In this document: positions 1 to 64,000 of the stretch, one piece after another
Layout: the number at the start of each line of letters is the position of its first letter
How positions within the stretch are numbered: the first letter of the stretch is position 1
Assembly: GCA_964016885.1 (NCBI GenBank)
Contig: OZ024741.1
Coordinates: 158,286,001-158,350,000 of the forward strand
Source: Eledone cirrhosa
Lineage: Eukaryota
Direction: 5' to 3'
Length of the DNA stretch: 64,000 nt
The notes under the pieces: model-generated
Database searches by the model: none
What the model was told of the DNA's origin: nothing
The model's input: only the letters and a program-made list of their open reading frames with translations
Program-made: the position numbers and the translations under genes

Positions 1-854
1 AATGACAAAAAGAAAAGTACAAAACTATACATGAAGTGTTTCTACTAAACCTTCAATTTAAGAAGACACAACCTACATATTTGATAGGACTCCAGCTCAT
101 TTCTTCTTCTTTTACTCCCCCTGGAACATTGGGCTGCGAGCCACCCCACACAACACCATGTTCTGAGTCTGCTTTTCAACTCCACCGTGATGCATGGTGT
201 ATCTAACCATTTTTTTAGGTCTTACTACGGTTGATTTCTTCCAGAGAGAAAGAAAGATATGGAAAAAGGCAGAGAAGATTCATCCCCGGTGGAATAATAA
301 AAAATGTTTACACTGCACATTTCATTTTTTCAAAGCTAAAGCTACCGATCCAAAATCAGTAATTCAACTCCCTGAAAACTTTCTAATATATGCTGTTCTA
401 GCATGAATATTATGCTAAGGATAAGCTGTCCACAAAGTAAGATTTACTTGCATATCCCCGCTCATATAAACATAAATACATGCATACATACATTACAGTT
501 GATATTTTTTTTTTATTAAAGCGTTTTCATATTATATATATATATAGTGACGAAACATAAGGCAATTGCATGAACTCATAATCCTTTATTTACTGTAAGA
601 CAAAAGTATTAGAACAGGGGGAAATAACTCACCGAATGCGGTAGTTTTGGGGCCCCAGGGACCACATTTTTCAAGTTAGAGATTTGAAACCTAGTCTATT
701 TGCTTCCTTGGCACTTTTTACATAGGTGTGTAAATTTTCATGTCAGTCCGACGACGTCTACTACCATTTAACCGGGCACATCTGAATTTCAACCACCGCC
801 CATTTCACAAATATATATTAGATTTATGATTCTTAATATAATTGCATTACTGAG

Positions 855-970
855 TAAAGGTGTATAGCTCAGTTGTTCAGTGTTTGATTCACAATTATAA
901 GATCTTGGATTTGATTCCTGGACCGGGTAATGGATTATATTCTTGAACTAGATGCTTCATTTCATGTTTC
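855..970 (+). mobile_element. Degenerate tRNA-derived SINE head (family B-like)
   Basis: A-box-like tagctcagttgtt and B-box-like gatttgattcct, followed by tcttgaactagatgcttcatttcatg, which resembles the family-B core seen at ~18000 and ~33300. Confidence 0.5.
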
Positions 971-1106
971 TTTTTTTGATAAGAATGCCTCCTCCTCGTT
1001 AAAACATCCAAGAAACCCCCTACGAAATGCAATCTCAGAAGAGACCAGTTACCTGCATGGGTGGGAGCTGTAAATCTCAAATTTGTAAAAAATCTTTTTC
1101 ATTTCT

Positions 1107-1770
1107 AATCATCATCATTGTTTAACATCTATCATCCACGCTCGCATGGGTAGGATGGGTTGACCCTTAGGGAGAGAATCAGGTCAGAGGACAATTTTTA
1201 GCTCACCTGAGGCAGATTTTGGCTTGGTTTCTACAGCTGGATGCTCTTCCTGACGTCAACCACATTCACAGTATGCGTTGGGTGCTTTTTGTCATGTCAC
1301 CTACATGACCACATTACAGTGTGCACTGGGCACTCTTTGTTGTGTCGCCGACAGGACCACGTCACAGTGTGCACTGGGCACTTTTGTCTTGGGACTAGGG
1401 AGGAAGCTTGGAGAAATTGCAGACGTAGGTAATAGAGGAGGGATGGTTATTGCAAAGGGAGGTGTATGGGACGGCAGGTGTTGCCTATTAGATATATGCC
1501 TCAGCTCAAGCATATAGGAAGGTGGGTCTTCTGTAGTACTGCATAGCACCAGAGGTTGCAGTCATGTGTCATTGGGTGTGGTGTAATTGTACAAGGTCAG
1601 CTTACCTCATCCCAAGTCTTCCTAGGCCTGCCCACTCCACAGCTACCGTCAACTTTGAGTGCTCTGCACCTTTTATATACAACTGTCATCCTCCATACGC
1701 ATCACATATCCATACCAATACAATTTCCTCTCCTGCACACAACAACTGATCCTCTGAACCCCTTGCATTT
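1107..1770 (-). mobile_element. RTE LINE 3' fragment (ORF C-terminus, 3'UTR and (GAT)n tail)
   Basis: Minus strand encodes a degenerate GRPRKTWDE motif; the UTR block ggcttggtttctacagctggatg and the atcatcatc tail are shared with other RTE copies in the window. Confidence 0.75.
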
Positions 1771-2217
1771 TATCAAGACAAATATGTAATTACAGGTGAA
1801 CAATTGTCATTAGAGTGTGAGACAAAATGCCTTGTGGTTTTTGTCCTAACTTCCTGCTCTCTGATAGAGTTGTTAGAACATTAGACCAAATACATGGCCT
1901 AGTGATTAGGATGTTAAACTCACTAGCAAATGTCTGTGTGTTCAATTCCAGGATTGTGCATTTTGTTCTTGAGCAAGACATCATTTCATGCTGGTTTTCA
2001 TGATAGGATTAATGCCTCTATCAATAAAACACCACAGAAACCTTGTATGAAGCCAGCTAAACCTGTATAGGTATTAGCTGTAATTTTTTCTTATCTCAAA
2101 AGGCCTTCCAGTGGTTGTTCTGGTTTTTATATTTTCAATTTGCTTATGACACTGGTGCTAAGCTGTATCAGTCTTGGACAACTTTGATGGTGTGAAGAGG
2201 AGAAATACTAATCATTC

Positions 2218-2390
2218 ATATCATCACCATCATGTAATGTCCATTTTCCACTCTAGCAGAGGGTAGACATATTGTCCCATTGTGAGACAAGCCAGGTCAT
2301 GTCTTGCTCATACAGAACTAATTTCGGCTTGGTTTCTACAGCTGGATGCCCTTCCTAATTCCAACCACTTTTAAAGTGTGTAGAGGTGCT
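2218..2390 (-). mobile_element. RTE 3'UTR fragment abutting the satellite
   Basis: ggcttggtttctacagctggatgcccttcctaattccaaccac matches the RTE UTR at 27740-27790. Confidence 0.7.
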
Positions 2391-5300
2391 AGAAATAGCA
2401 GCTACATCATCTAAACAAGCTGAACCTCATAGTATTTGATAGGTGTGCTAGAAATAGCAGCTAAATAAGGCAAACCAAATGGTGGTCTATAGCTGTGCTA
2501 GAAATAGCAGCTACATCGACTAAACCTCATGGTGGCCCATAGCAGCTAAATAGGGGAACATCACAGTGGACCATATGTGTGCTAGGAATAACAGCTAAAT
2601 AGGGGGAACCATATGGTGGTCTATAGGTGTACTAGAAATAGCTACATCAGCTAAAAAGGGAACATCATAGTGGTCCATACGTATGCTAGAAATAGCGGCT
2701 AAATAGGGGAACATCATAGTGGTCCATATGTGTGCTAGGAATAACAGTTAAATAGGGCGAACCTTATGGTGGTTTATAGGTGTGCGAGAAATAGCAGCTA
2801 AATAGGGAAACTCATGGTGGTCCATAGGTGTGCTAGAAATAGCTGCTAAATAGGAGGGACTTCATCGTTGTCAATATGAGTGCTAGGTATAGTGGGTAAA
2901 TAGGGGAACCTCATGGTGGTACATAGGTCTGTTAGAAATAGCAGCTACATTACCTAAACAGGGGGAACCTCATGCTCAAGTGTGCTAGAAATAGTAGCTT
3001 TTATAGCGGAACCTCATGGTGGTCCGTATGTGTGCTAGAAATAGTAGCTACATTAGTTAAAGAGGGTAAACTCAATGATGGTCCACAGGTGTGCTAGAAA
3101 TAGCAACTAAATAGGAGGAACCTCATGGTAGACATTAAGTCTGCTAGAAATATCAGCTTAATAGGGGGGAAACTTATGGGTGTCCATAGACGTTCTAGAA
3201 GTAGCAGCGACATAAGTTATGGTTCATAAGTGCGCTATAAAGAGCAGCTAAATAGGGGCAACATTGTTGTGGTCCATAGGTGTGCTAGAAATAGCAGCTA
3301 ATTAGGGGAAACCTCATGGTGGTCCACAGATGTGCTAGAAATAACAGCTAAATAGGAAACCTCATGGTGGTCCATAGGTGGGCTGGGTATTGCAGCTAAA
3401 TAAGGGAAACCTCATGGTGGTATATAGGTCTGCTAGAAATAGCAGCTACATGACCTAAACAAGGGAACTTTATGCTCAACCATAGGTGTGGTAGAAATAG
3501 CAGTTTTTATAGCGAAACCTCATGGTGTCCGCATGTGTGCTAGAAATAGCAGCTATATCAGCTAAACAAGGAGAAACTTGTGGTGGTCCATAGCTGTGTT
3601 AGAAATAACAGCTAATTAGGGGGAACACTCATGGTGATCCGCAGGGGTGCTAGAAATAGCAGCTAAATAGGGGAATCACATGGTAGTCCATAGATCTGCT
3701 AGAAATAGCAGCTAAACATGGGGAACTCATGGTGGTCTATGAGTGTGCTAGAAGTAGCAGCTAAATGGGGAGGACCTCATGGTGATCCGCAGGTGTGCTT
3801 GAAATAGCAGCTAAATATAGGAACCACATGGTGGTCCATAGATCTGCTAGAAATATCAGCTAAACAGGAGGAATTTCATGCTGGTCCATAGGGGTGCTAG
3901 AAATAGCAGCTAAATGGGGAGGGGGGGCTCGTAAAGGTCCATAGGTGTGCTAGAAAAAGCTTCTAAATAGAGGAAACATTATGGTGGTCCATAGGTGTGC
4001 TAGGAATAAAGGCTAAATAGGGGGAATATCATTGCGGTCGAGGGGTGTACTAGGAACAGCAGCTGAATGAGGAAAATTCATGGTGGTCCATAGGGGTGCT
4101 ATAAATAGCAGCTTAATACGGGGGAATCATAGTGGTCCATATGTGTGCTAGAAATAGCAACTAAATAGGGGGAAACCTCGTGGTGATACGCATGTGTGCT
4201 AGAAATAGCAGCTGAATAGGGGAACCACTTGGTGGTCCATAGATCTGCTAGAAATAGCAGCTACCTTAGCTAAACAAGAGGAACCTCATGCTGGTCCGTC
4301 AGGGTGCTAGAAAGAACAGCAAAATCGGGGCAACCTTATTGTGGTCTATAGGTCTGCTAGTAATAGCAACTAAATAGGGGGAACATCATAGTGGTCTATA
4401 GATGTGCTAGAAATATTAGCTAAATAGGTGGAACCTCATGGTGCTCCATAGGTGTGCTGGGAATTGCAGCTAAATAGGGGGAACCTCATGATGGTCCATA
4501 GGTCGATCGTCATGGTTGTCTAAAGGTGTGCTAGAAATAGCAGCTAAATAGGGGGAACCACATAGTGGTCTATATTTCAGCTAAAAATAGAAACTGCGTC
4601 AGCTAAACAGGGGGAACCTCATGGTGGTTCTCAGATGTGTATGAAATAGCAGCTAAATAGGAAACCTCATGGTGGTACATAAGTCTGCTAGAAATAGCTG
4701 CTCAATAGGAGGAACTTTATGGTGGTCGATAGGTGTGTTAGGTATAGCAGCTACATAAGCTAAACAGGGGGAAACAATTGGTGGTCCATATGTGTGCTAG
4801 AAATAGCAGCTAATAGGAGGAGCCTCATGGTGGACAATAAGAGTGCTAGAAATAGCAGCTTCATAGGGGAACCACATGGTGGTCCATGGGCGTTCTGGAA
4901 GTATCATCTACATTAGTTATACAAGGAAACTTCATGGTGGTTCATAAGTGTGCTATAAAGAGCAGCTAATATAGGGGTAACCTTATTGTGGGCCATAGGT
5001 GTTTTACAAATAGCAGCTAACTAGGAGAAACCTCATGCTGGTCAATAGATGTGCTAGAAATAGCAGCTAAATAGGGGGGAACCTCATAGTGGTACATACG
5101 TGTGCTAGAAATAGCAGCTAAATAGAGGAAGCCTCATAGTGATCTATATTTCAGCTAGAAATAGCAGCTACATTAGCTAAACAGGGGTACCTCATAGTAG
5201 TCCATAGGTATGCTAGGAAAAGCAGCTAAATAAGGGAAACCTCATAGTGGTCAATAGATCTGATAGAAATATTATCTAAATAGGTGGAACCTCATGGTGC

Positions 5301-8300
5301 TCCATAGGTGTGCTATGAATTGAAGCTAAATAGGTGGAACCTCATGATGGTCCATAGACGTTCTAGACGTGGCAGCTACAGTAACTAAACAGGGGCACAC
5401 TCATGGTTGTCCACAGGGGTGCTAGAAATAGCAGCTAAATAGGAGAAACCACATGGTGGTCCATAGGGGTGCTAGAAATAGCAGCTAAATAGGGGGAATC
5501 TCATAGTGGTCCATAGATCTTCTAGAAATAGCAGCGACATCAGCTAAATAGAGGATACCTCTTTGTGGTCCATAATGTCTAGAACTATAAGCTAAAGAGG
5601 ATGAAATACATGGTGGTCTATAAGTATACTAGAAATAACAGCTACATGGCCTAAACAGGGGAAACCTCATGGTGGTCGATAGCTGTGCTAGAAATAGCAG
5701 CTAAAAAGGAGGAGCCTCATGGAGGTCCATAGGTGTGCGAGAAAAGGCTTCTAAATTGGGGAAACATCATGGTGGTCCATAGGAGTGCTAGAAATAACAG
5801 CTAAATAAAGGGAACATCATTGTGGTGCATGGGTGTGCTAGAAATAGCAGTTGAATGGAGAAAACTCATGGTCGTCCATAGGCGTGCTAGAAATAGCAGC
5901 TAAATAGGAAACATCATGGTGGTACATAGGTCTGCTAGAAATAGCTGCTCAATAGGAGGAACTTTATGGTGGTCGATAGGTGTGTTAGGTATAGCAGCTA
6001 CATAAGCTAAACAGGTGGTACCTCATGGTGGTCCATAGGTGTGCTAGAATAGCAGCTACATCACCTAAACAGGGGAAACAATTGGTGGTCCATAGGTGTG
6101 CTAGAAATAGCAGCTAATAGGAGGAGCCTCATGGTGGACAATAAGAGTGCTAGAAATAGCAGCTTCATAGGGGAACCACATGGGCGTTCTGGAAGTAGCA
6201 TGTACATTAGTTATACAGGGAAACTTCATGGTGGTTCATAAGTGTGCTATAAAGAGCAGCTAATATAGGGGCAACCTTATTGTGGTCCATAGGTGTTCTA
6301 CAAATAGCAGCTAACTAGGAGAAACCTCATGCTGGCCAATAGATGTGCTAGAAATAGCAGCTAAATAGGGGGAACCTCATAGTGGTTCATACGTGTGCTA
6401 AAAATAGTCGCTAAATAGAGGGAGCGTCATAGTGATCTATATTTCAGCTAGACATAGCAGCTACATTAGCTAAACAGGGGTACCTCATGGTGGTCCATAG
6501 GTGTGCTAGGAAAAGCAGCTAAATCGGGGCAACCTCATTGTGGTCAATAGATTTCTTAAAAATAGCAACTAAATAGGGGAAACCTCATAGTGGTCAATAG
6601 ATCTGATAGAAATATTATCTAAATAGGTGGAACCTCATGGTGCTCCATAGGTGTGCTATGAATTGAAGCTAAATAGGGAGAACCTCATGATGGTCCGTAG
6701 GCGTTCTAGATGTGGCAGCTACAGTAACTAAACAGGGGCACACTCATGGTTGTCCACGGGTGTGCTAGAAATAGCAGCTAAATAGGAGGACACTCACGGG
6801 GGACAATAAGTGTACTAGAAATAGCAGTTTCATAGGGGTGAAAATCTTGGGTGTCCATAGGTATTCTAGAAGTAGCAGCTACATTAGATATACAGGGAAA
6901 CTTCATGGTGGTTCATAAAGAGCAGCTAAATAGGGGCAACCTTGTTGTGGTCCATAGGTGTTCTACAAATAGCAGCTAAATAGGAGAAACCACATGGTGG
7001 TCCTTAGGAGTGCTAGAAATAGCAGCTAAATAGGGGGAACCTCATAGTGGTCCATAGATCTGCTAGAAATAGCAGCAACATCAGCTAAATTGAGGATACC
7101 TCTTTGTGGTCCATAATGTCTAGAACTATAAGCTAAATAGGATGAAATACATGGCGGTCTATAAGTATACTAGAAATAACAGCTACATGGCCTAAACAGG
7201 GGAAACCTCATGGTGGTCGAAAGGTGTGCTAGAAACAGCAGTTGAAGGGGGAAAACTCATGGTCGTCCATAGGCGTGCTAGAAATAGCAGCTAAATAGGG
7301 GGAACCTCATGGAGGTCCATATATGTGCTAGAAATAGCAGCTACCTCAGCTAAACAGGAGGAACCTCATGCTAGTCAATAGGGGTGCTAGAAAGAGCAGC
7401 TAAATCGGGTCAGCCTTATTGTGGTCTATAGATCTGCTAGAAATAAAAACTAAATAGGGGGAACATCATAGTGGTCAATAGACGTGCTAGAAATATTAGC
7501 TAAATAGGTGGAACCTCATGGTGTTCCATAGGTGTGCTAGGAATTGCAGCTAAATAGGGGAAACCTCATGATGGTCCATAGGTGTGCTAGAAGTGGCAGC
7601 AACATTAGATAAATAGGGGAAACCTCATTGTTGTCCTTATTTGTGCTAGAAATAGCAACTAGATAGGTCAACCCTCATGGTCGTCCATTGATCTGCTAGA
7701 AATAGCAGCTACATCAGCTAAACAAGGGGAACCTCATGCTGTCCCATACGTGTGCTAGAAATAGCAGCTAAATAGGGGGAACTTCATTGTGGTCTATAGG
7801 TGTGCTAGAAATAGCAGGTACATCAGTTAAATAAAAGAAACCTTGTGGTGGTCTTTAGGTTTGCTAGAAATAGCAACTAAATAGGTGAACCCTCATAGTG
7901 GTTGACAGATGTGCTAGAAATAGCTGCTAAATAGGGGAACCTCATGCTGTTCCGTAGGTGTGCTAGAAATAGCAGCTAAATTGGAGCAACCTCATAGTAG
8001 TCCATATAATCTGCTAAACATAGCAACTGCAGGAGCTAAACAGGAGGAACCTCATGCTAGTCAATAGGGGTGCTAGAAAGAGCAGCTAATTATAGGTGTG
8101 CTAAAAATAGCAACTAAATAGGGGGAACCTCATAGTGGTCAATAGATGTGCTAGAAATATTAGCTAATAGGTGTAACCTCGTGGTGCTCCATAGGTGTGC
8201 TAGGAATTGCAGCTAAATAGGGGGAACCCCATGATGGTCCATAAGAGTTCTAGAAATAGCAACTAAATAGTCGACTCTCATGATAGGTGTGTTAGAAATA

Positions 8301-9356
8301 GCAGCTAAATAAGAAACCTTATGGTGGTCCATAGGCGAGGCTAGAAATAGCGACTAAATAAGATGAACTTCATGGTGGTCCATATGTGTGTTAGAAATAG
8401 CAAACAAATTGGGAAAACCTCATGGTGGTACATAGGTCTGCTAGAAAGAGTAGCTACATCACCTGAACAGGAGGAACATCATCCTCAACCATAGGTGTGC
8501 TAGAAATAGCCGCTTTCATAGCGGAACCTCGTGGTGGTCTATAGGTATGCTAGAAATAGCAGCTACATCAGCTAAACAGGGGAAACACATGGTGGTCCAT
8601 AGGTGAGTTAGAAATAGCAGCTAAATAGGAGGGAACTCATGGTGGTCCATAGGTGTGCTACAAATAGCAGCTACATTAGTTATACAGGGAAACTTCATGG
8701 TCGTTCAAGCAGCTAAATAGGGGCAACCTTATTGTGATCCAAAGGGGTGCTAGAAATAGCAGCTAAATAAGGGGAACCTCATGGTGGTCTTTAGGTGTGC
8801 CAGAAATAGCAACCACATCAACTAAACTGGGGACACCTATTGGTGGTCCATAAATGTCTAGAAATAGAAGCTAAATAGGATGAACCTCATGGTGTTCTAT
8901 AAGTGTGCTAGAAATAGCAGCTAAATGGAGGGATCTCATCATGGTCCATAGGTATGCTAAGAATAGCAGCTAAATACGTGGAACATCATTGCGGTCCATG
9001 GATGTGCTAGAAGCAGCAGCTGAATGGGGAAAACTCATGATGGTCCATAGGCATACTAGAAATAACAGCTTAATAGGGGAACCTAATGGTGGTCCATAGG
9101 TGTACTAGAAATAGCAGCTAAATAGGGGAAAACTCATGGTGGACAATAGGTATGCTAAAAGTAGCAGCTACATCAGCTAAACAGAACATGATGGTGGTCC
9201 ATAGGTGTGCTAGAAATAGCAGCTAGATAGGGGAACTCATGGTGGTTTATAGGTGTGCTAGAAATAGCATCTACAATAGCTGAACTTCATGGTGGTCCAT
9301 AGTGTTGCTAGAAATAGCAGCTAAATCGAGCGAACCTCATGGTGGTCCATAGGTGT
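2385..9356. repeat. ~7-kb satellite array of ~49-50-bp monomers plus a ~60-bp variant
   Basis: Consensus ATAGGTGTGCTAGAAATAGCAGCTAAATAGGGGAACCTCATGGTGGTCC repeated roughly 130-140 times; the variant inserts ~ACATCAGCTA; no ORF of 60 aa or more in any frame. Confidence 0.97.
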
Positions 9357-9359
9357 ACT

Positions 9360-9530
9360 CTTTGGAATAAACAACATTATGCCTGAGTCTAAACAACATA
9401 AGTCCTGCTTCTAATCTGCATCTGGTCTGGGACTAAACAAAATTAATCCTTTGGCTAAACATCAGCTCTGTGACTAAACATCTATGCTGGGTCTAAACAA
9501 CATCTGTCCTGGGGCTAAATAACATCAGTT
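9360..9530. repeat. Degenerate ~22-24-bp minisatellite with CTAAACAACAT core
   Basis: Repeated ctaaacaacat / ctaaacatc units directly after the large satellite. Confidence 0.6.
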
Positions 9531-9534
9531 GTGG

Positions 9535-9932
9535 GGTGGTGGATTGGCATATTGGTAGAGCATCATACACCATACTTTGCAGCATATAGTTACGGATCTT
9601 TATGGTTTAAGTTCAAATCACGCCGACGTTTGCTTTGCCTTTCATACTTACGAGGTCAATAGAATAAAGTACCTGTAATGCACTGGGGTTGATATAATCG
9701 ACTTCCTTCTCCCCTCAAATTGCTCACCTTGCACCTATAGTAGGAATTGGCAGTATCGGTAGAGCGTCAGACACAATGCTTTGCAGCGTAGAGTTACAGC
9801 CCTTTTACAATGTGAGTTCAAATCCCGCAGAGGTTAACTTTGCCTTTCATCCTTACGGGGTCGATAAAATAAAGTACCAGTAATGCACTAGGTAATTGCT
9901 GGCCTTGTTCCAAAAGTAGAAACAATTATTAT
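9535..9932 (+). mobile_element. Two tandem tRNA-derived SINEs (family A)
   Basis: A box tggcagtatcgg, B box gagttcaaatccc, core gcctttcatccttacggggtcgataaaataaagtaccag and tail ccttgttccaaaagtagaaacaattattatt. Confidence 0.9.
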
Positions 9933-10079
9933 TTTGTCCTTATATTTTGTTAAATGTTCTTGTCTTGTCGCTTTGATATTTGATTTAAATTTTAAATTTA
10001 GAAACCGTTTTCAAGTGTTGTGTTTTGACGTCTGCTGTAGTATCAATGAGAAGCAAGTGGATGAATGTACTGAAAATAA

Positions 10080-10255
10080 TTGTTTCTACTTTTGGCACAA
10101 GGCCAGCAATTACCCAGTGTATTACTGGTACTTTATTTTATCGACCCCGTAAGGATGAAAGGCAAAGTTAACCTCGGCGGGATTTGAACTAAGACCGTAA
10201 AGAGACGTAACTATGCTGGAAAACATGGCGACCGACTCTCTACTGATACTGCCAA
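10080..10255 (-). mobile_element. SINE family A
   Basis: Reverse complement of the family-A consensus; aaaataat flanks both ends as a probable TSD. Confidence 0.9.
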
Positions 10256-10639
10256 AAAATAATGTTAACACAATTGGTAGAATATTACTGACAGCAGTCA
10301 AAATGAGAAGTCTTCTGTTATGTCTCTTTCCCCTTTTCTAATAAACAATCAACTACCATTTTTTCTTCCTTCTTTATGCCTTTGTGTCTCTTTAATGTTG
10401 CTGTTTGTGTTACTTTTTGGCTCTGTTAGGATATATTTACACTTTTATTTACTTTACAACAGCAATGATGGGAGATCAATCTTTTTTTTTTTTATGACAA
10501 CTCTCTAATGTGAGAGAGCTACAGCAAGTCTTTATGGAAAAGATATAGTAAGAGGGTGTTTATAGGTGAGATAGCTGTAAAAAGTCTTTATGGAAAGGAC
10601 ATGGTGTGAAAGCTTTTTAAAATCTTGAATGGTAATATG

Positions 10640-10673
10640 TGTGCATGTGTGTGTGTATGTATATGTATATATG

Positions 10674-10710
<37 letters not shown>

Positions 10711-10740
10711 TAAATATATATATACAAATTTATATATTTA
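10640..10740. repeat. (TG)n/(TA)n microsatellite
   Basis: Direct observation. Confidence 0.95.
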
Positions 10741-10899
10741 TTTTGTCAATACTGATTAATTATTTTTGTATATTTATTTTGTCATATTATTTTTGTCATA
10801 TTGCTTAAGTAAATAGTTATTTAGAATATTTTAATCATAACACATGTAGTCTTTAGCCAAAAAAGCGTCTCAATTATCGCAGACATTTTTCCTACCCAC

Positions 10900-11190
10900 C
10901 TTATGCACACTCCTCCACACCCATGGAGGAAACCATCTTCTAATCCTAATAACCCCCTTCCTCAAAAGAACACTATTGCTAATTTAGCAACCACTAACAC
11001 ATGCAAATAGCATTGACCAATAACTAATATCAATAATGAACAAGGTCCTGATGCAAACGCCAAATCTGGCACCAATAACTGGCGCAAAGATATTGCCCAC
11101 CACCAGGGAAAAGCTGCATGACCCACTCGTGACTTCAGAGTGGCAACCATCAACGTAGGGATGATGAAAGGTAGATCAAGTGAGATTGTG
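10900..11190 (+). mobile_element. RTE 5' fragment with the start of the APE endonuclease
   Basis: 11133-11190 translates FRVATINVGMMKGRSSEIV, matching FRVGTMNVGTLKGRSNEVV of the RTE at ~61000. Confidence 0.7.
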
Positions 11191-12350
11191 TGTGTTCCTG
11201 CTGTTAGCCAGGCACCCATACTGCGGACCCGCACCTATCCTTCCTCATAGCGACATCATCCAGTATCAGGACCCTCGCCTATGGTTAGTTACACTGTGTG
11301 GTGGGTTCGGCGCGACCGCTGGTCTGTCTCTCCTCATGGTGGTGCCATCTGATGCTGAGTCACGAAACAATAGCTACACTGTGAGTTGGGTTAGGCTCTT
11401 TTATTGATGCTATCCTGTACTGGACTCCAACTGGCCTCTTTGGATAGTGGTACCATCCAACGTCAGCTACCTCCAAAAGGTGGTTTTGTGAAGGATCCGT
11501 TGCGTGGAGAGTAACAGGCCCTGAAACTGGAGTGTGACAGTGGGAGGGGGTCGGCGCAGCCAAATTGGCCTGTCTTTCCCCATAGTGGTATCACCTCATT
11601 TTGATGTCATCCAGTGCCGGGCTCCAAGTGAGATGGGTTTGGCTCCTCATTTTGGTGCCATCCAGTACTAGGCTCCAAGTGGCCTTTTACATAGTGGTGC
11701 CATCTAAACCCCCCCCCCCCCCCCACACCAAAAAAAGGTGGTTTGTACTAAGAAGGGTTTTTGTGTGGTGAGTACCAGGCCTCGAAACTGGGGTGCCACT
11801 GGGGGGGGGGGGGGGGGGCGTGACCAATTCAGCCTGTCTCTTCTCTTAGTGGTGTCATCCAGTGCCAGGCTACGAAATCGTGGTTCCACTGTGAGACGGG
11901 TTCAGCATCGCCAACTGCTTGTCTCTCCTCATTGTGGAGTCACACGCATCCAATACCTGAACTAAGGATCTACTGTGTGAAGGGTTTGGTATGGCCAACT
12001 GGCTTGTCCCACCTCATAGCGGTGCCATCCAGTCCCAGACTGCCAGAGTCCGGTTTCGTATTGAGAGGTGTCCGTTGCGTGGAGAGTGCCCAGCTTTGAA
12101 ACTGGGGTGTCGTTGTGAGAAGAGTTTGGCGCAGCCAACAGGCCTGTCCCTCCTCATAATAACATCACTGGTCCCTCCACATAGTGGTACCATCCAATGT
12201 CAGGCTCCCAAACTGTGGTTCCACACAGCGGTGTCGTCTAGTACTGGGCCCCAAAACTGTGGTTGCGCTGTGAGGTGGATTGGGTTCTGAAAACATGGTT
12301 CCGTCATGAGACTGGTTTGGCACAGCCAACTGACCTGTCCCTCCTCATAA
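11190..12350. repeat. GC-rich mosaic minisatellite of shuffled short modules
   Basis: Recurrent ggtgccatccagt, gccaactggcctgtc(t/c)ctcctcat and ctgaaactgg modules; poly-C near 11710 and poly-G near 11805. Confidence 0.7.
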
Positions 12351-12359
12351 CGGAGACAT

Positions 12360-12555
12360 CCAGTTCCACACTGTGGTTGGTGTTAGGAAGGGCATCCAGC
12401 TGCAAAATACCCAGTCAAATTTACAGTCCTCGCTGGAGCATGGTGCGACCAACATGACCAACCCTGGCCAGACTTGCCTCCTGACGTGGACGACCCATCT
12501 AACCCATGCAAATGTGGAAAAATTGATGTTAAATGGAAATGATGATGATGATGAC
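12360..12555 (+). mobile_element. RTE 3'UTR and (GAT)n tail
   Basis: ggttggtgttaggaagggcatccagctg ... aacccatgc ... gatgatgatgatga. Confidence 0.8.
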
Positions 12556-12910
12556 TGGGTGCTTTTTGTCATGACACCTACACAACCACTTTACAGTGTG
12601 AACTGGGCACTTTTTGTTATATCACCAACACAACTACTATACAATGTGGACTGGAGACTTGGGAATGGGAGGTAGATCTAGGAACATGGGTGAGGGATAG
12701 GGTATTAGGACGTAGGAGGTGTATGGAATGGGGGGGGAGGTGCTTACTAGATGTATGCTTTAACCCATGTGCATGGGAAGGTGGGTCTTCTGTATTACTG
12801 CATAACGCGAGGGATCTCAGTTATGTGTCATTACCTTTGAGAGGTGCAATTGTGCAAGATAAGCTTTTATCACCTCATTCAAAGTCTTCCTAGGTCTTCC
12901 TACTCTTACT
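12556..12910 (-). mobile_element. RTE 3' fragment
   Basis: Similar to 1380-1640 and 27800-28060; minus-strand GRPRKT-like motif. Confidence 0.7.
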
Positions 12911-13667
12911 ACCTGCTAAAATCCTGACACACAGATGTGTACCCTACTTTATCAAAGGTCATTATTTCACCCTGCTTTTCATCCTGTAAATTCCTCCACA
13001 TATGTTAAATGCCCGTAACATCACACTTATCTTCCTGCTTCTGAAACCCACCACCACAACCATCTATAGGGCAGAAAAAGCTTTTCAATTGAGACAATGA
13101 TACAAACACTTGAGTGCTGGTGCCACAAATAGGATCCTGTAAAGTGCTTGGTAACAGGAATTGCACCCTACTATAGAAACCATGCCAAAATTCCTCCAAA
13201 ATCTTCATTAATTTGTTGAAATATAATGTATTTCATTAGAAATATGATCACAAAAGGGTTAAGGCCATTTCTTCCTGCCAAAGCAGGGATTAGAGTTGCA
13301 GACTCCATAAATGTCTTCATGCTCATCGTGGGGTCTTTTTAGAAACAATGTTTGTTTTATAGCCAGGTGCCCTTCTTGGTGCTAACCCTTTTCGTCACCT
13401 CTTACAACACGTAAGGATACAGTGTACCTATTCTAAACCAGATGCACACACCAAGAAGTTCTTATATACAGCTTGTCTTAAATTCTGTTATAGCCTGAAG
13501 AACTATAATAAACTGTAGGAGGCTGATGACTGGGGCTTGATGGATGCAAACAGGCGCACTAAATTCCTTGAACTCATGGTTAACTCTCACTGGGCCTATA
13601 GTGAAATCCACTCTATTGTAAACATTTGACTCAGATTTCCGGTTTGTGAGTACCTTCCTTCCCACCA

Positions 13668-13950
13668 GTCTTGCAAGCTCTGAAATGGGTCATAAGTACT
13701 GTACCCCTCTCACTAGTCTTGAAAGCTCTGAAATGGGTCATAAGTACTGTCCCCCTCTCACTAGTCTTGAAAGCTTTGAAAAGGATCATAAGAACAGTCC
13801 CTCATACTAGTCTCAGGGGCCCTGAAATGGGTCACAGGCACTATCCCTCCCTCCCGTCAGTCTCAGAGGCCCTGAAATGGGTCACAGATACCGTTCCTCC
13901 CTCCAATCAGTCTTAGAGGTACTAAAAAGGGTCAGAGGTAATGCCCTCCC
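13668..13950. repeat. 48-bp minisatellite, ~5-6 copies decaying rightwards
   Basis: Unit gtcttgaaagctctgaaatgggtcataagtactgtccccctctcacta; 16-aa periodicity in the overlapping ORF. Confidence 0.9.
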
Positions 13951-14056
13951 CTTTGACTAAACAGTAAAATAAGATAAAAATGTACTAAAGCTATTAATTA
14001 TAGACTGATTTATTAATCAATACATACTATTGGTAGCTACATTGATCAATAATTTA

Positions 14057-14228
14057 TTACATGTAATTGATTTTTAATCTCCTTTCATGTTTAACAATGC
14101 TGAAACACCTTGGCAGCATTAACACCACCACCACCACAAACACGATCACCAGCAATACTCCAATCACAAACATCCTGGATGAACTCACAACACAAGGTGA
14201 AGCACAAATAATGGTGGCAGCATCAAAC
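14057..14228 (-). other. Possible exon encoding a hydrophobic signal or anchor segment
   Basis: Polypyrimidine tract plus ctacag acceptor at 14229 on the minus strand; open frame with MFVIGVLLVIVFVVVVVLMLP; no partner exon found. Confidence 0.25.
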
Positions 14229-14402
14229 CTGTAGAGCAAATATTTATCATTAGAACAAAAAAAAAGTTTAAGCAAATAATTTCTGCTTTCGCCCTAAAGC
14301 GGGATCATCTGAAAATGAGAAATGTCAATCTGAGGAGGCAGAAGTAAATATTAAAAAAAAATTACAACCAAATATTATCTTTGGAAAATAGAAAGAAATA
14401 AT

Positions 14403-14589
14403 TGTTTCTACTTTTGGCACAAGGCCAGCAATTACCCAGTACATTACTGGTACTTTATTTTATCGACCCCATAAGGATGAAAGGCAAAGTTAACCTCGGC
14501 GGGATTTGAACTCAGAATGCAAAGGGCCGTAACTCTATGCGTCAAAGCATGGCGTCCAACCCTCTACCGATACTGCCAATTCACCGCCC
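14403..14589 (-). mobile_element. Full-length SINE family A with 14-bp TSD
   Basis: TSD tagaaagaaataat at 14389-14402 and 14590-14603; A and B boxes intact. Confidence 0.95.
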
Positions 14590-14787
14590 TAGAAAGAAAT
14601 AATGGTGGCACATGAAGATGTTCTCTTGCGATGTGGCAAAATGTATGCAAGGAGAATTATATCATTAAGTGAAGCGGAAAGAACAAATTCTTGCTACAAA
14701 AAAATCAGGAGACTAATTTTCTTTTTAGAATAGTTGAATATTTTCCAGCTACCATATATGTAAAATGATATTAATAGAAGTAATCAA

Positions 14788-15626
14788 GTGCCCACAAAAT
14801 ACTAGCTCTTTCAATTGCGCAGAGGGTTCTATAGAAATAGTGGACAGTTTCCGTTACCTGGGTGATAAAATCAGCAGTGGGGGAGGGTGCTCTGAAAGTA
14901 CAGTAGCTAGAGTCAGAACTGGTTGGAAAAAGTTCAGAGAGCTTATACCACTATTAGCTGCTAAAGGGTTCTCCCTAAAAATGAAAGGCAGGTTGTACGA
15001 TGCCTGCATACGAACAGCAATGTTGCATGGCAGTGAGACCTGGGCATTGTGTGCAGAGGATATACGCAGACTAGAGAGGAACGAAGCTTGCATGCTCCGC
15101 TGGATGTGTAACAGTAATATACGTGAACGGCAAAGCATAAACGAACTAAGGAAAAAATTAGAAATAAGAGGGATCAGATGTTGTTTACTCGAGAGAAGGC
15201 TACGTTGGTATGGACATGTGATGCGCATGAAAGTCGATAGCTGTATAACAAAGTGCAGGGCAATAAAGATAGACGGTAGCCACGGAATAGGCAGACCTAG
15301 AAAAACCTGGGACGAGCTGATAAACTCCGACCTCACACACTTACACCTCTCCAAGACAATGTCACTGGACCGAGACCTTTGGCGGTACTCAGTAACAGAG
15401 AAGACCCGCCTTACCTAAATACATAGTAAAACCTACTACAGCCAGTAGGCATCTCTAACAAAATACCCCCCCAAAGCAGGGATTAGAGTTGCAGACTGTA
15501 GAAAACCTGCCAGACAGTCCTATGCGAGCAAGACAATCACTCTTGCCTCAAGTGGGACTACCCCCGTCCAAACCCATGCAAGCGTGGAACACGGACGTTA
15601 AACGTTGATGATGATGATGATGATGA
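14788..15626 (+). mobile_element. 5'-truncated RTE LINE (C-terminal part of ORF 14765-15418, UTR, (GAT)n)
   Basis: FRYLGD, MLHGSETW, RRLRWYGHVMR and GRPRKTWDE motifs typical of the RTE ORF C-terminus. Confidence 0.93.
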
Positions 15627-15679
15627 ATATGATTATAACATAAAGATGCTGAAGATATTAATAATAGTAAAAATAATAA

Positions 15680-16520
15680 TAGTTTCTACTTTTGGCACAA
15701 GGCCAACAATTACCCCAGTGCATTACTGGTGCTTTATTTTATCGATCCTGTAAGGATGAAAAGCAAAGTTAACCTCAGCGGGATTTGAACTCAGAACGTA
15801 AAAGGCCGTAACTCTATGCTGCAAAGCATGGTGTCTGATGCTCTACCGATACTGCCAATCTACTGCAATAATAACAATAATGAAAGTAGTAATATTAATG
15901 GTTTCTGATTTAGGCACAAGGCCATCAGTTTTGGGGAGGGGAATGTTGATTAAATCAAGTCCAGTGCATTACTGGTACTTTATTTTATCGGTAACGCACT
16001 GGGGTCGATTTAATCGGGATTCCCCTCCCCCACAAAATGATGGCCTTGTGCCTAAATCAGAAACCATTATTATTATTATTTTTACTATTATTAATAACTT
16101 CAGTAACTTTTTCTGAATAATGATGATGGTTTCTGATTTAGGCATAACTTTGGAGGAGTGGAAAGTCAATTAAATGAACCCCAGTGTGTTACTAGTACTT
16201 TATTTTATTGACCCCATAAGATAAAGCTATCCTCTGTGGGATTTAAACTCAGAACATAAAGGGCCATAACTTTATGCTGCAAAGAATATTGCCCGATGCT
16301 CTACTGATACTGTTAATCCACCATAGTAATAATTGTTTCTACTTTTGGTACAAAGCCAGCAATTACCCAATACATTACTGGTACTTTATTTTATCGACCC
16401 CGTAAGGATGAAAGGCAAAGTTAACCTCGGTGGCATTTGAACTCAGAATGGCGTGGGCCAGAACTCTATGCGTCAAAGCATGGCGTCCAACCCGCTACCG
16501 ATACTGCCAATCCACCATAG
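15680..16520 (-). mobile_element. Cluster of family-A SINEs: three minus-strand copies and one palindromic tail dimer at 15896-16069
   Basis: Repeated gtttctacttttggcacaaggcc ... ctctaccgatactgccaatc units separated by (TAA)n. Confidence 0.9.
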
Positions 16521-16751
16521 TAATAATAATAATAATAATGGTTTCTTTATTTATTATATACATGTACACATACATATATAAATACAGATATACATACTCA
16601 CATATACATATATATACACATACACACACACACACAGTTTGATTGCTCTTTGGTTCTATATCCGTTCTGCGGGAGGCAATTTGTTTTGTCTCTACAGTTA
16701 CACTCAGTTATATCTATTCTAGTTTGTTGTGTGGTTGCTCTACTGTTGCTA

Positions 16752-17120
16752 TGCTTGAGGAAAAATATAGTATATCAGTGCACTGTAATAACAAGCAATA
16801 GAACATATAGATACATATGATCCACACCAACAAAATTCAAGAAAAGATGGTATAACCATAAACATACTTTTAACAGTATAGACAAGAAGAAATGTACTAC
16901 CTTATCTGAATTGATCTGGCGCCTCATGAATGAGAATATGAAACATGCACTATCTTGGACTGCATTAAAAATAGCACATCCATACAAGGGAGTGGGACTG
17001 GGTGACACGTGCGATTTATGCACGACTGAGGCTATGGAAATTATTAGGGCAGGGGATAAAGTTATCAACAGAAGAACAAACATATTCAATATATATACAC
17101 ATAAATTAAGACATTTATAA
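16752..17120 (+). pseudogene. Penelope-like element GIY-YIG endonuclease C-terminus, degenerate
   Basis: In frame: CLRKNIVYQCTV..YI*ST..FKKRWYNHK..TTLSELIW..CDLCTTE..INRR, the PLE GIY-YIG pattern with a stop at the YIG glycine. Confidence 0.85.
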
Positions 17121-17401
17121 GATTATATGGGTAAACCTATAACTCTGCAATGGAAATAAAATAATTGTATATAAAAAGTTAAACCGAAACATAATTACGT
17201 ATAGGACTATAAATAAAATAATGAAATTAATTAAATAGATTAAACTAATGACAGTTATGAAATCGAACTACAGAGAGCCATGGTATTGCGATGCATGGTA
17301 TTGCTGGCCATAGGCAAGTCCCTAGCAGGACTAAAAAGCCACATCTGTGATGCTCATGCTTAAGTATCAAGCGATAGCATTACTCGAAATCGAGGTGCAT
17401 C

Positions 17402-17402
<1 letters not shown>

Positions 17403-17483
<81 letters not shown>

Positions 17484-17490
17484 TATATAG
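17403..17490. repeat. (TA)n microsatellite
   Basis: Direct observation. Confidence 0.98.
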
Positions 17491-17539
17491 CATTCTATAG
17501 TTTTCCAAAGCTGAAGCCTATAGACAGTATGACCCCACC

Positions 17540-17822
17540 ACATCCTCCCACTGTAAAGTGGTCGTGTAGGTATCATGACAAAAAAGCACCCAGTCAACGC
17601 TGTAAAGTGGTTGTGTAGGTGCCATGTAAAAAGTACCCAGTACTCACTGTAAATGAGGTTGGTGTTAGGAAGGGCATCCAGCTTTAGAAGTTAAGCAAAA
17701 ATCAGTTCTGTATGAACAAGATATGGTCACCTGACCTGGCATTGCCCACAACAGAACAACTGAACACCCATGCTAGCGTGGAAGAATGAATGTAAAACGG
17801 TGATGATGATAAAGATGATGAT
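17540..17822 (+). mobile_element. RTE 3'UTR fragment
   Basis: ggttggtgttaggaagggcatccagc ... cccatgctagcgtggaaga ... gatgatgat. Confidence 0.8.
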
Positions 17823-17864
17823 ATATGTGTGTGTATATGTATATATCTAAAGTATGTCTTAAGC

Positions 17865-18105
17865 CAGAAGGCTCATTTGGCCGGTGCTTATCCCGGTTTC
17901 ATGGTGTGAAGCAACTGGACAGGATGGCAGTCCATCACAGGGTTTAACCCCCAGCTATTGCAGGTACTCATTTTCAGCTGAGTATACTGGAGCAACGTGA
18001 AATGAAGTGTTTTGCTCAAGAACACAACACACAACCCAGGAATCAAACCCACAACATTATGATCGTAAGTCCAACACCCTTACCACAAGGCCACATGCCT
18101 CCAAG
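17865..18105 (-). mobile_element. tRNA-derived SINE, family B-related with a different tail
   Basis: Minus-strand head ggaggcatgtggccttgtggtaagg ... ggtttgattcc; core cttgagcaaaacacttcatttcacgttgctccag. Confidence 0.8.
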
Positions 18106-18357
18106 ACTCTCACACTTACATCCACGCATACACACACACACCCCACCTTCCGCCATCCCTGCTGGGAGTCCATTTCTCCTTCCCCCTCTCTCCCACTCCA
18201 CCCACCCCTTATGCAACACCACACCCATGCCTCCCCAGATCCATACACCCCTCTCACTTTTTGATATTCTGTTGTTTTTTTTTAAACTTCTGTTTTCCTT
18301 ATATATTCGATTTTTTTCCACTTGATGTTCTATATTCATTATTATTTCTATTCCTAA

Positions 18358-18527
18358 GGGTGGTGGTTTGGCAGTATCGGTAGAGGGTCGGACAATATGC
18401 TTTGTAGCACAGAGTTACGCTCCTTTCTGATCTGAGTTCAAATCCTGCCGAGGTTAACTTTGCCTTTCATCCTTACGGGGTCGATAAAATAAAGTACCAG
18501 TAATGCACTGAGTAATTGCTGGCCTTT
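18358..18527 (+). mobile_element. SINE family A
   Basis: Matches the family consensus, including A and B boxes. Confidence 0.9.
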
Positions 18528-18719
18528 CATGTTTTTCCCACTAACTCCCACCTCACTGCTTCTAATGAAGGGCTTATGTCAGAAACGTCGTAACCACCCC
18601 TCTCCACTCTCACCAAGCGTGAACCTAATAATAATATGTAACATTTACTACTGCGTTTTTTTGTTTTTTGTTTTCTGTTTTTTTGTTTTCTGTTTTTCTG
18701 TTATTTCGAACTATATATG

Positions 18720-19036
18720 TATCATCATCATCATTTCATTTTACGTCCGCTTTTTCCCTGCTTGCAAGGGTGGGACGGGAACTGATTTGGGCTTGATTTC
18801 TACAGCTGCATGCCCTTCCTAACACCAACCTCATTTACAGTGAGTGCTGGGTGCTTTTTTTGCCGTGGCACCTCCACGACCACTTTGCAGTGGAATGATA
18901 GGGACCCCAGTAAACTGGAGCAATGTGAAATAAAGTGTCTTGCTCAAGGAAACAACACATCACCCAGTCTGAGAATTGAACTCACAACCTTTCGATTGCA
19001 AGGCCAATGCTCTAACCACTAAGCCATGTGCCTCCA
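18720..19036 (-). mobile_element. SINE family B with RTE-derived tail
   Basis: tRNA-like head ggcacatggcttagtggttagagcattggccttgcaatcgaaaggttgtgagttcaattc; tail nearly identical to the RTE UTR; near-identical copy at 33079-33415. Confidence 0.9.
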
Positions 19037-19993
19037 TCATATATATATATATTCCAAACCCATGCTAGCGTGGAAGATGGACGTTAAACGATGATGATGA
19101 TGATGATGATGATGATATATATATGTGTGTGTATTTATCTATATATCTATTTATTCATACACACATACATATTCACAGGCTACATATGTCAATATTCCCT
19201 GATCTAACAGACCACTATTAACCATATCCTATACACACATACACACACATATGTATATATATATATATACACACAGACATATATCAATATTCCCAGAGCT
19301 AACAAGTCAATGAACTGTTTCAACAAATAGACATGTAAATAAGATTTAATTGTATTGATAGTTTTTTCTCTCACAATGGCAATCTAACAGGATTTTATAT
19401 ATTATTTCTACTACAGCCTACTCATAAAGAAGTATAATAATATTGTTGTTGTGGTTTTTGATAAGTGATACATTGGTAGAGTTGTTCAGGGATTAAATTG
19501 AATTATTTGTTCCAGCTCATTGGAGTCAAGGTGCATATGTCCTAATTGTTAGCGTTATGAACTTAAAATCAAAAAGTCGTGGGTGCAGTTTCTGGACTAG
19601 GTGATATATTGTGTTTTTGAGCAAGATGTTTCATTTCACGTCACTTTTCATTCAAGTGTGGGAATGTATATAAATGATATGCCCCTCCCTCCAGACACAC
19701 ACATATCTGGCCTCACTGAGAGGTCAGTAGTTCTGTTTAGGTACTGAATTGGTCTGTGACAACTTGTTTAACCTTTGCCCCAACAAAAAACGGATATTTA
19801 TCATTAAAACACCTGAGAAATCTCTTATGAGATACTTCCGAATAGGCTGTCAGATAAACTGGAAAAGGTGTGAGATGTAAATTTTTATTTTCACCTCACT
19901 GCACTGCTACTGAAGTCTGCCTTTCATCCTTTTGCGATTAATAAATAAAGTACCAGTTTAGGGGTGGAGGATTGTTAAAGATTTGGACATAAT

Positions 19994-20120
19994 TGTTTCT
20001 ACTTTTGGCACACGGCCAGCAATTACCCAGTATATTACTGGTACTTTATTTTATCGACCTCGTAAGGATGAAAGGCAAAGTTAACCACGGCGGGATTTGA
20101 ACTCATAATGGAAAAGGCCG
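19994..20120 (-). mobile_element. 5'-truncated SINE family A with 18-bp TSD, nested in an older SINE
   Basis: taaagatttggacataat at 19976-19993 and 20121-20138. Confidence 0.9.
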
Positions 20121-20383
20121 TAAAGATTTGGACATAATGCTTTGTGGTATCTGTTCTGGCATTATGTGTTCTAAGTTCAAACCCTACCCTTTTCTATCAA
20201 CTGGTAGATGATATCAGCAATGGAAAGTCCAATGGAAATATTGCTTCTTTGGTCCAATCTAAGGATTGGTTCCTTTCATTTCTTCTTTTGTTGTTGTTGA
20301 TTGTTTAGGGCTGGTGGTTCAAAATTGAAAAGGAGCTGAGAAGTTTCTTTGAAGTATACATATGTATATTTATATATATACAT

Positions 20384-21925
20384 TAGAAAACTAGTAGCAG
20401 ATGAGTGGCTTGTGAAAGCTGTACAACCCATGTTTAGAGGTTCCTCTAAGCAGTCAGTCAGCAAGATTAAAATTAACAATGACTATAGTGAAGAATTTAG
20501 CATGCAGGTAGGAGAACATCAAGAATCCATTCCCAGCTCTCTCTTGTTTATAATCCTCCTGCAGGCTATAACAGAAGATTTTAAGACTGGCTCCCCAAAG
20601 TAGCTTCTGTATGCTGATGATCTAACACTTATAGCTGAATTGATGGCAGGTCTAGAGAAGAAATTTTAAACATGGAAGCAAGGCCTAGGATCTAACGGTG
20701 TTAAAATTAACCTGGCAAAGACCAAAAACCTAGTTTGTAGAAAGGATAACAGGGCCCAGATTCTCTCAGGGAAATGGCCCTGCTCAGAGTGCAGGAAAGG
20801 AAATTCCATCCTATGCCCCAAATGCAGTGGGATTTCAGCAAAGAACGCTGGTTTCATATGTGGTCATTGCACAGGTGCAGTAGGTAGCAACAGCCCACGG
20901 GATACTAACTCCTTTAAATGCCTAGAGGGCTCAGTAGAAGTAGTTGATAATTTCTATTATCTGAGTGACCAAACTATCAGTGGAGGTGGATGTTCTGAAA
21001 GTACTTTAGCTAAAGTGAGAATGTGATGGAGAAAGTTCAGGGAGCTACTACCGCTGCTAACCACAAAAGATTTTTTTCTCAAAATGAAGAGCCGATTGTA
21101 TGATGCATGTATAAAAATGGCAATGTTGCATGGTAGTGAGACCTGAGCACTGTGTGCAGAGGGCCTATGAAGATTGGAAAGAAATTACGCTTCCCTGCTT
21201 CAATGGATATGTAATAGTAATATATATGAACAGTAAAGTATAAATGAACTGAGAGAGAAATTGGACATAAGAGGGATCAGATGCAGTGTGTAGGAGAGGA
21301 GAATGTGTTGGTATGGACATACAATGCATATGAAGGATGACAGCTGTATAAAAAGGTGCAAAGTGCTCAAAGTTGATGGAAGTTATGGTGTAGGAAGACC
21401 TAGAAATCTTGGGATAAGGTAATAAAAGCAGACCTTGCACAATTGCACCTCTCAAAGGACTGAGATCTCTGGCGTTATGCAGAAGACCCGCCTTCCCATG
21501 TGCACTGGTTGAATCATACATATTGCATGCAATACCTTCCTCCTCCCCCTTCCATATACCTCCAAGTCCTGACACCCCTCCCTTTGTTCATGTCTCTCCT
21601 CCTCTTGCACCTCATACATCCTAACACTCCACTATACTCGAAAATACATCCCTAGATCTACCTCCTCAACACTCCATGTCCCCAGCCCACACAGTAAAGT
21701 GATCGTGATGGTAACACAGCAATAAGCACCCAGCCCATACTGTAAATGTTAATGGTGTTAGGAAGGACATCCAACCATAGAAACCAAGCCAAAACCAATC
21801 ATGTATGAGCAAGGCATGGTCATCTGAGCTGGCTTGTCTCACAATGGGACAACCCATCTAACCCATGCTAGCATGGAAAAATGGACAGTAAATGGTGATG
21901 ATGATGATGTTGATGATGATGATGA
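20384..21925 (+). mobile_element. Degenerate RTE LINE (RT through 3' tail)
   Basis: LYADDL, GKWPCSEC, MLHGSET and GRPR motifs with stops and frameshifts; (GAT)n tail. Confidence 0.9.
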
Positions 21926-22291
21926 TATATATATATAAAAATATATTACACACACACATATATGCATGTATGCATGTGTGTGAGCATATACACACAAGTA
22001 TTGATGCATACACACTACCATCACCATTGTAACCAAGACCATCACCAACACCACAACGTCCCTCCATAATATCAATAACTATTATCGTAAATAACATCAA
22101 TTGTTTGCATAAATAAGCTGCAAAACAGACTTGTTAAATATCTGCATTGTGTAAAGTCACGCAATGAATTAGCAGAATCATTAGAACATCACATAGCATT
22201 ATCGTCCTGTACCGTTCTGTGCCATCTGTAATGTTTTTCTTCATGTTAGCCCTTGTGGCCAATAGAGAAACCATTATTAAAATAAAGAAAC

Positions 22292-22335
<44 letters not shown>

Positions 22336-22338
<3 letters not shown>

Positions 22339-23790
22339 TTTGAGTCTCAGTCATTAATATTATTTATGGTGGATTGGCAGTATCGGTAGAGGGTCGGACG
22401 CCATGCTTTCAAGCATAGTTACGTCCCTTTACGATCTGAGTTCAAATCCCGCCGAGGTTGACTTTCTTTGCCTTTCATCCTTACGGGGTCGATAAAATAA
22501 AGTACCAGTAATGCACTGGGTAATTGCTGGCCTTGTGCCTAAAGTAGAAACAATTATTTAACTGGAAAGTTTGTTGAAATGAATATTAAGCCGCTACCTG
22601 CAGCCTCAGATATTCAGGATGTATCGGAGGGTTCTTGCTGTTCCCAGCAAGCATGCCTTTTGAAGTGTTCCAAAACGCGGTGCTGGACAAATCTTATTTA
22701 ATCGTCCTTGGAAACTCTTTGAGATAGTACCTAGCGTGCCTATGACAATCGGGACGACCTTGATTTCATGGCAGTTCCAAATCCTTTTTAACTCCCACTT
22801 TAAGTCCTGGTATTGGTTAATTTCCTCCCTCTCCTTTTCTTGCACTCTTGTGTCAAATGGGCAGGCTACATCTACAATCAGGCACAATCTTTTTTCCTTG
22901 TCCAAAACCACCAGGTCAGGCCTATTGTGTTCTAATTTCTTGTCCGTCTGTATCCTAAAATTCCATAGCACCTTCACCTGATCGTTTTCTATCACATCTC
23001 TGCCTATCACATCATGTCTCCAGCCTTTATAGTGAGTCTGGGATAGGTGTTTACACTCGGATACAATGTGAGCCACAGTCTCCTGTCTCTCTCCACAGAT
23101 CCTACAGAGTGAGCTAGCCTCCTCCTTGTCAATATGGTGTTTCACCCACTTTGTTCTGAGGGCTTGCTCTTGCGCAGCCATTAACATTCCTTCTGTTGCT
23201 TTTTTAAGGTCTCTTCTTTTTAACCAGTTCCATGTCTGTGGATCTATAAATTCAGTTTTCTTAAAGAAGGTACTATGAAGGGATTTTTCATGAAGGTTGC
23301 TCTTCCTCCTTGTTATTTCCTCCTTGGACATCCCCTGGTCTATTGTCTTCTCCTTCAGTACAATTTTGAGCATTGGCTCCCTACTGTCAGTCACATATTT
23401 GTGCAGGTTGTTTTTCTCCATCTGAACACATTCCTCTATACTGATAAGACCTCTTCCACCTTCAGATCTCTTTAAGTAGAGTCTATCGACATCACTCCTC
23501 TTGTGGAACATGTAGATAGCCAATAGCTTCCTAGTCTTCCTATCCATTTCTTTTTGTTCAGCAACATTCCATTTCAGAATTCCTGCACTGTACCTAATAA
23601 TAGACACAGCTCGGGAATTCACTGCATTTATGACATTCCTACTATTCAGATGTGATTTTAATATGCTCCTTACTCTCCTTATGTACTCAGATCTTATCAA
23701 TTCCTTCATTTTTTTGCTCTTGATGTCATCTGCCTCCAGAACACCTAAATATTTGTATCCCTCTTCAGTGTCAATTTCCTTTACCATCTC
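22336..23790 (-). mobile_element. 5'-truncated R4/Dong-type LINE (393-aa ORF 22606-23787), 3'UTR interrupted by a SINE
   Basis: YKYLG, CRIC..H..EC zinc knuckle and RPDLV..DVACP..KE REL endonuclease; 3' end in (TAA)n; internal deletion relative to the 41237-44137 copy. Confidence 0.92.
22367..22552 (+). mobile_element. SINE family A inserted in the Dong 3'UTR
   Basis: The uninterrupted UTR is visible at 36424-36500; tattattta flanks both sides of the SINE. Confidence 0.9.
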
Positions 23791-23794
23791 ACCT

Positions 23795-24335
23795 GCTGCC
23801 TTCTTTTGGCCAGGAAGGGCAGGAAATTTTCCTCTGTCTGGTGGCAGTAGCGAAAGAGGTTGAATGGTGGACGAGGTTGAAAGGACTGAAGACAGACACT
23901 TTTCTCTTCGGCCAATCCCTCATCAACTTTTTCAAGTTTCACTTGGAAAGGAAGGTGAGGGTTGAGAGAGAAGTGCTGTCCCCCAGTACATTTGCTGAAA
24001 GGTGGGTGAATGTGGCGAGAATGGCCCGTGTGAGTGGGCCTACTCTGGTCATGCGGCTGTAGGTGGGTAAATATGAGGAAGAAAGGGGTGCCCTTCCAGG
24101 GGGCTCTCGAAGCGTCGGGTCATTCAGGATTGGTGGGGTACCTGAGCGAACCCTGGGTGGTCATCCCCCCTATTGGGGAATTTTTCTTGTATTTTTATCG
24201 TTACTTTGTTATTGTTATTCATATTGTTTACTCGATTTTTCTGTAAAACCCCACTGTCCCAGTCTTTTGTATTGTCCCCTATATGTCGACCCTTGTGGCC
24301 AATAAATGAAATCATAATTATTATTATTATTATTA
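23795..24335 (+). mobile_element. Tx1/L1-like LINE 3' end
   Basis: SLINFFKFHL..RVEREVL..ERWV..ARMARV C-terminus and a UTR ending cccttgtggccaataa..(TAT)n; related copy at 44507-44835. Confidence 0.65.
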
Positions 24336-24342
24336 ATATTAA

Positions 24343-24540
24343 GGGCGGTGGATTGGCAGTATCGGTAGAGGGTTGGACACCATGCCTTGACACATTGAGT
24401 TACGGCCCTTGCCATTCTGAGTTCAAATCCCGCCGAGGTTAACTTTGCCTTTCCTCCTTACGGGTTCGATTAAATAAAGTACCAGTAATACACTGGGGTA
24501 ATAGCTGGCCTTGTGCCAAAAGTAGAAACAATTATTATTA
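24343..24540 (+). mobile_element. SINE family A
   Basis: Full consensus with (TAT)n on both sides. Confidence 0.9.
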
Positions 24541-24574
24541 TTAATATTATTATTATTATTATGCCCCACTGCCT

Positions 24575-24705
24575 TCCACCAACACCATCACCACTACCAC
24601 CACCACTACCACTACCACTATCATCACCATCACCATCACTACTACCACCACCACTACCACCGCCATCATTATCATCAACCCCATCGTCACCTCCATCAAC
24701 ACCAC
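24575..24705. repeat. (CCA/CTA/TCA)n low-complexity tract
   Basis: Direct observation. Confidence 0.85.
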
Positions 24706-24959
24706 AGCAAACTCAAAAAGCACCAACAACATGTGAATCACAGACTCAATACACAGCGATAGACACAAACAAAAAGAAACTCATTAATTACATACAACAC
24801 AACACCAACATCACAGAAACAAATTACATACAAACCCCCAAAATTGCACCTCCCACACATAAAAATAATTGATATTTCACACAAAACTTATACAGCTTTT
24901 AAAAAAAAGTTCAAAAAAGCAATTGGAGACTATCAAAGGACTCTCTCGAAGAGAATATA

Positions 24960-27618
24960 CACTAACATTCTTGTGGAGAAACCCACCACTGGTTGGAGAG
25001 ATGGATCACCCATGCCCTTTCTAAAAAGCCAAAGGTAAAGTATTTTTTCCCCTCTCATTTTCAGGATAGGCAGTATAAATGCATGTGGCCAGGGGTCATC
25101 CTGGAAGCAGGGCCACCTGTTCAACGATCTCAGGTTGTTGAACATAGATGTGGTGGCCATCAGCAAGATCAGAATCTCTGAGGCACGGGCATTTACACCC
25201 ATTTTTGATAGCTATGAGGTGCACACATCTCCAAGCCATCCAGGATCTGGAGGCAGGGTGGCAGTTTGTTCCAGAGAGATCTGGATCTTGAGATACTAGC
25301 CATCTTCTTGGACCCAGAAGGTAAGTTGGTGATGCTGGATGTGACCAGTGGAGAAGGTCACACTTTCAGGTTAGTGACCATCTACGCTCCAACAGGGGCA
25401 GGATGGCCTGACTTCTTCCAGCACCTGGCGACCTTTCTTGGAACATCGCGCTCTTTAATGTTAGTCGGCAACTGGAACGGGATCTTGGATGCACGCCTGG
25501 ACTGTATGGGACTAGCGAATAGGGGAGGATGGCGTAAAAGCCTTGCAAACTTGCTTAGACGTTTCCAAATATCTGACAGGTACCATCTGGATTTCCTGAA
25601 TGTGCCAATGTGGACATGAACAAACCGCATCAGGTCATCCAGATCGTATCTAGATAGGGTATTTTGTAGGGAAATAGATAGGTACAACATAGGTTTCCAC
25701 AATTCAAGATATTCGATGCCTCAGACCACAAATTTGTGATCTATGTTATCGACCCGGATACAGAACGGTGAATGCCTCGCTCCCAGCATGCAAAGCTTAC
25801 AGAGACCGGATTAGTGAATTAGTTAAGCAGGCATTGATGGGGGCAGTCATCAACAACAAATGGTGGTTCGCCCTGAAAAGGGTGATTAGAATAGAATCCA
25901 TTGGGTTCAGTAAGGCATTAGCAGTAGAGAAAAATAGAGCAGAGGGAGAACTAGTTAGAAAATTAGATGAGTAAAGGTATCGTGACTGACGTGCTTGCGG
26001 TAAGATTGGCCCCCGACCAATTCTTCAACGCAAAGCACGAAGGCTGCATTGTCAGAACTTGGGCACATGCTCTCAGACACAAGCTATTCAATGGGCCTGA
26101 GTGGCAGAGCACGTCATGGAAACAAAGCCATGATCCAATTTTTGGAGGACCACGATGGGCACATATTAGTCGATCCTGAGCAGATGTGTGCGGCCTTTCA
26201 GCAGCACTTTGCTCAACTGTTTGAGAGCAGTGGTGGGCCAGTTCATGCGATGGATTTTAGTCTCTACCTCAAAGGCCTGCCACGGCTCTCAGCTCAGAGG
26301 CAGAGTGTTGTGAAAGGGCAATAACTGCTGCTGAGATACGGGAGACAATGACTGACTGCATGAGGAGTAAATCGCCTGCTTTGGATGGTGCCCTACAAGC
26401 TTTATGTACACATGCTAGACTTGTTCAGTGACCTCTTGGTAGAAGTCTACTGCAACTGGCAGCAGAACAGAGAATTCTCAGTTCTGTGAGCCGAGGAGTG
26501 GTGGCACTGTTGAGAAAGGACCTGAAAAAAGGGGATAATGAAGATAATTTCAGGCCCATAACTCTGCTGTATGCAGAGTTCAAAATTTTGGCCAAGGTAT
26601 TAGCAATGAGGTTGGTGCTTGTCGTCGGGAGTCTGGTGTGAAAGGCACAGACATGCCCCATTCCAAACAGATCCATCCCTGACAATCCCCACCTTGTGCG
26701 ATACATTGTGGAGAGGATAGTTAAGTAACCTTGCATAAGTGGGGCCCTGATCAATTTAGATCAATCGGAAGCATTCGATAGGGTTGACCATCAATACTTG
26801 GTGGCCGTCCTCAAGGTGGCTGGCTTTGGGCATGTTTTCAGAGGGTGGGTCACTGCCATAAACAATGACATATGCTCTGTGGTGAGAGTGAATAGTCACC
26901 TTTCAGAACCGTTCAATATATTGCGCTCGGTTGTCCCCTCTCGTCCCTATTGTATGTATTGACTCTAGAGCCATTACTTGCACACACTGGAGACATTGAG
27001 GGCAACTCGTGTGAACTAGGATGCAGGAGAACCATGCCAGCTTATGCCGACGGTGTCACCATAGTGGTGTCAAGCACTAAACACATTGAGGTGATCGGCA
27101 CTACTCTAAGAGAATATGAGTTGGTGACAAGAGCAATGATTAACCAGGAAAAGTCATGAGCCTGTGGCCTTTCTCACCTAGAAATGGGCTGGCCGAGAAG
27201 AAGCTATGCCTGAAAGGTGTGGGCAGAGGTGGCGAATGCCTACATCGTGTCTGTCACCTGCTACCGCCCGACCGTCGTGCCTTGTCCTAAGCCTCGTCTG
27301 ACTGCACTGGAGTGTTTGTGCTTTCGCTTTTGATGGTCAGACAGTTCATCTGCTGACAACAGCCGCTGCGTGGAGGACTGGGCATACCATGGCTGACGAT
27401 GCGCTGACAAGCACTGAGGCTACGACATCTCCAGATTTTACTCAATGGAGTGGGCACGTTTTTCCCAAGCTTGTCTCCTTGATAGAGCTGCAAACCTGGG
27501 TTAAGCAGAGACCGAGAAGGAGCGCTTGGAAACTGGGATGTCTTCAAGCACTCACAGTCCTTTGCCAATCGGGCACTGTGATCAGTGGAAACTCCATCTT
27601 GGCGTTCTATAGAGGGTT
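24960..27618 (+). mobile_element. Degenerate Tx1/L1-clade LINE ORF2 (APE and RT)
   Basis: LVTIYAPTG, GNWN, SYLDRVF, SDHK, NFRPITLL..EFKILAKVLA.RL, LDQSEAFDRVDH and YADGVT, with many stops and frameshifts. Confidence 0.88.
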
Positions 27619-27619
27619 A

Positions 27620-30312
27620 TATCATCATCATCACCGTTTTACGTCCGTTCTTCCATGCTAGCATGGGTTAGACGGGTTATCCTGTTGTGGGCAGTGTCTG
27701 GTCGGCTGACCATGCCTTGCTCATACAGGAACTGATTTTGGCTTGATTTCTACAGCTGGATGCCCTTCCTAACACCAACCTCATTTACAGTGAGTGCTGG
27801 GTGCTTTTTCTGTGGTGCCTACATGTCCACTTTACAGTGTGGGCTGGGTGCTTTTTGGCTGTGGCACCTCCACGACCACCTTGCAGTGGGAGAGTGTGGG
27901 GGCATATTGTCTATATGCTTCAGCTTGTACCCATGAGAGGTCGGGTATTCTGTATTACTGCATGATGCCAGAGGTCTCGGTCGTGTGTCATCGCCTTTGA
28001 GAGGTGTAATTGGGTAAGGTCGGCTTTTATCACCTCATCCCAGGTCTTCTTCGGTCTCCCCACTCCACGGTTTCCATTGACTTCTAGTGCTCTGCACCTT
28101 TTTATGCAGTTGTCATCCTTCATACGCATCACATGTCCATACCAACGCAACTGCCTCTACTGCACACAGCATTTGATTCCTCTTATGCTCAGTCTCTCTC
28201 TCAATTCATTTTTGCTTTGTCGTTCGCATATATTACTATTACACATCCATCAGAGCATGCAGGCTTCGTTTCTTTCTAATATACGTAAGTCTTCCACCTT
28301 CAGCGCCCAGGTCTCACTCCCATGTAACATTGCTGTTTGGATACATGCATCATACAGTCTGCCTTTCATTTTGAGGGAGAAGCCTTTTGCAGCTAGCAGT
28401 GGCAGTAGTTCCCTGAACTTCTTCCATCCTGTTCTTACCCTAGTTATTGTACTTTCCGAACACCCACCTCCATTGCTAATTTGGTCACCTAGGTAGCAGA
28501 AGCTGTCTACTGTTTCTACAGAGCCCTCCCAGAGATTGGTGGTACTTGTTTCCTGTGACTGTTTGCTGTTCCATCACAGCTGCTGCATGTGAAGCCTACA
28601 TTCTTAATTAAGCTCCCTGAGATCCCGCTACATCTCTTGTGTACCCATTGTTTGCATTTGGGGCAGAGAATGGAGTTCCTACCTACACCTTTCCTACATA
28701 CTGAGCAAGGCCATTTCCCTGAGGGGATCTGGGTTATGTTTTCTCGTCTACTTACAAGGACCTTAGTCTTTGTCATGTTGACTTTGAGACTCTTTCTTTC
28801 TAGTCCCTGCTTCCAAGTTTGGAATTTCTTCTTTAGTTCTACCATAGATTCAGCTATAAGTGCAATGTCATCAGCATACAGGAGTTCCCATGGGCATCTG
28901 GTCTTAAACTCCTCCGTTATTGCCTGCAGGACTATGATGAACAGGAGAGGGCTAAGAACAGAGCCCTCTGGACACCAACCTGTACGCTAAATTCCTCGCT
29001 ATACTCATTGCTAATCCTAACTTTGCTGACTGCTCCCCTATACATGGCTTGTACAGCTTTCACAAGCAATTCATCTACTCTTAGTTTTCTAAAAGCCCAC
29101 CAGAAACAGCACGTGGAACTCTGTCAAAGGCTTTCTCGAGATCGACGAATGCCAGGTAGAGTGGCTTACTTTTAGCTAGGTACTTTTCCTGTAACTGCCT
29201 CACAAGGAAGAGGGCATCAGTGGTGCCTCTTCCTGGTACAAACCCAAATTGCATCTCGTCTATTTTCACCCGGTCCCTAATCAACTGTGCTATAACTCTT
29301 TCTGTTACTTTCATGACCTGGTCCATCAGCTTTATACCTCTATAGTTTCATCTATCTAGTGCATCACCTTTACCTTTGTAGCAGTTGACAATGATGCTAC
29401 TGCACCAATCTTTTGGTATGACACATACCAAAGTATAGTATTACCTGGTTAACAATACGTGGGGTTATAGTGTGACCTACAGACCCAGATGCTTTCAGCA
29501 TCTCGGCAGCTATACCCGATGGACCGGTTGCCTTCCCCATCCTCATATCTTTGATTGCCTTACTTACTATGCTGCTGCTGACTTGTACTGCTGGTCCCTC
29601 TATAGGGTCTACTTGGGGTAGGGTCTCTTCTTCCCATGCATTCTCCTCATTTAGTAATAATCTATCATAATGGCTCTTCCATGCATCTTTCTTCTCAGCA
29701 CTTGTGATACACTTCTCTCCAATGACATCACAATTCTCTCTGACACACTGCCTCGCAATCATGAACACCTCCTGTTTCTGGTCCTCATGTTGCAAAACAT
29801 GCTTGAATTTTCTATCCTCTGCTTCCCTCCTAGCTAAGTATACTTGTCGCCTAGCTTCCCTCTTGGTCTCTATGTAATGTACCCTGCTCCCCCCATTCTT
29901 CCATTCTTTCCATGCCTGTCTCTTGGCCTTAACTGCCTCATCTACCTTATTGTTCCACCACCAAGTCACTCTCCTCCTGCTTGTGGTCTTACTCCAGCAA
30001 CAGACCTCATCCGTTGCCTCTAGTAAGTTATTTTTTAGGAACTCCCAGTGCTCTTCTACATTGAATGTCTCTATCTGTTCTTCTTTACTGTCGTAGGTGT
30101 TCAGTAAAATATCTTTAAATCTGTTACTGGCTGAGGGGTCTTTCAGCTTCCAGATCTTTCTTCTCCAGGTTGACCTATGTTTCCACATTCGTCTAGTTCT
30201 GACCATGAGGTCGCTGACAACTAAGCTATGTTGGGAGGTACATTCCTCACTAGGGTAGGCTTTTGTGTTTACGACCGTCCATCTGTCACGTCCTCTGATG
30301 AGGATAAAATCT
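27620..30312 (-). mobile_element. RTE/BovB-like LINE, 5'-truncated and degenerate
   Basis: ORF pieces with TWWWN, QFGFVPGRGTTDA, FVDLEKAFDRVPR, LYADD, a Cys/His cluster, LRWYGHV and GRPKKTWDE; UTR and tail. Confidence 0.95.
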
Positions 30313-30339
30313 ATATTAATATATATACATACATACATT

Positions 30340-32205
30340 GTCTTTTAGGGTATCGACAGATGTTCTGAGAAGGTAATCCAAGCAAATTATGAAGATATAG
30401 GGAGCTAAAGGGTCACCTTGTATCACTCCTGCCACAATTTCAAAGAAATATGTATCACCATCTGGAGATCATATCATTGAATGTGTTTTTGTAGAGCATC
30501 ATAAGGCTTTTACTGTTGTCATTTAGTATACCATAGGCTAGCAGTATTCCTTCCATTTTACCTCTATGAATACTTTGGAGAAATCAATGAATAACAGAAC
30601 AGTATTTAGATTTTTAGCTTTCAAGAATTCTACAAACGATTTAAAAAGCCATTTTAATTTTTTCTCAATACCTTTTCGATTTCTCAATTCCTTTTCGATT
30701 TCTCAATACCTTTTCGATTTCTCAATACCTTTTCGATTTATGCAACATAGAGTTATACATTTTTGCAGCTATTGCTATAAGGGTTATTCCTCTGTAGTTT
30801 TTTACCACACCAAGATCTCTTTTTTGGGTGAAAAGGAAAATACAACCCTTAGTCTATGTTTCTATATTGTTTTGATTATATATGTCATTGCAGAATCATT
30901 AGATTGTTTGGACTTTCATACTTCAAGTGGTATTTCATCAAAGTCTGGTGCCCCATTTGATTTCACCGTTTTTAGAACAGTTTCCAATTCACACTACATC
31001 TATGAATGAGTAATAGATATCCTGCCACAAAAATCATGGATGCAGATTTACACTCATGATTTAGTGCTACTCTCTGATCTAATAAGCCAAGTAGAAACCT
31101 TTCTCCATAGACTTGAACATTCAGCCAAAGGTATTGGTCACTATTGGTCACTCCTACAAAACAGAATACATAAACTTAAATCAAAATGGACAATCTGTAG
31201 TGACTAGCGCCATCTCTCCGGGGAACCAAACTATTTGGAGTTACTTCCCTGTGACCAGTATATAAGGGAGCGTTCCGATGCCTCTCTCTCTCTTTTCACC
31301 TTTTGGCCGCCTGCAACACATCTGCTGAGGACCTATGCCATAAGGCTCAGCTCAGATGTATTCCAATCCTTCTTACAAGGATTAACAAAGCAAGTCACAG
31401 GTATGTCATTTAACCATTGTAAACACACACGCACAAGCACACGAATAAAGAAAAACTACCTTCACATACTGTTGAGAAGACTTATCGTTGTTATCATATA
31501 TATTATTTCCTGTCTGCATCTCATCATCTTGCTTCCTGCTTTCCTTACACATTCTTGTGTTCCTTCACTTATTAAATTAGTAATTGGTATACAGTGTTAT
31601 CTACTAGAGTAAATGACCTTATGACCAGTTCACTAAAAATCAAAACAGCATCTGGCAAACAGCATCTGGCAAACCTCTCAATTGTAATAAGAATTTACTT
31701 ATCTAGGTAGTAAAATTTCTAGCTGTGAGAGCAATGTAGACACATACATTAATAAGGCCTGGGAAGCCAACGACAAGTTATCTCTAGTGTGGAAATCTAG
31801 ACTTCCAGACAACATGAAAAGGAAGCTCTTTCAAGCAACTGTTACCTCTGTCCTATTTTATGATTGTTCAGCAAGTACCCTTACCTCAAAATTGAAAAGA
31901 AGATTAGATGAAGCCTATACTTGCATGCTAAGGATGGCTTTGAATGTCACTTAAAGAGATCGTCTGACTAATGATTTATTGTGTGTGAAGCTTTGTCCAG
32001 TTTATGAAAGAGCATAGAGTCAGATTTGCAGGGCATTGGCTGGAGGATTAATGACAAAATTGTTAGCAAAGTCCTTTTGTAGGAGCCTACACAAGGAATG
32101 GCTAGCAAAGGACAACAAGCCAAAACCTATATCAAGCAGATTTGTGATGACCTAAAGTGCAATCCCTCGGACCTGCCAAATATGATGAACAATAAAATTG
32201 GATGG
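30340..32205. mobile_element. Old RTE-superfamily LINE with inverted 5' part (30340-31000 minus; 31010-32205 plus), interrupted by a solo LTR
   Basis: Minus: NYRGITL..AAKMYN, IDFSK, QGDPLAPY. Plus: RYPA..DAD, KTEYI, YLG, FAGH. The two halves are roughly colinear parts of one RT. Confidence 0.7.
31196..31637 (+). mobile_element. Solo LTR (442 bp), Gypsy-related
   Basis: Ends TGTAGTGA...TCACTAAA; 4-bp TSD AATC (31192-31195 and 31638-31641); TATA-like at ~31260 and AATAAA at ~31445; shares blocks with the LTR at 61393-61882. Confidence 0.85.
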
Positions 32206-32344
32206 TGACAGATAGTCATGGGAATCCATGCAAGTAGTGCAATCTATTCATATATATATATCTGTATGTGGTTAATGGCTAATGACTCTGAGATAAACGG
32301 CAAAAATCCATAGTATCAAGACTCACTATCTAGCCTTAATAAAA

Positions 32345-32860
32345 TAAATATATGTAAATTCTCAGTGTATACTGATTAATGTTCAGAGCCATCCTCAGCA
32401 TTCTCGTGTAGCACCCATCCACCATCTGAGTGAGTTTCTTGGTCAGTGTCCAAGTCTCAGACCCATACAGCAGCACAGACTCCACTACAGCAATGAAGAG
32501 GCGGATTTTCAGGTCTCTACGAAGGTCCGACTTCCACACCGATCTCACAGAGCTGTATGGGAGCATCCCAAAAGTCAGCTCAAAAGTGACATAGAGGAGA
32601 CTGAGGTTGGCTGGACATGTTCACCGACATCCAGAGTTGACATTGCACTCAGTGTTCCGTTGGGAGCCCCTACATGGACACACTAGAAGAGCCCCTACAT
32701 GGACACACTAGAAGAGGAAGACCAAGGTTAACATATGTTGATGCCCTAAGGACGGACACTGGTCTGTTGGAGATGCAGGATATGGCAGCGATAATGAGGG
32801 ACAGAGACCGCTGGAGAGAACTCGTCCATGGATCTCGGGAATTTTACCCGCCTTAGATAG
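32345..32860. mobile_element. RTE-superfamily LINE 3' end with 5' inversion
   Basis: Minus 32345-32550 encodes VESVLLYGSETWTL..MLRMALNI; plus 32548-32856 encodes ELYG..RRLRLAGHV..GRPRLTY..DRDRWR. Confidence 0.85.
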
Positions 32861-32901
32861 ATAGATATATGTAAATATATATATATATATATACATTATA
32901 T

Positions 32902-32933
<32 letters not shown>

Positions 32934-33078
32934 ATTATATATATATATTATATATATATTATATATATATTATATATATATTATATATATATTATATATA
33001 TATATTATATATATATATTATATATATATATTATATATATATATTATATATATATTATATATATATATTATATATATA
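32860..33078. repeat. Compound (TA)n microsatellite
   Basis: Direct observation. Confidence 0.95.
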
Positions 33079-33415
33079 TCATCATTTCATTTTACGTCCG
33101 CTTTTTCCCTGCTTGCAAGGGTGGGACGGGAACTGATTCTGGCTTGATTTCTACAGCTGGATGCCCTTCCTAACACCAACCTCATTTACAGTGAGTGCTG
33201 GGTGCTTTTTTTGCCGTGGCACCTCGACAACCACTTTGCAGTGGAATGATAGGGACCCCAGTCCCTATCATCTCATTTCTACAGCTGAGTAAACTGGAGC
33301 AATGTGAAATAAAGTGTCTTGCTCAAGGAAACAACACATCACCCGGTCTGAGAATTGAACTCACAACCTTTCGATTGCAAGGCCAATGCTCTAACCACTA
33401 AGCCATGTGCCGCCA
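33079..33415 (-). mobile_element. SINE family B with RTE-derived tail
   Basis: Near-identical to 18720-19036, with an extra ~30 bp of core; inserted in (TA)n. Confidence 0.9.
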
Positions 33416-33455
33416 TCTATATTATATATATTATATATATATATTATATATATAC

Positions 33456-33458
<3 letters not shown>

Positions 33459-33520
<62 letters not shown>

Positions 33521-33586
33521 TGGCTGCACTGCTGAAAGCATTCGTCTGCTTAGCTGAGGCTCTGGCTTCGAATATGCTGTACTTCC

Positions 33587-33655
<69 letters not shown>

Positions 33656-33680
33656 TCATCATCATCATCATCATCACCAT
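33459..33680. repeat. (TG)n, (TA)n and (CAT)n microsatellites
   Basis: Direct observation. Confidence 0.95.
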
Positions 33681-34245
33681 TATCATTTTTATGTCAATTT
33701 TCTCCATATGCATGGGTTGGATGGGTCTTTCTCAGCACAGCATCACTCCACTCCCTGAGTTCCTTCATCATTCCCTGTGAGTCTCAGGGATTTGAGGTAA
33801 GCTCTCACCACCTTTGCTCAGATCTTTCTTGGTCTACTTCAACTGCAGCTTCCTTCCACTGGGATTTCCTGGCTCTTCTTCAATCCAGTGTTCATTATCC
33901 ATGCACATCACATGCCCTTACCAATACAGTCTTCTCTCCTGCACACCACCTCAGATTCTTCTTAAACCCAGCTTCTCCCTCAGCTCATCCAAGCTCTGCC
34001 TTTCTCTTACATTTACAATGCACATCCAATGAAGCATGGTTGCTTCATTTCTCTCCAATATATGCATGTCCTCTGCATTCACCCCCCATGTTTCACTACC
34101 ATGCAGCATTGCACTTCACATGCTAGCATGGAAGATAGACGTTAAACGATGATGATGATGATGATGATGATGATGCAGGCATCATACAGTTGGCCTTTTG
34201 TAGTCAACTGGGAGTAGCTCTCTAAACTTTTTCCATCCTATCCTT
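33654..34245 (-). mobile_element. RTE 3' fragment with a short opposite-strand RTE tail inserted at ~34118-34175
   Basis: Minus strand MLHGSETW and RLYW.GHV motifs; inserted catgctagcatggaagatagacgttaaacgatgatgat. Confidence 0.75.
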
Positions 34246-34304
34246 ATATATATATACATATATGAACATACACATTTTGTAAGTTTGTAAGCAGGTACTT
34301 GAAA

Positions 34305-34558
34305 TATGTATCACATAAAGTGGAGGTTGTCGTGGATGGATCTGTATGGGATGGCAAATGCTTGCGCCTCCCCTACCAGACCCTCAACAACAAGCACCAA
34401 CATCTTCGCTAACACCTTGGACAAAATTTTAAACTCTGTGTTTAATAGAGTTATGAGCCTGAAATTATCTACAGTCTCCCTCATGTTCTCGCCTTTCCTC
34501 ATCAGTGTTATTACGCTCCAGCTCACAGAACTGGGAATACACCTGTTCTACTGCCAGT

Positions 34559-34560
<2 letters not shown>
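34305..34560 (-). mobile_element. Tx1/L1-like RT fragment
   Basis: NFRLITLLNTEFKILSKVLA..RSIHDNLH. Confidence 0.85.
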
Positions 34561-34595
<35 letters not shown>

Positions 34596-34949
34596 CATTC
34601 TTTTTACATCTGTTCCCCCATGCTTTCATGGGTTATAATATATATATATATGTTTGTGAATATCCATGAGTGTCTTTATGCCCCATAACTTAACAGATCA
34701 ATAACATAAGTACCAGACTTGATAAAAGAGTGATCGATATGATCAACTAAATCATGGCAGTACCCCAGCATGGCTGCAATTTAATCACTGAAACTCATAA
34801 AAGAATATCAAACCTATCATTTAGTCATAAAACACCACAAGTTGTTTTTTCCTTGTTTTTTTTAATGTTTTTAAAACTTTTTTGGGTTTTTACTTCACTT
34901 ACTAATGATCGACTAATTACACAACTACTACCACTACTACTCCACCTGT

Positions 34950-35149
34950 NNNNNNNNNNNNNNNNNNNNNNNNNNNNNNNNNNNNNNNNNNNNNNNNNNN
35001 NNNNNNNNNNNNNNNNNNNNNNNNNNNNNNNNNNNNNNNNNNNNNNNNNNNNNNNNNNNNNNNNNNNNNNNNNNNNNNNNNNNNNNNNNNNNNNNNNNNN
35101 NNNNNNNNNNNNNNNNNNNNNNNNNNNNNNNNNNNNNNNNNNNNNNNNN
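34950..35149. other. Assembly gap (200 N)
   Basis: Run of N. Confidence 1.
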
Positions 35150-35749
35150 TCTCTTTCTCTTTCTTTCTCTCTCTCTCCTCTCTTCTTTACTCTCCCTCTC
35201 ATCTTTACTCTTTGTGTTTTCTTTGTACTGTTCTCTGTGGTTTCACTTCAAGCCTATACCAATTTCTATTTTAAATATCTAGAGATCTTGTTCTAACCAC
35301 CCGGACTTTTTTCACTTAAATTTCTTACCAACATTACAGATTGGTTTTTCTGTAAAGAGAAAAAAGAGACCAAAAGTTTAAGACTTTCTGTTTTTAATAT
35401 CGAAATCAGTGTTAATTGCTAGATTCCAGTCGAAAAGAAACACTTTCCACAGTAAAAGTAAAAGAGGTGAGCCAAAGCTTCTCAGAGGATTCAAGAAAAT
35501 TTTCTGACCAATTTTGTACAGATTTTAATGAAATTTTAAGTCTGATTTTCAATACATTTTCAGGAACTTCTCAGTTATCTTCAGATTTGTTTACCATTTA
35601 AAAAGTGATGACAAGATCAGAAGACTAGACATCGCCACAATTTCATTGCTGAAATATCTGGATACAACTTTATATATATTCACATTATTTGGTTGATATA
35701 CATATTGTCTTATACATAACTTAAACTAAGAGGTATGGATACATATACA

Positions 35750-36305
35750 TCATCATAATTTTACATGGTTTTTCCATGCTTGCATTGGTTAGAAAGATCT
35801 TTTTCAACACATCATCCCATCACTTATTGCAGACATTCATCTTCTCCATGAGCTTCATTGATTTGAGATTAGCTTCCACCACCTCCACCCAAGTCTTCCT
35901 CAGTCTTTCTCCACTGCAGCTTCCTTTCACTGGGATCTCTTGGCACATCTTTACCCAGTGATCATCATCCATAAGCATCACATGTCCATACGAGCAGTCT
36001 TCTCTATTGCTCACTACATTTGATTCCTCTTGTATGCTAAATTCTTCACTATAATAATTGTTAATTCTAACCTTACTGACTTTTCCTCTATACATGGCTT
36101 GTATAGCTTTCACAACCCACTCATCTACTCCTAGTTTTCTAAGAGCCCACCAGATAATGTAGCAGGGACTCTGTCCAAGTCAACAAAAGCTAAGTAGAGG
36201 GGTTTACTTTTAGCTAGGTACTTCTCCTGCAGTTGCCTTACGAGGAAGAGAGCATTTGTGCTACTTTTACCTGAAACAAATTCAAACTGCATTTCATCTA
36301 GGTTA
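35750..36305 (-). mobile_element. Internally deleted RTE fragment
   Basis: DEMQFEFVSGKSSTNALFLVRQLQEKYL.. joined directly to the YGHV..RKTW C-terminus. Confidence 0.8.
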
Positions 36306-36423
36306 ATATATATTATTATTATTTGCCGTTCATCCTTAAGGATCGATAAAATAAAGCACCAGTAATGCACTTGGGTAAATGCTGGCCTTGTGCCAAAAGT
36401 AGAAACAATTATTATTATTATTG

Positions 36424-36832
36424 TTCTTTGAGTCTCAGTCATTGATGTTATTTAACTGGAAAGTTTGTTGAAGTGAATATTAAGCCGCTACCTGCAGCCG
36501 CAGATATTCAGGACGTATCGGAGGGTTCTTGCTGTTCCCAGCAAGCATGCCTTTTGAAGTGTTCCAAAAAGCGGGGCTGGACTAATCTTCTTTAACCATC
36601 CTTGGAAACTCTTTGAGATAGTACCTAGTGCGCCTATGACAATCGGGACGACCTTGATTTCATGGCAGTTCCAAATCCTTTTTAACTCCCACTTTAAATC
36701 CTGGTATTGGTTAATTTTCTCCCTCGCCTTTTCTTGCACTCTCGTGTCAAATAGGCAGGCTACATCTACAATCAGGCACAATCTTTTTCCCTTGTCCAAA
36801 ACCACCAGGTCAGGCCTATTGTGTTCTAATTT
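36424..36832 (-). mobile_element. R4/Dong 3' fragment (REL domain and UTR)
   Basis: HNRPDLVVLDK..DVAC..LQKACLLGTARTLR; flanked by (TAT)n on both sides. Confidence 0.9.
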
Positions 36833-37034
36833 TTTTATTATTTTTATTATTATCATCATTTTTATTTTATTTCATTATTGTTTCTGAGATATATGCCGAA
36901 TGTCTTCCTGAAACCTAGGGCAAATAAATTCACAGTGTGCATTGGTAAGCCAGTTAATACAGCACATTGATTATAATTAAAAAAAACAAAAAAAAAACAG
37001 TATACATATATACACATGTGCATATGCATATGTA

Positions 37035-40000
37035 AATACAAGGAGGGATATCAATCTTACAGTGATAGTGCTCTTCTCAATAGATGTGCAGTACCAGTCA
37101 AAACAATTTTTTGCACCTTGTGCAGAGAGGGTAAACCAGGAATCATTCGCAAATATTGTTCTGTTCCTTTCTTGATCATTCCCAGTCCTCCCACAACCAC
37201 TGGTATTGTAACGGCCTTGAGGTGCCACATTTTCTCAATTTCAATAAGCAGATCTTTATATTTTTGTAGCTTGTCAAATTCTTTTGCCGCGATATTGTGA
37301 TCACATGGGATGCTCATATCTATCACTAAACAGACCTTGTTATGTTGATCTTTTACAATGATGTCAGGTCTATTTGCTTTTATGGTCCTGTTAGTATGTA
37401 CAGGAAAGTCCCAGAGAATTGTTACTTTTTCTCCTTCAGTTACAGCCTCAGGGTGATGGTTGTACCACTTGTCTTCAGCTTTGATTTTGTAATGCCAACA
37501 TATTACCCAGTGCTGGCCAACTCAGTCATGTCTATATTTGTATTCTACTGGTGCTAAAAATTTACATCCAGAGACTATGTGATCCACTATTTCAACCGCA
37601 GCATTGCAGAATCGGCACTTTGGGTTTATTCCGTTTCTCATCACATTGGCCTGGTAATTATGAGTCAATAAGCTTTGATCTTGGGCAGTTAAGATGAAGC
37701 CTTCACTCTCCGCCTTTAGCCCTGAACTACGTAGCCACTGTGGGTATGCTTTTGGTCAACATCAGCTTGTTTGCTACGGGCCACATATTTTCCATGCAGA
37801 GGTTTCTGCTCCCAATTTGATGCTAATTGTCCTTGCCCTTTTGCTTTTGCCAGTGATTTTATGTGCCTAGCAGCATCAGTTGCAACAGTTTCTTTAGTCT
37901 GTCCAGCTTGGGTATCAAGCATGAGATCAGAGCCATATTCTTTGCTCTCCCTCAAGATAAAAAGAAGCTTCTTACTTCTCTCATGCTTTTCAACAAGTTT
38001 CAGCATACAGTCGTTAGTTGTTTCAAGGTATTTGGCCAGTCCAATGATGGTGGTCTTGTAAGCAAGTTCAAATTGGATCAGGCCACGGCCTCCTTGAGTT
38101 CTAGGAAGGTAAAGACGATCCACATCTGCTTTTGGGTGGTGCATCCTATTACAGGTCACTAGCTTACGGACTTTGGTGTCGATTCTTTTAATTTCACTCA
38201 TATTTCAGTTCAACACTCCGAAGCTAAAAGTGACAACTGGGACTGCCAAGGAATTTATGACTAGCACCTTGTTACGAGCGTTTAGTTCTGATCTCAAAAC
38301 TGCACGTACTCTCCTGTAACATTCTTTCCTTATCCTCTCTTTCATACTTGCATGCTCTATGCCAGAGCCCTCATTACTCCCTAAGTATTTATAGGTTTGT
38401 TCCTGCTCAAGTTCCTTTATGATTGTTTCAGCATCCAATACAACTGAGTCTGAGTTGACAAGCTTCCCCTTCTTGAAAGTGGCTTTTGCACACTTGTCAA
38501 GTCCAAACTCCATACTGATGTCATCGCTAAACGTTTTTACTGTCCGCAAGAGGCCTTCCAGTTCATCATTATCTTTGCAAATCATAGCTTCAAATCATCC
38601 ATATAAAATAGGTGGCTTATTTTTTTGTTGTCAATTCTATAACCGTACCCTGTTCTATTAAGTTCGGATGTAAGGGGTATTAAAGCTATGCAGAAAAGCA
38701 AGGGTGAAAGTGAGTCACCCTGGAATATACTACAGTTGATGTTTATATTCCTAGAGCACAGTACCCCAGTGGAATGAGACAATTGGAGATTTGTGTTCCA
38801 TAATGACATATTGTGTTTCAGGAAGTTTGAGATCACAGGTGAGATTTTGAAGATGTCCAGTGATTTCAGAATCCATGAGTGTGGTATGCTGTCAAAGGCT
38901 TTTTTATAATCGATTCATGCAGAACTGAGATTTCTGTGTTTTAATAAACACAAAAATCTCAGTTCTCAAGGATCATACAATTAATCAAAAGTTGATCTTT
39001 GCAACCATATGAACCTCATCGGCACCCTTTTTGTTCAATGGGGAAAAGATTGTTCTCCTCCAAAAACACGTATGCTTTTTCCATGAGAATAGAGGTTAAT
39101 AGTTTATAAGTGGTGGACAAGCAGGTTATGGGTCGATAGTTTTTTGGATCTTTGGTTTCGTTGTTCTTTGGTAGAAGGTAGGTAATGCCACTTGCTATCC
39201 AATCAGGTGTATTTTTTGGATCTTTCATAATTCCATTAAACAGCTTGACCAATATATTGTGAGTGCACGGGAGTGAGGAAAGCCAGAAATTTGGCACCCT
39301 GTCTCTACCAGGAGATTTCCATTTATGAGATTTATTGAGTGCTGTCCTTAAGTCCGCTATAGAGATGTCTTCCCACGCCTGTTCTTCTAAATTTGTGTAG
39401 GATTTTTCTAGGCGACTAATCCAATCTACATTAGCATTATATGTCTCCTCATCACTCCAAATCTTACTCCAGAAGTTTTCAACTTCTTCTCTACTTCTCT
39501 ATAAAATGACTTGACATTGGATGAGAACAACTTATTTTGCCTGTAAAAGTTGTATCGCTTCTCAAATCTACGATATCGTTGGCCTTTCACTTGGACTTTT
39601 TGTTTCAGAGATTCTTTTGTTGAAACTATTGCTTCTCTAGAAGACAGTCCATGTTTTCTCTTTAGCTTTCTTACCTTCTTGGATCTTATATCATTTCCAG
39701 CGGTTATCTCACTCAATAAAGATATTTCTCCTCTCATTACGTCAACCTCCTTTTCGATTCTACTACTCCAAATTGGTTTACCTCGAAGGTTCGACTTTTT
39801 TTGTTTTTTTGGTGGTAAACAACTTGTTTCAATTACTCTAGCAGATGTATAAATGATTTCATTTAACTCAGTAAGATCAGGTTCTAGTTCTTCTATGATT
39901 TCTTTTGTCACAGAATCATTATTTGTCACCAATCATTATTTGTTTTCTATTTTGGATTGTATTTGGAAGTTTTTGAAGTGGTTCTCTATCATTTATACTA

Positions 40001-40810
40001 GAATGTCTTACTACTGCAAGCTCATTCAGTATTTTTTGCTTTAATTCCTTCATAGTATCCCTGTGTTCTTCAGCAGATGTTTGGCTTTCAATTACTGTTT
40101 CTAAGTCCCTCTCCTGACTATTTTCCGCAGGTTCAATAGGGCTTCTCATTTCTACAAACCTATTTGTGATTTGGTCAGATGGAGGTCTTTCAGTAAAGAC
40201 TTGTGACTGGTTACTATCTCCAGGAGATTCTTCAGTTCTTTCATCATTTATATTTGTGTCATTCTCCACAGCCTGCTTTTTTGCAGCTAGTTCAGTGTCT
40301 GTGAGTCTATTATTTCTGAAGATATACCTCTTTACATTTGCCAACTTATTTCCATCCATATCACGTCTGCTAGCTTGATTCTGAGTTTTCCAGATTTTGT
40401 AAGAGTTTAAAGTGTGTCTGTCTTGTGATGGCTTACCTAATGCATAGTAATTTGCATATATTACTTCTTTATACTCTTCTCAGGTCCATTTCATCCTTTT
40501 AAGTTTTTCTTTTTGAGGTGGTTTGGGTGGTGGATCTAGAGGGCTCGAGTTGGGGCAATCCCCGATCAAGTGACCATCCAGGTTCATAATTGGAGAAGAG
40601 TTTGTGCCAGAGGCGGACTTTTTGATCTCAGGTTGGCACCTTCCTGAGGGACGCGCTTCCTGATTAACCATAGGAAAAGCGATTTGGTATTGTGTATTAA
40701 TTTTTATTTGTTCATCTCGCAGTGCATGCTTGCGTTACGTATGGTATTGGACGTACATGGAAAGTTGCCCGGCTCTTTGAGTAGTGCATTTTCTGGTTGG
40801 CACTGAGATC
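37035..40810 (-). mobile_element. Second R4/Dong-type family, near full length but broken by stops and frameshifts
   Basis: N-terminal RMKWT and KLAN..RYI..NNRLT, NYRPITCL, IFQGDSLSPLLF, YMDDLKL, YKYLG, GGRGL, CRFC and KPD..IDMSIP..KEFDKLQKY. Confidence 0.92.
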
Positions 40811-41236
40811 ATTATTACTATTATAACAGTATAGTTATGGTCATTGCTGTTGTTGATTGAGGTGATATTTTTATGGTTGCAGCTATAAGAGGTGTATGAG
40901 AATTTTCTCAACTAGTCTTGTGGTGCGAGTGGTGTTTGTGGTGGTGGCAGGGAGATTAATGCTGGGGGTGGGGGTGCTGGGAGTTATAGTGGGTAGGGTG
41001 ACATTGTAGCTTATAGGAGTTGCTTCTCCAATGTTATTTTCTGTCTATTTTGAGTTTGAGGTGTAAATGGGGTGCTAGTATTCGTTTTTTCTTCCCCTTA
41101 GTTTTGTCCTTTATGTGGGCTCCAGACACTTACATAAATATACATTTATTATTATTGTTATTCCTTGAATCTCAGTCATTGATGTTGGTTAACTGGAAAG
41201 TCCGTTGGATTGAATATCAAGCCACTACCTGCAGCC

Positions 41237-44137
41237 TCAGATATTCAGGACGTATCGGAGGGTTCTTGCTGTTCCAAGCAAGCATGCCTTTTGAAGCGTT
41301 CCAAAAAGCGTGAAGGAGCCGATTTTCTTTAACCATCCCTGGAAACTTTTGGAGATAGTCCCCAGTGCGCCTATGACAATCGGGATCACTTTGACTTCAT
41401 GGCAGTTCCAAATCCTTTTCACCTCCCACTTTAGGTCCTGGTATCGGTTAATTTTCTCCCTCTCCTTCTCTTGCACTCTCGTGTCGAACGGGCAGGCCAC
41501 ATCCACAATCAGACACGATCTTTTTTCTTTGTCCACAACCACCAGGTCAGGTCTATTGTGTTCCAGTTTTTTGTCCGTCTGTATCCTAAAATCCCACAGC
41601 ACCTTCACCTGATTGTTCTCCATCACCGCCTCTGGCCTATGCTCATACCATTTCTCAGAATGTGGTAAATTGTTTACTTTGCACAGGTGCCAGTGGATCA
41701 CCCTGCCCATCACATCGTGTCTCCAGCCCTTATAGTGGGTCTGGGCTAGGTGTTTACACTCGGACACAATGTGAGCCACAGTCTCCTCTCTCTCTCCACA
41801 GATCCTGCACAGTGGGCTAGCCTCCTCCTTGTAAATATGGTGCTTCAACCACTTCGTTTTGAGGGCCTGCTCCTGCGCAGCCATTAGCATTCCTTCTGTA
41901 GCCTTTTTGAGGTCTCCTCTTCTCAACCAGTTCCATGTCTGTGGATCTCTAAATTCAGTTTTCTCAAAGAAGGTACTATGAAGGGATTTTCCCTTAAGGC
42001 TGCTCTTCCTCCTTGATGTTATTTCCTCCTTGGACATCCCCTGGCCTACTGTCCCCTCCTTCAGTACAGTTCTGAGCATTGGCTCCTTACTATGGGTCAC
42101 GTATTTGTATAGGTTGTTTTTCTCCATCTGAACACAGTCCTCTATGCTGATAAGACCTCTTCCACCCTCAGATCTCCTTAGGTAGAGTCTATCGACATCA
42201 CTCCTCTTGTGGAACATGTTGTAGATAGTCAATAGCTTCCTAGTCTTCCTATCCATTTCTTTTTGTTCAGCAACATTCCATCTCAGAATTCCCGCACTGT
42301 ACCTAATAATAGACACAGCTCGGGAATTTACTGCGCTTATGGCATTTCTGCTGTTCAGATGTGACTTCAATACGCTCCTTACTCTCCGAATGTATTCAGT
42401 TCTTAACAATTCCTTCATTTTTTTGTTCTTTATGCCATCAGCCTCCAGAACGCCCAAATACTTGTATCCTTCCTCAGAGTCAATTTCCTTTATCATTTCA
42501 CCTGTTGGTATCTGGATCCCGTTACTTCTGCTCAACCTACCCCTCCTCATCACAATGACTCCACATTTACCAATACCAAACTGCATACATATATCACTGC
42601 TGAAAATACGGACAGTGTCAACAAGCACATCCAACTCCTTCTCACTTTTCCCGAAGAGCTTAAGATCGTCCATGAAGAGGAGGTGATTGATGGTAAGCTC
42701 TCCCCTTCCCAACTTGTATCCTGCTCTCACTTTTCGCAGCATAATGGTCAAGGGCATCAGGGCAAGGACAAATAACAGAGGGGACAGGCTATCTCCCTGG
42801 AAGATACCTCTCTTGATCTTCACGCTTCCCAAGGATACTCCAGTTGATGTCAACTCTGTCTCCCAGGACCCCATACTCCTGCCCAGCAACTGTCTGATGT
42901 TGTCTGCCACCCTGAAGATCTCCAGGCTTTTGGTGATCCAAGAATGAGGCACCATGTCAAATGCCTTTCTGTAGTCTATCCATCCCATGGCAAGATCAGT
43001 GTGTCTCCTCCTGCAATTCCCCATTACCATCTTATCAATAAGTAACTGGTCCTTTGTACCACGTGACTTCTTTCGGCATCCTTTCTGTTCGTCCGGTAAC
43101 AAGTTGTTTGTGTGGAGGTGATGGTAGATTTCCTCAGACACAATGCTCGTCAACAGTTTCCACATTACGGACAGACATGTGATAGGTCTATAGTTGGTAA
43201 CATCATTACCCTTGATTCGGTCTTTCATTATCAGAACTGTGGTACCTTTTGTCAACCACTCTGGCACCTCACCCGACACCAAGCAGTCATTGAACATGGC
43301 CGTCAGCTTCGGGTGGAGGTATGTTAAATGTTTAATCCAATACCCCTGCACACCATCTGGGCCTGGTGATTTCCAGTTGGTTAGTTTTTTGGCCTGCCCC
43401 TTAAGAGTTTCAACTGTGATACTCAAATCAGTTTGTTGTTGTGCCTGCTCACCGATCTCCCTCTGTACTGTCTCAATCCACCCTGCCTGGACATTATGTC
43501 TAACATCCTGCTCCCATATTCCTCTCCAGAATGTTTTAGTTTGCTCCGCCCCAGGGATCAAGTCGTTGCCTCTTTCTTTCCCCTCAAGCTGTCCAAACAG
43601 CATCTTCTGGTTGTTGTCGAACATGCGGTTCTGTTTATACTGACTGACTCTGTTCTCGTATCGCCTGATTTTTGCACTCTTTGCTACAATGCGTTGCTTC
43701 AGTTCCTCTATGATAATATTTAGCTTTTTCCTCCTAGTTTTGTATTTTATTTCCAGTCTATTTTTAGTGCCTATGTTTTTTAGTGTCCCATTCAGTAGTG
43801 ACTCAAGCTTTCCTATGTCATTTCTCATTTCCCCGATTTGCCCACTCAGTCGCTTCTTCCACCACGGCTCTGCTCTTTCTTGTCTGTTGTTTCCTCTCGC
43901 TTTTATACCAAGTAGTTTCCTCACCGTATTTGCTGTTGCTTTGAGGATATTGTTGCACTGGTGAAGGCTCCTCGTCTCAAGGTATGGGATGACTTTGTTT
44001 ACCTTAGCTGTTGTTTCTTTTAACTTTTTCCTGTCTACAAATCTTAGCTTCATAGGTCTCCCACTATCATTGTTCAATTCATCTACCACTAAATTTAGGA
44101 TGTCAACCGAATCTTGTCCTAGCCCGTCAGCATTCAT
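41237..44137 (-). CDS. R4/Dong-clade non-LTR retrotransposon ORF (RT, CCHC, restriction-like endonuclease), 966 aa with no stop; element ~41160-44198
   Basis: NYRPITCL, IDYRKAFDMVPH, GIFQGDSLSPLLF, FMDDLKL, YKYLG, CRICGEREETVAHIVSEC, RHD, RPDLVV..DVACP..KEREK; embedded in (TAA)n at both ends. Confidence 0.96.
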   Translation of the reverse strand: MNADGLGQDSVDILNLVVDELNNDSGRPMKLRFVDRKKLKETTAKVNKVIPYLETRSLHQCNNILKATANTVRKLLGIKARGNNRQERAEPWWKKRLSGQIGEMRNDIGKLESLLNGTLKNIGTKNRLEIKYKTRRKKLNIIIEELKQRIVAKSAKIRRYENRVSQYKQNRMFDNNQKMLFGQLEGKERGNDLIPGAEQTKTFWRGIWEQDVRHNVQAGWIETVQREIGEQAQQQTDLSITVETLKGQAKKLTNWKSPGPDGVQGYWIKHLTYLHPKLTAMFNDCLVSGEVPEWLTKGTTVLIMKDRIKGNDVTNYRPITCLSVMWKLLTSIVSEEIYHHLHTNNLLPDEQKGCRKKSRGTKDQLLIDKMVMGNCRRRHTDLAMGWIDYRKAFDMVPHSWITKSLEIFRVADNIRQLLGRSMGSWETELTSTGVSLGSVKIKRGIFQGDSLSPLLFVLALMPLTIMLRKVRAGYKLGRGELTINHLLFMDDLKLFGKSEKELDVLVDTVRIFSSDICMQFGIGKCGVIVMRRGRLSRSNGIQIPTGEMIKEIDSEEGYKYLGVLEADGIKNKKMKELLRTEYIRRVRSVLKSHLNSRNAISAVNSRAVSIIRYSAGILRWNVAEQKEMDRKTRKLLTIYNMFHKRSDVDRLYLRRSEGGRGLISIEDCVQMEKNNLYKYVTHSKEPMLRTVLKEGTVGQGMSKEEITSRRKSSLKGKSLHSTFFEKTEFRDPQTWNWLRRGDLKKATEGMLMAAQEQALKTKWLKHHIYKEEASPLCRICGEREETVAHIVSECKHLAQTHYKGWRHDVMGRVIHWHLCKVNNLPHSEKWYEHRPEAVMENNQVKVLWDFRIQTDKKLEHNRPDLVVVDKEKRSCLIVDVACPFDTRVQEKEREKINRYQDLKWEVKRIWNCHEVKVIPIVIGALGTISKSFQGWLKKIGSFTLFGTLQKACLLGTARTLRYVLNI

Positions 44138-44198
44138 CTCCTCAGTGGCCGTATCTCTGTTCCAGGTATTATTTATCTCAGTATTCAGATCATTGTCT

Positions 44199-44250
<52 letters not shown>

Positions 44251-44268
44251 CATCATCATCATCATCAA

Positions 44269-44490
44269 GGGTGGTGGATTGGCAGTATCGGTAGAGGGTC
44301 GGATGCCATGCTTTGCAGCATAGAGTTACAGCCCTTTATGATCTGAGTTCAAATCCTGCTGAGGTTAATTTTGCCTTTCATCCTTACGGGGGTCGAAAAA
44401 ATAAAGTACCAGTCACGCACTGGGGTCGATTTAATCGACTGTCCCATTCCCCAAAATTGCTGGCCTTGTGCTTATATAAGAAACCATTAT
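44269..44490 (+). mobile_element. SINE family A, long-tail variant
   Basis: Consensus head and core plus the ggggtcgatttaatcgac segment. Confidence 0.9.
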
Positions 44491-44506
44491 TTTTATCATC
44501 ATCATC

Positions 44507-44835
44507 GTGCTCTCTTCCCAGCATTTTGTTGAAAGATGGGTGAGAGAGGCAAGAATGGCCCGAGTGAAGGTGGAAAACTGGGAGAGGGCACTTGCCCTGG
44601 TGGTCAGGGTCACCGTGGCTTTTTTTAATGGGCTTTCTCCACGATGGCCCTCGGAAGTCTCCCCCCTATTGGGGAATTTTTTATTGTTCTTTTTTTGTTA
44701 CATCCTCTGTTTTTTTGTTTTTTTACATGCAGAAATGCCCATTTGTACCGTCCTGTATTGTCCTGTACTGTCCTTAATGTCTACTTTATGTAAACCCTTG
44801 TGGTTAATAAAGAAAGCATTATTATTATTATTATT
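44507..44835 (+). mobile_element. Tx1/L1-like LINE 3' end
   Basis: FVERWVREARMARV and UTR cccttgtggttaataaagaaagcattattatt, similar to 23975-24330. Confidence 0.65.
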
Positions 44836-45735
44836 CATAAAGCTTTTGTTCTGGCTGATATTATACCAACACCATACCAAAAGAGTGAGCCATAGCCAAT
44901 AGCCAACAGTCCTTGGGTTATTCCTTTTCTTTCAACTTTTCAACACCCTTCTTAGAATTCTTGCTGTTCCCAGTAAGGCTGTTTTCTGCCACAAACTTGT
45001 CCTGATGGTAATTCCTAGCTTCTCAAGCTATACATTCAACCTTCTACTAACTGCTCCCAGTGCGCCAACCACAATTGATACCACTTCTACATGTCTGATT
45101 CTCCATAGTTTCCTGATTTCTCTCTTCAGCTCCTGGTATTTCTCAACTTTCTTACTTTCCTTCTCATTCACCCTGTGGTCCCACAGTGAAGCAATATCCA
45201 CAATACATGGCTTGTTATTCTTCTTTTCTACAACAACAATGTCAGACTTTCTAGCCACGATAAAATGGCCGCACTGGATGGGCATGTCCCACAAGATCTT
45301 AAACTGTTAATTTTCAGCAACCCTTTCCCGTTGGTGTTCATACCATTTCTCAATTCTGCTCATGTCATACTTATAACAGAGCTTCCAGTGAACCAATCTG
45401 GTTTGTTGTGCTTTCTCTTGTACTCTATCTGAGCGAGCATCTACATTCACTAATAATATGGTTTACTGTTTCACCTTTCTCACCACACAGCCTACAAAGT
45501 GGGGAATTCACTGACGTGTCAATATTGAACTTGATATAGTTCGTTTTCAGTGCCTGTTCCTGGACTACAAGAATAAAGGCCTCAGTTTCAACTTTTTAGT
45601 CACTTTTCCTAGTCTATTCCCAGTTCCCATCTTTGTCAACTATCTCAGGCATTTCACATACAAATTGACCATACATTTTTATTTCTTCCATCTATTCAGT
45701 GTGTCATTCTGTCTGTATTGTTTAAATTCTCTTAT
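44836..45735 (-). mobile_element. Third R4/Dong-like 3' fragment, degenerate
   Basis: QEQALKTN, CRLCG..ETVNHI, KWYEH, WDMPIQ..KSDIVV..DIA..EKYQELK. Confidence 0.85.
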
Positions 45736-45969
45736 TATTATGCATGCAGTTTGTATAATGAGAGTTATGTTATTTTATTGAATATTAATTATGTAGAGTA
45801 TATGTTGTGTGAGTTATCTTCCTTTATTGTATGAGGTGCTAATTACATAGGGTTCATGTTGTGTGTGGAGATTGTTCTGTTTGATCTGTGCTGTTGAATT
45901 TATGTATTAAGCAAAATGTTGGCTATTCTTATTTGAGTTATTTGGGGGCAGAGTGTATACTTTTGTTCT

Positions 45970-46005
45970 CCTCCATCATCATGATCATCATCATCAATAT
46001 CTTCA

Positions 46006-46036
<31 letters not shown>

Positions 46037-46340
46037 TATCTTCACCATCATGATCATCATTCTCATCCTCAGCACCATCATCACCCTCAGCCCAGCATAA
46101 TCACCATCATCATCACCATCACCATAATAATAATCATCATCACCATCACTGCCTTTATCATCCCCATTATCCTCACCATGACACCCACTACCTCCTTCAA
46201 CACCATCATCATCACAACCTTAATCACTATTCTTATCTCCACCACCATCATTATCATCATCATCATCACCATCAGCCTCCTCCTTACCACCTTAATCATC
46301 ATTCTCACCTCCACCACCATCACCATCATCATCCTCATAT
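45970..46340. repeat. (CAT/CAC)n low-complexity tract
   Basis: Direct observation; it explains the poly-His/Ile/Met ORFs. Confidence 0.9.
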
Positions 46341-46442
46341 TTAAGACTTAAGAAAGTATTTTAGCTGCCAGTCTTTTATAAATAAATTGTATGACAAACA
46401 TAAGAAATCTAACCATGGTGAATGTTTGTCATTGTCTTTCAG

Positions 46443-46814
46443 CAATGAAACTACTGGAAAGACTGAGACAAAAGCCCCAGAGATTCTTGCAGCTGCTCAT
46501 TATTCTGCTTGTTTCCTGCATCATTAGTTGCAAGTTTACAACTCCAAGTTCTGATATGTCCCGAAGCTTCAATTACAGAATGATCTTAAACAACAATTTC
46601 AGGATTGGTGTAGCTTCAAATGCAAGTCATCCAAAGGGAAAAAGTATTAATGGTGTTATAGAATGCAGTCTAATATGTATGGAGATGATTTCACCAAAGT
46701 GCACTTACTTCACCTACAACTTGAAAAGAAGAAAGTGTAAGAAATTCTTTAATGGTCACCCTGTAGTTTTGCAGCCTTCAGATGGTCACTACTCTTCCTA
46801 TATACAGATTGAAG
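46443..46814 (+). CDS. Coding exon A of a host gene: hydrophobic signal/anchor plus PAN/Apple domain
   Basis: Acceptor tgtctttcag at 46442, ATG at 46445, donor gaag|gtaaga at 46814; FLQLLIILLVSCIISC followed by ECSLIC-x6-CTYFTYN-x5-C, the PAN cysteine pattern. Confidence 0.8.
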
Positions 46815-47629
46815 GTAAGAGAACTGAATATATTTGACTCACAGACACTTAAAACAAAACTCAAACACACATGCATACAGAGAGAGAGTCAAACTCACAC
46901 ACACACACACTAGGTGTTCTTTGGTCATTTTCTACCTTTTTTCAAACCTTCTTTCACTTTGTTTAACCCTTTTGACACCAAACCACCTGAAATCGACCCA
47001 TCTTCTACAATATAAAACTGTTTGTTGTAAAGTGTTTATATTCATCTAAACACTTCTTATAATTTTATGTAAGAACTTTTGTTAGCATCAGCCTCCAGAG
47101 GTCCATCAATGCACCTCATGAACATCAGATGTTATGACCAGATTTAAGGGATCAGCAAAATATTCTCTCTATCTTCCAAGGATACACTTCTCTTCAGAGA
47201 AAAGAACCTTCAATGAGTTCCTGATAGCAGGCGTGAAGGGGAACTTCTTATTACAAAGCCTTCTTCTTTGCTCTAATGGCATCTATAACTACCTGATCGA
47301 ACCAGGGTGTCTTACTGTTACCTGGCACCAAACTGAACCACTTTTGTCTGTAGCATTTAACAGATGAAGCAGAATCTGCCAAGCTGAACAGTCTACACTT
47401 CGTTTTAATGTCTTCAATTTTCTGAATTTGGATGCAATAGTATCTATATACGTGATCCTGACCTTCTCATCAGCCAGCACTTCCCACTTCATCCTGTAGG
47501 TCAAGCTGGACATGCCAGTTTTGTGAGTTTTCTTGACTTTAAGTATTTCAGGTTGTAGATAACTAGATGGGAATTAGTTGACAGTTCAGCTGCTCTTTTA
47601 ATGCAAACATACAGCACAGAATTGAAGAG

Positions 47630-48722
47630 ATCAGAGTCAATAAAAGTGCTCAAATGTGGCCAGGCCTCTGGAGAGGATGAAATTTGGCCCGAGATATAAA
47701 AAATTTTAAATAGAGATGGTATTCTCTTCCTGACTCGTGTATGGTAGGTGGCCTGGATCTCAGAAAAGGCACCAAATCAATGAAAATCGGGAGTGATAAT
47801 CCCAATTTTCAAAAAGCGAGACATGGGAGATTGCTCTAATTATAGAGGAATCTCCTTAAAACTTCCCGGTAAATTCTATGCTATGTCTGGCAAAGAGATG
47901 TAGGGATATTGTTGAGTCCAAGGTAGCTGATGAACAGTGTGATTTTCAACCTTGATGCAGCACAGTTGATCAAGTATTCACACTACAATAGGTCTTTGAG
48001 AAATCATGGGAGTATTTTGAAGGGGAATATGCTTGTTTGGTGGACTTCGAAAAGGCATACAACCACATTCTACAAGACCTTTTGTGGAAGTTTCTACAGG
48101 AGTATGGGAGCAATGGACAATTTCTTGTTGCCTTGAAGTCTGTATATGAACACCTGAGTATTTGTGTTCGGATAAATGGTGCTAAGTCAAAATCATTCGA
48201 TATAAGTGTCAGACTCCACCAAAGGTGCATGCTGTCTTGTTCTCCTTTCTTGTTCATAGTCTTCATGAACAGGATTGATGTGCAACCATGCTGGAAGTGG
48301 TATCAAGACCATCTGAAATTGGCAGACAACATGGTATTACTTAACTTGTCAGAAAGTGATCTTTGACATGCACTGGGTCGGTTTGCTGCTGAGTGCTGCA
48401 CGGCAGGAATGAAAATCAGTACTATGAAGACTGATCCATGGCAGCTGGAGAAGTTCATATATCTTTGGGTCATTTTCATGAGTGATGGATAGTGGGAGGT
48501 TGGTTTAAATGCAAGAATTGCAAGTACAGGTCCTGTACTTCACCAGCTTCAGTACTTTGTCATCAGAAGATAGGAGTTAGGTGTAAAAGTAAAACTCGCT
48601 ATCTATAATTCTGTGTTCATTCCTATCCTTTTCTATGGTCATCAATCTTGGTGGGGGATGACCAAAAGAATATGATTGTGAATACAAGCTGCTGAAATGA
48701 GGTTCCTCTGGTGGTATATTGT
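47630..48722 (+). mobile_element. Degenerate RTE-like RT fragment (intronic)
   Basis: NYRGISL, VDFEKAYN, SPFLFIVFM, LADNMV and AAEMRFL. Confidence 0.85.
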
Positions 48723-48929
48723 GAGGTATGCTTGGCCTTCCATGTTGGCATGGGTTGGACAAGGGAGTAAATCAGGTATGTCGGTGGGAGTAGGGGATAC
48801 ATCTTTCTTCCATGCTGGCATAGGTTATGTAAGGAAATGAATTAAGGATGAGGTAAGTTTGAAGGGGAAAGACAATATGGGTGAGGGTAGGAACACTTCT
48901 TTTTCTTTCTGTGTTGGCATGGGTTAGAT

Positions 48930-49255
48930 CAGAGGTCCTTTTGGACCACCACCACCCTCACAGCCACACATTACCCTTAGTGCTCCCAACCCCTATTTCC
49001 AGAGAGACCCGCCTACATGCAAATTATAAATAATATATAATAAATAAAATCGTTAATTTATATATAATAGATAATATAATATATACTATGTATAGATAAA
49101 TATTATATATTTTTTATTTTACTATATTTATATATAATGTGTATCATTTGATATTTAATATACTATTCTGTCATCTCTAACTCCCCCCCCCCCCCATCAT
49201 CCCTTAGGCCCAGTGCGCCCCAGGTGGGCAGTAGCGCCCACTTTGAGAACCTCTG
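48930..49255 (-). mobile_element. hAT-type MITE, copy 1
   Basis: Ends CAGAGGT.. and ..TTTGAGAACCTCTG; perfect 8-bp TSD ggttagat (48922-48929 and 49256-49263). Confidence 0.9.
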
Positions 49256-49399
49256 GGTTAGATGAATGGTGGAGATGGTGAAGTATGTGGATGGGGAGTA
49301 GAATTTGGGTATGGAAAGATAAGGTTAGGAAGATGGACAGGAAGGTCAGGCCTGGCTACATCTCTCTTTCTTGTGTTTCACTCTGTTTGTGTGGGAAGG

Positions 49400-49975
49400 T
49401 GAGTCTTCTACCATACAACATATTGTCAGTTGACTTGATCTTATGTAATCTCCTTCATCGGATCAGCCTTTACCACATCATCCCAAGTTTTCTTTGGCTT
49501 CCATCTTCACAGTTTCCTTCAACATTGAGTGCCCTACTTTGTTTTATCATTTATCTATCATTCTTTATACAGATCATGTAGCCAAACAATTTCTCTTGTA
49601 ATTTGAATATAATTCCTCTTTTCTTCAACTTTTCTTTCAGTTCATTTATGTTCCATGCACACTAACATTACACATCCATCAGAGCATGCTTGCCTCATTT
49701 CTTTCCAATCTTCATAAATCTTCTGCGTTCAAAGCCATGTCTCACTTCCATACAGCATTGCAATTCTCATACAAACAAAATACAAATTATTTTTTGTTCT
49801 GAGGGAGAAGCCATTTGTGGCCAGCAGAGGTAGTAGCTCCCTGAACTTCTTTCAGTCAGTTCTCACTTTAGCTACTATACTCCTAGAACAATCTCCTCCA
49901 CTACCAATTAAGTCACCTTGGTAGCAGAAACTGTCAACCACTTCTAAGGAGCCAGCAGGGCATTTTATAGTCTAT
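49400..49975 (-). mobile_element. RTE C-terminal fragment
   Basis: Minus-strand FRELLPLLATNGFSL..LYGSE..ERNEASML. Confidence 0.8.
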
Positions 49976-50019
49976 TTCATACGAACATTTGCTTGAAATG
50001 AAATTAAATGTGTGTATGT

Positions 50020-50358
50020 GTTAGTATGGAAGAACATAAGCTGGCGACATCTAACTTTGAAAGAAATATATGCCTGCCTCCCACACATATCTATCATTGT
50101 ATGTAAAAGGAGAGTAAGATTTGCTGGCCACTGCCATTGTGCCACCTATGAGGCTGTTTTCCCATTAGTGCTTTGATAACCACAAGCAGTCACTAATAAC
50201 AGGGGTACAAGCTCTCCTATCCCGATGTCATCTCCAGAGATTCTGGTATTGAAATCCAGGATTTGGCAATGGCAATGAATGACAGACCCATGTGGAGATC
50301 AATTGTTGAGTCTATTTCGGCTGAGGCCACCGGATGATGATGATGATGATGATGGTGA
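50020..50358 (+). mobile_element. RTE-superfamily 3' fragment
   Basis: RRVRFAGHC..YPDVISRD..AMNDR.MWR followed by a (GAT)n tail. Confidence 0.75.
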
Positions 50359-50372
50359 TGGAGGGTATAAAA

Positions 50373-50713
50373 CAGAGGTTCTCAAAGTAGGTACTACCGC
50401 CCCTTGGCGTTGAGAAGGTCCAGAGGGCGCTGGGACAAGGGGCGGTGGGGGGGGGGTAGAGATGATATAATAGTATATTAAATATCAAAAGATACATACT
50501 ATATATATATATATAACAAAATAAAAAATATATAATATTTATTTATACATAGTATATATTATATTATTTATTATATATAAATTAACAATTATATTTATTA
50601 TATTTTTTTACAATTTTCGTATAGGTAGGTCTTTCTGGAAATAGGGTTGGGGGAGGCTGAAGGCATTATGTGGCCATAAGGAAGGGGTGACCCAAAAAGT
50701 TTGAGAACCCCTG
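50373..50713 (+). mobile_element. hAT-type MITE, copy 2 (inverted relative to copy 1)
   Basis: TIRs CAGAGGTTCTCAAA and TTTGAGAACCCCTG; 8-bp TSD gtataaaa / gtataaag. Confidence 0.92.
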
Positions 50714-51039
50714 GTATAAAGCATTGAATCAAGGACAAGCACAAAAAGTAACATTTCATTTACATTGTAATGCAAGCATTTATCACTTCCCTACATGAGT
50801 ACAATTTCTCCAAATCGTAACAATACCAATGGTTGATGCTACAGAATGTTCATATAAAATACATATGGTTGAGTGTGTGTGCAGTCAGTTTTTTTTTTCT
50901 GAGATGGTTTCCAAAAGTGACATGGCAGTCAAAGACTACTTTACAGTCTTCACAGTCTGTATATATCCTGGTGACTGGTTTTGTCTTTTGGTGAGGATAA
51001 TATCTATTTGGCTATTGTGCTCTCCTGATTTTTAGGTGA

Positions 51040-51585
51040 ACAAGTGGTTGACTGGTTTTCTAAAGTTTTATTTACAAATAGTTAGGTTATTGACATCACA
51101 AAATTCCAGGAATCTTAATTCTTCCTCATTTCTCATACCAAAACCAAGCCCTTTATTGACCTCATAGAAGCCATCAATGTTACCCAACATGTTCATTAAA
51201 GTTGCTGCTATGATTATGAAGTCACCATCACTCATTAGAGAAGTAGTGTGTATTAAGGATTTGTAAAATTTGTCTTTTAGTTCATCTGGCAGTCCAGATT
51301 GTAGTGCATATGCTGATATGATTGTTACAGTTGTTCTATCTGAGGTTTAATCATTTTATTTGCCTCAATTATCTTATCTACTAATTGTTCTGCTAACAGG
51401 ATACCTCCTCCACCCAGCCTGTGGTTGTTATACACCACCAAGAAAAATTTGTAGTGTCCTTCTTTGGCTACAAGGACTCAAGCTGATGCTCCTCCACACC
51501 TAGTCTCCTGGTATTCAATGGACATCCACCTCCTTTCACTCTCGAATCTCTACAATCTACTCTGATCTTTCTTTCATCATGTCAA
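51040..51585 (-). mobile_element. RTE APE endonuclease fragment
   Basis: Minus-strand QETR, GGGILLA, IISAYA.QSG, GDF and GFGMRNEE..RFLEFCD. Confidence 0.8.
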
Positions 51586-51858
51586 CATTGATGATTGCAT
51601 CTCTGAAGATTTTGGAGTTCACCAGGAGAGGAAGATAGATTCTTGAGAATGGGAGCTGAATTGGTGTTGGCTTTCTGTATCTGAAATAAATAAAAAAGTT
51701 TACATAGTTCCCCAGAGATGAATGATGGCTTGTAGTCTTTCTGCCATATAAACCACCAAACCCATAATATCAGTATCTGGTTGACCTTTGAGTTAAAACA
51801 CTGAGATATGAGCCACATTCAGAATTTCTGATTTTTTTTTTTTTTTTTTTTTTTTCAG

Positions 51859-52010
51859 ACTTTTCCTGGTATAAGGTTTTCTTTTACAAAACTAAATCTA
51901 AGATCAATCCTGCAGATGCCTTCCTTGGTAATTTTAAAAAAAACGAGTCAAGAAAAAAACCCTACCGAGATTATATTATTGACCTCTGGGAACCTCTTCA
52001 AATCAAGGAG
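51859..52010 (+). CDS. Coding exon B of the PAN-domain gene
   Basis: Long poly-T tract plus cag acceptor at 51858 and gag|gtaaaa donor at 52010; phase-1 join to exon A gives the open frame DFSWYKVFFYKTKSKINPADAFLGNFKKNESRKKPYRDYIIDLWEPLQIKE. Confidence 0.75.
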
Positions 52011-52017
52011 GTAAAAG

Positions 52018-52063
52018 CTTCTTCTTCTTCTTCTTCTTCTTCTTCTTCTTCTTCTTCTTCTTC
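52018..52063. repeat. (CTT)n microsatellite, probably the tail of the adjacent minus-strand LINE
   Basis: Direct observation. Confidence 0.9.
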
Positions 52064-52935
52064 ATGAGAGGGTCATGAGGGCAGAGTCCTCAAGCATGCT
52101 TTCTATCAGGTTCTATCAAGAGCAATTGCCTCCAATTGATCTGGCTGGATCCACAAGCAAGACCAGCTGAGTTCATGGGTGTTATCCAACCATCTTGCTC
52201 AGGGTCTACTACCACTGGGTCATCTGCCAGTTGGTTTTGTCTGTAAAATCTGTCCAGTGATTCTTTCCTATGTCATACAAACCACATGTCCATTGTATTG
52301 GAGCTGCGATCACGCATTTCAGAGAAGTGGTGTCTCTACCTGAAGCAACTCTCTGATCTCTAAGCTATACTCTCTATCAAGTAATGTTACTCTAATGACC
52401 CTTTGGAGGAAACCCATTTCAGCTATTTGTATTCACAATCATATTATTTCTGTCATTACCCACAACACGTGATTATAGATAAGGGTTGGGACGAATACTG
52501 AATTGAAGAGTGTACTGTCGTCACTTTTGTTTATAATCTTTGTAGACATGATTGACGTGTGCAACAAGGCTAGAAATGGTTGGATCAGTCAGCTGGAATT
52601 TGTGGATGACATGGTATTATTTAACTCATCAAAAGGTTATCTCTGATATGAACTTGATTGGATTGCTGTCGAGTGGTGCACAGCAAGAATGAAAATCAGT
52701 GTTGTCATGACTGAGACACTTGTTCTCTCAAGGAAGTATGCATAGTGCATTCTACATGTGTGTGGAGTTCCTCTGAAGTAGGTGGAGAACTTCAAGTATC
52801 TCAGGGCCATGTTCACGAGTGATAGAAAGCAGGAGGCTGAATTAAGTGCAAGAATTGCAGGAGCTGGTGCAATAGTGTGCCAGTTTCAGCATTCGGTCAT
52901 CAGAGAAGTGTAAAAGCCAAACTTGCTATATTCTT
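52064..52935. mobile_element. Degenerate RTE-like fragments (52064-52520 minus; 52585-52935 plus)
   Basis: Minus: LQYNGHV..RPSGR..WLD. Plus: FVDDMV..MKISV..VENFKYL. Confidence 0.7.
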
Positions 52936-53330
52936 TCTTTTTGTCTTTCTATATTTATCTGTCTCTCTCTTTCTATCCGACCATCTCTCCCCCCTCTCTC
53001 TCTCTCTTTCTTTCTCTCTCTGTATTTCTTTCTCTTTGACTTTCTATATGTATCAGTCACTCTCTCTATATATATGTCCCTGTCTTTCTCTGTCTGTCTG
53101 TCCCTCTTTCTCATTTTGTATTTCATTCTCTCTGTCTTTCTCTTTCTATATGTATTTGTCCCTCTCTCTCTCTCTCTCTCACTCCCCTTCTCTGTTTCTA
53201 AATCAGGGAGAGAGAGAGAGAGTGAGATTGAAACAGAGGAATATATAGAAGAAAAGAAAGGTTGAAGAATGAAAGAGTATGAAATGAAACAAATAGAGAG
53301 AAACAGAGAGTGGTATATATATATATGAAA
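52935..53330. repeat. (CT)n / (GA)n low complexity
   Basis: Direct observation. Confidence 0.9.
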
Positions 53331-53453
53331 AGAGTCAGGACCCAACAGCTGAGCTCCAACTTCTTTTCCTATTACTCTACTAGCCTAAGTACTGAGTACA
53401 CTGGTGCGTTATGGTCCACCTGGTTCCTTACCACACTTTCTTTGTTATATATA

Positions 53454-55280
53454 CTAGCAGAAGAACCGCCCTCGGGCAGTATTCTGCTAGTATATATAGT
53501 GTGTTTATTGATATATGCAAATATATATGCAAATAGATATAATACGTAAATTGACAATATGCACATAAACTGAACAAAGACTGTGTTACACTTACTTCTG
53601 TAATCAGTAAAGTAATCCATGATACATTTAGAAAAAAGGCAATAATGGAAAAGCGATGAAACTGTTGACGGAAAATGTTCATGAATCTTCACTTGAGAAT
53701 GTCGATGGGAAGCTTCAAGTAGTGAATTTGAAAATAGATGCTGCTGGTATGAATGAATGAATTACATTTACCAATATGAAGAGTTGACCTTTGCTATATT
53801 GTTGTTTTACTGTATTCACATATAGGCTTCTTCAGTTTTTGTAGTGTCCCTTTTCTAGCAGTTAAAAAGTAACTGAAATGCATTTCAAATAAAAGAGAGT
53901 GATAGCTGTTTCACATCACTGTAGAATTTCTTTGTAGACACAGTTGTCAGCAAACAGACCCTTTCATTTTATATTTTTATATTTCCTTTTTTTGTCACTC
54001 GTGATAATGCAACATACATCTGACCATGTGAGAAGAATTGTGTTGGTAGATATACACCTATCTTTTCAAATGACTGCCCTTGTGCCTTGTTGCATGTAAG
54101 GGCAAAGGCTGGTTTGATAGGAATTTGCTTGCAAGTAAAGGTGAAAAGGAGCTCAAGCTCTTGGTATCCTTGGGATTAGCAACCATATTCCAGCATTGGG
54201 ACCCAATGCCACTTCAGCTTCAATTACATGATTATGTAAACTGATGATGATGTAGCGTGTACCATTGCAATGCTCGTTTAGAGGATCCAGATTTCTCAGA
54301 AGCATAACGCAACTGCCTTTCTTCAGTTTAAGATTGTGTGTTGGGAAGCCTGATAGGGTAAGTTGGTTGATGAACTCAATTGGATATTCCGTCAACTTAG
54401 TCATTGGCTGAAACAATATGTTCTTCCTGCCCTCGCTCATACACGACCATTTGTTCCCCAGGTAAATGGCAAGGCAACTTTTCAACTGGCATATTCGATG
54501 ATGTAATGGAAATTTATAGATTCTCCAGAATGCTTCACTGGCTAAGATTTACCATGCATTGATATAGGTCTCAATCTCATTTTGGGCATGGATACAATTT
54601 CCTTGATCATCCTTAATAGTGAAAGTGATCTTGTCTGATCCTTTTGTGATGTACTTATATAAGTGCTTAACAGCCTTGACACTGTGGACAACCTCACAAT
54701 TGATGTGGCACTGATATCTCAATGAGAGGAAAGGGTTGTATGGAACAATCCTACGATTATCAACAGTAAATTCTTGACCTTTAAGTTGGATTGTATGGGT
54801 GTGACCACCATGCTGTCTATCCCTTCTTCTATATTCCGGAAAGGAATTTTCGGGAACAAATTTGGTTTGTCTGACTGCCTTGGGATAACTTTTTGAGCAA
54901 TGGCGTTGTTGTCCTAGCCCTTCCATACATGAGCACATCATATTAGCTTGTCCACATGGGCCATGAATGTTGCAGGATGTGATGATCTTATGCAGAAATG
55001 GATTGGTCTCTTTATCAGAAATCTCACAGTACACTACCTAATAAATGGCATCAGCAGTTTTGGGCTTGCTATCTTCAGCCATTATCAGCAGAATATGAGG
55101 CCTCGTTTTCTGCCACTCTATTGTAGCAGAATGAGCCACAACTTTTCCTAGGACATTTTTTTTCAGTATGTCATCCATGAGGCTGTCATACTTGATCTTG
55201 AAGACTCTTGCACAAATATCAGGATGGTCTGCTTTCCCATGTGTCGAACTACAGTCATCGAATTCTGAAAGCACTCACTG
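53454..55280 (-). mobile_element. Helitron, internally deleted Rep/Helicase pseudogene with intact 3' end
   Basis: Rep: PDICARVF, IEWQK..PHILL (HUH), HGPCG, VPYNP..HINCE..LYKYITKG. Pif1 helicase: VMLLRNL..CNGTR, IPRI, AFALTCNKAQGQS, FSHGQMYVALSRV. 3' hairpin plus CTAG|T at 53454. Confidence 0.93.
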
Positions 55281-55479
55281 TAGAAGCGAGGGGAACCATA
55301 GATTGAGCAAGAACAATTCTCCGGCCTGCACTTGTTTCAGACGCTAGACTGTGCCCATACTGGAGTACCACGATTAAAGGATTTTCTTGACCTCAATTCC
55401 AGTATATATATTTTAAAATCTAGTACTTATTTTATTGATCTCTTCTATTCTCTTTGAAACGTGTGTGTGTGTCTATGTG

Positions 55480-55750
55480 TTCATATGTATGATGGTACCC
55501 TATCGCTTGCGATGAGGATTCTTCCAGCTAGGTTTCTCAAATGGAACTGCCTGAAATTAAGGTGAGAGTGTCTGAGCATTCCATAGACACGTATAACGGA
55601 GGGTTTCAGGGTGGGACTACATTGGTTCTTTGACTTACTGGCAGAGTACACTTTTTTTTTACTTCAGTGGAGAGAAGAAAGGCGAAATAAAGTGTCTTGC
55701 TCAAGAACACAACGCACTGATGGGATTCGAACTCTCAACATTACAATCAC
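55480..55750 (-). mobile_element. Degenerate SINE, family B-related
   Basis: gaaataaagtgtcttgctcaagaacacaacgc..ggattcgaactc core and B box. Confidence 0.7.
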
Positions 55751-55950
55751 GAGACACACACACGGACATAAACACACACACATAAGCACACATACACAGA
55801 TACAGTAACACACATATGCACACACACACGTAAGCAACAGATACACACACACATATACATATATATACACATAAACGCTTATACACACATATACACACAT
55901 ATACACACACATAAACACACCACACACACATATATATATATATATATATG
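55750..55950. repeat. (CA)n / (TA)n microsatellite
   Basis: Direct observation. Confidence 0.9.
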
Positions 55951-57466
55951 TACGTATGTGAGGTAGTCTATGTACTTATGCAATGGTAAAGAGAATATAC
56001 TCCTGTGGATTGAATCATTGGTACTGTAGTAAATTATCCTTTCCTTATTTCCACATCTTCCCATACATACACACAGCCACATATACAGATAACCAGCCTT
56101 CGTGCATGCGCAGTACAGACCAGATTTCTCGCATGCACAGTACGAACCAGCCATGATGTATGCGTAGTACAGACCAGCCTTTGCGCATGCGCACTTCTGA
56201 CCAGACTTTGCGCATGCGCACTTCAGACCAGATTCCACGCATGCTCACCTTGGACCAGACTTTGCGCATGCGCATTTTGGACAAGCCTTCGTGCATACGG
56301 ACCAGCCTTCACACATGCGCAGTAAGGACCAGCCTTCGCGCATGCGCAATACTGACCAGCTTTCGCGCATGTGCACTTTGGATAGCCATCGCGCATGCGC
56401 AGTATGGGTCAGACCTCGCGCATGCGCAGTACGGACCAGCCTTTGCGTATGCGCACTTCTGATCAGCCTTCGCGCATGCGCAGTACGGACCAGCCTTCGT
56501 GCATGAGCAGTACGAACCAGCCTCGCGCATGTGCACTTCGGGCTAGCCTTCGCGCATGCGCAGTATGGACCAGCCTTCGAGCATGAGCAGTACGAACCAG
56601 CCTTCGAACATGAGCAGTACGGACCAGCCTTCGAGCATGAGCAGTACGAACCAGCCTCGCACATGTGCACTTCGGGCTAGCCTTCGCGCATGCGCAGTAT
56701 GGACCAGCCTTCGAGCATGCGCAGTACGGACCAGCCTTCGAGCATGAGCAGTACGAACCAGCCTCGCGCATATGCACTTCGGGCTAGCCTTCGCGCATGC
56801 GCAGTATGGACCAGCCTTCAGGAATGTGCACTTCGGACCAGCCTTCGTGCATGTGCTCTTCGGATCAGCCTTCACGCATGTGCACTTCAGACCAGCCATC
56901 GTGCATGCGCACCTCGGACCAGCCTTCGCGCATGCGTACTTCGGACCAGTCTCACAGATGTGCAGTATGCACCAGCTTTCGCGCATGCGCACTACGGACC
57001 AGACTTCACGCATACGCAGTACAGACCAGCCATCGTGCATGCGCAGTACGGACCAGCCTTCGCGCATACGCAGTTCGGACCAGTCTTCGCGCATGCGCAC
57101 TTCGGACCAGCCTTTGCGCATGTGCACTTCAGATCAGCCTTCGCGCATGTGCATTTTAGAACAGCCTTCGCACATGCGCAGTACGGACCAGCCTTCGCGC
57201 ATGCGTACTTCGGACCATTCATATATTTCTGTCACTAATTTTCTCCTAATGCAGTTTATATATAATATCGTCTTTTTTTAATGTATCATGGATTACGTTA
57301 CTGATTACATAAGAGAGTGTAACACAGTCTTCGTTCAATTTCTGTGTATATTGTCAATTACGGTTTTATTTGATCATATCTACATGCATATATACTTGCG
57401 TATAATATCAATATACACACTACACATGCAAGCTGAAAACCACCCGTGGCATGGTTTTTCTGCTAG
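55950..57466 (+). mobile_element. Probable non-autonomous Helitron carrying a tandem array; 5' boundary uncertain
   Basis: 57265-57466 is homologous to the reverse complement of 53454-53645 and ends in a hairpin plus CTAG|T. Confidence 0.75.
56092..57217. repeat. 27-bp tandem array, ~41 units, CGGACCAGCCTTCGCGCATGCGCAGTA
   Basis: Direct observation; 9-aa periodicity in overlapping ORFs; central palindrome GCGCATGCGC. Confidence 0.97.
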
Positions 57467-57489
57467 TTATATTAAGTGAGTTTTAAAAA

Positions 57490-57566
57490 AAAGAGTTAAT
57501 AAATAAAGAGTTAATAAATAAATAAAAACTTAATAAATAAATAAAGAGTTAATAAATAAATAAAAC
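57490..57566. repeat. Short AT-rich tandem (aagagttaataaataaa)n
   Basis: Direct observation. Confidence 0.8.
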
Positions 57567-57627
57567 GTTATACTTGTTTTACCCTCCCACATTCAATTAA
57601 ACCGAACGCTATCATGACTGTATGTGT

Positions 57628-60600
57628 GTCATCATCATCACCGTTTAACGTCTATCTTCCACGCTAGCATGGGTTTAGAAGGGAATTGTCCCACTTGAGG
57701 CAAGATTGGTCGTCTCGCTCGTATGGGACTATCTGGCAGGTTGGTTTATACGGCTAGATGCCCTTCTTAACACCAACCACATTTACAGTGTGGACTGGGA
57801 GGTTTTTACCGTGTTACCTACACGGCCACCTTACAGCGTGGACTGTGTTTTTTTGTCGTGACACCTACACGGCCTCATATATTTAGGACTGGATGTTGTG
57901 GTGCCAACATAACTTTACAGAGAAAAGTGTGCTGTTGATGGAGGTGGGAGAGTTGGGGTAGTGGGAGGGTGTGTATATTTGATTAAGAGGTGCCTACTGA
58001 CAGTAGGTCTCGCTTTGTATTTAGGCAAGGCGGCTTTTCTGTATTAATGCGTAGCGCCAAAGATCTCGGTCCAGTGACATTGTCTTGGAGAGGTGTAAGA
58101 GGTGTAAGTCGGAATTTATCAAATCGTCCCAGGTTTTTCTGGGTCTGCCTACTACGTAACTTCCGTCAATTTTGATCGCTCTGCACTTTTTTATACAGCT
58201 GTCGTCTTTCATGCGCATCACGTGACCATACCAACGTAGTCTTCTCTCGAGTAAACAGCATCTGATCCCTCTTATACCTAATTTCTCACTTAGTTCATTT
58301 ATGCCCTGCTGTTCACATATATTACTATTACACATCCAGCGGAGCATGCATGGTTCGTTCCTCTCCAGTCTGCGCAGATCCTCTGCACACAATGCCCATG
58401 TCTCACTGCCCTGTAACATAACTGTTTGTATGCAGGCATCATACAGTCTGCCTTTCATTTTTAGAGAGAAACCTTTAGCGGTCAATAGTGGTATAAGCTC
58501 TCTGAACTTTTTCCATCCCGTTCTGACTCTGGCTACTGTACTTTCGGAGCACCCTCCACCACTGCTGATTTTGTCACCCAGGTAACTATTTCTATAGAGC
58601 CATCTGGGCAATAGAAGGAGCTAGTATCCTGTGGGCACTTGCTACTTATTGCACCTGAGCACCGGCCACATATAAAATCTACGTTCTTAGATAGCTTACC
58701 TGTGATCCCACTACATCTTTTATGCACCCATACTTTGCATTTGAGACATAAAATGGCATTTCTGCTTACTCCTTTCCTACATACTGAGCATGGCCATTTC
58801 CCAGAGGGGACCTGTGCCCTATTTTCCTTCCTACATACTAGACAAGTTAACTTTAAGGCCTTTTGATTCTAGGCCATGCTTCCATGTTTGGAATTTCTTC
58901 TCTAGTTCAGCCATCGATTCAGCTATGAGCGTAAGATCGTCTGCATAGAGAAGTTCCCATCTTGAAGCCAGTCTTGAACTCCTCTGTTATAGCCTAAAGG
59001 GCAAAAATAACAGGAGGAGGCTAAGGACAGAGCCCTGATGGACACCAACTTTTACGCTAAATTCTTCACTATATTCGTTGTTAATTCTAACCTTGCTGAT
59101 GTTTCTTTATACATGGCTTGTATAGCTCTCACAAGCCATTCATCAACACCTAGTTTTCTAAGGGTCCACCAGATTATGGCGCGGGGGATTCTGTCAAATG
59201 CTTTCCTCAAGTCAACAAAAGCTAAGTATAGGGGTTTACTTTTAGCTAGGTACTTCTCCTATAGTTGTCGTACAAGGAAAAGGGCGTCTGTGGTACTTTT
59301 ACCTGACACAAACCCAAACTGCATTTCGTCTAGATCAATTTGCTCTCTGATTAGTTGCGCTATAACTTTTTCTGTGACCTTCATGACCTGGTCCATTAAT
59401 TTAATGTCTCTATAGTTTTCTCTATCTAGGGCATCTCCTTTGCCCTTGTAGCAGTTAATGATGATGCTGCTACGCCAGTCATTTGGTATGACCCAGTTCT
59501 GTATGACTTGGTTTACTATCCGAGAGACCATAGTGTGTCCCACCGTTGCAGATGCTTTCAGCATTTCAGCAACTATCTCCGAAGGCCCAGCTGCCTCGCC
59601 TGTCTTCATATCTTTGATTGCCTTACTTATTATATTACCTTCAACTTGCACTGCTGGTCCCTCTATTGGATCGATGTGGGGCAGACTATCTTTGTCCCAT
59701 TTATTCTCCTCATTTAGTAGCCTCTCGTAGTGACACTTCCAAGCTACCTTCTTATCAGCGTCAGTGATGGCAAGTACATCATCATCATTACGGACACATT
59801 TCTCCCCGACAATATCACGGTTTTCCTTGACACATTGCATAGCAATCCTGAACACCTCATGTTTTTGTTCCTCGAGTTGTAGAACATGCTTGAACTTTCT
59901 TTCCTCTGCTTCCCTTCTTGCGAAGTACACTTGTCTCCTAGCTTCCCTGCAGGCCACTTGATAGTCTTCTCTACTTCCCCCATCCCGCCATACTTTCCAA
60001 GCCTGCTTTTTGGCCTTAATCGACACCTCCACCTTACTGTTCCACCACCAAGTTACTCTCCTCCTGCCTATAGGTCTGCTCCAGCCACAGATTTCATCTG
60101 CCGCCTTCAGCAGGTTAACTTTCAGGAATTCCCACTGTTCCTTTATATTGTACGACTCTAATTGCTCTTCCTTACTGTCAAAAGCATCAAGTAATATTCT
60201 TTTAAATTTGTTACTGGCTGTGGGGTCCTTTAACTTCCATATTCTTCTCCTTAGGATAGTCTTCCTCTGTTGTCGTGTATGTCTCGTCCTGACTATGAGG
60301 TCGCTAACTATGAGGCTATGTTGGGAGGTGCATTCTTCATGGGGGAGGAATTTAGTGTTTACAACAGACACTCTGTCTCGTCTTCTGGTAAGGATATAAT
60401 CTATCTGACTGGCGTGTTCCCCTGATCTATAGGTGATCAAGTGATTGTCTCGTTTTTTTAAGTTTGTGTTACAGATAGTTAGGTTATTTGCGTCACAGAA
60501 TTCCAGGATTCTGGAGCCTTCGTCATTTCTAGTACCAAACCCATAGCCTCCATGGATTCCGTCATAGCCGTCACAATGTTGTCCAACATGACCATTTAGG

Positions 60601-61390
60601 TCGCCAGCAATAATTATGTAGTCACTGTTGGTTATTTGGGAGGTAGTGAGCATTAGCGACTCATAGAATATGTCTGTTATAACGCCAGGCAGTCCGGATT
60701 GGGGTGCATACGCGGATATTATTGTCACAGTAGTTCTATTTAGGACAAGTCTTATTTTAATTATTCTGTCGTTCACTCTATTTACGTCTATTATCTTATC
60801 TATCCATTTTTCTGCTAGCATGATTCCTACTCCACCCAGCCCATTGTCATTTCCCACCTAGAAAAGTTTATAGCATCGGTTTTCATCCACAATGAATTTA
60901 GCAGACGCACCCCTCCACCTGGTCTCTTGAATATAGCAAACATCAACTTCCTTACGTTCAAGCATCTCTACAACCTCGTTAGAGCGACCTTTTAAAGTGC
61001 CTACATTCATGGTACCAACTCTGAAGTTTTGGATTGCGTTTGGTGGGTGGGAAGGATGAGGCGCAGGGAGAGGTGAGGTAGCTGGGGTTATGTTAGCCAT
61101 CCGCGGTCGAAATAAAGATGAGGAGTCCTTGCATTCTCGTCCGGCAACAGGGGGTGAATTTATCTTTATCTTTGACATTGTCATTGAGTGTCCAGATTTT
61201 TCAGACTCTCCAGAATTCCATAGTCCATCTAGCATAGCGAAAAGCAACTAGGTCTAAACTTAAGAAGTGATAGCCGAGGCAGTGGTTTTGTGAAAGAGAT
61301 TGGTAGGAGAAACATATTATAAGCCGCTGAATTATGATTGGACCAAATAATAATGGTGGCGAGTGGAGGCAGGGGGGAAGGGATCTGGGG
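57628..61390 (-). mobile_element. Near full-length RTE/BovB-like LINE (APE, RT, PHD-like finger, C-terminus), inactivated
   Basis: ORF pieces 60858-61247, 59259-60857 (532 aa), 58533-58727 and 58021-58611; NVGTL, IQETRW, SAYAPQ, GDLNGHVG, QIDYIL, SQH, LYADDL, LRWYGHV; UTR and (GAT)n tail. Confidence 0.96.
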
Positions 61391-61392
61391 CA

Positions 61393-61882
61393 GTTAGCGA
61401 GAAGGTATTTTAAAATATAATCCTAGAAATTCGGCCATAATTAAACGAGCATATAACAGTATAGCGCTCTCTAGACAAAGGGAAATAGCTAGAGTTAATT
61501 CCCGTAGAATTTCTAGAATATTTCTTGAACTTCCGTTCCAGGTATTATAAAAGAAAGAGCAAAGAGCAATCTCCCTCTTTTGGCAGCAGGCTCTCGAACT
61601 GACCACACCAAGCACAACTATGTTAAGTTTTTCTAATCCTTATTTCAGGATTACACCATATCATGTCACGAGGTACGTTTTGTTACCAAATTGTAATACA
61701 CTCACTACAATAAATACAAGTTGTTATTGATACTCGTTTTGAGATATTCGTTATGCTTCATTTTATTACGCTGAATGTACAAATTACATAAAGGTTCTTC
61801 TTTATCTTCTTTCAAATTAAATTAATGGTTGGCATGCAGTGGTATTTACTGGAGTAAATAACCCTATGACCAACTCACTAAA
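61393..61882 (+). mobile_element. 5' LTR of the Gypsy element; left boundary approximate
   Basis: TATAAAA at ~61545 and AATAAA at ~61710; ends tatgaccaactcactaaa like the solo LTR; followed by a PBS. Confidence 0.7.
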
Positions 61883-61883
61883 G

Positions 61884-61903
61884 TGGTGACGCGACGTTTG
61901 AAC
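61884..61903 (+). promoter_or_regulatory. Primer-binding site, tRNA-Trp-like
   Basis: TGGTGACGCGACGTTTGAAC resembles TGGTGACCCCGACG, the complement of the tRNA-Trp 3' end, 1 nt after the LTR. Confidence 0.65.
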
Positions 61904-62001
61904 ATAAGATTTCTCCTGAAAATCATCTCTCTCGTTTTCTGTTTATCCGACCAAGTTTTGTCTATGAGAATTCCTCGCTCAGCATCCACCGTGTCACAAT
62001 T

Positions 62002-64000
62002 ATGAGCAACACATCGTTACCAGCGTATTCTGGCGATGCTAAATTGTGGTTTGCCCAGCTAGATGTGTATTTTGCGGCCAACGGAGTACAGGCAGCACAG
62101 CAAAAACTACACGTGCTAATCAGTGGAATTCCCGCTTCGCTAGCAACTACAGTAAAGGACATCATCACGGATCCTCCACAAGGCGCTTCCTATGAGTCTC
62201 TGAAGTCAGAGGTACTGCGTAGGAACAGTAGGTCGTCTGAGAGTAGATTTCGTTCCTTATTAGAGGATGAAAATCTGGGGGACAGAACTCCTTCAGAGTT
62301 TTTACGGCGTATCCAAGAACTCTGTGATGTTGCGCCTAAAGTCAGTTCCTTCGTAAAAAAAGTTATTCTTCTCCCATTTGCCAACCAATGTGCAAATCGT
62401 ATTGGCGAATATGGTTGAAACCAGTTCGATAGAACAAATTGCTGCCTCTGCGGACAGAATTATGGAATTTTCTAGGGGACCTACCTCGGCTGATTCGGTC
62501 ATTGCTTCTTCTATTCTTAAGAAACAGCCTGCCTCACCTAGTGAGGAAGCCATATTGAGAGCTATTGATGGGTTAACACGTCAAGTAGCTAAACTGTGTC
62601 GTGATCGAGCGCCACCTTTTCTTCTAACCGACGTACGAACCCCCCAGCCAACAGTTCTTCTTTGTGTTGGTACCATGCGCGTTTCAGTGATAAGGCACAT
62701 CATTGTATCAAGCCCTGTTCTTTTTGGGGCATCGGAAAACTAAGTTTGGAGAGTCTGGGCACGGCAGACCTCTCCCTTAACATTTCGGCTTGTCGTGCTT
62801 TCTTCATCAGATACCGAGTCTCAAACAAATCATTCATGGTCGACACAGGATCAAGTTGTAGTATTTGGCCCTTACGATTCAGCTCTACCAAGCCAACTTT
62901 TTCCGGTATTTCCTTGTATGCAGTGAACCAGTCTCCTATAAAAAAAAACTATGGACAGATATCTTTATAATTGGACCTAGCTTTGCGTCGAGATTTTAAA
63001 TGGATTTTCGTCATTGCCGACCTACGTCATCCTATTCTCGGTGCGGATTTCTTACACCACTATTCACTTTTGGTAGATGTCAGGAAACAGAAGCTTGTGG
63101 ATAATACCACATCCTTATCTATGCCTACTCGTAAATCTACTGCTGCTGCTGTCAGTCCATCGTTTTTTGTGTCTGCCGCTGGAAACTAGTTTCATGCACT
63201 CCTTACTTCGTTTCCTGAGTTAACGGATATTTCATTTAAACCTACCTAGGCAGCCCACTCGAGTCAACACTTCATTATAATGACTGGTCCACCTGTTTTC
63301 TCTCGTCCACGAAGGTTGGCTCCGGATAGACTAAAAAAAGCCCGAGACGAGTTTGAGCACATGCTCCAGCTCAGTCTAATACGACCTTCCACCAGCCCAT
63401 GGACATCTCCACTACACTTGGCTCGAAAGGGTGAGGCGGATTTTAGATTGGTAGGAGATTACCGAAGACTTAACGCTATCACCACACCTGAACCTACAGG
63501 ATTTTTCATCCGTTCTGCATGGATGCACAATATTTTCCAAAATTGATCTAGTACGTGCATACCAGCAGATACCCATGAATCCAGAGGATATACCAAAGAC
63601 AGCCGTGACCACCCGCTTTGGTTCATTTGAATTCCTGTCCATGCCTTTTGGCTTGCGGAATGCCTCTAGCACGTTCTAACGTTTTATCGATGAAGTCATG
63701 CGTGGATTGGATTTCGTGTTTGCTTATGTGGATGACCTCCTGATAGCCAGCGACACAGCTAAACATCATCAGCAACATGTATCTCAGTTATTTCAACGTC
63801 TTCAATCGTACCCGGTCAGAATCAACCCAGCTAAATGTGTGTTTGGTACAGCTTCACTGGAATTCCTAGGACATCTGATAGATTCAGAAGGCATTCGACC
63901 TCTGCCATCTAAGGTGGAAGTGATTGAGCGAATCGCACTCCTCACCTCATTGAGGCAGTTACGTCATTTCTTAGGATTAATCAACTTTTATCGTCGTTTC
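62002..64000 (+). pseudogene. Ty3/Gypsy gag-pol (gag, protease, RT), degenerate, truncated by the window end
   Basis: Gag LWFAQLDVYF, LGDRTPSEFLR and CWYH.RF..A..C..PC; protease VDTGS..ILGADFL; [40 protein letters not shown] and AYVDDLLIAS; several stops and frameshifts. Confidence 0.95.

What the first reader, a model, noticed from the sequence alone, without database searches (positions are those of the whole stretch)
55950..57466. Helitron-borne array of ~41 NRF1/EWG-type palindromes (GCGCATGCGC)
Seen: a 1.1-kb array of 27-bp units, many carrying GCGCATGCGC or one-base variants, forming a CpG-dense island in a CpG-poor window; it lies directly upstream of a Helitron-type 3' end. Known: YGCGCAYGCGCR is the methylation-sensitive binding site of NRF1/Erect wing factors, and Helitrons often carry and spread tandem arrays. 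Inference: this may be a mobile multimerised transcription-factor cassette, sitting ~4 kb downstream of exon B of the PAN gene. Many variant units show CG>TG/CA changes, suggesting past methylation.
Basis: partly seen in the sequence, partly recalled or inferred. Interest (0 to 1): 0.75.

Follow-up and report, generated by a model that had tools for sequence, protein, structure and literature searches.

The report
Transposon carries telomere-neighbour NRF1 repeat
The repeat of NRF1-type binding words is cargo inside a broken rolling-circle transposon, which likely picked it up from an older repeat family found beside internal telomere-like tracts and spread it through the genome, where most copies, this one included, show the mutation scars of methylation and are likely silent passengers.

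Summary
The array is real: 42 units of 27 bp, but only 12 exact GCGCATGCGC (25 within one mismatch). The true host is a minus-strand RepHel-derived Helitron (3' end at 53,454) whose N-terminal coding part was replaced by captured DNA holding the array; none of 14 copies lacking that cargo has an array. A sister unit, 2 of 27 bases different, forms older composite blocks at 12 mid-chromosome sites, 7 within 500 bp of degenerate (TTAGGG)n, and at 0 of 7 true telomere junctions; one site also shares the Helitron's other cargo. CpG transitions are 4.1-fold enriched in Helitron-borne cores and 1.2-fold in sister blocks, and track each copy's own flanks. The host encodes NRF1 with its base-reading residues, but these arrays hold at most about 5% of 24,766 genomic sites; binding and transcription are untested. 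Best reading: a captured, site-dependently methylated passenger. Bold reading: the donor is a convergent TERRA-promoter-like repeat. Earlier scan notes describe other Helitron-borne satellites here; a sequence look-up found none for the sister block.

The parts
53454..53490 (-). 3' terminus of the host Helitron: long hairpin that includes the terminal CTAG, followed by T
   Evidence: (fold -12.9 kcal/mol, DNA parameters)
53491..54152 (-). 3' part of the host Helitron (end of helicase region and non-coding tail)
54153..55329 (-). Broken RepHel remnant (Helitron_like_N, Rep region, Pif1_2B), with an internal deletion of about 1.5 kb near 54,386 and in-frame stops
55330..56091 (.). Captured patchwork that replaces the RepHel N-terminus: unique segment from the junction, a short interspersed-repeat fragment (label by eye), CA-rich tract, left flank
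56092..57217 (.). 27-bp minisatellite, 42 units, 12 exact GCGCATGCGC cores
57218..57466 (+).
57467..57628 (-). Host Helitron continues past the nested CTAG (shared by all 8 array-bearing copies found from the nested end)
57629..64000 (.). Later retroelement insertions that split the host (LINE with endonuclease domain, then a DUF7041 element); the host resumes at window-equivalent 67,171 and ends near 67,700 (L056:3,700)
46445..46814 (+). Exon A of the neighbouring gene (weak PAN_1 match)
51859..51927 (+). Exon B (69 nt, AG/GT); a further candidate exon lies beyond the Helitron at L056:7,616-7,783, so the element is likely intronic and antisense

Best explanation
The array is internal cargo of a non-autonomous Helitron subfamily that likely captured it from an older 27-bp repeat family living beside internal telomere-like tracts, was likely copied by RepHel protein supplied by intact relatives, and was likely methylated according to each landing site, so that this copy is likely a silent passenger. 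Steps: (1) shown: host termini, RepHel remnant and position of the array; (2) shown: the RepHel N-terminus is replaced at one fixed junction; (3) shown: a sister unit 2 of 27 bases away exists outside Helitrons, and one site (C6:41.01 Mb) joins sister-type units to the same cargo pieces without RepHel; (4) inferred: direction of transfer from sister family to Helitron; (5) inferred: mobilisation in trans by rolling-circle copying; (6) shown: CpG transitions in excess and varying by copy; inferred: germline methylation set by the insertion site; (7) from the literature: methylation blocks NRF1; untested here.
For: Termini: 15 of 16 5' ends read TC and 13 of 16 follow an A; 19 of 22 3' ends read CTAG and 21 of 22 precede a T (array-bearing and full-length copies pooled). 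Of 20 loci fetched from the RepHel side, 14 stop matching the array subfamily at or before the junction and hold no array unit; N-terminal RepHel was read in 4 of these; 5 carry the cargo (4 with array), 1 is cut short. Sister majority unit differs at 2 of 27 positions; its diagnostic 20-mer occurs 161 times, the first 100 listed at 9 sites plus one stray. Sister blocks differ 7-13% from their majority (unit misregister may inflate this), Helitron parts 2.5-5%. In 29 of 30 best loci the captured segment is joined to RepHel; the exception is L278, also the most divergent of 43 copies (5.3% against 0.4-3.9%). Core CpG/non-CpG transition ratio 4.1 (3.4-5.1) in Helitron arrays, 1.2 (0.9-1.7) in sister blocks; 3.9 in RepHel, 6.2 in the captured segment. 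Per-array CpG loss runs 4-30% over 47 arrays (this copy 15.7%, median 14.3%) and follows the same copy's flank CpG loss (rho 0.44, p 0.006, 37 of 47 arrays) but not flank divergence (rho -0.01).
Against: The NRF1 core is better kept than the spacer: transversion ratio 0.63 (0.55-0.72) after gapped alignment, about half in in-register sister monomers, and all 12 variants of 10% frequency or more that are not CpG transitions fall in the spacer (read; chance about 0.004 if uniform). This fits selection on the motif at some stage, though palindrome self-repair or unit misregister would do the same. 4 of 47 arrays show CpG loss of 6% or less, and this copy keeps 12 exact sites. Unit-level core transversions are equal in both families (0.029, 0.030), so units alone do not order them. 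L278 could be a decayed, rearranged Helitron copy. An octopus methylome study reports low methylation of transposons (PMC9476566, passages), so the decay may be historical or germline only. The array sample is biased to well-kept arrays.
Confidence: 0.68

Rival explanations
1. Mobile NRF1 cassette: a share of the copies, perhaps this intronic one, are bound by host NRF1 and act as enhancers or promoters.
For: 12 exact high-affinity sites here (Kd 0.31 uM for the consensus, 2- to 12-fold weaker for single changes, PMC10810270 Table 2 passage); host orthologue keeps residues equal to R206, K221, N242, R244; core better kept than spacer; a low-decay tail of copies; precedent in C. elegans (PMC6927752, passages).
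Against: Core CpGs are not protected; this copy has average decay; arrays give at most about 5% of genomic sites; copy number of units runs from 3 to over 100 with deletions and inversions.
Confidence: 0.16
2. Other origin: the unit arose inside the Helitron, or both families stem from a third source such as the NRF1-bearing tail of a Penelope-like element, and the sister blocks are not the donor.
For: Each family has private spacer variants; the tail of one retroelement family (L164, L174, L181) resembles the unit by eye (not tested by alignment); only one bridging locus was found.
Against: Parent RepHel copies have no unit to amplify; sister blocks are more diverged and carry extra structure (internal inversion, GGAA-core 10-bp repeats) absent from the Helitron; the first L278 units are intermediate at the two diagnostic positions.
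Confidence: 0.12
3. The units act in transposition, as hairpin plus CTRR-like stop signals that end or break rolling-circle copying.
For: Each unit is a 10-12 bp palindrome followed on the element's strand by CTGG and T; adjacent units can pair (-11.4 kcal/mol); many copies are deleted at the array.
Against: Array ends in 57 segments show no common break at that motif; most truncated arrays join other internal parts of the element or TA tracts (read by eye); complete copies run through the array to the true end.
Confidence: 0.04

Closest known systems
Cg_HINE and other Helitron-borne central repeats of Crassostrea gigas (PMC7492417, 12 passages read)
   Same: Non-autonomous rolling-circle elements that disperse a short tandem array related to a satellite elsewhere in a mollusc genome; the paper names capture versus intrinsic origin as the two scenarios.
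   Different: Host here has canonical TC / hairpin-CTAG / A|T ends and 3 kb of RepHel remnant; the unit is a 27-bp exact factor motif; a candidate donor family and a bridging locus can be named.
HSE-bearing Helitrons of Caenorhabditis (PMC6927752, 12 passages read)
   Same: Clusters of sites for one transcription factor spread by Helitrons.
   Different: There binding is shown, autonomous copies carry the sites and almost two-thirds of all sites lie in Helitrons; here binding is untested, the coding parent lacks the array and the share is at most about 5%.
Human 61-29-37 TERRA promoter repeats (PMC6600276 and bioRxiv 10.1101/2025.05.15.654290, 12 passages each; PMC5087959 search listing only)
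   Same: For the sister blocks: CpG-rich ~28-bp tandem repeats with NRF1 sites in each unit, next to TTAGGG tracts, also at interstitial sites, with and without the tract.
   Different: Absent from 7 of 7 terminal junctions seen; orientation to the tract varies; blocks also abut other satellites; no transcript or promoter test; homology not tested and unlikely.
Canonical Helitron (HLE1) non-autonomous derivatives (PMC11417382, 12 passages read)
   Same: TC start, hairpin + CTRR end, A|T insertion, shared termini with coding relatives, captured DNA.
   Different: 3' hairpin includes the terminal CTAG itself; a small relative is nested in reverse inside the 5' region.

Membership tests
Canonical Helitron (HLE1) | 5' TC start | tested here: met
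   15 of 16 ends; this copy's own start is eroded into a TA tract
Canonical Helitron (HLE1) | 3' hairpin + CTRR | tested here: met
   19 of 22 exact CTAG; folds
Canonical Helitron (HLE1) | Insertion between A and T | tested here: met
   13 of 16 5' flanks, 21 of 22 3' flanks; some exceptions are head-to-tail joins with other Helitrons
Canonical Helitron (HLE1) | RepHel domains | tested here: met
   Pfam PIF1, Pif1_2B_dom, Helitron_like_N
Autonomous Helitron | Intact full-length RepHel frame in the array-bearing subfamily | tested here: not met
   About 400 N-terminal codons replaced at one junction, stops and deletions
HLE2 / HINE | T|T insertion | tested here: not met
   A|T flanks
HLE2 / HINE | Subterminal inverted repeats; RepHel clade | not tested
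   No search for subTIRs and no RepHel tree were run
NRF1 binding site cluster | Intact GCGCNTGCGC consensus | tested here: met
   12 of 42 units
NRF1 binding site cluster | Host NRF1 with base-reading residues | tested here: met
   One locus, five exon matches, C15:1.72 Mb; alignment to 8k3d with numbering from PMC10810270
NRF1 binding site cluster | Sites unmethylated | tested here: inconclusive
   Only past methylation is readable: CpG loss 15.7% here; present state unknown
NRF1 binding site cluster | Bound in cells, drives transcription | not testable with these tools
   No chromatin data; see Tried and rejected for the run search
HSE-type Helitron rewiring (C. elegans) | Helitrons hold a large share of the factor's sites | tested here: not met
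   At most about 1,250 of 24,766
TERRA-promoter-like repeat (sister blocks) | Adjacent to telomeric repeats at chromosome ends | tested here: not met
   0 of 7 terminal junctions; 0 of 30 contig ends examined
TERRA-promoter-like repeat (sister blocks) | Adjacent to interstitial telomeric repeats | tested here: met
   7 of 12 sites within 500 bp; two of the 7 are a tandem duplicate
TERRA-promoter-like repeat (sister blocks) | CpG-rich unit with NRF1 sites and no methylation scar | tested here: met
   54% exact cores; CpG ratio 1.2; neighbouring non-core parts 0.6-1.5, so not specific to the motif
TERRA-promoter-like repeat (sister blocks) | Promoter activity into the TTAGGG tract | not testable with these tools
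   No RNA from this organism was laid

The most novel reading that the evidence does not exclude
The donor is a convergently evolved counterpart of the human 29-bp TERRA promoter: unmethylated NRF1-site repeats that drive transcription into interstitial TTAGGG tracts (perhaps relics of old chromosome ends), and a Helitron hijacked this promoter and scattered it to 100-250 sites, where local methylation switches each copy on or off.
Probability: 0.1. Interest if true: 0.85.

Novelty: new member of a known kind. Interest (0 to 1): 0.45.

Why it matters
It is a case where the likely donor of a Helitron's central repeat, a bridging locus and the array-free parent all still exist in one genome, so the capture-versus-intrinsic question for Helitron tandem repeats can be tested directly. 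The same 27-mer in two settings also records methylation history: scarred in dispersed copies, clean beside internal telomere tracts. If the sister blocks prove to be NRF1-driven promoters, NRF1 repeats beside telomeric DNA would have arisen twice, in humans and in this animal.

Tried and rejected
Array as promoter of an intact transposase: rejected, the subfamily lacks the N-terminus and the parent lacks the array. Sister block as present-day subtelomeric repeat: rejected for the ends assembled; many ends lack telomeres in the assembly and not all chromosomes were seen. NRF1 protection of core CpGs: not seen. A first core-versus-spacer estimate without gaps (0.53) was redone with gapped alignment (0.63). 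Sequencing runs: no RNA holder listed; of 8 runs laid on one sister block only X1 (contigs, kind unknown) covered it; the blanks are no evidence on expression or on other species. The 211-bp piece before the L278 array is a separate high-copy repeat (3,183 candidates), so it gave no L278 family. Rfam gave only low-complexity hits for the hammerhead-like stretches of the retroelement tails. No homologue for exon A among longer proteins and no Pfam match for the candidate downstream exon; the middle exon needed by phase was not found. Literature: no paper held all of Helitron, tandem repeat, transcription factor binding, NRF1; searches listed nothing on this repeat; PMC13282606 (4 passages) does not mention it; supplements were not opened and repeat libraries in them could hold the family.

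Full report
Observation. The window lies on contig C2 of a 3.0-Gb animal genome (earlier scan notes call it an octopod, which I did not test). A 27-bp array spans 56,092-57,217 with 42 units. Twelve cores are exact GCGCATGCGC and 25 are within one mismatch, against 0.18 expected. CpG o/e is 1.08 against 0.37 elsewhere. Of 38 core changes in 31 distinct gap-free units, 22 are CpG transitions. Exon B of the neighbouring + strand gene ends 4.2 kb before the array; a further candidate exon with good splice signals lies beyond the element, so the element is likely intronic, though a middle exon required by phase was not found.

The stretch 57,218-57,466 has 3,058 first-look candidates. Of 19 other best copies, 11 have no array within 1.5 kb; 10 of these 11 show their own A|TC start, mostly about 480 bp upstream. 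The 8 with an array all continue past the CTAG into the same DNA as the window. The small element is therefore nested in something larger, and in this copy deletions of about 280 and 560 bp trimmed both sides of the array.

The host. Ten 20-kb stretches place the larger unit from 53,454 to beyond 57,629. It reads on the minus strand: hairpin + CTAG|T at 53,454, Rep and PIF1 remnants, the array, the nested element in reverse, and a TC start that in this copy lies near window-equivalent 67,700 after 9.5 kb of retroelement insertions. Termini fit canonical Helitrons (definitions from PMC11417382, passages). From the protein side (150 scored of 3,832 candidates) I fetched 20 loci: 14 leave the array subfamily's sequence at or before one junction and hold no unit and no exact motif, 5 carry the cargo (4 with array), 1 is cut short. 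N-terminal RepHel was read in 4 of the 14. So the array subfamily lost about 400 codons and is non-autonomous. Of 57 array segments held, 53 have subfamily parts beside them; the rest are one with no flank in view, one internal inversion and two from a sister family.

Share of sites. The exact 10-mer occurs 24,766 times (the reversed control has more CpGs and is not a fair null). An array-context pattern occurs 1,090 times, at least 132 in sister blocks, and catches 311 of 404 array sites: at most about 1,250 sites, 5%, in an estimated 100-250 arrays (about 53 distinct ones held). Of 20 other sites picked from the first 50 listed on C1 (not random), 15 are one GIY-YIG retroelement family.

The sister family. 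One locus led to blocks whose majority unit differs at 2 of 27 positions. They are composite: AAACG-rich repeats, inverted then direct units, 10-bp GGAA-core repeats (ETS-like, label recalled) and AT-rich spacers. Twelve sites were examined, all internal (27-56% of chromosome length). Seven lie within 500 bp of degenerate TTAGGG tracts, one beside a GTTTGG variant, four beside other repeats or none. None was seen at 30 contig ends, including 7 visible terminal telomere junctions with 5-19 kb of adjacent DNA. The diagnostic 20-mer has 161 matches; the 100 listed fall at 9 of these sites plus one stray. At C6:41.01 Mb (L278) sister-type units follow the same captured segment, starting at the exact RepHel junction, and the same 130-bp piece, without RepHel; it is the only such case among 30 best loci and the most divergent of 43 copies. 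Sister blocks are more diverged (7-13%) than Helitron parts (2.5-5%). I infer capture from the sister family; unit-level divergence is equal in both, so the order rests on flanks and on the array-free parent.

Methylation record. Core CpG transitions are 14.1% against 3.4% at other core C/G in Helitron arrays, 4.1% against 3.5% in sister blocks. Non-core parts of the blocks are also unscarred, so this is a property of the region, not of the motif. Helitron flanks are scarred like the arrays. Loss varies 4-30% among 47 arrays of 8 or more units (duplicated units inflate the spread) and follows the same copy's flanks (10 arrays dropped for too few flank CpGs). This fits methylation set by the landing site, in line with gene-body methylation in octopus (PMC9476566, passages), which also reports low methylation on transposons overall. 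Core CpGs are not spared relative to spacer CpGs.

NRF1. The genome has one orthologue that keeps the base-reading residues of the human structure (PMC10810270, passages). Binding to unmethylated units is therefore likely in vitro, untested. In favour of a role at some stage, the core is changed less than the spacer and common non-CpG variants avoid it; palindrome repair or misregister are untested alternatives.

Comparison and verdict. It works like oyster Helitron-borne central repeats (PMC7492417) and resembles C. elegans HSE Helitrons (PMC6927752) in form but fails their share-of-sites feature. The sister blocks resemble human 29-bp TERRA promoter repeats (PMC6600276; bioRxiv 2025.05.15.654290) in unit size, motif and neighbour, but are missing from true ends. 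All papers were seen as search passages only; no supplements were opened. Verdict: new member of a known kind with a traceable donor; interest 0.45; the promoter reading of the donor stays open at about 0.1.

Noticed in passing
L161, L163, L165, L166, L168, L170-L173, L175-L180 (around position 500): The commonest source of exact NRF1 words in a 20-site sample is a GIY-YIG (Penelope-like) family, with ETS-like, NRF1 and YY1-like words in a row just after the frame and a hammerhead-like stretch further on (motif labels recalled; Rfam gave no hammerhead hit).
   Followed up: partly
L164:440-620, L174:440-620, L181:1440-1620: A second retroelement family has the NRF1 word at the same relative place, in a context that resembles the 27-bp unit by eye; no Pfam match for its frame.
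   Followed up: partly
G000 C1:217.75, C2:192.18, C2:229.95, C3:150.93, C3:165.86, C4:101.47, C6:41.01, C8:30.88, C8:31.03, C13:26.36, C13:26.39, C14:23.92 Mb: Sister blocks sit at seams between simple-repeat arrays near the middle of chromosomes; fusion relic or centromere-near satellite was not resolved.
   Followed up: partly
L268, L270-L273, L280, L354: A 32-bp telomere-like satellite flanks the sister blocks on the side away from TTAGGG on C8, C13 and C14.
   Followed up: no
array-bearing copies, search listings: Copies cluster in the interior of the four largest chromosomes; on C1 none was listed before 143 Mb.
   Followed up: no
L070 (C1:304.73 Mb), L035 (C1:304.79 Mb), L158: One array has grown to about 6 kb, one is homogenised to a variant without exact cores, one holds an internal inversion.
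   Followed up: no
L027:2890-2940, L018, L126, L343: Head-to-tail joins in which one Helitron's CTAG end sits directly before another's TC start.
   Followed up: no
window-equivalent 67,400 (L056:3,400) and nested element copies: A CCGGAAGT word (ETS-type, recalled) lies in the 5' region of the host, of the full-length parent and of the small relative.
   Followed up: no
window 2,439-9,356: A 7-kb array of ~50/59-bp units, unrelated to the finding.
   Followed up: no
window 41,237-44,335 (-): A 1,032-residue open frame of a LINE-type reverse transcriptase (label by eye), apparently intact.
   Followed up: no
L276:8,883-10,000 and L277: An almost perfect (AATCG)n tract of over 10 kb, CpG-rich and unscarred, abuts the C1 sister block.
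   Followed up: no
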